From the NCBI GenBank assembly GCA_964035545.1, contig OZ037766.1, positions 21,130,767-21,194,766 on the forward strand: DNA of 64,000 bases. The letters are read 5' to 3'. The position numbers were made by a program, and so were the translations under genes. The stretch is from Bugula neritina. Its lineage: Eukaryota > Animalia > Bryozoa. Positions 1 to 64,000 of this stretch are shown one piece after another. The stretch's first letter is position 1; each line of letters opens with the position of its first letter. Below the pieces are notes generated by a model. It was not told the DNA's origin. It saw nothing but the letters and a program-made list of their open reading frames with translations, and did no database searches.

Positions 1-127
1 ACTACTACTACCACCACTACTACTACTACCACTACTACTACTACCACTACTACTACTACCACTACTACTACTACCACTACTACTACTACCACTACTACTA
101 CTACCACTACTACTGCTACTGCTACTG

Positions 128-165
<38 letters not shown>

Positions 166-360
166 ACTACTACTACTACTACTGCTACTACTACTACTAC
201 TACTGCTACTACTACTACTACTACTGCTACTACTACTACTACTACTGCTACTACTACTACTACTACTGCTACTACTACAACTACTACTGCTACTACCGCT
301 ACTACCGCTACTACCGCTACTACCGCTACTACTGCTACTACCACCACTACTACCGATACC
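1..360. repeat. Compound trinucleotide microsatellite (CTA/CCA/CTG/CCG)n in an MCTP intron
   Basis: Directly visible: actactactaccacc..., gctgctgct..., gctactaccgct arrays. Confidence 0.95.
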
Positions 361-460
361 GTTTTCTACTACCATTTCTATAACTAATACTATCACTATT
401 ATTATCACTATTGATGCATTTGCGTTGACATTGAAAGCCATTGCCTAAATTTCTATCCAG

Positions 461-3400
461 GTTTAAGTGACCCATATGTTAAGGTCAAACTTCAGGATAA
501 AACCATATATAGAACTAAAGTCATTGAAAAAACACTGACTCCAACTTGGGACGAGACGTTCATGCTGCACATAGACAGTCGGAATCAGTCGTTGGCTATA
601 AAAGTATTTGACAGAGATAAGTTCTCTGGGGATGATTTTATGGGAATGGCTTTAATAGATCTGTCAGCTCTACAAACAGGCAGGTGAGTTCGGCTATTTA
701 GTGTGTTTGTAGGGTATACTAGTTTATGGTTTTCAATGCACTTTTTGTTAGCTCTTGTGGTGAAATGACATTGTACCTAAGCACGCACACACACGCACAC
801 ACACTCACCCGAGGGCATTGGACGCACAAATAGGCACGCAAAGAAACAAGCACACTCGCAAACTTCTTGTTATCTTAGCCATTATTGATTTTTCGAAAGA
901 AGCAAACTGTTTTTATGAGAATAAAATATACTTAGCTATACCTATGCTGTTATATGGTTACATAAACAGCTGTTATTATTTTATTATATATTGCCAGACA
1001 TGTGTTTTTATAGGCCAACAGATCTGATGGTGGAGTTACTTCCAGACTCTTGTGATTTGGAGGAAGAATATGAAGAAAGGGGTCTCGGTGAGATACACAT
1101 GCGCTACTTGCTGCACGATGAAAGCAGCACAGTTGTATGTCCACCAATTCAGGAACCAAAGGTAAACAATGCTCTCTCTGTACCTGCAAATTTCTATTTT
1201 GAGCTATTAGGTAAAGCCACGTAATTTGTGGCTGCTTTTCTTTTTGAATAAAAATTGTGAACAACAAAAATTTGGTGTATTGCGTACTCATGTGCTTTTA
1301 AATATTCATTCATTATAATTAATAAATAGAAATTTGTTTTTTCTATTTAAATAGTTTTATGTTTATGGCAGATGAATAGTGTCTTAGACTTTGATACCTG
1401 CATCTGTACAAACATAGTCTTCTATTTTTCCAGATAATAGACCCTTTTCAGAGGTCCCCCCCCCCCTTACAATTAAGAGTTGTGGTCTCCCAAAATGAAA
1501 TTTGTTGAGCAAAATAGACTTGAACTCATTTTCGTGGTTTTTGTTGCTGAGCAATGCTGAAGTGCCACTTCAGCACTGCTCAATAACCAAAACCACCAAA
1601 GTGCTTTCAAATTTATTTCTGTCAAAATTATCCGTGAAGAAATATTTTTAAAATCTTTTTTGAAATGCTAATATGTGTGCTTACACCAAAATATCCATAT
1701 CTCCTAAAATGACAATTCTAAAACATAAATAGAATTTTAAGTAGCAACCAAACTTTAAATTTTTTAATGGGTTTGCTTTTTATACAAAGATTCTTGAAAC
1801 CTATTCGCTTTGAGAGGACACAAATCTTAATTGTAAAGGGGCTATCAGGGACCTCTTAAAAGTGTTTATTGCATTATAGTATAGATATATTTTGTTTTGA
1901 CTTCATTCATGGTACTGTATTAATAATGTTACATGCACTTTAGCAGAAGCGTAAAAAGTTGAGAGTAAGTGTGTTTGAGTTATGCTCACTTACTTATGTT
2001 TTAATGTTCTCAGGGTTCAGCTTGCTTTTATAAATTTCGCTATAACTTATTACGTCATTTGGTTCGCTATAATTTTATGGTTTTGAGTAAGTTGAGTTTC
2101 CAAGTTTTTCTGCTACATCAATTCAAAAAGCAGTTTATCCATTTTCTATACTAGCTGTGTTGTTCTATGTTCACAAGGTCACTTTCTGCTGTCACTATCA
2201 CGTTTGTTACTATTGCATTTTCAACAGGTGCAATTTTGATAAAGTTTCACTTTTTGTTAATTTAAATTTATCAACGCAAAAAATCCTTGCATTTTGTCGG
2301 TCTACCTTTTAGCTCGCTTTCCTGCCTTTACGATTTTCTCCCGACAAATAGTTTTGCTGATTTACATTTATTTATAATGCCTCAGTTGACTACCTGTTCT
2401 TCAGTAAATTTCCTTCCTTCATTATAGTTATTCATAAAGTCAAGTTGTTAGTTTCTTTTCATTCAACCCATTTTTAAGGAGCATCCAAGTCAAAGGTGAA
2501 AATGTTCACTTATTTTAGCTCCAACTCAGAATATTGTAGCCTGTTGATAGTTCTTTACTGTTTAAAATATGTGTTACTTTAGAAGATAAGTCGAAAATGG
2601 TCTCGTAGACCCAAGGTAAATATGCTGCCTTGATGTACAGTTTCAACATAATTTAAGTCAGCACCATGATTAGTGTCTGTAATTTTTGAATAGATGTGAT
2701 GATTTCTTTAGATGTTCTTGGCATGAGTGTTGGCTGTTTTAGATAGAATGTAGCTTTCATATAATACATGTTTTAGTATCTTTTTGATGGCAGGCATGTA
2801 ATGCTACATGTTTCTCTGTACTGTATAGCATTACATGTCTATGTCTGATTATATTTTCTGATTATTTTTGTCAATAACTGTGTGAAAATATATGTTATGA
2901 TTTTAGAGGATAATTAAATTTTCAACCTGGTGTGTTGGTACTTATCTCTGGAAAAATTTTTCAACACAAATTTAGTAAAATATGATTTGGCATTGATGGG
3001 ATGCAAAAATTTAAAATTTAAGCATTGTAAGAAGCTATTAGATCAAGATATATGTAAAAATTAACCTATAAATTATCCAGAACAGTTTTCTTGCATAATA
3101 ATTTAGTAATTTATTAGACTACCTTGGTGTGTGTGTGTGTGTGTGTGTGTTTTCTGTAGTAATCCGGCTATTTATTTCTGATTTTTCTGCTTGAAATATT
3201 TACACATAGGTGAATACAAGTTTCAACCTTCTAAACTCCATATCTGATAGCATCGAGGTTTGTTTAAACTTGACTGCATTTATTCACATTCTCTGTTGTC
3301 ACCTTTGCATGTACAAGGTGTCGGGGCTTAAATAATAGTATAATGTAATTGTTATGATGAGCCATACTTTTGTAAAGTTAGCTTCCTCCTGTGATCAAAC

Positions 3401-6400
3401 CACTTACAGTAAAGTAATTTTATGTGCAAGTTTCTATTGGGTTTTTGATGTAATTGAGGCATAATTGTCTGTCCTTGTCTATTCGGTAAGCGTTAACATA
3501 AGCCACTTACCACAAGAAATGGCTGGCATTTTTGCTATAATATTGCACAGCAATGGCAGTGAATGCAGATTGAATAATTCTCATCCGAGTATGTATCAGC
3601 CACACTAAATAAATTTTGGGTATAATTTGAGAGAACAAATTTGGCAAGAGTTGAGCAGTCTGAGCCAATCCATGAAATCGGATTGGTTGCATTTTTAATT
3701 TTGCTATAACATATCTCACCATGTTTATTTCTCTTGTTCAGGAAACGGATAATGCTAGCTAGCAATAATACTTTTTTATGTTTCTGTTGACCAAAAATAA
3801 TTAATACTTTGCAAGTTATATTGTGGCTTTTCGGATTTGTCCTCTCAATGTTTATCTGAATTTGCAATAGTGTAAAGTGTGGCCCATACTTTATTCTTCT
3901 ATCATATGCATGAGTAACTTCTCTTGTAATATTCTCCTTTACCCTACCATTATACCTTATTTACACCCTCTTAATACTTCTAACCACTAACTGTCCCTTT
4001 TAGTTATTTTAACCCCCCCCCCCCTTTATTCTCCTATATAGGTTACCACTTCACCCCTTACATCCTAAACATCCTAACACTGCTGCTGTAAGCTTGTTCT
4101 AAGCTTAGGCGCAACTGAAAATGTGGACTTTATGTTCTAGTTTTAACATCGGGTAATAGATTCTTCCAAGTTATTGCACATGGCTCTTACAAATTTCACA
4201 TTTTTTAGACAATCTTCAAAAGTTGTTATATGTTTATATCGTATTTATTCGTAAAAGTGATGAGATTTGATTTATATTTGAAAATATTTTTTCAAAGTCT
4301 TACCAAATTTGTCAAGTTATAAGTTGGCTGAGAAGATTGTATCTTTCAACTGGTCTTGCTTATAAAACATTCAAGGAATTGTCTTCACTGACATTGCAAG
4401 TGATTATTGATAGATGATAAATGTTATTACTGCTATAATGCTGGTACACTTTTATAGAGATGCCATGGTGTGTATTATCTTACAATGTTATAAACAACTA
4501 TATTCTTTATTCTGACAAATGATAAAATACCTATAAATTGTGTGCTGTGGCATTCCTGTATATCGTTACATTTACATTGCCATTACAGTCACTGATGAGT
4601 AACATAGTAAGGTCAGACTACGGTGATAATGGTTCTACCAACACCAGCGAGTGGGACTACACTGTACGCATTGTAATAATGCATGGCCAAGATCTTCTGT
4701 CTATGGACGATAATGGATTCAGTGATCCCTATGTTAGGTTTAAACTTCAAAATGAGAAATACAAGACCAAGGTGAGTGCAGGCTAATCAGCATTTATACT
4801 TAGTCTAGCTTTTCTACCTGCAGGAATATATTTCACAACCCAAGTCTAACTGATGATGAAATGACATGTACAGATACAGGATATAGTTGATTACATGTTG
4901 ATGAATGTAAGAGACACTAAACATATTTTCAGTTCTATCAATTATTATCAATGATTTAAACATGTATGCATATTCACTTTTTCCAATGTCTTCTACAGTG
5001 TGAATAATATATGCTGGTTACAAAGTATAACTTTAAATGCTATGTGTTTCTAGTTCTTATTTTTTTATATCTTATATAAATATATTCTAGGTCAAGAACA
5101 AAACTCTAGATCCAAAGTGGATGGAAACGTTTAGCTTACATCTGTTTGATCATAAGAGTTGGCTATTGGATATCTCGGTCTTTGATCACAATATCGCTGG
5201 CAGAGATGATTTTATGGGAAGGTAATATACTTTATCCTACATTTTCTGTATTGTAACTATGATATCTCTAATGACATCTAAACTTCCTGCGTGTATTTTA
5301 TACCAGGATATCACCAGATGCTTTTAAATTAGTGCTGTGCTTTCTTTGGGCATTGCAATATCTATTGTTCTTGCTTTCGTTGCCAGGGCATCCCTGGATC
5401 TATCTAAGCTAACTATAGACAGGACTCATGATCTCACAGTTCATCTTGAAGACGAGGCCGGTAGTCTGCGTATTCTGGTCACAGTTACTGGGGCTGTCTC
5501 GTCAACTGACCATGAAACTTCGACTTCTACTCGTGATGAGATTATTCGGGGTTATGTAAGTATCAAACGGTTTAAAGGATATTTTGTGTACAGTTTGAGA
5601 GTTGTGATACACTGAAAAGATTTACATCAGCTTTGAGGCCAAGTTATTTTTTATTTCAGGGGTTATTGAATTCTCTAAAGAACTTCAAAGACGTTGGCTG
5701 GCTGCAACTGAAAGGTATTTGCTTATCTAACTTCATGCTTTTGATTTTATCAAGGTGTTTCATTTTTTGTTTTCACTTTTAGCAAATCTAACAAATAATG
5801 ACATGTGCTTATCCAATGTTCTAGTCATACGAGCACATGGCCTATCATCGAAGGACTGGGGTGGTAAAAGTGACCCATTCTGTACAGTAGAATTAGTAAA
5901 CACCATGTTGCAATCACACACATCTTACAATACTCTCAACCCTGAATGGAACCGAGTTTTCACCATGTAAGTTGAATACGACATGCTGTGTGTGTGTCAA
6001 TGACTCTGTAAGTTGGCAATATAAAACTCGTGGATAATAAGCCCCCTTCTTGAAATTTGATATGTTGGGCTGGTAGAATTGATCACACTGGAGAATGTTT
6101 GCTCTAAAATAGTTCGATATATGTGCTGGTAATCTCATAGGTGACTGATGATCAAGATGTGACAACTTCAAAAATTAATATAATCGGTTTTTTTAAAACT
6201 GTGAAATTGATTTCTACAATTAAGTTTTAATGTACTATATTGTAATGTTTTGCAGTGTATCTTTTCATTGCTAAGCATCTATTACTCTGTATATTAATTG
6301 GCTTATGATATAACAAATTACCGGTTCTAAAAGATTTGTAGACCATATTTATTAGTGTTCTATTAAACTGGAGACAGCACATAGCACCATACTGTAATAA

Positions 6401-8266
6401 ATACTCTGTAATTTATCGTATTGATAGAGCTATAGTCTGCACCAACTGTAGCGTGAGTATGCTCTGCTACACGCATATGCATGCAGTGAGTTTGTCTACT
6501 TGCAAGGCTGCATCTTGGCTTAATTTTCTAGTTATCATTGGTGTGCCTGTGACGCTCTGGGTAGATGACATGTTTTGCATCAATCATCAGTTTCTGATGT
6601 GAAGTAAACCGTGTTTCGTTGGTGTTATTTAGCCCCGTTAAGGACATCCACTCCGTGCTAGAAGTAACAGTCTATGATGAAGATAAAGATATGAAAAAAG
6701 AGTTCATTGGTAAAGTGGCCATTCCACTCATTATGGTGAGTTTAAGTGTATTTTGTGTCACTATTAACATTGAAACATCTCTATTGCATCAGTTAGTTCG
6801 CTAAGCTAGGGCCACATGGAGGAGAGTGTTACATGCAAAAGAGTTTTCTTTAAAAATCTACAGTTGGAGTTATCTGTCACACACTATATATTGTCAGCGG
6901 AGAACAAGTTGATTGCCAATGGCTTTACTGTTTTTTAACTAGCTACTCTCAATAATATGCAATTAATATGAATAGAAATTTGTAAAGCATAAACATAAAA
7001 ACTGGGCTCACTAAATAATGATAAACCATTTAGATCACTAACACAGAAACTTTTCACATCATTTGCTGAGCATTTTGGCAGAATGAAATTCTTGAAAGAC
7101 AGCTCTATTTTGCTGCTTGTGTGAAGTTTTTGAAATTGGTTCGTGTGAAAATCTGCTATATGTAGCTCTAGCTTATGCAGAACTTGTTTTAGGTGCTTTT
7201 ACTTCCATGCCTATGGAGTTGCTGGTTTCAATAATGTGCACATTATTTTAGAACATGTTTCAAGTTTGCACAAACTTTTTAAACACATAATGATGAATTC
7301 ATTAATTATATAACTTTGCTACCTCACACTAAATAATTATATGATTTTCCATGGCCAGTCTGTAGTGGATAACTTTAACTCTACTGCTAAACAGTTTTCT
7401 CATTTCTCAAATTGATTTATTATTTAGATAGAGAATGGTGTGCAGAAGTGGTATGGACTAAAGGATAAGAAGCTGTTCTCTAGGGTCAAAGGTGAAGTGC
7501 TGTTGGAGCTTGATATGGTATTCAACCATGTAAGTTATTGCTCTGTTATACAATATATACTTTAACCCTAAAACTTATTAGTTAATACTATCTAGTTATC
7601 TATATAATTAGATATATCAATAAATAATATAAAATAATAATCCAAATATGTTTATTTGGTTTAACTTTTAAAGAAAAGCTATTTTAACCATTTCTGATAC
7701 TTCACTCATTTTCTTATCCTGTCAAATCTTCAGATTCATTAAATTTTGGCATCATAAATATTGACATAAAGCTAAATTATTTAATAAAGAAGGGCAAGTG
7801 TTGAATGAATGCATTATGCAAAGCAAGAATAAATGTTTTTGAACATTTTTTCCATCTAGTACTTGGAAAATTATTTTACAGTTTAGGATAAACTAAACAT
7901 ATATATTAAGCTTTTGACAATGTTAAGAAATTGCACCGGGGTATAAATTTTTAACTATTTTTCTTTAAAATAGAAAATACTGATAAAAGTACGGTTAACT
8001 AATCTAATCATGGCCAGAAGCTCTTGTAGTTCAATAATAAATAAAAACAATATGATTGCCTAAAGTTGAATTATTTCATGTCTTTCTAGGTCAAGGCTGC
8101 TATCAGGACTTTTAATCCAAGAGAGGAGCCGGTTTTACAGGAAGAGCCTAAATTTAAAATATCAGTATGTCTCCTAACGTAAATAGTACATATAATATAT
8201 CTAACGTAAATCGTATATATAATACACCTAACATAAATAGTATATATAATACACCTAACGCAAATA

Positions 8267-8351
<85 letters not shown>

Positions 8352-11300
8352 GCACCTAACATAAATAGTATATGTAATGAATTATTTGAGTCACCAATGA
8401 AAACAGCTCAGTTGGTGACATAATTTTTCAAAGTACATATAAGATATATTCCAGCATTTTATATAATTTTATTTAAAATATCTATTTGATTGCTTTTGTG
8501 TAACAATATATGCCATTATCATAAGCATAGCATGAGATATTTGCATTTAAGGGTAGTATCACAATTTTGAAGATTGTGCGCAGTCATGCTATGATTTAGG
8601 TGGTATATTTAGCACCAATGCTTTGAATATTTTCCTGATATGTTGTAGTTATTCAAGAGGAATGTAACCAGAGTTAGGTCCATTGGATCCAGCTTAGTTT
8701 CAGCAAAGAATTTTTGGCAAAGTCTGGTTGACTGGGATTATCCGTCCAAAACTTTGATAGCATTTGTGGTGAGTTACATGAGTCATGGAGCTTATATGCT
8801 GAATGTATCGTAGTTGATACGTATATTCGTGTGTGTATACACACATAAGCACGCACGCCACACACACACACACACGCACACCACACACATGCACACCACA
8901 CACACTCGCCATTTATGCAAGTTTCAGAGTTTAGAAAAGCAGATTACCCCCTTTTTTGTACACTTTAAAGTTTATGCTTGAAATTGTGTTGTAACTTTGA
9001 ATTTCAATTTTTAATTTTTATTTTCATTGTATTTGTGATAATTAAAATTTTTCAGTGTCATATATGTCCTATGAAAGTTTTTTTGTTATTTTCTTTTACT
9101 AAAAATGATTAGCAGTATAGGTAGTCACTTTATCTCATAGCATTTCATCACTCATTAGTTCAGGAATATTATTTTTTTCTGTTCTTTTGTTGACTTTAAA
9201 TATGTGCATACTTGAATGTTGATGCACCCTTCCAGTTTGAATTTTGTAGTTATTAAGTTTAGCTGCCCACAGGTAATGTGAAATGTTGCATTGTTTTATT
9301 TTTAATCATCTCTTACTTTGGTGGTTTGATTATTTGTTTTGCTTTGTTATCATCTTCTACATTATGCCATCTAAACACCAAGTGCTTTGGTATGAGTGTT
9401 ACAGCTATTGTGACAAACTTAATATGTGCTGTTAATATTGCATCTAAGTTTGATGTCTGAAGATTTTGTGTTTATTTTGCATTACATTGGTTAGATAAAG
9501 TGCGTGCTATTTCGCATATCTTATTTTGTTAAACTGGAGCTTTATTTATATTTCATATGTTGTTTTTGCAGGCATTTATGGTTGGAGTGTGGAACTTTGA
9601 GCTTTACATGTTACCTCTTACACTGATAATGCTGTTTATTTGGAATCTTATGGTGAGAGAGATCAAAGGCACTTCAGCAGCTGATGATATGGTCTATTTT
9701 GTAAGTACATTCTCCACTGAACTTGGATTATTAAGGAAGCAAAGGTTTTCTCACTAGGATTTTGATTGTGGCATTAAGTCCATCTCGGCATGTTTTCAGT
9801 TTACACGCTGACGTAAATAGACTGGTTCTATACAGTTGTCTATACATCTCGGAGAAACTAAGTTAATAGCTGCTATTTTGTTTGAGCAATTTAAGTGACC
9901 CAAGACTAGATAAAGAGTCAGCTGTCTGTTCCAAAGATTAACTTTTTGTCACTGATGCTTCTCGCAACATATATTTCATGGGGCTAAGGCTGAGTAGTGA
10001 GCAATATATCAATGCAATTACTTGCTTTAGAAATTATTTATTATTTTGGATGTCTTAAATGAGTAGATGTGAAGTTGTTTTATGAATACATTTGTTTAGT
10101 GTTTTGTTATGTGTTTTCCCAGTGTGATGTGCCAGCTGAATGCCTATGTTACCTTGTTGCATATATGTGTTGTAGCAGCATTGTATGATATAAGTACGTG
10201 GTGTCTATGTAATAACTTGTATGTAATGGTGTGGTAGCTGTTTGGTAAAAGGGTAAGTAACACAAGTGTGGTGTTTTACCATCTTAATGCTTGTAGCTGA
10301 CTTCTGGCAACCTGCCAGCAGCTAGGTCACTTTTGTTTCTTCAGCTTTCATGTTCCAAACTTTGCAACACTCACTGATAATGTGTTTTACCTTGACATTA
10401 ACCAAAATTTGCGTTATATTCCAGTAGAGGTAGATAACTCCTAAATTGCAGCACATTTTCCTTGTGTGATAATATATCTGGTTTTAGTCTTTGAGTTATG
10501 TGCATGTTGTTGCATGGTGTTATATTTGTAAATTCTGGAGCTGAATTTTAAGGGGATAAGAAAACATGTCACATCTACTGACACATTCTCTATTCGCTGT
10601 ATCACGTATGAACGTTACTGATCAGTCACGTGGTTTGCATGAGTCACTATTTTTGCCAAGTATAAATTACCATTGGTAGAGTATTGTATTTGTATCTTTT
10701 ATTAGTTACAAATTCTCCTGAAATTTAAAGTTTATTTATCTACAGTTCATCTTGTAACCGTCTTAACATATGTAGGCATCTTCTCTTTTGTTTGCAAACC
10801 TCCCAGTTGCCACTCTTTCAATTCTGGTTTCTATTTTTTATTCAACATCGAACTACTAATTCGGCTATGATTTATTTCAGTTCAGTACGAATGCGTCTAC
10901 AGCAGTTTTTAGTTTGATATCTTAACCACAAGTTTTATTAAATTTTAAACATTATAGATTTAGTTTTTTCACTGTCATAGCTGAAAATTATTTACAGCTA
11001 TTGCCTGAAAAATGTTGTTAGTGTTAGTTTTTTGTGTTTTCCCATTGTATAAATTTACCAACGCAAAATCCATTATATCATTTTCAAGACTATCATATGT
11101 TGCTGTTGGTCATTGTTAAAACGTTGCTGACAATTGAGGAAGTATGTTTACAGTGATTGGCAACACAACGTACTATTTACTGTTATGTTGTGTATGATGT
11201 CACCCATACCAATGCAGCATGCAGCACTAGTTTACTTGTTGACAGGAAGCCGATGTTGAAGATGATGAAATAGAAGAAGAAGATGATGATAAGGTAACAC

Positions 11301-13518
11301 TAAAACTCTTACAAAATATTCTTATTGGTTTTACTTAATACTTAAATTTCATTTCTACAGTATTTGATCCAAAAGAATTTTTTATTCCAGCAAATTATAT
11401 CAATCAATGCGCATATATTTCACTCTTGCTACTGGAATATTCAAGATAATGTTGAAGCTATTATGCTATTTTTGTTGTAAATCATTAGTTAATCAATCAG
11501 AACGATGTAACCATTTCTCAATTATTGTTGTTACATTTGTGACTAAAAATTAGTCATTATTTTAAAATGTCTGCATTTAACGGGTATGTTGTGTTGGGAG
11601 CAGATTTTCCTTGCTTAACCTCTCACTTTGTATTTAGGAAAGCCGGAGGTCGTTCAGAGAATACATTGATGTGGTGAAATCTATCTGCTGCACCATTCAA
11701 GAGATCCTTGGAAAAATTGCTGACCTCGGCGAAGCTATTAAAAAGTAATTGTAGTTACATAATCCTGTTTGACTTCAGGCTGTTTTCAGCATCTCAACAT
11801 CTAATATTTATGTATAATAAGAAATTTCTACCCATTGCTAGCTAAATTAAATAATTAATCCTAGATTTCCGTTTGATATTATAGCAAGTGCAACACATGG
11901 GCTATCTGTTTTTCTTTTCAAACCTGGCAATGGTTCAGGTTTATGGGTTATGCTGCTGTAAATAAATATAAATTGATTCTTAGCTGTTGTATAATATATA
12001 CTATGCCATATTAGCTACATGGATATGGAAAGCCACACAAACTCGCTCATGCTTTCACCATGGTGCTTGTTCCAGCTATGATGTGTTGTAGCTCTGTAAA
12101 CTGGACTATCCCATGGCTGTCCACTCTGGCTATAGTTGCTCTCTCCATTATTATGCTGATATTGTATCTGATCCCATTTCGCTACATTGTTTTATTCTGG
12201 GGCAAGTATTTACTAATTTAGTACATTGAGTTTACAGCTTTCAAGTTTTATGCATATATTTTATGATATATCATCAGGTGTAGAATATTGTAGTAGTGTG
12301 TAGGAAATATTTGTCTGTATTTATTTTAACATTTTGCCAGCAATTAAGTCTAGTTATTGTTTTAGGTGTCAACAAGTTTACAAAGAAGTTAAGAAAACCA
12401 AACTACATTCCCAACAACGAAGTTCTGGATTACTTGTCTAGAGTGCCATCAGATGTGGAAAAGGTAAGTTTTAATCAGCACCTGCCATGCACTATCTAAG
12501 GAGCACACAACTCTCCTCTGTTGTGAATTGTAAGCTAGCTCGATCCGAGACTATACTGTACTATTTATGAAAGTTGGTATATGGCTGTGAGAATACAATG
12601 CAATGTCTAGTCTGTCACTCAATAACACTGTTAACAAAAAACAGCTCATATATATTTTTGTCGAAATTTTTAGCTTAAATATTGTTCATTATGTAAGCTT
12701 TTAGTTCTAGCCAAGTTAAGAAAAGTTTTCGTAAATTTTTCATTTTAAGCTTTTTTATTTTGGCTTTTATCTGTTTTTTTTTTCATTTAGGTGCAGTAAC
12801 AAAGAAGTTTTCAATAGCAAAAGTCTTTTTACTTTCTTTATGAATTCTTATTGGGACATAATTTAAAATCTTTGCAGGGGTGTAACTTCGTTTTGCTATA
12901 TATAGAGCACAACTTGTTTTTTGTTTCATTATGGTTCTATCATTTTGAGTTTTCTGCTTTTTGTTGCATACGGTATACAACTACTTTTGCCAGTTTAGTT
13001 CCTTTATCTGTACAGAGCGGAGCACTATGGCCCACACTATCACCCTTTTACCAAGGCATATATAAAATTCCTGGTAATTTCAATCAAAGAGCTCAAATCA
13101 CAGATTTATTGACCCAGCTTCTTTTCATTCTAGTCTTTTTAATTCCTTGGCACAAAATTGTTTCCTTTGTAAATTTAACGCATATGCATTAATAGACTGG
13201 GGCGACAACTCTCTATTCTGGCATCTGCTCTGTATCCACACTTATTACTGTAAAGCACAGCAACAATTTATGCTGTTATCAGTGTATATTTATAGTGTTA
13301 TGTTTAAAAGAAAATAGAAATATAAATATTTCAAACAATTGGGTAAATTTAGCTTTGTAAAACTGTTGATTTGATAGCCAACGTCATTCACTATTGACCT
13401 CTTCATTTATAAGTGATTATGTTTACAGATGATGTATAAAGAGATCAGAGCGGACCCAGACCGTAGTAGGTCAAGTTCTCCACCAATAAAAGGCAAAAAG
13501 ATTAGCCGGATCAAATAG
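461..13518 (+). CDS. MCTP: Multiple C2 and transmembrane domain protein (MCTP1/2 family); 5' end lies outside the window
   Basis: Phase-consistent exons 461-683, 1014-1161, 1944-1964, 2583-2615, 4589-4771, 5091-5221, 5387-5555, 5660-5714, 5825-5966, 6633-6735, 7428-7529, 8090-8164, 8649-8768, 9572-9700, 11246-11293, 11638-11744, 12092-12201, 12366-12463, 13429-13518. Three C2 domains (SDPYVKV, SDPYVRF, SDPFC..LNPEWN), the TM segment [10 protein letters not shown], and the MCTP C-terminal motif [27 protein letters not shown]. Confidence 0.93.
1436..1870. mobile_element. Non-autonomous DNA transposon (MITE) with ~60-bp imperfect TIRs and an internal hairpin
   Basis: Left aatagacccttttcagaggtccc..ttacaattaagagttgtg matches the reverse complement of right cacaaatcttaattgtaa..gggacctcttaaaagtgtttatt; internal palindrome at ~1511-1618. 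Confidence 0.75.
8174..8372. repeat. ~27-bp minisatellite with an embedded (TA)n expansion
   Basis: Repeated ctaacRtaaatagtatatataatacac units; (TA)n at 8267-8349 lies inside one unit. Confidence 0.85.
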
Positions 13519-14192
13519 AGCCAGATTACTGAAATTCAAGTTTTACTATCCAAGTAGTGAAACTCAATCTCATGTTAGGCATTGAGATCACTTAGAATTC
13601 ATTCTTACACATATCCAGATGTTTGTGGAATAAGTATAAAATAATAATATACCTCGAAGGTGTATTGTATATTTTTGTAATTTAAACACTGTTGTTGATT
13701 ATTTTTGCTCTTGATATCTTTGTAAATTGTTTGTTGTATATATTAGTGAGGAATCTACCTCATTGATGCCAATTTTTATAGTGATTTTAGATATCGTAGA
13801 CATTAACTAGGAAATTGACAATCGATAGTTGTTATTCCTATCCACTGTGATCCAATTAGTTCTATATTTAATCTACTCAATAACTTACACTTGCACATGG
13901 TGTATACTCTATGAAAAAGTATTTAGTATTTTTGAAGTAAAGACGAATGTAGATTAATAAAATTTGCCATAGTATGGTGAACATATTTATTCAAAAATAT
14001 ATTGTAATATTAACAATCAGTTATTAACGTCTACATTTTGAGAGAAATTATATAGGCCTAATCATTATTTAAGCTCAAATAAATTTTGTTTTTAAAATTT
14101 CAAAATTATATACTGTGTGATGAATTATTTGGTATTTTGCACAAACATTTAATTTTAAAAGGAAAATATTTTATAACCAAAAATTAAATGAT

Positions 14193-17100
14193 TTATTCAG
14201 CAACTACTTCTTCATCCTCTTCGTCGTCTTCGCTGGGCAGCTCTTCTGCTTCGCGGCGGCTCATCCCTACAACTTCCCCAAATCCTTTGAAAGCCCTCAA
14301 ATTGGAATTTAGTTTATGTGTAAAGAGTCTTTCATTTACTATCAGTTTACAGCCATCCTCGAGCAGCCTAACCACCAACCGAGCAATGTTTAGAGCATCA
14401 TCTCGACCAGAATGAGGTTGGCCAACAAATGTGTACCCAGATGTTTCCAACATTTTACTTAAACTCTGTCTTTTACAGTCGTAAAAGTTACTGAAAGTTT
14501 TCCGAATGTTAATCCATTTCCGTGCCCATTTGGGTATTCTCATACCGCTGAACTGACATTGTAAGAACATAAACCTGCTCATATCCCATGGTCTGAAAAA
14601 ATAATACAAAGAAACATAGCTGTAATAACTCAATGTTTTAAATTTTATTACTATAATTTGAGTGGCATTTTATTGATTGATCCTATGTTATGTTAAAATT
14701 CCAAGCAATGAATTACGTACTATATATTAAAGCTAGGTATTTTTACTAAACTAGAGCTACTAGGCCTGAAGAAAAGCAAGTGTTGAACTAAATCTAAATC
14801 AACTATTTTATCTTTCAACTAGCAAAGGCACTAGTTTGGCGATTCAATTTTTTATTGAAACTGCAGTTCATGCTAAGATATAGTCGTACAAGAGCATAAT
14901 GGTACTAATTTCTTGGTAACATTTTTTGTTAATGCTAAACTTCCAGTGAAATAAAAACTTGGATGATGTTGATCTCGCTTCACAACACATCATATGCTAA
15001 GAATGCACCCTAATTTCAATCAAATTTAGCGGATGGTTCTATAAGCAGCTCCGAGTTAGTGATGAAGTACAATTTTAGTTTAGAATTATGTCCCTAACTT
15101 CAAACTCTAGGCCCCAAAATACTGCACTTATTCACCACCAACTGGGAGCTGCTTATAGAACCATTCAAATTTAGTAACTAAACATTCATAAATAATCACT
15201 TCAAATGTTTTTCTAATCTAATCAGTATCAAAAAATACAATGAAAGCTATCTAGGAAAACAATGTCTATTACTGAAAAACGAAAATATTATTGCAATTTT
15301 AAGTTAAAGGCTGCACCTAATAATAAAACCCAAGGTCAAAAGACTATTAATAATAAAACCCACGGTCAAAAGACTATTATTATACAAAAATAAATCAATA
15401 TTTAATACAAATAGCAGTAAAATATAATTCAACACCAAAGCAAAACATGATAGGCTACTAGTGACAACAACTTTGCCAGTATATGTTAATACTGTTTACA
15501 AAACCCTTAAAATAAATGAGGACTAATAGACGACAAGCAAAAAGTTCTGCTTTGATGATTTGAATATATATGTCAGCTTACATTTTTAAAGTTATATATT
15601 AAATTTACTTCTCAAGTTTCCCTATAAAGAATCGCATTTATACTATCAACTTAAAGTTGGCAAAAATTTATGCTCTATATTTAAACTACTGACTCACCCA
15701 TCTGTCAAGACAGCCATTCGTCTGTCATATTTGTTTTGAGTGACCCATTTCCACATTTTATCTAGGACAACAGGAAACGTTGATGCAGAATCAACTTGAG
15801 ATTGTTGTATTCCGGTCAGAGATGTGCAGAATGGGGTTAGTGTAGGATACATAGTCGGTCTTACATAACTATGGAACTGATCCACCTTTAAAAGAAGTAG
15901 AGTAACTTTCGCTTTAGAGTTTATCAGGAAAGTAGAAAATGAATCCATACTTTTATTATAATTATTAAAGGTTGAAAAAATAACTTCTGCAAACAAATTT
16001 CCATAAGATTTCTAAATTGAAATGTGCACTAATACCAATAAACAAAGATACACAGTTGAGCCTAACTGACAAGAAAAAATTAAAAACATATTACTGATTT
16101 TATTTAAGTCAATATAATGTGCAATATGTAGACCAACACAAATTGTTATCTATGCACAACAACTTCGATGTGTGGCTAGACTTTACATTCAAAGAAATTA
16201 AAAGTTGAAATAGTAATTAGTACTGCTTTATACTGAATGCCTGCAAACTTACTTTATTATTGTACAAAATAAACTGTGCTTGAAAACAAGAAAATGCTAA
16301 AATTTTAAAAGTAACTAATCAGCAGTTTTCCCAAACTTGCTATGCCACAAAAAACCACTGGTAAAATTTTATTGCTGACTAAATAATGCAATATATCCCA
16401 AAACTTTCTCAATTTATTCAGCTTTTAGAAAAATAAATGGTTAACTTACAACAGATTTAGTTTTACAGCAGACGACCACAACAGGAAACTCTATAATTTC
16501 GTGTTTGTAGTTGTCAGGATTAGTACTGTCACATGTGGCTTCAAAGTCTATAACTAAATCAACAAATAGAAGTTGTCATAACATCATAAAAAATAAATGA
16601 TCATAAGGATGCAAAATACCAAATTAATCAATTCGAACAAGAAACTGTTTAATTTACTAGGCTACAGTTACAGCAATAATCAAAGATGACCTAGTTGAGC
16701 TTACCTAATATATAGTCGTATTTATGTTCTCTATCCACAGGCATTCTGGACTGAATCAGCTTTTTCTGCTTCCAGTAATTTTTTAACCGCTTTTTAAGAA
16801 CATCTTTTGACCCTCTAAAACCCATAAGTATTTGAAGCAAAATTAAAAACAATTATCTAGGTTTATTAAATGTAAATTTATATAATAAATACTCGCTATT
16901 GAACATCATTACAAATTTGGAGAAATAAAATGCTTTGATAGTTTATTAACTGACCCACAGTTGAGGCCAACAGATTCTAGCTTTTCTTTCAACTCCTCTT
17001 TCTTTAACTTGTTAATAGCTCCATTTATTTGTGACAATCGTTTAAAAACAGGATGGCCAAATTCATTTGTTTGACCAGTTGTTGAAAGACTATCATCTTT

Positions 17101-17953
17101 ACGTGGTTTTACTTTAGCACCTGCACTGGTTAACTCTTCCATTGCAACTAAAATATAACAATTTACCATGGGCTACAAATATTAAACAAATTGAATAGTT
17201 TGCTATAGAGATAGACTCATAATTATATAGCAGACAATTGCATTCAGCAAAATTATTATTAACTTGATCATTGAAGATTATAAGATGCAATAATATTCAC
17301 AATCATTACCAAAGTCATTAGGCTGATTAATGAATTTCTGCTGTAGCACAAGCATAAGATTATAACAATCATTTTTGCTTTTATTATCAATAGGCATAGC
17401 TATTAGTATTAACCAATTATTAATTAATAATAATATTAGTATTATCATAAAGTGATCACGATGGCAACCTTTCAAGTTTTACTGTGATTTTTAGTTATCA
17501 TGATTAAACCGACTTCAGTCAGAAATTTTTCAATAGCTATTATAAATCGATTTTTATTTTAATTTGAAATGTAAATTAAAATATGTCATCTTAAAGCTGA
17601 TCTTCACTTTTAGTTTAACTTTAAGTTTGTTTGATCATCTCTATTTTTAGTTTGATCAAAATAATCATAACCATAAGATTAATATTACTAATAATGTTAA
17701 TACTATTACTATTAGTATTAGTATTATTAATAGGCAAGTGGCAACAGCCTAAGTCAAGTCATGGCCATAGTGACAGCAATACTAATAATAATACTAATAG
17801 TTATAGTAACAAAAATCAATATCATTATGATAATATTAATTACAATAACTAGGAAAACAACACCCACTACTTAAAGTTAAACTAAAACTCTAACTGCAAG
17901 TTTTAGTTTAAGTTGACAGTTTGAGTTTTAAGTTTACTTTTAGCTTTCGTCAT
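14193..17953 (-). CDS. ERI1: 3'-5' exoribonuclease 1 (SAP domain + DEDDh exonuclease)
   Basis: Exons (minus) 17953-17938 (inferred first coding exon MTKAK), 17147-16955, 16814-16705, 16553-16450, 15885-15698, 14592-14193. Motifs YDYILVIDFEATC, HEIIEFP, FHSYVRP, LTPFCTSLTGIQQSQVD, VLTDGPWDM, HSGRDDALNIA; SAP region NGAINKLKKEELKEKL..VLKKRLKNYWK. Confidence 0.93.
15033..15164. mobile_element. Small fold-back MITE in an ERI1 intron
   Basis: Perfect 20-bp inverted repeat atggttctataagcagctcc / ggagctgcttatagaaccat, extending imperfectly inward. Confidence 0.65.
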
Positions 17954-18235
17954 AGATGTTATTTATACTAATATTGTTTGGTCAGGTGTTTGTCTTGAGT
18001 CTTCGATTTCGGATTTGTTAAATAATTATAATTTAAATTATTATAAATGAATATAATAATTAAAAATATTATTATCATCATTTTATTAATATTATAATTA
18101 TTATTAATATTATAGTTATTATTTCAAGTTTTCAACTGAATGTTTTTAATCACTATAATTGACTCCCACAATCATTTTGATTAGTTTTACTGGTGTCCGA
18201 ATAGAAAAAGTACACCAGCCTTTTGGATTTTTGCA
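17954..18235. promoter_or_regulatory. Putative bidirectional promoter ERI1/NSUN6
   Basis: Inferred ERI1 ATG (17953, -) and the first candidate NSUN6 ATG (18236, +) diverge about 280 bp apart. Confidence 0.55.
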
Positions 18236-18647
18236 ATGGAAAACCCAACTTTCGTAGGTAAGGTTGATAATTCTAATGATGATACTAATAGTCTCAAATA
18301 GGTCCTTCACTACCACGACTTTTCCTGAAAGAAATGTTGCAGCTTGACACGCGCGTGGTAAGGACAGCTGCCAAGGTCAACCTCAAGCGTGAGCTAGCAT
18401 TCTATAGACTGGAACTTTGCGCTTCTTACTCTATTCTTACAAACGGATTGTCACCTGCTCACACTTTATATTACTTAGGTGACAAAAAGTGAGCTACTTG
18501 CTGGTTGCATGATAATCAGAGCTTCAGCTTGTAGTTGTTGCAATGTTTGCCTAAACCCTAAAACTAAAAGTAAAACTGCGTTGAATAAAATTTAATCCTG
18601 CATTAGATACCAAAAGCATAGAATGATAAATATTTATGCAGGCAAAA

Positions 18648-21600
18648 ATGAATAATTTTAGCACAATTCCAACTTTTCATTTTCAAGACCAAGAGGTTGC
18701 TTGTCATTTTACTAAGGTATGCACAAGACTCAAGAGACAGAGTGAGAGTGAGAGTCAAAACTCAAGTGGCTTAGACTCTAAGTTAGAGTTACTATTAGTA
18801 GCAGCTTGAATTCCAGAGTGATAGTGACTGTGGGGATCCGGTGAAATTTAAGTCTTAAACAACCATCATTCTCAGAATCAAAGACAGTTGACAGTATGAG
18901 TATAACTATAAGTTTGAGTAACTCAGTATGAGTATGAAATATAATAATAATATTATAATTATGAAATTCATTATAGTTATCGTATTAATATTGTGATACT
19001 GATTTGATAATATAATATTAGTCGTTAAACTTAATGATAAATATTAATAATGTAGTTATTTATTCATACTGATGTTCATGTTGAATTTCAATTTCTATTG
19101 CCTGTTGGCTGTTAGTGTTAGTAATAACTATAAAATTGATTATTAAAGTCGATTTAATTATTTTTCTACTTGCTCTTGGTAATCTTACTAAGCAGAAAAA
19201 TAATTATATCGATTTTAATAATATTAATAAATCTTATTACTAACAGGCAATAGAAATACAAATTAAATTGAAATTCAACATCAATATGAATAAATAATTA
19301 CAATAATTATGGTCACCTTTCACCGCCGTGGTCCTGCGCGGGTGGCGGGTTTTTGCTTGATACCAAGTTCTACCAGGCATCTCCATCGAACTCGATCTTC
19401 CGCATCTGCGCCATCTAGCTCGAGCCATCTAAGGTCTGAGTTTATTGTATCACACCATCTTTGCTTTGGTCTACCCTTGGGTCGAACTCTCTCAACTGTC
19501 ATTTCTGACACTCTCCGGATGTCTTCCTCGCTTTCTCTTCTTCTAACATGTCCATATCACTGCATTCGTCTTTTCCTCATCAGGTCTTTAATTGGCATCA
19601 CTCTCGCTTCTGCTGTTATTTCCTCATTTGGCTTATGATCCTCTAAACTGACATTCAAACTGTATCGCAGCATGCGCATCTCACATGATGACATCTTGTC
19701 TGCCAAGGATTTTGTGGTGGGCCAAGTCTCATTTCCGTATAGTAGGGTTGGTCTGATAGCTATTTTGTAAATCAGTACTTTGAGTTTTGTGGGCATTTTC
19801 TTGTCACAGAGCACACCAGACAGCTCTCTCCACTTATTCCAAGCCTTTGATATTCTCAGCTCAACCTCCCTCCGGCAGCCTCCCTCTTGTTGGATTGTTG
19901 TGCCCAAGTACTTGAATTTGGAACACTTAGGCAGGCTTTCTATAACCTGACTACCATACTTCTTCATCCCGATGTTTTCTTGGTTTCCAACTGCTGGCAG
20001 ATGCTCGGTTTTCTTTCGACTTATTTTCAATCCTGCTGCCTCTATTTTCTCTCTCCAGATCTCTAACCTTCTTTCTAATCTCTCTCTATTACTGTCGCAC
20101 AGGACCAGATCATCGGCGAATAACATTGCCCATGGGTTGTCCTCGTTTATGTCTTCTGCTAGGACATCCATAATTATGATAAATAGCAGCGGGCTTAGTG
20201 CCGATCCCTGATGTAATCCGACTTCGATTTGGATTTTGCTTGTCAACCCAGAGTCTGTCCTAACACTAGTCCTGCAATCTTCGTACATGTCCTTTATGAT
20301 GTTGATGTACTGCTCTGGGACCATTCGCTTCCGTAGGCAGTGCCATATTAACTCACGTGGTATAGTGTCGTAGGCTTTTTCAAGGTCCACGAACACCATA
20401 TGGAGCTCTTTGTTGTGTTCTCTGTGCTTTTCTTGCAGTATTCGGAGGCAGAACATGGGTTCTGTGGTTGATTTCCCTTTCTGAAATCCATACTGATTTT
20501 GCTTGATTATAACTAATTCTCTAATTCTCTGTTCAATGATCCTCTCTAATAGTTTGAGGCAGTGGCTTAGCAGTTTTATCCCCCTGTAGTTTCCACAGTC
20601 TAGTGGGTCTCCTTTCTGTTTATATATTGGTGTTATCGTGCTTTCTCTCCAGTCTGGTGGTATCCTTTCGGAGATGATATTGTTCAAACACGCTGTCATC
20701 CATGTAGTTCCTCTCTCTTTCAGCAACTTTATGATGTCAATTGGTAGCTGGTCTGGCCCTGTGGCTTTGTTAGCTTTCATATTTCCAATTATATTTCATA
20801 TTACAATAATTATAATGATAATGAAATTATCGGATTTACTCTAGAATAATAACATCAACAGAAAAGTCCTGGGCAGTCTACTGATGGTGATACTTTACAG
20901 GCACATTTGAATTGCAATATTATCTTAATTCTTAGCTTTATTCTTAACTCTTAAAGTCTTTTGCACAAAAAAATTGTAATATCATTAATCCAATCACAGT
21001 AATTAGATTTTGCTATGTTCTGATAGTATAAGCATTATTATAAGTTATAGTAGCAGCAACTAACAATAATTTTAATAGTCATTAAAATTAGTCAATGATA
21101 TTTTTGTTATTATTGTAACCATAATGATTTCCATGATGATTATGAGTTTAACTATTTGTTATTACTACTGCTTTTGAGTATGAATAGGGCAATATCAGTG
21201 TAGAAACTTTAAATATGAAAATCAATAAATAGCTATTACTATTAGCAATTAAATAATGCTATAATAATAATTATGATAATAGAATTTTAAAATCAGTAAC
21301 CATAACACTTAAAATTTAGTTAAATGCAAAATTATGTACGTTATTCAACAGTTTTTTTTTAGTTAAATCAATACGAACATTTAAAAGCTAACCTAAGCCA
21401 GCCACCAAGCTTTACGACTTTACGTTGTAATACTCTAAAGGAAAATGCTGGGGAAATTTTGAAAAAGGTGAACTCAGAACTTACAGCAATGGTATGCAAT
21501 TTTTATTAATTTATCAAGCTGTTACATATACGTTTCATATTTATTTTATTAATTAGGTGCCATGGAAATATTTTTGGTATAAGGAGCTAGGAATGTAAAT

Positions 21601-24600
21601 TTCTTTTAAATTCAAGTAATGTTGAAAAGTTAGCTCAACAAATAGGCTGCAGATGATTTGCAGTTGAATTGATTTTAATGCAGTGTTCAATGATGATGGT
21701 AACAATGCATTTTTTAACTACTTTGATTCATAGAAATCTGAACATAGCTTTAACGCTGCCTTGCATCCTGTGCTAACTGACTTGATAGTCATTACCAACT
21801 CTGGGCCAGCACACAGAGAGCCGGTATGTACAATACTTTATGTAGTCTCAGTATAAATTAATATTTGTTTTAAAATGCAATTTCTGTAACCTATACTGGC
21901 TATTAGTTGTTCACTTTAAAAACAGATTACTGTAATAACGATAAATTTTGATTGTGTCAACTATTAGTTAAGTCAAGTCTATGAGTATTGGGGTAGTTGT
22001 TGAGGCTTATTAGTTATGAATCTTTGTTTTAAAATTTTAAATTGTTTACTCTGTGAGTCAGAAAACTCATTGGTTCTTAATCAGAGGAAAATTTAAGATT
22101 TGGGAAGGAAATTTGTAATCTTTAAGGAATGTATTAGGGACATTTAACTAATTGATAACTATACTATGTTTTTATACCCTTAAAATATGTTAAATTTTTG
22201 AGGCTTTCAAATAAATAAAATAATTTACTTTAAACACACACGCGAGCACACACACACGCACACATTTTTTCCGGTACAGAGCTGAGTTTAAAATACTTAT
22301 TTCTTTTACAACTAACTGTCCTTATCTATCTAGGTTTCCAAAGAAGTGATTGTAGATAGGCTGTGTGGAATGGCTGTTCTTAGAGGTTCTGACGTGTTTG
22401 CATCTGGTCTATTAGCTATGTCACCTAGTAAGTATTAATAAATCTCGCTTATAAACAGTATGTTTGTGTTACTCACATCTTTTATTCATTGAAACAATTT
22501 TTTCTAATTGATATGCCATGATATGTCGAGTTCAAGTACATCACCATAATGTTTATGTTGAAGTTATTTTCAGAGAAACGTTGTTTTTTGGATTCTAGGT
22601 ATTTGTCAAGGGGATAAAGTGTCTTTGTATGTAGATTTGAGTTCTACCTGTTTGCGTGGCTCATTGCCTCCTTATGAATTTAAAAAGGTTTATCTTGGTA
22701 ATGGCACATCTCATTTTAATAGACACGAAGTTTTCTCATCATCTACTACTTTAAGGTAGGTTGTTTAGATTTAGCAGTTTTCTGTTAAAGAATACTTTAG
22801 ATTTCTTGCTACTATAAATTATAAAATAAAACAGCAAACTTGTAATTGTGTGAGCCTGTCATCAATTAATACATTTGATTTGTTTCTTGAATATTGGCTT
22901 AGTAAAATATATCTATTTATGATAGACTACTAAATATTTTTTGCATCAGGTATTTAGATTTTCTACTTGAGTGCTTTTCATTACTGCTGGTTTACTACTT
23001 TTCATAATATAATTCTAAATTTTTATTTTGTTGGTGGAAAATTTTCAAATTGGTAAGAAAGTGCATCAGTATTGTGACAATTATCTTGAAAGAGGATAAC
23101 TCCATAAATTTACCCCAAATATGATGAACTATTTCATTGACTACGTATTTTAGCGTTTTGTTAATGCTATGCAAGACTATTTTATTAAAAAGCTATCAAA
23201 GATTTTTTGTATCATATCAATCAGTCATAGCGTCATCATTTTATATTTTGAAACTGTCTCCAAAAGTTTATAATGACGTAAAGTTGGGCTAACAGATATC
23301 TTGTTTAAAATTTCCGCATTTTGGTAAAAAATTAAATTTTCCATCAAAAAACATATAACCTTCACAATCCACTTTCACGTAGCATTATGCTGTATTTGCT
23401 ATACTACCTCGCACAATAGTACATGCAATTTTTGCCATATCAAAATTTTCTATGTATGGTGGTAAATCTAGAATGATGATAATAGTATGGAATGTATAAT
23501 AGTCAGTAATAATTTACCCTGAGGTAAAAGCAGCAAGTAACTTATAGCAACTTCATGTTGTTATTTAATAGACTGCTTACTCTTTCAACATATAAAAGTG
23601 TGCAGTAATGGGCTAAAGTCAGCAGAGATTGCAATTACCACCTGTTTTAAGTTGGCACTTCTAATTGGAGTAAATTTATGTTATCGTTTTGTTGGTGAAT
23701 CTGCTCTATACACACACGACACTTGCTACATAGTCAAGGTTTGCTTGTTTTTGTGTTTATAGTGGCATAGGCATCAGCATGGAGGAACCTCTCTATGTCT
23801 CTCCCAAACTCAATAACTTTCTTCCAGATCTGGTATTTCCTCAGAATTTGCCGTCCTGTATATGTGCTCACGTACTCGACCCTCAGCCTGGAGAAACTGT
23901 TCTAGATATGTGTGCGGCGCCAGGTACTGTTACTATGGTAATAAGATGTCAAAGTGTACTCTCTGTGCACCGATTTCATCTGGCAGAGCCTAACGATATT
24001 TACATAGTTTAACACCAGTTGATAATGATAGTTGGTGATTTCAAATGTCTCAAATATTGCAATAACTTTTGCGCTTCAGTTAAGCTCTCATAAATCTGCT
24101 ATCATTCCTAAACAGTTACACTTTATATTGTTAGTTATCTTCTGACAGAATTTGCCACTGTTGAATTTGAACTAATCACAGTAGGCCCATTCATTCATAG
24201 GTCACACACATCCTAGGAATAAATAAGTCAATCTGGGCTGAATAAAGTCAGAATGTGATATGTTTGGTGGTAAACGTATGGATAGCTGAAATGTGTGTAC
24301 CAGATGCTCCATCATGAAATCTTCAATAATGTCCAGTACAAAAGTTCAAAACCGAATACTGTCGTGCAGTTTCTTCTACAGGTCTGTTTTGGCATCAAGA
24401 GGAAATGCCATGTTTTCATGCTCTGTCATTTTTTACAGGTGGTAAAACTTGTCACATAGGCACATTAATGCAGAACTCTGGGGTACTAATTGCTTTGGAC
24501 AAGGCCAAGAAAAAAATGGATACTTTGAAATCCAATCTGTTGAAAAGTGGCTGTACTATAGCACAAGTATACTGTCAGGATGCTAGCAAATCGGTCCAAG

Positions 24601-25853
24601 ATGGCTCTAGCAATGGTTGTATATATTTATTTGACATTTGTTGACTGAAATTTAATGCCTAAGAAGGTCATACAAGTTCACAGATAATTAGGCAATATCC
24701 CTGTGAGAAACCCAAGATGAAAATGGTTTTTTTTTAAATCGGGCCAAGGACTTATATATATGTAGCACAGAAGCAATTATGACTGGATGCTCTTTCTAAC
24801 ATCACCAAGTGCCTTAGCTGAGGATCGAACCCATATCCTCATGTTTACTAAGCTCTAACACTTTTAGACTACGGCTGCTCTTTAATGCCTAAAAGTTGAT
24901 TGAATATTCGTTGTACCACAAAGATGTTTATTCTTTAAAGCGGAAGTTTTGAATTCTAAGTAAGAATTTAAGGTTTTTTGCCGGGTGTAATATGATTCAA
25001 GCTCCTAATGCTTTCACTGATTTTTTGCAAATTTATGTTTCATATAGGCTAGGTAACTCCTAAAACCAAAAGAATGTGTTGAAAACTAAACCTTTTCAAA
25101 GCATATAGCACATTGAGTTATAGTAAATCATGTTTTTTTATTTCAACTTGTAGATTCTCTGGGAGTCCCTGGCTCCCCTCCCTACAGACCTGAAACCTTT
25201 GACAGAATACTACTAGATGCACCATGCAGTGCGTTAGGTCAACGGCCCAGTCTGTCTAACCCCATTACTATGAAGGCGTTGTCATCTTACCCACCTCTCC
25301 AGAGGAAGTTACTTATTGCTGCTGTCAAGCTGCTGAAAGTGGGCGGTGTTTTAGTCTACAGCACATGTACTTTCACTAGTGCCGAAAATGAAAGCCAAAT
25401 TGCTTGGTTGTTGGGAGAGTTTCCCAACGTCCAATTGGAGTCTCAGGTCTGACACCCCCTGTGTTTGTTTGTGTGACTAAACTGCTATTATCTGTGGCTG
25501 ATGCAATTATTCTGGTGAAAGCAAATGTCTGGTACAAAATTTGTCTTGTGCTTTGCAGGTCAAGCAAGATTACCAAGTTTGCATTCAAATAAGTTAGTAA
25601 AGCTTGTCCTATTTTTGGTATTACATTTGTTGTGTTGTTTAAAAGTTTCTGGCTAATATTGCAGGGAAAGTTTCACTTGAATAAAGGATCAGACACTCAT
25701 AGTCAATTTCCTGGATGCACACTTTCAAAGGAACAGCTAAGTTTTCTTCAGTCATTTCACCCAGCATTCATACCTTCTACTGCCAGTTGTATGCTGTCCC
25801 CGAATATTGACACTATCGGCTTCTTTATAGCAAAGCTTCGGAAATTTAGATAA
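18648..25853 (+). CDS. NSUN6: tRNA/mRNA cytosine-C5 methyltransferase NSUN6 (PUA + RsmB/NOP2 domain)
   Basis: Exons 18642-18716 (ATG 18648), 21363-21491, 21734-21823, 22334-22427, 22599-22755, 23763-23923, 24439-24615, 25154-25446, 25665-25853. Motifs LSQPPSFTTLRCNT, CGMAVLRGSDVF, QNLPS, LDMCAAPGGKT, FDRILLDAPCS, LVYSTCT, DTIGFFIAK; possible upstream coding exons at 18236-18257 and 18302-18357. Confidence 0.94.
19311..20799 (-). mobile_element. 5'-truncated RTE-clade LINE inserted antisense in an NSUN6 intron
   Basis: RT ORF 20780-19557 (KATGPD, YRGIKLL, FVDLEKAYD, GLHQGSALSP, LFADD) continues in frame past one TGA to 19320 (RPKGRPKQRW); 14-bp TSD attacaataattat at 19297-19310 and 20800-20813. 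Confidence 0.93.
24755..24880 (-). mobile_element. tRNA-derived SINE fragment
   Basis: Minus strand gagcagccgtagtct..gggttcgatcc (B-box) ..gagcatccagtcata; related to 29485-29595. Confidence 0.55.
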
Positions 25854-26550
25854 ATCCTGGACACTATTTTAATATCAAGTACTTTGCTCAAGACTCCTTT
25901 TGCCATTTAGCTTTCAATCTTGTGATTGGTTACTGAAACTAGTCGATTTTATTATATTAAGTATAAATAGAAGAAAGTACATTTATAATGGTAAAATAGT
26001 CTGGGTTGGAATTTTATAAAATGGGTTATCTAATTAGTAGTTATCATAGGGATGATGTATGACCTTTGGTAGAAGTGTGCATGTCAATTCACAGTGTCCC
26101 ATATAGCTATGTATGTCAAGTGTTTATAATTATGTATATATTTATAGCTTGTAAAAATACTTTATTTAATCTGAAAATGCTGATGAAATATTTTTATATT
26201 TGTACATAATATAATATTTGCAATAAAGAAAATACATTCATAATCAATAGATATTTCTCAAGTGTGTTATAAAAATAAAATGTTAGATTCTTACTCCTCA
26301 ATACAATAACCTTGGGTTTTGGTAAACTTTCCACCTCAGATTGTTTTTCAAGTGAGATTGGAAGTTGTTCTGTATATTTACAATTAGCCGCAACCTTACA
26401 AGTGACAATAATAACAAAGCCGCATACATCTCACATCAGGAATTGTTGGTCACTCAAATCAAAAAATCAGTGATTTCTAATGGAATATCGATAAATACAG
26501 CTAGCATAAGAAATTCCTTGATTATAAAAGTTGGTTAGAACAAGGTCTGC

Positions 26551-28542
26551 TTAAGAAAGCTGAGAACTGTTTACATTGGTAAAGTTCCCAATAGCCATTA
26601 CAGGGTCTATGGTTTGATCCATTATTATGTAGTAAGTCACCATCAGACCAACAAGCTAGGTGGCGGAAAATAAAAATGAAAGCATGTTATATATAATTAT
26701 AATTCCATGTAAAATATTTAATAGGTCTACCTGATAAAGTTTTATTTATTACCTGCATATGTTATATAGCAAAATATAATGACAGCTCATATATACCATC
26801 ATTGGGTATAACTAATGTAGGCGTAATCAATGAATTATTAATCTTGCATATAGTTGTAGGTGAACTGTTAAAAGAGTGTTAATAAAATGTCGTGCATCTA
26901 TGATCTGTGGCTGTTCTAAATTTTAAAAAGTTGGTGTATAGGTTTAATGCTCCATTTAAATTCAATGTTTATGCTTTTACAATATAAAATGTCAGTTTTA
27001 TCAATTAATGCTAGTTTTTCCTTAACTATTCAGTTAAATTTATAAAATAGCATGATTAATAACTTATGCATGCACCTGTGTTGAAATATCGCGCTTTGAT
27101 AAAACTAAAAATAAGGTATAGTTACTGTTGGATTACTATTGAAATGCTGATGACATAATCTGTTGTCTAAACAATTGCACAGTGGTTGTTGTTAAACTAA
27201 CATCGAAAAAACTACAAATGTAGGCACATGAAACTATTAGTTGCAATATTTATACTCACTGTCAGTCCCAACTCTTTATTAACTGCTACTAATCCCATTG
27301 CAGAAAAACCTTGTGCCTCACTTGCTTGCCTCATAAACAATTGCATCTAAAAGATGAAGTGTGCAAAAAGTCTTAACATTTACATGCTTTATTTTTATAT
27401 TTCAAATTCTGACTTCATTGCTAAAGCATTATACAGAGTGTGTGATCGCTATAACCTGATATTGCTGATCAATGTTGACATCCAATCCTGGCGTATACAA
27501 GTTCATCAGAGCTCTATGACAGTTTTTTGTCTAAAATAAAATTACATTTATAATGTTTTTTATTCTCATTTAATTCATTTTTGCACTTTTGCTGATGATT
27601 TCAGATAATGATTTATAGACTCACAGAGTCGGCCATCCTGTCGCATATAAATATTATCAGCATCATCAGTCCTACCCGGGTCACTGTAAACAGCGTGTAT
27701 AAAAACCACACTGCTGCTGTCAACTCCACCAGCTTAAGATAGGAGACTGTGTAAATCATCATCAGCACTGCTATAGTGCTACACAGAAACAATATTCCCA
27801 ACAGCAGTCTCATGTGATGGTTAGCACTTTCAATGACTTTACATAACTGTAAGTGCAGACTTCGATATGTATGCAAATTTTCCAAAACTTGTTTACAAGA
27901 ATTTTCCGCATCTTCTTCAAGCTTTTCATTAAACTTCGAGACAAGAACCCAGAGGGTATAAGCTGTGTAACTGATGTAACCAGAAATGAATACCCAGTGA
28001 AAGTTGGGAAGGTTAGACAATATAAAAAACCACACTCTAGATGACTGTTTGTAATATGCAGCTAACATGGGGTCTTTTAAAGATGTATCTATTACATCAT
28101 ATACTGCTGCTGCTGATGGCACGATTCCAAAAATCCAGCATAGTATCACAAAAACACTCCTTTTTACTTTAAAACTCTTTGAACTAGGCAGAATATTAAA
28201 GTGTATTCCTTGTAGCATAGTAGTGTATTTGCCAAGTTCATTGTGATATTTCCTTATCCCATTTTGCCAATGACAATAAAACAAAAGAATAACATTACAG
28301 AGAGCAGTTTCAACCAGCCACATCAAAGTACTAATTAGAGAAATCTTTTGTATTAGACCATTATCAGCTGGCCAGCTTTCCACAAACATAATCAGCACAA
28401 TAATCGGAACACAACAAATAAGCAAATGATAAGCAGACGATAAATATCGAAGCCATGTCCTTTGGATCTTGCTGGCTGGTCCAGAAAACACTCCGATCAC
28501 CATTAAACTGTATAACATTACTTTATCTATTGCTGTCTCCAT
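26551..28542 (-). CDS. Gustatory receptor-like (GRL, 7tm_7 chemoreceptor superfamily), paralog 1
   Basis: Exons 28542-27625, 27530-27456, 27346-27260, 26655-26551; multi-TM protein; three C-terminal phase-0 introns; GFSAMGLVAVNK and terminal TYYIIMDQ matching the GR TYhhhhhQ signature. Confidence 0.85.
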
Positions 28543-29484
28543 CTTGCTCTCTGTTGTCCAAAGGTATATCAAATTGTAAGCTTTTTAATGTTCTATATTC
28601 GGTGTTATCTGTTGTTATTAATGCATAAATATTGATCTTCTTTAGCGCACATCCTGTCCATCTCATAAAAATTGATTTTGAAATAAGGTAGCTAATCACT
28701 GAAATTTTTCATGTTATTGTATGATAATAAAGTACTTATATGGGCTGTTGCCATGCGTGATTATGCCACAATTTGTGGTTACCAAGGCTACAAACAAATA
28801 TCAATTCAATGTCTGTAATCATTCCAATCATCCACTGTTTTAGTGTAAAGAGACATTCTTATTGAATTATTATCTATAAAGCATAAGTGTTGGGCTAAAA
28901 AAAACAAAATTTTGAATTTGCATGTGCATAGAATTAATCTGCATATCATAACTCTATTGATTTATTTAAATTATCATAACATTGCTGAAGTTTTATTATG
29001 CTACAACATTTTAAGTTTCACAAATTTTATGGATTTTGTTTCATTTTACTCTTAATCAGTATGCTGATATTAGTTTAATCATAATATTGTCTGTTGACAT
29101 TGAATCTACAGTATACAATTACTATAACTCTTATTGAATAACACTTACACATGAAATTCTGTAAACAGCATTTTCCTGCTTGGCTCCAACCATTAAGTTC
29201 AATATGTTTAGATTTATATGAATATATTATATTGTGTTGTTACAAACAACAATTAATAACACTTGGAAAGATCACTGGTAAAATGCTCAATTGAGTTTCA
29301 TAAATATGAATGTACTATTAAAATAGACTCAAGACAACAAAATAATGCTTGCTTATTGCATGCATGCAGGGAAAGTATAGTTACAAAAGTTAATACAAGT
29401 GTTACTATATAAAAACTTATTTATAAAATCAATATACTTGTGAGAAGGTTTTTTAAAGTCAGCTAAGGAATTAAATTCACATGA

Positions 29485-29595
29485 GGCACAGGTGCAATTA
29501 TATGACTGGATGCTCTTCCCTGGTGCCTGGACTTAAACCGCTGGCATTGTGTATACTAAACCAGCACTCTAACCTCTACACCACAGCTGCTTCCC
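29485..29595 (-). mobile_element. tRNA-derived SINE fragment, same family as 24755-24880
   Basis: Shares gcacag..gcaatta..tatgactggatgctct and ..cRgctgct end with the other copy. Confidence 0.5.
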
Positions 29596-29734
29596 ACATA
29601 AGTGTTATTTTATAAATAAGTAGTGTAAATATAAAATATAAAAGAAAGTTAATAGCAATAAGCACAAATCACAACCAGAGTTCTGCACGTATTTAGTGCT
29701 TCTCAGGGCTCAATTTTTGGTATGTTTAAGTCAC

Positions 29735-33881
<4,147 letters not shown>

Positions 33882-36016
33882 ACTCTTTACTTCCTCTAAA
33901 CTCTTACAATAAGAGGCCAACCTAAATACATAATCATAATGGCCCAGGTTAATATTTTTGCTAACTAGTCAAAATATTCTTGGGCATGTTCCTTATTATA
34001 CATGGCTAATATGCTGTATACAGCCTATTTCGAAAAAACTATCATAAGTCTATAATCAGTTAATGCCCAAAATATCCTTAATTTTGAAGTTTTAATGCAA
34101 TGTTGATTAAAGATCGACCATCTATTTATACTTTTCATGCATGTGTTGAACACACTCGCAAAAGTTCAGCCCAAAGTTTGCAAACCCTTATATGCTTAAT
34201 CCAAGTGTGAGACTAGTTGTAAATAGCAACTATCAAAATATCAACAGCATATACATGCAGAGCAATTTAATTTTCAATTGAACATAAGCACTAAAGTTGC
34301 ATACTATAAAGCATCATAATATTTCACCACTTATAAAATAAATTTGATTCAGTTAAGAACATTGCTGCATATGCATATGTGCAGATGTCAATATAGTATG
34401 TATTATGAGAATTATCAACGCAGTTATCAGCTGTGCATGGTTTATAAATGCTAAAGATTGTTGCCAATAGAATGAAACAAAAAACTAAATGTGTTTAGCC
34501 TTACATAGATAAAATTGAGTCATAATAAAAATGTATAAAAAATGTACACAAATAGAAATATCTTATTGCTTACCAACAAATTTAGAGCCAAACAGCTTTT
34601 TCATATATATTATGTACTTACTCGTTTTACTTGGTAGTTATAATATACTGTAAACTTCAGTTTTTTCACAGCAATAATTTTCAATAAACTGAATACTCAA
34701 TATACTTTGTTGGTATTCCAAACTTCTTACGAATAATATTGACTTAACTGAGCGAAACAACATATAACTTATTCTGAATATGGGTTATTACTGCCAGCAG
34801 CAACCTATGTGACCAGATAAGTCAATAATACACATATTTTTGTTTTCATCCTGAGTGACTAAGCTTCCACGCAGATTATTTTTGCAAGTGGTCTTTAACA
34901 AAATTCAAGTGCTCATTTGAAGTAGAACATATTTTATAGAATTAAGCTTGTTGACTATTGTTATGTTTACCTGTTATATCAAAATTAACCTTTTCAATAT
35001 GATATTCAATATGTTAGCATATTGTGTTACAAGAGCAATATCCGCATCGTGTCACCAGGATATTATATGAGTGTCGGCAGCAAATAATATAGATTGCTGC
35101 ATAAAGGATATATGCTGTATTTTTAGTTTATATATAAACCATAATTTCATGGAGTTAGATTAACAAATACAGAAACTGTAAACTTTTGCTCCTTCCTTTT
35201 GTTCTCGTATTAAATTTTTATTCTAGGAGCAATCTATTATGCGCTTTAGTCTTTAGAGATATACATAATACACCAACAGCAATTTTAAACAATGTTGCAT
35301 GTTATTGATATTTGTATTATAACAGTATAATATCAGCTATATCATAGAGATTATTGTAGTTGATAAACTTGTATATGTAAATTTTAAAAGCTAGTATTAT
35401 GATTTATTTACCTACATATAAGGTTGTATATATGCAAGTGTTTACAATATTACATACACAGTTTACACATACTGAAATAAGCTATCGCCTATCGGCCCAT
35501 ATTTATAGAGTGATAAGCAAGAGCATTAAACACACCGACTCCAACATGTTGTTACTAATACACATGCATTGTAACATTGTAACTGAGACATTTCATAATG
35601 TTATATCTTATATAACTAGCTTGTGATCTAATCAGCTTACCTGAATTTGGGCTGTTATCTCTTCTATATTGTGTAATTTGACAACAATTAGTTGAGTGGT
35701 GACATTTATTACTCCAAGTAATTAATGATAGTTATATTCTACATGCCCACGCAGCTTTTTTATTGAATTGAAAATTGAAAATTTCTAAAGTAAGTTATAT
35801 TAATGTACTATGAAGATAGCTTTTCTTGCAAAACTCATTGACTTACTAGTATATTTATACAGTTGACTCCTGGAAGTAAAATTATATTTCAGAATTAAAC
35901 TCAATATAAACAGCTAACTTTGACAATTTTACTAATTAGTTCTTCATGAGCATACGTGAAAAGTTGCATATAGTCTAGAAGTAACCTCAAATTATCTTTC
36001 ACTGATACACTCCGAG

Positions 36017-38601
36017 GGGTGGCCACACAATTTTTTTAGAAATTGAGAGTTTTAAGAGTCATAATTAATCTGTGAAAACTCTAGACTGTTCTGTGCACCC
36101 AGTTAGCCACAAAAGCACTTCAAACTTTTAAAATGAATCAGGAGTTGTCTTCTCCTAACATTTTTGTGAGTCGGTTCAATATCTTAGAATTATTAGAGCT
36201 AATTTATTTTATATAAGTAAAATAATTTTGTTGATAATTATAAATACTTTTCTCACTTTTCTGTTATAAAAACTCTAACTTGTTCTGTCCACCCAGTTAG
36301 TTACAAAAGCGCTTTAAACTTTTACAGGAGTTGTCTCCCCACAACTTTGTCCAAATCCGTTGAGTATTATCTTGAAATAATTAAAGCTAGTTTATTATAT
36401 ATACAAGCAAAAACTCTTACAGATAATCATAGATGTGTTTTTCACTTCTCTGAGTTTAATTCTAGTGATTTTCTTGTGAAAACATCTAAAAAAAGTGGAC
36501 TATATGGACGAAAACAAGCAAAGGAATGGGGTTTTTAGTTATACGGCAAACAGTATTATTGATCAGCTATAAAAAAGTCAAATTATAAGTAAATATGTGT
36601 CCGATAATTATTTTCTTCACGATTTTTATCATAATAACTACTTTTACAAAAAAGTAATGAGAAGCATGAGCAGGTTGGTCTGGACTCTGGAAGATAATAT
36701 TTTAAATGTGTACGATTGAGCTTTGCCAATAAATTTATGCTGAACTATATACATAGGCAATTTGGTTTTTAAAACAATGCTATTGGTTAAAATGCATATT
36801 TTTATACTGTCTTAATATAATGACTCTAGAGTCAATTTAGCTCAGTTATAGTTACAGAAGAAATACCCTAAAGCTTTCCTATAATTTAAAATATATATGG
36901 TTATATTTAAGCCACCCATTAGGAAAATGATCTTGGGCTGCCTTATTCAAAGATCATAGGCATGCACTTTTTTCATGTGTGCCATTTGTCACAAAAACAA
37001 TAATTTCTTATTAGCAAATAGAACAAGCTGCGTTTGAGATTGGTGCATTTTTGTGTGAAGCATGAAGTAAAAATACTTTAAAGAATGAAGTTGTTATTAT
37101 AGTTGTTGCACACCAAAAAAAATTGCATTCAGCTAGAATTTTTCAAACATGGTGGAATTCCTAAAAAAACAGAACTCAAATACTTACAATTAGACCACAA
37201 GGAAGCAGGTACACAAACTTTGTTACATGCAAAATATCTTATGAACATCATAAGCCCAAGTGTAATAATCAAATCTCAAGACACTGATGTTTTCATCTTA
37301 AGTCTCGCTATTTGCAAAACATTTACTTTTTTGCCAATTATATTTTTTCACGGATGTGGTAATCATGGTGTCATCCCAAATAGAGGCTAGGCTAAATTTC
37401 TTACTTAGACACTCTTTATTTGTTTTGGTAAAATGTATTTTTATGTGAAATTTATTTGAATATTATTGAAATATATGTACGTATATTTAAATAAACTTGG
37501 ATCAGTTGCTTGTTATTTAGCACATAAATAAATTCCTTTGATCAGCATTAACTTATTAATTTTGTATATTTTATACATCTTGCATGTTATTTGAAAAGAT
37601 ATTTTGTTAATAAGTATTCATTAAAGATAGTGTCTATTATTAATGTATTACTACTTTTTGTCCCACACAAATTAGTAAAAATAATAACATATTATTCTAA
37701 ATAATTCATGTTAGCTATTATAGCTATTAGTATAGTAGCTATTTAGCAATCAATACAACAGTTATATAGGTAATAATAATATATATGGTAACAAAATAAA
37801 AATAGCGTCTATCTGGGAGGAAACCATAATCAATCATATAAGGTATTTGGATGTCAGCATTGCAGCAAATAAATCCAGACCACAGTTGTGTGCATCACTT
37901 ACTAGATTTCATGCTTTAACAGGTTGTGATTTGACTATAGTGCTTTTTATGGAAAAGGATAGCGCACAGCCTACTCTCTTTTGAGAAAATATTCAGAATG
38001 TATGGGAAGCTTTGAACATCTTAGGAAGTATTTCAAGCTGCCAGCCATTACAATTTGTCTGTAAACTTTATGGGCCAGGAAATTCAAATTTAGATGACGT
38101 CGGATACATTGCATTTTGTTCACCGCCTAAAATCACTCAATACAGTTTGCCTTCAACAAAAGATAAATTAAATTTGCACGTAAAAAGAACAAATTATCAG
38201 CAACTATTTGGAGAAGGGTGACAACACCCTATATTGATCATACAATTATTCTGCATGCTTATGCCATATGCAATATGTCGATTCATAGCAAACATATATG
38301 TTTATATAAACAACTTGGTTTTAATTTGAGATAGTGTCTTGCAGTCTTTAAATTCAGTATCAGCATAGAATTCTAGATAAGAGGCAATTATTTTTGGTAT
38401 TTTAGCAAATATTTTTCTTCAAGATAGCTTGGTAAAATTGGATACTATTTTGCACAATTTACATTTCTTTTTATCACCCATCCAAGATGTCGAATTGTTT
38501 TTTGCAATAACTTGAGTTTGAGTAGAGATAAAATTTTAGAGTTTGTAGATTCAGAATCAGCACAAAATTCTGATCTAGAAACAATTTTTTTTGAGTGGCC
38601 A
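36017..38601 (+). mobile_element. Degenerate Academ-like DNA transposon relic (XPG/PIN-type nuclease fragments); boundaries approximate
   Basis: Fragments HKEAGTQTLLHA..IKSQDTDVFIL (37103-37390), FHALTGCD (37907-37930), AFYGKG, LPSTKDKLNLHVKRTNYQ; inverted ggtggccac.ca at ~36017 and ~38601; ~200-bp-spaced direct repeats at 36075/36270. Confidence 0.6.
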
Positions 38602-39641
38602 CCTAGTAAAGCGTAATAAGCCAATTTTTTGCGCACTTTTTGGAAAGTTACTTTTAGACTGATAGTCTTGAGGATTAATTGGACTATCAAAGGTCATATA
38701 GAATTGTTACATATATTAGATGATACTACCAAACACAGCAGTGCTTGCTATAAATAATAACAAATATAGTACATTTAAAAAGTTACCGCTGATTGTGTTA
38801 TAATTTTTTCACTTATTTATTGTTACAAAATTCCATCAAGGAACACATGTAAAGTCATTATAAAGATTAGTTAACTTAACAACATTATGAATTCACGACT
38901 ACTATACATATTGTAATGCATATATAAATGAGCTGGCTGAAAAGTTATCAAAAACTAGATATAACTAATTGTTAGAACACACATAATTTCTGACACTCTC
39001 ATTTTGTATAGGGCTGCAACATAAAATTCAACTTTCAAAACTGTGAATTTATTTATTTTCCAACTAAGTCTTTTCCAAAAAACTTATTTGCATACTATTA
39101 TACATATATTTACAGGCATATAACTTTACTGATAGACTGCATCTTAGAAAGGTGTCACTTTTTGCATTAAAATCTTGTTGCACGGATGCCACAACAACTT
39201 TTAATTTTAGTTTTATGGGCATGCAAAGGATTTCTACCCACAAAAATTATAAATGTCGCCACTTGGCTTTGTATCCTAACAGAGGTAATAATAAAGTAAA
39301 GTATGTGTATTATAATTTTCAAAAGTAAGAATGGAATTACAAAAGATGTGTCAATCTTAATTACTAACTGGTTTGCATTTATTACAGCTCTTTCATTTAA
39401 AATGTTTTATTCTTAACAAAGAAGTATTTTACATATCACACTTTGAGCAATTATTTAAAAGCGGCATGAACGAGCTTGTAATATAAAAATCAATATTGTT
39501 GCACCTTGTAATATATACATGTAGTACTATTTGCATTTAACGGTAATTTGTATAAAAAATATTATAGGGTTACAACTTACAAGCAGTTATTCTTATTGCA
39601 AATTTCCATTAAGTTGCATTAAAATAGACCTGTGACAAATG

Positions 39642-41026
39642 TCATATAGGCAGCAATTCTGCCCTTGGTATATCCAGAACAACATCCATGTCTGGTGTAC
39701 ATTTTGTTTCATATTTAAACAGCTCTGGAAAAACCTGCAAACGTACATTTGTCTTTGGGTGAGCAAGGAGTTGCTTCACCTCTTGTCGCAATGATTCCAC
39801 ATTCAAGCTTAAACTCGCGATTTGCTCTTTGTGATAGTCTATTTCTGCCTGCATAACTTGATTTTGTTTAGCCATTTCTTTCAAACTCGGATGCATTTGA
39901 TTTAGCACTGAGTTTAGTGCTGATTCTTTGATACTAGTTTGCTCCTGATTACCTGAATAAAAGTGATAACAGTAAAAGTCTTTTAGCATCTGATTGCAAC
40001 ACACTATTCACATTAACACATCATCTCAAATAATAATGGTGACATAGTGCTAGAGTCTAGACTGGCTATAAGGAGTGAAAGATATATGCATTAATATTCG
40101 GGCAAAATTTAACAATATACAACATGACTTAAAGAAATATATGTAATCTTGTGAAGGTCATTTGGATTCAGAATGCATACTGCATGATTAACTTTTTCCA
40201 AATTGATCAAGAAAATGTATTACATAATATTAATCTAACATAGGTAGCTAAGTATACCTTCTCTAGAAAGTTTTTGAAGCTCATCATCAATTACTCGTTC
40301 TAAATCATAGTATTCATCATCATTGGCAAGCTCGACTTGGTCTATCTCAGTTAGTAGTTCTCCTATTCTTATTGCTTTTACAGGATATTCTTTATCTTTG
40401 TAATTGTTCAGAACATATACCTGATTTTGGCGCTCTTGCAGTTTAGTGTCTAAGACATCAACTTCGTTTTCCAAAAAACTAAGGTCTTTTTCTAACCTTT
40501 CTTCTAATATCTTCAATTGATCGCTTTCATATTTTAAAGTAGATGTAAAGTTATCGTTTAGATACGAAATGCCACCTCTGAATTTTTCATAGCGCCTCAT
40601 AAGAATTTTTACAGCTTCATGATTTGGTCTTTCCTCAGCAACTATTTCTTTTTTTAAAACTAAGTTGCTTTCAATTAGTTGTCTCTCTCTTTTTTTACAG
40701 TTTGCAATAGCAGATTTTGTAGACAATATCTGTAGCTCTAGTAATTGAGTTTTCTCCGTTTCATCATTTTCAGTAGTCGTTAGCTTAGCTAAATGTCTAT
40801 GTTTTAAATGAGTAGATTTATTGGTGAAACTAGTTTTATTAGTGACAAGTGGGCTGAAGGAGTTTTGTAAAGACCTTACTCTAGTTCCAGCTCCAGAGTT
40901 ATTAGTACTAGTAGCCGTCACCGTGTGAGCTAACTTTCTTTCCCATTGAGAGTAAAAATTTGGTTCAACAGTTGTTGGTTGTGTAGAATAACTTGTTTCA
41001 ACAACTTTTGCTTTGCCGGGTTCCAT
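39642..41026 (-). CDS. C20orf96: C20orf96 / DUF4618 family coiled-coil protein
   Basis: Exons 41026-40258 and 39952-39642 (phase 1); motifs YKDKEYPVKAIRI and C-terminal VFPELF..KCTPDMDVVLDIP recognised from the family. Confidence 0.8.
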
Positions 41027-41137
41027 AACGATAAAATTAGAAAATGTGCCCTACTTTTGTAAAATTTTGCAGAACAAGTTAGAGCCACAATTTTAATCTT
41101 GTTAGTCATTAAGTTAAACACGTATTCTCGTACTGAT

Positions 41138-41150
41138 GTTTCCTAGCAAC
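41138..41150. promoter_or_regulatory. RFX X-box-like motif in the C20orf96/YTHDC1 divergent promoter
   Basis: gtttcctagcaac resembles the RFX palindrome GTT.CC(n)RGYAAC; 112 bp upstream of the C20orf96 ATG. Confidence 0.6.
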
Positions 41151-41567
41151 AATTATGACAGTTTCCGCTAGTTATGAAAGTCATGAATGGAGTCGTTGTA
41201 AAAACCACAATGCGGGCCTTTTCTTCAGTTCCGGTTATAGCGGCAGCCATAATCATAACAAATTAAAATATTTATTTTGATATTATTGTTGTACTAATAG
41301 TTGGTCAGTATTGTTACTATTAGGAGTTATATTTTATAAATATCATTATTATGTTTGTAAGTGTGATGTTATTGTAGCAATTTTGGTAAAAAAGTCCAAT
41401 CTAGTTATACTTAATCTTATACAGTTACTGTTAGTGTTACTGTTATACTTATACTATAACTGTATAAGTATTAGTATAAGTGTAACAGTTATAGTTAAAC
41501 TTAAAGTTAATCAATAATTATAAATCATAATGTTATGAATTACAATTACAACTATTAGTATTGCTAT

Positions 41568-41712
41568 TACTCAATTTGCATTACTCAAATAGTATCAGTA
41601 TTACTTTTACTTAATTTGCATTACTCAAATAGTTTTACTATCAGTATTACTATTAGACTTAGTATTACTTTTACTCAATTTGCATTACTCAAATAGTATC
41701 AGTATTACTATT
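41568..41712. repeat. Three imperfect copies of a ~38-bp unit
   Basis: tactcaatttgcattactcaaatagtatcagtattact repeated. Confidence 0.75.
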
Positions 41713-43170
41713 ACCAAGTAGCTCAGAACTGTTACTGTAAGTCAATTAATATTGTTTAGAATGTTATTATTACTATTAGTATTAGTATTACTATTACAGA
41801 TTAGTATTAGCATTACTGTATAAGTAATCAGTGAATGTAATCAGTAATGATTACAATAAATATAAATATAATGCAAATTATGTAACACTAACTAATTGAC
41901 CAATTGGAATTTTCTAATTGGAATTGTTTTCCTAATTTTTGGCATACTGATAGTGATACTGATACTCGCATTCATAGTTATGGCCTACTTGTACTCACAT
42001 GTTTTAGTAATTTTAAAATGGTTTTTTCAATAATAAACAAAACAATTTTTACTTTATTTTTTTCATGAAACTATCTAGCTGTAAAAGAGCTGCTATAATT
42101 AAAGTGGTCACAATGGCTGTCAAAAGTAACTAGCTTTAACTTTCAAGTCATGATGATATAACTATAAGAATGATCACCGTGATCATGATCATCACTTGCT
42201 CACTTCGTCCTTTATTCGTAGCTGTAGAGCTTCAGTTAATGACATTAACTGCGAGAGTTTCAGAAATAGATTAATTATTATAGTCATTGCAATAGAAATA
42301 TTTGATAAAATTATGGTTCTCAGTGATAATCATGATGACATTGATACATCATTATACCAGTGCTGACTAGAGTAGATTACTTGAAATTTATTTACTTGAC
42401 TCGCCTCGATTACCTACTTGACTCAACTTGAATTGAAAAAAGTTCAATTGACTTGCTGCAAGTCAAGTGCCTAATTTATAGCAAACTCTGAGGTGAATGT
42501 TGGAAACCTAATTATTTAGTACTGTTTAGGGAAATTATATCGATAAATTTTAATTTCAAAGCTGTTAAACTCAGTTAAAGTGGTGTGACAGCTGTTGCAA
42601 TTTATTAATTCGTAATTAAAGTAGTTATTTTTAATATGTAGATTTTTATAATTTTTTTCGAAATGGCTACACATAAAGCTGCAAATTTATCCCTTTTATT
42701 AAAACTGCTAAATGTGTTTGGTTTTGATCTCAATTGAAAGATTCAATTTTGGTTAACACCAAATTCAAATTGATACTCTCAGTCTGATTTTAATGTTGGA
42801 TAGGTCAATATATGCTCAGTTTTTTCAGTTACACTGCTCGAGTTGCTAGTTTAATTTAATGTTTAACCCTTGCTAAGATGCAATTTTAATATAACTAATA
42901 ATGTTTAAAAAAAGGACATCAACATATACATATATTGTAATTTACAACACAAAGTAATGCTACTATGCACATCAAGGTTTCAATACTTGAGAAAGTTTGA
43001 GCACTATAGTTTTTTTTCTGCAAAAAATGTGTCTTGGGTGAAATGTTTTTAGTTGTACAAAGAGTTTCAAGCAGATGAATTCAGACATTTCATCATTTTT
43101 TGTCTTTGTTTTTAGTTGGTTTCAACTGAAGTCCGCTTTAGTGACAGTTGGAATTAATATTGTATACCTG

Positions 43171-46100
43171 ATGGGAAAAGACAGTATGTATAAAACCTCA
43201 ATTATTTTGAGTTGTACTGGTTTAAATACTTTTGATAGCAAGTTGTCTTTTTAAACATAATTGGTTGAGATATATGTCTTAATTTTTAATTGAAATATGA
43301 ATATTTTATTTTTAAATAACAAAGTTTTGAGTTTTTCTATAAGTTGGGAAAGGGTAAGATATATGTATTAATTTTTTCACTCAGTGTGTTCTTTATTTAA
43401 GTTAAAATCAGCTTCAAAGATATATTATGAATACGTTTGTATTTCTTTGACTGCTTTCTGTAGGTGAGGTCCCTTTGGAAGAAGGGCAAAATGCAGAAAA
43501 AGGTAGGTTGTTGATGAATAAGTGTAACTAGTTTGTTTACATGCTGACCATTCTATCAATGTACTAAAGAATATTGGAATACGTTTGATAGAGACAATCA
43601 GGACTGTGACAAAGCGCACTGGCTCTGTTAGGAAAACTTCAGCTGCCAAAAAGGTTAAACCCTCTCCTACTGCAAATGCCAAAAGTAAAAGTCGAAAAAG
43701 AAGTCCAGCAAAAGTTGACACACCAAAGCAGTTAGACAGTTCAGGAAACCAGCAAGGTGTGTAGTGTGCTAGTCTATTGATTTAAGTAAACGAGTGAATA
43801 GTGTTAACATCATTTCTAATAGCCTATTGTATCACAATATATACCTAAAGCTAGCTTCTGTAATTCCATGGGTCAATGTTTCACAACTTGCAATGGATAA
43901 CCTTTTGCATCAACTATGCCCGAGTATATTCTAGTGTGAGTATATTCTAGTGTGAGTATATTCTAGTGTGTGTTTAAAACTTCATTTCCATATACTCATT
44001 ACTGCAATAGATTTATTAAAACTCAATATGGGTCAATTTACTTTGTTTAGTACACGTCAGCAAGTTATGACCAAACATTAAAGTTTGCTCAAAGTTCATT
44101 GAAATTTACTATATGGGGTATTTTTATGTGCTGATTCTAATAAAACCTTAATTATTAAGCTTGTGTTTGTTACTATTCTATTATATTAAGACAAGAAATC
44201 ATATACATTAACTGGTAAATTGTGAAAAGTAGCTAAAAAATAGAGATATATAATGTGTACTAAATTAAATAAAATGACCTTCATCACTAAAACAGATTAT
44301 TGTCTGAGTGGAAGTTGGTTTCATAGATGTTTAATTTTGAGTTGTAAATCTAGAGAGAGTTTCTGAAAATGGCACGCCAGTGAGAACTGAGGCTAAAACT
44401 TCGAGTAAGATGAGTTTGGAAGAGAAACGAAAGGCGCTTCAAGCTGAAAGACTGCGCAAAGAGCAAGAAATGAAAGAACTTCTGGCTCAAGAAGAAGCCT
44501 TGTTGAAAGCCGCTGAAGAAGATGGTAATTTATAAATATACATGTGTACAAATAGGGGGAGAAGGAAAGAGAGGGGAGAGGGCAAATTTTATTCTATTCA
44601 TGTATCTACCTGCTAGAAATGAACAACTATCAAAAACTTGTATGCAGTAAAGTTCTTAAGCGAAGTAATGAAATGTTTATTTGTATCCAAGTGTTTATAT
44701 TTTGAACAGAAGAGATGAAAGTGGAAGACATAGAAGTTATGGAAACCAGTGCAGAATTGCCAGAAGATATTCTCAACCAAGATTCTTCTGAGATCCAGTA
44801 TGACACAAGAAGTGAGGCTGGTGGAAGCCACGAAGGTGACCAATCTAGGCAAGATGGTATGTATATATATTTGTTTTCTGTTCTAGTAACAAGATGACTA
44901 ATTCAGTACTTTTGGTTTGTTTTATTACAACTCTCATCAGATGTAATTTGAGGAGCTTTAGCTAATGCAATAGACTGTAGTTATATTACGAGGCTCTCAA
45001 TGTCGTTTTCTGATTAGCAATCATCAAAACTGATACTCAGTGTGATCTTTAACCGCTAATACATTTGCTCAAGAAAGTTTCTAAAATAATTGTCAGAAGT
45101 TGACACTTTTTTGGACAAACAAAGTTACAACAAACATTATTTAATCACATTAGAAGAATCACAGCATTCATTAATACTGAAATATGGTTTTAATATTGGG
45201 TAACAAAAACGCAAAAGAAAATACTTGTTTACTTAAAATGTCTTACAGGTCAGTTTTGCAAATTGTAGTTTACGTTGTGCAACTTTTTACGAGGCTATTT
45301 TATCAATTATTTGTTTTATGATTGTTATGTAACATAACTGTGGAGAAAAAGTTTTGTAGCTCCTTTTTTGTATATTATATAATAATATCTTTTGGAAACT
45401 TTGTGCTCAACTTCGTCGTTCTTAGTAATAAAAAACTTAAAATAAAACGAGAGTAAGCAATAATCAGTTGAAGTATATTTTGCAGAAGATTTTGAGTCAA
45501 TGGATGAAATGGCAGCTGATAGCTCGGATGTCAACCCATTAGGAGACTCTCTGGCCGATGAGGTTGAAGAAACCGAGGACTGTGCGCTAGATATGAAGGA
45601 GGAAGGCGGGCTGGCAGGTTTAGAAGGAGACGAGGACGAAGAGTTTACGGATTTTGGAGAAGAGGAGAAAGCAAAGGCCATTTCACCTGTGACTTGGGAC
45701 GTAGATGTCCATGCCAATCAAGATGATGATAATATTTCAGTGAGTTTGTAAAATCTGTGACTTAACCCCAAAAAAGTACGATATTTGCAGATATAAAAAC
45801 TGTTGGAAAATTTGCGTAATGTAATTCTGGTCTAAAAGCCTTTATATGCACACTAGCCAACATTCTAACACCAGCATGAACAGTTTCCCAGCAGTTTTAC
45901 ATTTTGTCTGTTTTGGCTCATTTTTGTGAAAAATGCAACTGTTTTTAATCATCACTTTTTTCTTTTCGGACTATCATACATTTTGCACATTCAAAAATTT
46001 ATAAATAATAGACATCTTTTAAACAGCCTAAACTGATTAGTTTGGCTGACTTAAAGTTACATATTGCTGTACTAACAATCTGTGCAATACTAAGCTCTAA

Positions 46101-49100
46101 CTGTGTTAAAACAGGTGCAAAAAATTTCTCTCTATTTAATACAAAGAATTTTGTCAGCAAGAAAATTAGTTAAAAGCATGGTGTCTCAATATATTGTTTA
46201 TTATATTCAGTTTTTGTGACGGTCGGTTTTAATGGAAACATTCAAATGTGCACATGCTTTTGGAACAACTAACAGCATGGCGACATGTCCTTTACGTAGA
46301 TTATGTGAAAGCTGGTATGTTTTATCTGCAGGTTGATTCGCCTCTCAACTCCGGAGATGAGTCAGAAGCCAATGATGAAGAGGACACAAAGGAACCCGAG
46401 AAATCCGACTCGTCTGAAAAAGTTGAGGAGACGCCCCCTGCTACTTCCGAGCAAGCAAAGTCTGGGAGACAATCGGCGCACAGTCGACTCTCCCTGGATG
46501 TGATAAACGAGAGAGCAGAGCAAAGTGTGAGACAACTCTAAATATGTAATGGTTTTCATATGTAATGGTACAGTACTGGTAGGTGACTACTGGCCTAGTA
46601 CTTGTTCACCTTCAAGGCTGGTCACCTATTCGCAGCCGAGTAACATACGGCTATGTAAGTTCTTTTCTAATCTTCATCCTAAGGAAAATCTGTGTTCTCT
46701 CAAACTCTTTAGTTGGACTCACTCATGGTGGTTTACTCAAACTAGTGCAATACTTAGAGCTAGCTTTGAATGTTAGCAAAGGTCACCCGTACTGTATTAT
46801 ACTGTTTACTGCGAGAATGCTTAGCAAAACTAATTGCCAGTTATAAATGTTGATAGCACATTTTTATTTACTATTTAAATTGTTTTTGTTTCCCGCCACC
46901 CGCGCAAGACCATGGCGGTGAAAGGTGGCCAATTGAATTGTTTTTATTTGTATAGAAAGGGGCAGACGCAGCAGAACTCTTGCGACCTCGTGTTCACAAG
47001 TACCTCTACAGAGAAGCCAAGTACTTTATGGTTAAAAGTAGTAACCACGAGAACGTGAGGCTAGCTAAAGCTAAGGGTGTCTGGTCTACACCTCCTCAAA
47101 ACGAGATCAGATTTAATAAAGCTGTTGAGGTAAGATAACAGTGGTCTGCTCATTTTACTTTAGTGTGCTGTTTTTCTTTTGTTGCTCGATTCTATAAAAA
47201 TTTAGAGCCATGTATGCCCCTGGACCACTATAAACTAGATATTATAAATTGTTTATATGGTTTTGACTTTTGAAAACATGATTTTTTTTATAAATTTATA
47301 TGATCTAAACAGTAAAAACTACTAATAAAGTTGCTTACCTTTTTAATTGTTGCTGGTCTATAATTCCTGGTAGCCACTTTCTGACCAGAGTTGTTGGGAC
47401 GACACATGTTTAGGGCAGTATGGTTAACAGCTATTCTCACAATGTTTTGCTATTGGGATGTGAGAATGTGCGAGTCCCTACACATCTAACCAGGTAGTGT
47501 CTGAGAGTTATGGGTTCGTTGCTCCATGTTGTAGGAGAATACTACAGTCATTTTGGTCTTCTCTGTCAAAGAGAGCGGCGCCTTTCAAGGATTTGCTCGA
47601 ATCAACGGACCATCTCAAAAGGATGGCCCGAAGATAGCTTGGGTTCTACCCCCTGGTATCAGTGCAAAGGCGCTGAGTGGGGTCTTTAAGCTTGATTGGA
47701 TTAGCAGGTATGCCTCATCAATGTGCAGCTGGTTTGATTGAGTAATCTTTTGATGTGGTGTACAATTCAGAGTCTTCAATTCAGGTAGTACAGTTGCCAG
47801 GGTGCAAATATTGTGTAGTTGATGGTATGGTCACAACTGACCATAGTGCTACTCACTATTGTATAAAGTCCATGTAATGTATTAGTTATTAGTGCTACTC
47901 ACTATTGCATAGAGTCCATGTAATGTATTAGTTATTAGTGCTACTCACTATTGCATAGAGTCCATGTAATGTATTAGTTATTAGTGCTACTCACTATTGC
48001 ATAGAGTCCATGTAATGTATTAGTTATTAGTGCTACTCACTATTGTATAGAGTCCATATTATGTATTAGTTATTAGTGCTGTGTGACATTACAGGACGGA
48101 TTTGGAGTTTCCTAAAGCAGCTCATCTTCGTAACCCTTGGAATCAGAATAAACCTGTTAAAATAGCTCGTGATGGACAGGTGATTATGTTCATTTCTCAC
48201 TGCCTTTTTCTTCAGAGTGTCTGTTTGCACTGAGTAAATGGGTGTGGTTTACTCTCAATACTCAGTATCTGCTCCTGTTTATAGGAGATAGAAACTTACG
48301 TAGGAGAGGCGCTGTGTAAGCTATTCACTCTGGACGGATCGAGCGACTACGAGCGAGTCATATCTCGAGTAAAAAGGAAGAGAGAAGCTCTGCAGGCCAA
48401 GGGTCCGATCCCTCACAGCCGACCTCCTTATAGGTTAGGTATCAGAGAGAACGAAGCTTGAGGTTGCGTTGCTCTCGTGTCAAGGTCAAATATAGAGCTG
48501 GGCACCTGCTCTGGTCTGCTCAGCGATGCGACGAGTAATTTGAAAGCAGCTCCACTCTTTATTGCAAATTGTATTTGCATTTATTTTGCCAAAAAAATAT
48601 ATTTGCTTTTTATTACGTAGATATGCAGCTGCAAGGCCCCTGTGCCACTCTGTCAGCTAATGAACGCTCTGTAGATTGGACGTTTTGTTGAAAATATTTG
48701 AGATGGAAATCATTCTTAAGGCAGTTTTAAAAGTTCTGTAGTCTAAATGTAATGAGGGACTTTGAGCTAGTAACCCGTAGATCTACATTTATACAGGCCA
48801 GTGGAAATGTCTGTCTGTTCCAACCTATTCTATCTATATAGTGATGTCACCACCAACTTGTATCATTGTGTATGCGGTGTTATACAAAGGACTTTGGAGA
48901 TAGTTGTATACTTATGGTGTAGCAAAAGACTTTCTGGTATATATACTAGTACATGGTGTTGTTCTACAATTAGGATTTGGAAAGGACTTATTGGTAGTTA
49001 TATACAATAATTTTACACATGAGGTATTAGGAAGGACTCATGTGTAAGCCTGTATATTTATAGATGAACTTTTCAGTTTATTAGGTGACATGTTGTACAT

Positions 49101-52100
49101 CTAGGGTCATACAAGAGACTACCAGTTGTATATGCTAAGTCATACGCTCTTTATGCTGATGCCACCTTACATGCTTCTGGTTGCACATGTAAAAAGAAAC
49201 ATTGTGTTAGCTTTAAGGTTTATTTCACTGGACAATGAACTGTATTAGATGCAGTAAACCTGCATCATATTAATAGATAGGTTACAAAAATTTGCCATCT
49301 TTTAACTACTCAAGAAAATGAACTGTATGACACAGCTTATGAGTCTAAAAGCCTAAAAGTTCATAAATGGTATGGACACTCTGCCACCATCCCTATTATC
49401 TCTGTCTATTGGTTTTTACCTGCGATTTGAATGCTGTAACTACGGTATGTTCTTATGTTCCCAAACCCATTCTCATATGTGATGAAATTGCAGATTTATC
49501 TTATCAACCCTTTGTGTATAAACAGGAGTTGTGTACACCTGTCTAGTGTAAGATATCGGAGGCATACAGTGTTGCCAATAAGTATGTAATATTTGGTGTT
49601 GCATAATATTCAAGCACATTATTTCAACGAGCTATACTTGTTCCTGGTTTGCTCATGTCTTTCTTTATGGAGGCTGTTGCCATGTATTTTTGAAAGAAAA
49701 GCAATAATTGCGTAGCTGGTAGATATAATGAACTTAAGCAAATATTGCTAACTTATTGCCAACACTGTATTTACAGAATTGAAATATGTACTGATAAATA
49801 TGCAACTGCAATGTTTTGCTTTAAATTTAAAACCTCTGCAGAGTAGTAGAATATTGTTTCCCGGTGTTGATATTTCCCTCCTGTAATAATAGTTGCTGTT
49901 AAGACCATGTAACCATGATACATGAAGCTATAAAAAATAGTTGTAAAAGTTGCTCAAAATTATCGTAAAATAGCGTGTGTTCTCTGCAAATAGTAGTTGT
50001 CACTTGTAACTAGCAATGCCGTGAACATGGTCTAGCTATTTAGCAATAAGAGAGTTCCATATTTGGACTTTTATAATGTAATGCAGGCTAAACTCCGGTC
50101 ACAGTAATCATCCTCATTCCAGCCAATCGCAGCCTCATATTAGAAGCAGTTACTCTGATCAACGAGGTAGAGGGAGAGATGGGTCGGGGTACCGGGGCCG
50201 AGGGGGTTCTAGTAATAGGGGTGGACCTATGAGAGGGGGTTATCGAGGCGGACCCCCTCCTCATTCTCCTGCATATTCTGCTCGTCCAAACCCTGCCCCT
50301 CACCACCATTCATCACCGTCTCAAAATTATTATATGTCAAGTGGGCGAAGCTCTTATGGTAGCAGGAACAGCTATGGTCCAGGTACTGTATCTTTATAAG
50401 GTTGCTATCGTTTTGTTTATGTTTTGATATCCCTGGTGTAAGTTTCACACAATCTAGTTACTTTGTGTTGACAGCCTCGTCGTACCAGCAGTCGCCATTG
50501 CCATCTTACCACACCTCCGTGCCTCCGGTCTCAACTGAGATATTTGTTAAAGGGGTAAGTGATTTGTAAATGTTTATGCTCTGAGTCCGCATGTCTACAA
50601 CACAGTTAACGTTCTATTCACTTGTTAAGTTGTTCTTTTTTGTTTTGTTTTGCATGTTTAGTCTTACGAGCAGTATCTCGACCAGATGAGCAGATCTGCC
50701 ATGGTGCCTGATCTAAGGAGTCCAATGGTGAGTAGACAACTCTAAGTATAATTAGAGGAGTTCAAAGTCATGTGTTTTTAGAGCTCATTATCTTACATAG
50801 CCGTATGAAATACAAAAAGAATCGCCTTAATAACGGCTTGCATTTTATAAATCACTCAACTTTGTTATTAACAGCAGACCTTTCACTAATAGTTGATTCT
50901 GTGCTAGACATTTTTATGCCAATATCGTTTAAGAGTTGCACAGTTTCATTTCACATTTTGGTTACATCTTAATGGTCTTTTTTTCTAATTTTGTAGTGAT
51001 AAGAGATGATAACTCTACTAGTGAGAAGTAATGACATTATTTTGTAGCTATTTGCCATGCCAAGGGCAAGACACTTAACTCATCAGGTTGTCTTAAGCCA
51101 ACATGTTTGTTTGTTTCTCCTGTAGCCAATGTATGACCCATACTCGGCATCTTACCACACAGGAAGTCGGGATGCTCCCCCGCCCCCTCCTATTCCATCC
51201 TACTCTTCCAGTAGAGACAGAGAGAGAGGGGGTAGACCTAGTGTGGACAAGGTATGTTTGTATATAATTATATTTTTTTACAGTTTCATTCCCATATTAG
51301 TGTATAAAGTTTAGCCCAGTAACTAAATACTAACAATTGTTTTGTTTTTTTCAATTGACCAGTTTTAGTGAATATTCATGTCGGTTAGCATCAGAAGGAA
51401 CTCAAAAACCTGTGTTCTTAGCAGGCAGTTAATATTTTGATGGTAGAGCTCACTGTTCTACTCTGTTAGGCTTGCTGCACCAACCCAGCTTAGTGAATGG
51501 CAACAGGTGGAAGGTTCCCTGCCCTTAGCATTTATACATATAAGCTCAACCCTAATTTATAGCTCAACCCTTTAATGCCTTTTCCAGTAAACAAGCACAT
51601 TCAATTATGCTAGTGTAATTGGTCCTAAGTTTTTTACACTGCACCATTGTTGAGGTTCTACCACTTGAGAAAATTGAATTTTTCTTGGATTTGCTAGAAC
51701 CTACATGTATATTCATGAGCAAATGATATTCATCCAACAGTAAAGCGGGAAGAAGTACTAGTTGTACAAAATATCAGAAGATTTGCGGTTTGTGTGGGCT
51801 CTATTGTTGCACTAGCTGACTAGCACATACACATGTAGCACTGTTGGTGTCTACGTTTATCTTCTTATTTCATCCAAGAAAATTCTAAGAATCCAAACTA
51901 TCATAAATCACCCAAGTCTTTTCAAGTAACCACATTATAGTCTTTTGTGATGCAATTTTCAGCCTCATTGTGATTTTTTCAACTGTGTAAGTCTTGGGTT
52001 GTTCTGACTGTGCAGTGATTATCCCCCCTCTCTTTATGTCGATAGACCTGTGATCCAAACACTGTAAAGGTTTTTAATCAGTGCAGGCAAATCAGTGTGT

Positions 52101-52675
52101 ATAGCATGAGAAACAATTTGTCTGCAATGATTTATGTTATGTTTAGAGTAAGTGATGTAGCTGTACAATAATACTTGTTAATATGGTGTAAGTCAACAAA
52201 GTTTATATAACTCTAGTTCACATGCTATATAGTATGGTATTACACAGTTTATAATGTGATAGTGCATGTGCTATATTATGCTAGTTCATGTGCTTTATTG
52301 TGATATTACACATGCCATAGTATGTTAGTATACATGCTATAGTATGCTAGTACATGTGCTATAGTATGGTATTACGCATGCTATTGTATGGTATTACATA
52401 TGCTATATTGTGATAGTACGCATGCTATGATATGATAGTACACATGCTATAATGTCATAGTGCGTGTGGTTGCTATAGTCTAATTGTTGTTATAGTATGA
52501 CAGAGCTGTTGAGGATTTCCTTCGGCGTACCTCGGGGAGTAGTAGTGGCAGAACTGGCCGAGGTGTAGACAGCAGGCATAAAAGTCGAGAAGTAAGAGAA
52601 GTTCGAGAGTACAGGGGAAGAAGCAGATCGAGAGAAAGATATGAGAGAGAAAGACACCGAGGTGATCGAAGGTAG
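43171..52675 (+). CDS. YTHDC1: Nuclear m6A reader YTH domain-containing protein 1
   Basis: Exons 43171-43183, 43464-43502, 43592-43756, 44354-44524, 44710-44856, 45486-45739, 46332-46526, 46956-47129, 47535-47707, 48095-48179, 48285-48433, 50087-50382, 50475-50554, 50662-50727, 51126-51251, 52496-52675. YTH motifs [61 protein letters not shown]; YTHDC1-type IFVKGSYEQY and [12 protein letters not shown]; acidic N-terminus, R/E-rich tail. Confidence 0.94.
43922..43969. repeat. 3 x 16-bp tandem repeat
   Basis: gagtatattctagtgt x3. Confidence 0.85.
47844..48080. repeat. 46-bp minisatellite, 5 copies plus a partial copy, in a YTHDC1 intron
   Basis: tagtgctactcactattgYatagagtccatgtaatgtattagttat starting at 47844, 47890, 47936, 47982, 48028, 48074. 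Confidence 0.95.
49567..49767. mobile_element. Tc1/mariner-type MITE (~200 bp)
   Basis: TIRs cagtgttgccaataagt / acttattgccaacactg (1 mismatch), TA on both sides. Confidence 0.8.
52215..52478. repeat. Degenerate ~22-bp minisatellite upstream of the last YTHDC1 exon
   Basis: Recurrent catgctatagtatg / tagtacacatgctat units. Confidence 0.75.
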
Positions 52676-54403
52676 CCTCACTGTGTCTAGTCAAGAGCGT
52701 TCTGTAACAAGAAGAGCTTGAGCACCGAACACACACTTCAGAATATTATGCACTAACATTTTTGTTTCCTCAAAACATCATGTTATTTTTCCAGTGATAT
52801 TTTTATTGCTGAAATTTGGCACGAGTGCTGTGTTATGCACTGGTCACTCTGTATATTTTTAGTCATTCTGCATGGTAAATGCTATACTATAGGTGTTGTT
52901 TCAGGCTTGATGATATTTTAATAGGGTTAGTGTAAATACTGGATGTTTACTTGTATATAGTTTCATGGAAGATAGAAGTGTTGTCACTTATATTGTATGA
53001 TTTCTGTTCAAAAATACACAATACTTGATATAATCCAACATAATGTATTACATTGGCAATCTTGCCTATTCACATGTTGGAATGCAAGCAGTAGGGTGAA
53101 TACAATAGTAATTTATTATTAAAAAGGATAATCATTTGAATATCACATTGCAATAATCTAAGTTGATTAAGTATAAGCATTGCACCTGCTGGCTTGCTAT
53201 TTGTTAGTTACCTTCATTCAATGTCTACATGCTACAGTGGCTAAAAACTAACTCCACCTGATTTGTGGTGTACTAAAACCATTACTTTGGTTGCTACAGT
53301 ACATTAATAATACTGTCAGTGCCTGGTTGACAGTTGTTGAGTAACATTTGCTTGAGTAGGCTAGTCACTTGCAGCATGTTGACCAGCCACTACTGCTACA
53401 TGCACAGTAAATATACTCTTATGGGAATTCCATCTTTGTATTTTGTCTTTTATTGATTATACCCATATATAGTTTAAGTTACAATTAAATGACAATAATA
53501 TAGCTTATCTATGGGTGTGCTTTAACTGATGATAGAATGGATACCTAATCTATCCAAATTTAATGGACTGTACATGTTTTAATTTGCTTGTTTGACTTTA
53601 TTACCAATTATTGGGTGCTCTACAGTTACTTTATTCTTCACTATAATGTGCTTTACACGCATGATAGAACATTTTGGCAAAAAGTTATTTTAAAACTGAG
53701 TTAGCTGCTACAAAAAACACATTGGTTAGTAATAACTTTGGCTAACTTTCTCTGTCATAAGTATTTCTGACTATGCTGGTATTGTGATTATAAATTAGCA
53801 ATAATTTGTGTTGTACAGTAAGTTAACAAATATGCACAGCATAACACTGAAGAACAATGCTGAGCTGATGAAGTACAATGTTACATATTTGCAGCTGCTG
53901 TAATATTGAAACCAGGCTGCCTTATCAAAATGCTTTGATCTCACCAGGTGTGACGCCATAAACATTTATTGCCATGTAAAAAAGATGATTTACTGCATCT
54001 AGCCAACTAAGCTCTAAAATTTTTGTTTGTAAGACTTGCTGACATATTGGTATGCTTTGTGTTTACTATAGCTGAAAACATTGAGTGCGATCTCTAACAT
54101 CCCTCATAATATACAGTCACCTCCATCTACAAACTCTAATTACATTCGTTTCTTTAATATAAAGAAACGAGGAACTGGTTATTATCAGTACCTTACAGTA
54201 GATATTCACTGCTGGTGAATAAAAAGAAGGATATCGCATATCTAGCTGAGCCACGCGGCATTGTGGATCGTTGCAGCACACCAGCGTGAGCTGACTACAC
54301 CAAGTTAAAAAGGTCAACGAAGACACTAATAGAGTGAACACTGCCTGCAGGGCAACACAGACATGGGGGAGTGACTCGCTGATGCTTGATCTCTACACTA
54401 AAT

Positions 54404-55135
54404 ATGATGGGTACTTCTTCGTCAAATGTGATGGGGTATTATACTCTTCTATTAACTTTATCAGCTAGTTCAGCTTGCTTGTTGAAAGAACACACCATAA
54501 GTTTAGAGGAAAACCCTCAAATTTTAACTTCGACTATAAGCTTTGCTCCATCTGAACACACCCTAGTTTTAAAGTGTCTTGGGGTGAATTTTAGCCTTAA
54601 AAAGTGGACCACTGATGACTCAATTCATGGATTTACAGTTGAAGAACTGTCTACAGACCAACTGAGTCTTCAGTTACCTTGTAAGTCAGTTAAGACTTGC
54701 AACAAAATAAGCCTAGTTTGCAGCGGCACTCCAGTTAATGGAAGTGGTCATATTGAAGTGAACGTTGTTCTTCTGCCACAATGCGATGAACTTACAAACA
54801 AAACTAGTCTTCTAAACTCTTCTGAAGTCACAGAACGAACTGAAAAGCCTTGGAACATCTCGGATATGAAGTACCTGGGTGTGATAATAGGATTCTCTGT
54901 GTGCTTCATCCTTGCTCTTATTAGTGCACTTATAGTCTGCATACAGAAGAAGTGTCACATCAGACAGTGGTCCAGGTTGTGTGGCTGTACAGGGTACGAG
55001 GCCACTCGAAGCCAAGACGATTATCATACCAGTCAGAACCGTAAGGTAGGACCTATACCAATGCTTGGCTTTGTCAGTCGAAGTAGCCACTCTGCCCAAC
55101 AGAATCAAAAGAGCAGTGCTATGCATGAGTTATAA
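54404..55135 (+). CDS. Uncharacterised type I membrane protein with intronless CDS
   Basis: ~243-aa ORF in AT-rich DNA; hydrophobic N-terminus (YYTLLLTLSASSA), Cys-containing ectodomain with N-glycosylation sequons, TM LGVIIGFSVCFILALISALIVCI, basic stop-transfer, Tyr-containing tail; AATAAA at 55593. Confidence 0.65.
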   Translation: MMGTSSSNVMGYYTLLLTLSASSACLLKEHTISLEENPQILTSTISFAPSEHTLVLKCLGVNFSLKKWTTDDSIHGFTVEELSTDQLSLQLPCKSVKTCNKISLVCSGTPVNGSGHIEVNVVLLPQCDELTNKTSLLNSSEVTERTEKPWNISDMKYLGVIIGFSVCFILALISALIVCIQKKCHIRQWSRLCGCTGYEATRSQDDYHTSQNRKVGPIPMLGFVSRSSHSAQQNQKSSAMHEL

Positions 55136-55865
55136 GGAACTTTGGTCTGTATGAAATGAAAGAATTATCAAGCTTCACATAATCATCATATATCATGATA
55201 GAATCTGCATATGACAATCGTGCATGGACATAACGTCAGTATGTAGAATCTATTTTCAGGTATTTACATGGCTCAGTAGGCTTACCATTAGATTACAAAT
55301 TCACAATGTACATATTTATATTATATTTATATAGCCAAGTTACTACTATGCATAGCTTCAAAGACCTTGCAAGGTCATTCGCAGCCACTCCATCGGAAAT
55401 TAAATTTTGTAAAGTTGCACTTTCTAAATATAATTTGTATTGATTAGCAATATATTAGCTACAAGTATGTGCTAGCACTATAATATTAATGCTTGTTTTT
55501 ATTATAAATAGTTTTTGTCTACTGTATATACAATAGGAATTAAGGTGTCAAACTGTTGACAAATAGCTAATTGGTGAAGGAAGGTTATTAATAATAAATT
55601 CATTGAAATCTCGAGACATGTGTAGTATGGGGAACATATTTATTACAACTTGGCATTACTGAATACATATTACAGACAAAACTGCAATGTGCAGCTGTTC
55701 CATATCATGCTCAGTCATTTGAGTGCAGCATAGAAAGACTTCAATATAGCCTAAGTCATCTAATTTCAGTTTAGGGTGCAATTGAAAATCTAGAGAAACC
55801 ATACTTTTTCTTTATTATTTCCTACCTAGATTGCAGGCTTTTCCAAGGTTACTGCAGAGACTAAA

Positions 55866-60237
<4,372 letters not shown>

Positions 60238-60779
60238 AACTCAACACGAAACCGAATAGAACTGGCTTTTTATTAATCATAAACGTGTATACAAGTAGTT
60301 TCATTTTTAATAAATTGAGGCCTTGAAGTTGATGAACTATTTTATTTTAGTATTACTATTACTAATACTCCTACTGTAATAGCAATGACAAAATTAAGAT
60401 ATCTACTTCTAGTAGTAGTTCTACTAGTAGTAATAGTAATACTGATTGTTCTACTGATACTTATAGTTATACTCTTATACTTATAGTTATACTCATACTC
60501 ATACTGATGCTATCAATGATACTGATAGTCATAGTGATACTGATAGTGATACTGATGACTGATGAGTGATGAATGATGAGTGGTCTGATACTTATACTGA
60601 TACTCATACTGATAGTGATAGTGATGAATGATGAGTGGTCTGATACTCATAGTCATACTGATACTCATACTGATAGTGATAGCAAAACTAACTCAAAATG
60701 AAATTGTAATACTAATACTATACTAATACTAATACTAAACTGTCTAACAGATATATACTAAGTCTGCATGATATTCATA

Positions 60780-61235
60780 TATAGCTGGTTCAGAACAGCG
60801 CCATACGGTTCATAAGCAATATGAAGGAACGCGCTGACAGTGTATCTGAGGCGAGGGATGAGTCAAGACTCCGGTCGCTGGAAAACAGACGAAAAAATCA
60901 TCGACTGTTTACTGACCCAAATTCTTCAAAATGAGGATCAACACCAATCTCTATCTAGAGCCTATGACGAGATTATTGAAGACAGGGAGCTTGTAACTGT
61001 AACCACTCGAGCGGCTGCCAGAGTAGAGCTTGTCTCTATATCATCTAGGAAAAACGTATTCCACAATAGTTTTCTGCCACGAACAATTCGTGAAATGCGC
61101 GGAGAATATAATAACTAATTACAAAACGGCAAATGCTGTAACAATGCTAACCTTGGTCTAATGTAAGTTGTAACTAGAGGCTTTCCTATAGACTCTCAAA
61201 TTGCTGCGGAAGTCCTACCTCAACTGAGGTAATAA
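60780..61235 (+). mobile_element. 3'-end fragment of a CR1-group LINE
   Basis: LVQNSAIRFI..FHNSFLPRTIRE C-terminus, homologous to 62085-62395; ends in gaggtaataa. Confidence 0.75.
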
Positions 61236-61319
61236 ACAGTAATACTAATAGTATGAGTAATAGTAATAGTAATACTAATAGTAATAGTAAAGTCTTAGTA
61301 ATACTAATAGTAATAGTAA

Positions 61320-62612
61320 TAACTTTTCATGATCTTGCAAGAGCAACCAACAGCTCATCAACTACTCATGCAGTAATTCTAGATTTTAAAAAGACCTTCG
61401 ATAAAGTTCCTCATTTACTACTCACAGAGAAAATCAGGCGAATTAAAGAAATTGACCCTTTTATTACCAATTGGATACAGAGCTTTTTGACTGACAGAAG
61501 TCAAAAAGTGGTAATCAAAGGGACGAAATCATCTGAAATAAGTGTAACATCTGGAGTCCCCCAAGGATCAGTTCTTGGACCAACACTCTTCCTAATTTAC
61601 ATCAATGATCTCCCTCAACTTGTCTCATGCAAAGTTAGTCTATATGCTGACGACACACTTCTATATGCTGAAGTTAACAAAATACAACAGCCAGCCTTTC
61701 AGAGAGGCTTAAACTCACTTTACAATTGGTTACTTAAATGGAAAATGCCATTTAATACCGATAAGTGCGAAGTGATTATATTTGGTAAAACTGATGACGC
61801 TTCCCATCTATATTCACTTGGTGACACCACTCTTAGAACAGTAAAGAGGCCAGTTAAAGAGGCCAAATATCTTGGTGTAATCATGCAGTCTAATATAAAG
61901 TTTGACAGACATATTACATCTAAAGTCAAGAATGCAAGCAAAATACTTGGCTGTTTCAAGCATTCGATCTACAATGCACCCATGAAGGCAAAATTAATTG
62001 CATACCTTAGTCTATGTAGACCTATCCTTGAGTATGCAGACACATTGTGAGATTCGACTAACAAAAGTGCCTGTGAGGAAATTGAACATGTTCAAAATCA
62101 AGCCATCAGGTTTATTGCTAACCTCAAAGAAAGATGTGGCATCGGTGATGCTCAAACTGAACTGCAGCTTAAAACTCTTGCCGGCCGACAAAGAGACCAC
62201 AGGATAACTTTGTTAATGAGAATACTCTCAGATGAAAGTGCCATGAAACGCTTTCATCTGCTTATGATGAACTATTAAATTCAAATCGGTCAATAAACAC
62301 TCGATCTGCTAAGAGAGGAGAACTAACAACAATTTCTGCATCCTCACAGACTTTTCACAACAGTTTTCTCCCTCAAAGCATTAGAGATTTGAAGATACCA
62401 CCTCATAACGCAAACTCAGCTTAGCTATGTGCTAAAACTCTTTACATTGCAATTAAAATATCCAAACTTAGTTACATGCTAGAATAGATACATTTCAACA
62501 CATGATAAACCCAAACAGAAACAACACAAGTCTAAGAGGCATTCATAATTTTGCGCCAGTAGGTGTTAGCAGAGTGTTCTAATTTTTACGAGGTGAATTA
62601 CGAGGTGATAAC
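61320..62612 (+). mobile_element. 5'-truncated, decayed CR1-group LINE (RT domain to 3' end)
   Basis: LDFKKTFDKVPH, SGVPQGSVLGPTLFLIYINDL, YADD, KYLGV, RPILEYA, FHNSFLPQSIRD; tail ttacgaggtga x2. Confidence 0.88.
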
Positions 62613-63940
62613 TATAGTATTTAGTTATTACTCATAGTTATACTATTACTAATATTAATACTAATACTAATAGTAAATTAATACTAATATTTACGTTAAT
62701 GATACTATAAGTATAAGTATATTTATAGTTATTACTATTACTATTGGTATTATTAAGTATAACTATACTCTATTACTATAGTAATCGTATAACTATAAGT
62801 TTATCACCGATATTCTTATAGTTATACTTATATTGTAATGCCATTGTTATACTCACTAATACTGTAGTTAATGTTTTACTCATAGTTATACAGTTATGCA
62901 GTTTAAGTTTGAGTTTTACTAATAGTTATGTTAATACTAATAGTAATACTTGTTCTAATAGTAATACTAATATTGTTTTAATATTATCACTTTCCACTAT
63001 GGCTATAGTGCTAGTCTATATTTATAGTCATAGTGATAGTCTCTATACTACAAGTACATGTTTATAAGTATAAGACTAAGTTGAAGTATAATATTAAGTT
63101 TAACTATAACTCATGATAACTTATAATTATACTTGAGTCTTAAAGCTAGTAATATAGAACTAATACTAAAAGTAATAGTAATACAGTATGAGTATTACTA
63201 ATAGCGATAAGAATAACTTTAAGCCTAAATATTATTAGTATAACAATTTCAGTATTTCAATTTGTAATTATTAGGATTGCTATTATGATTATCATGTTCA
63301 TGCTGAATTTAACAATGATCTTGTAATCATTACAATAATCATTTGCTTACAGTTACTGTTACTATTAATGTTAAAGTAGTACTAATACTTAATTTTATGT
63401 TATTCTAACTCTAAATCTGTTTCAGTTATTGTCTATGGCTAAAGTTAATAACTAAAACTTGAAAGTTAAGGTGAAAGTAAATATGATATTAAATTTAATA
63501 TTAATAGTATTACTAATGGTAATAGTGATACTAATAGTAATAGTAATAGCCATAGTTATACCTATAGTATTACTATAAGTATAACTATAACTATAAGTTA
63601 ATATTAGTAATTTATTATTAAGTATCGATATTACATTTACTATAACTATGAACTATTAGTATTATTATAAGTATTACTATTACTACAGGTATATTAATAT
63701 TGTATTTAGTGATTAACTACCCATATTGGCTTTTATTTTAAGTTTAGGTAATGAAGTTATAAGTTATCATTATAGCGAAAAACAATTTCAATTTGGTGCA
63801 AGTTGAAGTTCATGATACTTGAATATAGTTATGAATTATCATAATCATCAGTGATATTCTGATAATGATGATTAATAATATTATTATTGATAATAATCAT
63901 TTAGTGATAATGGTGATGATAGATTAATTTAATTTAATCA
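62613..63940. repeat. Cryptic hexamer-phased low-complexity tract (tagtaa/tactaa/tagtta/tagtga words)
   Basis: Directly visible; the same texture occurs at 17230-17930, 18740-19300, 20815-21300, 41260-42450 and 60345-60760. Confidence 0.7.
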
Positions 63941-64000
63941 ACTCGACTTGGATTCAACGTGATTTAGAGTTAGACGCAGCTCTGGTGATCACTCTTCCAC

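Follow-up and report, generated by a model that had tools for sequence, protein, structure and literature searches.

A candidate m6A-responsive feedback intron in YTHDC1 of the bryozoan Bugula neritina and its counterparts in other bilaterians

In the bryozoan Bugula neritina, the intron that follows the YTH domain of YTHDC1 is probably a negative-feedback element that responds to m6A. It corresponds to intron 11 of mouse Ythdc1 and would go back to the bilaterian ancestor. The Bugula intron would be an inherited member of the circuit known from mouse, where m6A, METTL3 dependence and distal-donor use have been shown for intron 11 (Wei et al. 2021, PMC8327914). In mouse, an alternative 5' splice site is used with an unproductive outcome, and upon loss of m6A the minor form falls rather than rises (PMC8327914). 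The preliminary description of the Bugula sequence had mentioned m6A-dependent unproductive splicing of mammalian Ythdc1, and the published mouse intron is homologous to the one it singled out. The mouse study was the sole precedent found in the literature searched, which yielded no earlier report of bilaterian conservation.

The YTHDC1 gene and its longest intron

The following exons and intron were located in the window (the whole 64-kb stretch of DNA that was analysed):

46956..47129, + strand: YTHDC1 exon, start of the YTH domain, with KSSNHEN and the cage Trp in GVWST
47535..47707, + strand: YTHDC1 exon, YTH core, with the cage Trp in WVLPP and the cage Leu in ALSG
48095..48179, + strand: YTHDC1 exon equivalent to mouse exon 10, RDGQ at its end, phase 0
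48285..48433, + strand: YTHDC1 exon equivalent to mouse exon 11, completing the YTH domain and ending in phase 2
48434..50086, + strand: 1653-nt phase-2 intron with a candidate regulatory role, homologous to intron 11 of mouse Ythdc1
50087..50382, + strand: coding exon after the intron, rich in RG and part of the productive mRNA

The gene was queried exon by exon. In the PDB, the exon at 46956..47129 best matched YTHDC1 (E 1e-12, versus 6e-7 for YTHDC2), as did the exon at 47535..47707 (1e-18 versus 4e-4), and the YTH domain was nearer to YTHDC1 than to YTHDC2, YTHDF or CPSF30. The equivalents of the aromatic cage residues W377, W428 and L439 and of D476 are present (GVWST, WVLPP, ALSG and RDGQ). 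The exon at 52496-52675 encodes the C-terminal YDRxVxDFLRRT motif and an R/E-rich tail, with a mollusc YTHDC1 match at E 8e-12. Judged by its sequence, the gene is YTHDC1, and the identity first proposed for it stands on the exon-by-exon PDB matches. The start exon is probably at 43118-43183, which would add only one 280-nt intron.

The exon at 47535..47707 ends in phase 2, as does mouse exon 9. To place the end of mouse exon 9 we used a human-mouse offset that we take to be three residues. Mouse exons 5-9 correspond to amino acids 296-452 (PMC5991768), which places intron 11 right after the YTH-end exon. A phase-2 intron directly after this exon was found in Bugula, oyster, Capitella, amphioxus, turbot and damselfly. 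As had been claimed, the Bugula intron is the longest of the 14 modelled introns (1653 nt, the next being 1244 nt).

The motif cluster and the two donors

Further features were found within this intron or at its 5' boundary (the slash marks the splice site):

48432..48438, + strand: weak canonical 5' splice site AG/GTTAG, score 5.1 against a constitutive median of 8.1
48459..48461, + strand: premature stop in the ninth codon or so of intron sequence (9 codons in), reached if the intron is retained or the distal donor used
48603..48620, + strand: candidate internal acceptor, weakly supported, second among 92 AG sites
48658..48660, + strand: premature stop in the reading frame if the acceptor with exon start 48621 is used
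48757..49378, + strand: m6A-type motif cluster, 11 strong motifs (4 GGACT, 2 AGACT, 3 GAACT, 2 GGACA)
49442..49451, + strand: predicted distal 5' splice site ACG/GTATGTT, GT at 49445, score 8.3

The clustered motifs are GGACT at 48757, 48889, 48984 and 49034, AGACT at 48927 and 49116, GAACT at 49066, 49237 and 49320, and GGACA at 49230 and 49374. The preliminary description had all of these positions right; a fifth GGACT at 50065 and a fourth GAACT at 49730 were absent from it. Its estimate of a GGACT excess was borne out in 3000 dinucleotide shuffles, with 5 GGACT in the intron versus 0.74 expected and four of them within 282 nt (p=0.0007 for each), and with three AAGGACT versus 0.07 expected. 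The antisense strand of the intron has no GGACT, and the cluster is the sole one of its kind on the + strand of the 64-kb window. General DRACH enrichment was rejected as a description of the intron, total DRACH being at background (28 versus 28.8 expected). GGACT ranks only second among the 1024 5-mers of the Bugula intron taken singly, so that enrichment in the window alone would fail a look-elsewhere correction; the enrichment replicated in other species survives it. The RNA structure predicted across the cluster was in no way unusual (z -0.19).

The donor at 49445 is the best of 122 GT sites in the intron, and 11 of the 13 strong motifs lie upstream of it. The rule in mouse is that m6A sits between two donors, the suppressed one on its 5' side and the enhanced one on its 3' side, and the predicted layout of the Bugula intron agrees with it. 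Neither the distal donor nor the weakness of the canonical donor had been noticed in the preliminary description. Every non-canonical route through the intron meets a premature stop. Two other roles for the intron were considered and rejected: intronic polyadenylation, since it contains neither AATAAA nor ATTAAA, and a functional truncated peptide, since the read-through tails (8-70 codons) across the lineages compared below are mutually unrelated.

Comparison across bilaterians and transcript evidence

The comparison covered 14 bilaterian loci, that of Bugula and those of 13 further lineages, namely bryozoan relatives, oyster, annelids, amphioxus, turbot and arthropods. In the first 1000 nt of the 14 YTHDC1 introns, GGACT occurs 71 times in sense and 4 times in antisense, with the proviso that for six of the 13 comparison loci the GGACT counts were already known at the time of selection and that related loci are not independent; 55 control introns have 0.72 GGACT per kb and no strand bias (33 versus 42). 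At the seven loci chosen before counting, Bugula excluded, GGACT leads all 5-mers with 33 occurrences against an expectation of 7.2 (p about 2e-12), and the curves of GGCCT, GGGCT and GGTCT are flat by comparison.

The splice sites follow the same pattern. A GTTAG donor is present at the YTHDC1 intron in 11 of 14 lineages versus 2 of 93 control introns, and across these loci the canonical donors are weaker than constitutive donors (p=2e-5). Most comparison loci also have a distal donor, which reads GGTATGT in nine of the 14 lineages and CGGTATGT in six (versus none of 55 control introns). GGACT density is 6.1/kb upstream of the distal donor versus 0.44/kb downstream, the donor having been picked after inspection in the five lineages without GGTATGT. 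Reading on into the intron leads to a stop 8-70 codons later in every one of the 14 lineages, and the tails are not conserved. The Bugula intron has no significant alignment to any orthologous intron, those of close relatives included, and the distal motif is kept although the introns are unalignable. Tigriopus has lost the intron and hence the signature, which is also missing from rotifer-, copepod- and mite-like loci; the Diadema gene model ends at the exon, with only 300 nt of flank, and a screen of metagenome loci for the vertebrate motif gave zero carriers.

What bilaterians share is thus the pattern of the GGACT cluster, and searches of the 64-kb window speak against an origin from a repeat or transposon. 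The comparisons extend the proposed comparison of orthologs, with the same phase-2 position and GGACT enrichment in other lineages, and they suggest that the loop, previously demonstrated in mouse alone, dates back to the origin of bilaterian animals. The loop had been called ancient or convergent; the shared position, phase and unusual donor argue for the former and against the latter. On balance we favour the view that YTHDC1 autoregulation by this intron is a bilaterian-wide m6A sensor that arose before protostomes and deuterostomes diverged. Its code would be a grammar of weak GTTAG donor, GGACU density and distal donor rather than alignable sequence.

In one oyster transcript contig (L093), 15 introns are spliced out and the candidate feedback intron of YTHDC1 alone is retained; its truncated product was found again in at least 21 assembled contigs. 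In contig L014, the YTH exons are spliced together and the sequence continues into the intron. Full retention is the sole form seen in invertebrate transcripts, and in oyster it could reflect slow splicing of the gene's longest intron with its weak sites. In oyster, m6A is found in DRAC context (PMC10787124).

Mechanism and alternatives

In the mechanism that we propose, the productive donor at 48434 (GTTAG) would be held weak, and the ~1 kb after it would be seeded with GGACU sites and bounded by the stronger donor at 49445. METTL3/14 would methylate the cluster in the nascent transcript, and binding of a reader, probably YTHDC1 itself, would lower the use of the weak donor. Either the whole intron would then be kept or splicing from 49445 would add 1011 nt; both routes would lead to the stop at 48459-48461 after the YTH domain, and the unproductive RNA would be held or degraded in the nucleus or cleared by NMD. 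With m6A or the reader scarce, the intron would be removed cleanly and YTHDC1 would rise. For Bugula we infer the m6A, the METTL3 dependence and the distal-donor use, together with the decay route and YTHDC1 as the sensor.

The cluster might instead have no role in splice-site choice, which we consider unlikely. The intron would then be a detained, slowly spliced one, m6A would mark unspliced RNA for YTHDC1-linked nuclear decay or retention, and feedback would act on RNA stability. Such decay is established, and the retention seen in invertebrates and the weak donor, joined in several species by a weak acceptor, are consistent with this; the strong donor that is conserved where the cluster ends, however, would be superfluous, and the fall of the minor mouse form upon m6A loss is opposite to a rise.

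The preliminary description had proposed a cassette poison exon, in which the canonical donor would be joined to 48621, an 824-nt exon (48621-49444) would be included and translation would stop at 48658. The acceptor, its reading and the stop exist as claimed, and the exon would contain all 11 clustered motifs. Two close relatives have similar acceptors at +210/+211 that align locally, and internal acceptors are strong in one of these relatives (p=0.005) and in turbot (p=0.015), oyster and two annelid-like loci being borderline cases (p=0.05-0.07). The Bugula acceptor, however, scores 6.7 versus a shuffle mean of 7.2 (p=0.58), and target introns have overall no better internal acceptors than control introns (pooled p=0.39); overall, the acceptor is not significant as a conserved feature. 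The cassette tail, as an inclusion isoform, appears in none of the 15 oyster cluster members listed, the exon sequence is not highly conserved, lacking significant alignment to orthologous introns, and the mouse event is an alternative 5' site (PMC8327914). Retention or distal-donor use fits better because the alternative acceptor is no better than chance. As the main route the cassette is improbable; it could coexist as a minor form.

It also seems doubtful that another RNA-binding protein recognises GGACU in its unmethylated form, or that a factor other than YTHDC1 reads its m6A, giving cross-regulation instead of self-sensing. Human L380 and M438 contact the nucleotide preceding m6A (PMC7544203), and their equivalents are P and A in Bugula and in most invertebrates, which speaks for cross-regulation and makes the description of GGACU as the preferred YTHDC1 ligand doubtful in Bugula. 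Against it, the enriched word is identical to the top METTL3 motif, and Ythdc1 knockout in mouse phenocopies such 5'-site changes.

A chance cluster, transposon relic, tandem repeat or hosted ncRNA without regulatory meaning is extremely improbable: GGACT ranks just second in Bugula and a 46-bp tandem repeat elsewhere in the gene yields a five-GGACT cluster on the opposite strand, but the 64-kb window, which was the stretch searched, holds no second copy, the cluster forms no tandem or periodic array, an Rfam search to E=1 gave no match, and the enrichment recurs independently in other phyla, always with a strict strand bias, which refutes this reading unless the comparison loci are mis-assigned.

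Relation to known circuits and significance

An m6A-responsive feedback intron in Bugula would share with mouse intron 11 the gene, the intron position, the phase, m6A-type motifs with a 5' splice site on either side and an unproductive non-canonical product. It differs in being a prediction from bryozoan sequence and in the P/A residues of the G(-1) pocket, and oyster transcripts show full retention, not distal-donor splicing. Among other systems, METTL16-MAT2A likewise serves m6A-pathway homeostasis by retaining one specific intron; that system uses another writer and a structured hairpin target in the 3' UTR, whereas the YTHDC1 intron has METTL3-type GGACU and no unusual structure. SR-protein genes, e.g. 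SRSF5 across animals and fungi, are also RNA-binding regulators with ancient unproductive splicing that gives a premature stop (Lareau and Brenner 2015, PMC4379411). Their events often lie within ultraconserved sequence, whereas the YTHDC1 intron keeps only motif density and two donor motifs, and its proposed input is an RNA modification.

The finding accounts for a recurrent annotation problem, truncated YTHDC1 models that read into the intron. Individual m6A sites are generally thought to be poorly conserved, and direct, adaptive control of splicing by m6A is still debated; resources already at hand, namely MeRIP and RNA-seq from oyster and Mettl3 mutants of fish and insects, make this question testable. 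The persistence of a motif cluster in one homologous intron of bryozoans, molluscs, annelids, arthropods, amphioxus and fish provides evidence for selection on intronic m6A. If our interpretation is true, the intron would be among the rare instances in which m6A control of splicing from within an intron has been maintained by selection for more than half a billion years, and any animal that keeps the intron would carry a natural m6A reporter, providing a ready readout of METTL3 activity in non-model animals.

The YTHDC1 intron: splice sites, stops and motifs

The + strand gene at ~43.2-52.7 kb was identified as YTHDC1 by an exon-by-exon search. Its YTH exons matched YTHDC1 chains in the PDB with E-values of 1e-12 and 1e-18 (YTHDC2 only with 6e-7 and 4e-4) and contain the aromatic cage residues, and the C-terminal motif typical of YTHDC1 is encoded in the last exon. 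The intron following the exon that completes the YTH domain (1653 nt) is the longest among the 14 modelled introns of this gene.

Features in and around YTHDC1 (/ marks the exon-intron border)
40235-41026, - strand: C20orf96 ORF (PF15397), head to head with YTHDC1; 96% identity to a Bugula neritina protein, 49% to Watersipora, which places the window in Bugula, a bryozoan
47844-48080: tandem repeat with a 46-bp unit (5.2 copies matching at 97%), occupying most of intron 47708-48094; it generates five antisense GGACT, a handy example of a repeat-made cluster
48434-50086, + strand: the studied intron, with the canonical donor AG/GTTAG at 48434
48439: second GT, five bases inside the intron (AG/GTATCA); its use would give a frameshift and an immediate stop
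48621: acceptor of the putative cassette exon
49445: distal donor ACG/GTATGTT
49564-49595 and 49739-49770: arms of a 32-nt inverted repeat with 88% complementarity and a spacing of 143 nt, directly 3' of the distal donor, with no further copy within the window; it may be left over from a MITE, or may form a hairpin shortening the residual intron
52214-52451: degenerate tandem repeat of a 22-bp unit (10.7 copies) within the last YTHDC1 intron
54386-55135, + strand: 249-aa ORF just 3' of YTHDC1; its start resembles a signal peptide, and it has a single hydrophobic segment

The preliminary description had placed a candidate m6A-sensing poison-exon switch here, and its coordinates for the intron were all correct on recheck; it overlooked the distal donor and the weakness of the canonical one. 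Scoring matrices were derived from 92 donors and 93 acceptors belonging to other introns of the compared genes. By these matrices the canonical donor scored 5.1 against a constitutive median of 8.1, and the distal donor scored 8.3, the best among the 122 GT sites of the intron. All eleven motifs listed in that description fall upstream of the distal donor. The 48621 acceptor is present and ranks second among 92 AG sites, but its strength is at the level of shuffled sequences (p=0.58); the cassette exon is possible as a minor route. If the intron is retained or spliced from the 49445 donor, a stop follows at 48459-48461, and the stop at 48658-48660 claimed for the cassette route was confirmed. 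Both lie past the end of the complete YTH domain, with at least five exon junctions still downstream of them. Ahead of the 48621 acceptor, a 17-nt pyrimidine tract occurs in two copies at 28-nt spacing (48566-48610); the first matches the acceptor tract of the close relative L086 without the AG of the latter, which suggests that the acceptor site was duplicated and then replaced.

The claimed GGACT cluster was borne out on the sense strand: the intron contains five GGACT versus 0.74 in dinucleotide shuffles (p=0.0007) and none on its antisense strand, and the four within 282 nt are the sole such + strand cluster in the window. Total DRACH was not enriched in the intron (28 versus 28.8 expected). 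As GGACT came no higher than second in enrichment among the 1024 5-mers there, the evidence from the window by itself is suggestive, short of decisive.

Recurrence of the arrangement across animals

The intron was compared with those of three close relatives (L001, with exons 74-85% identical, L086 and L012/L073), of oyster (L004), Capitella (L007), amphioxus (L006), turbot (L008) and damselfly (L011), and of five metagenome loci. The labels given to these five, mollusc-, annelid- (two), termite- and crustacean-like, reflect protein similarity only. None of the compared introns aligns with that of the window. The intron start GTTAG was found in 11 of 14 loci versus 2 of 93 control introns, internal GGTATGT in 9 of 14 versus 5 of 55, and internal CGGTATGT in 6 of 14 versus none of 55. 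The first 1000 nt of the 14 introns contain 71 GGACT in sense and 4 in antisense; the 55 control introns have 0.72 per kb and no strand bias. GGACT density is 6.1 per kb 5' of the distal donor and 0.44 per kb 3' of it. Canonical donors of the compared introns were weaker than constitutive donors (p=2e-5). Internal acceptors were not stronger overall than in control introns (p=0.39); strong ones nonetheless occur in relative 1 and turbot, and internal acceptors align locally among bryozoan-like loci.

Because six comparison loci had been selected once GGACT counts had been seen, the test was rerun, without the window, on seven loci chosen by protein similarity only. GGACT was the top 5-mer (33 versus 7.2 expected), and non-A control words were flat. 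Cross-species replication, repeat checks within the window and an Rfam search exclude a chance or transposon origin of the cluster. The cluster is absent from rotifer-, copepod- and mite-like loci, hence the signature is not universal, and Tigriopus has lost the intron. Four GGACT in ~1.1 kb 5' of the Tigriopus start codon (L009:1044-2113) might represent a sensor that has moved there, or might have arisen by chance, the DNA being richer in GC.

Molluscs and annelids (L004:4250-4304, L088:2918-2982, L085:3930-3982, L083:7196-7292, L007:2681) have an additional GTAAGT donor within the intron, with an acceptor 53-97 nt further on in four loci, resembling a mini-intron. In both insect loci, L011:61858-62770 and L068:7189-7940, GGACT lies +8 and ~+27 nt past the donor, and the two have in common a locally alignable distal GTAGGTT donor; the damselfly intron spans 33.8 kb. 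Termite-associated contigs L022-L026 (up to 16 kb) carry an unbroken YTHDC1-like reading frame that may be a retrocopy lacking introns; L068 carries the intron-bearing gene.

Transcripts and the mouse counterpart

In the oyster assembly L093 (run ERR12311770), compared with the genome, 15 introns are removed and only the studied intron is kept whole; in oyster L005 all 16 are spliced. The 544-546-aa retention product is represented by at least 21 assembled contigs among 15 listed cluster members and the commonest full-length sequence by 19, tallies that count assemblies, not abundances. In the JGI contig L014 the YTH exons are contiguous and run through AG/GTTAG into the GGACT-bearing intron. 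Truncated product sequences ending shortly past the YTH domain also occur for gastropod-like, shrimp and tick sequences. Neither distal-donor nor cassette junctions were seen in the non-Bugula transcript sequences examined. Several YTHDC1 models in public databases, from molluscs, insects, chelicerates and echinoderms, end shortly past the YTH domain (P0020, P0025, P0040, P0061, P0105, P0149, P0191, P0222, P0302), and many of their tails begin with RL, as expected if AG/GTTAG is read through.

By residue offset, mouse exon 9 presumably ends at the DWICR motif. Two further exons follow exon 9 in turbot and the window; the studied intron is therefore the positional equivalent of mouse Ythdc1 intron 11, which upholds the parallel with unproductive splicing in mouse drawn previously. 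Mouse exons 5-9 correspond to aa 296-452 (PMC5991768). Intron 11 bears m6A peaks, and upon METTL3 loss a minor form spliced at an alternative 5' site falls from 20-30% to near zero and YTHDC1 protein goes up (PMC8327914); in such events m6A sits 3' of the suppressed donor and 5' of the enhanced donor.

A proposed feedback intron and its rivals

The simplest reading of the observed layout, its conservation, the stops and the oyster retention is an inherited feedback intron. For Bugula, we infer from mouse that the cluster is methylated and that the outcome depends on METTL3, and likewise which protein reads the mark and how the RNA decays. The weak canonical donor would compete against retention and a stronger donor ~1 kb 3'. 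METTL3/14 would methylate the GGACU cluster between the two donors, and the methylated cluster, probably read by YTHDC1, would tip the balance towards unproductive RNA, an effect that would be released when m6A is low. Metazoans share a conserved writer complex (PMC13629450), and oyster m6A is located in DRAC (PMC10787124). The earlier view of GGACU as the preferred YTHDC1 ligand is weakened for the window protein by its L380/M438 equivalents, which are P/A, and the motif more likely mirrors writer preference than reader preference. Rivals to the feedback intron are the cassette exon, an intron that is detained constitutively while m6A affects RNA stability, and regulation via a protein other than YTHDC1.

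The feedback circuit is already known in mouse; in the literature searched, mostly non-subscription papers, neither the circuit nor its sequence signature was found described for animals other than mammals. What is new here is the apparent age of the circuit and its conservation as a motif grammar.
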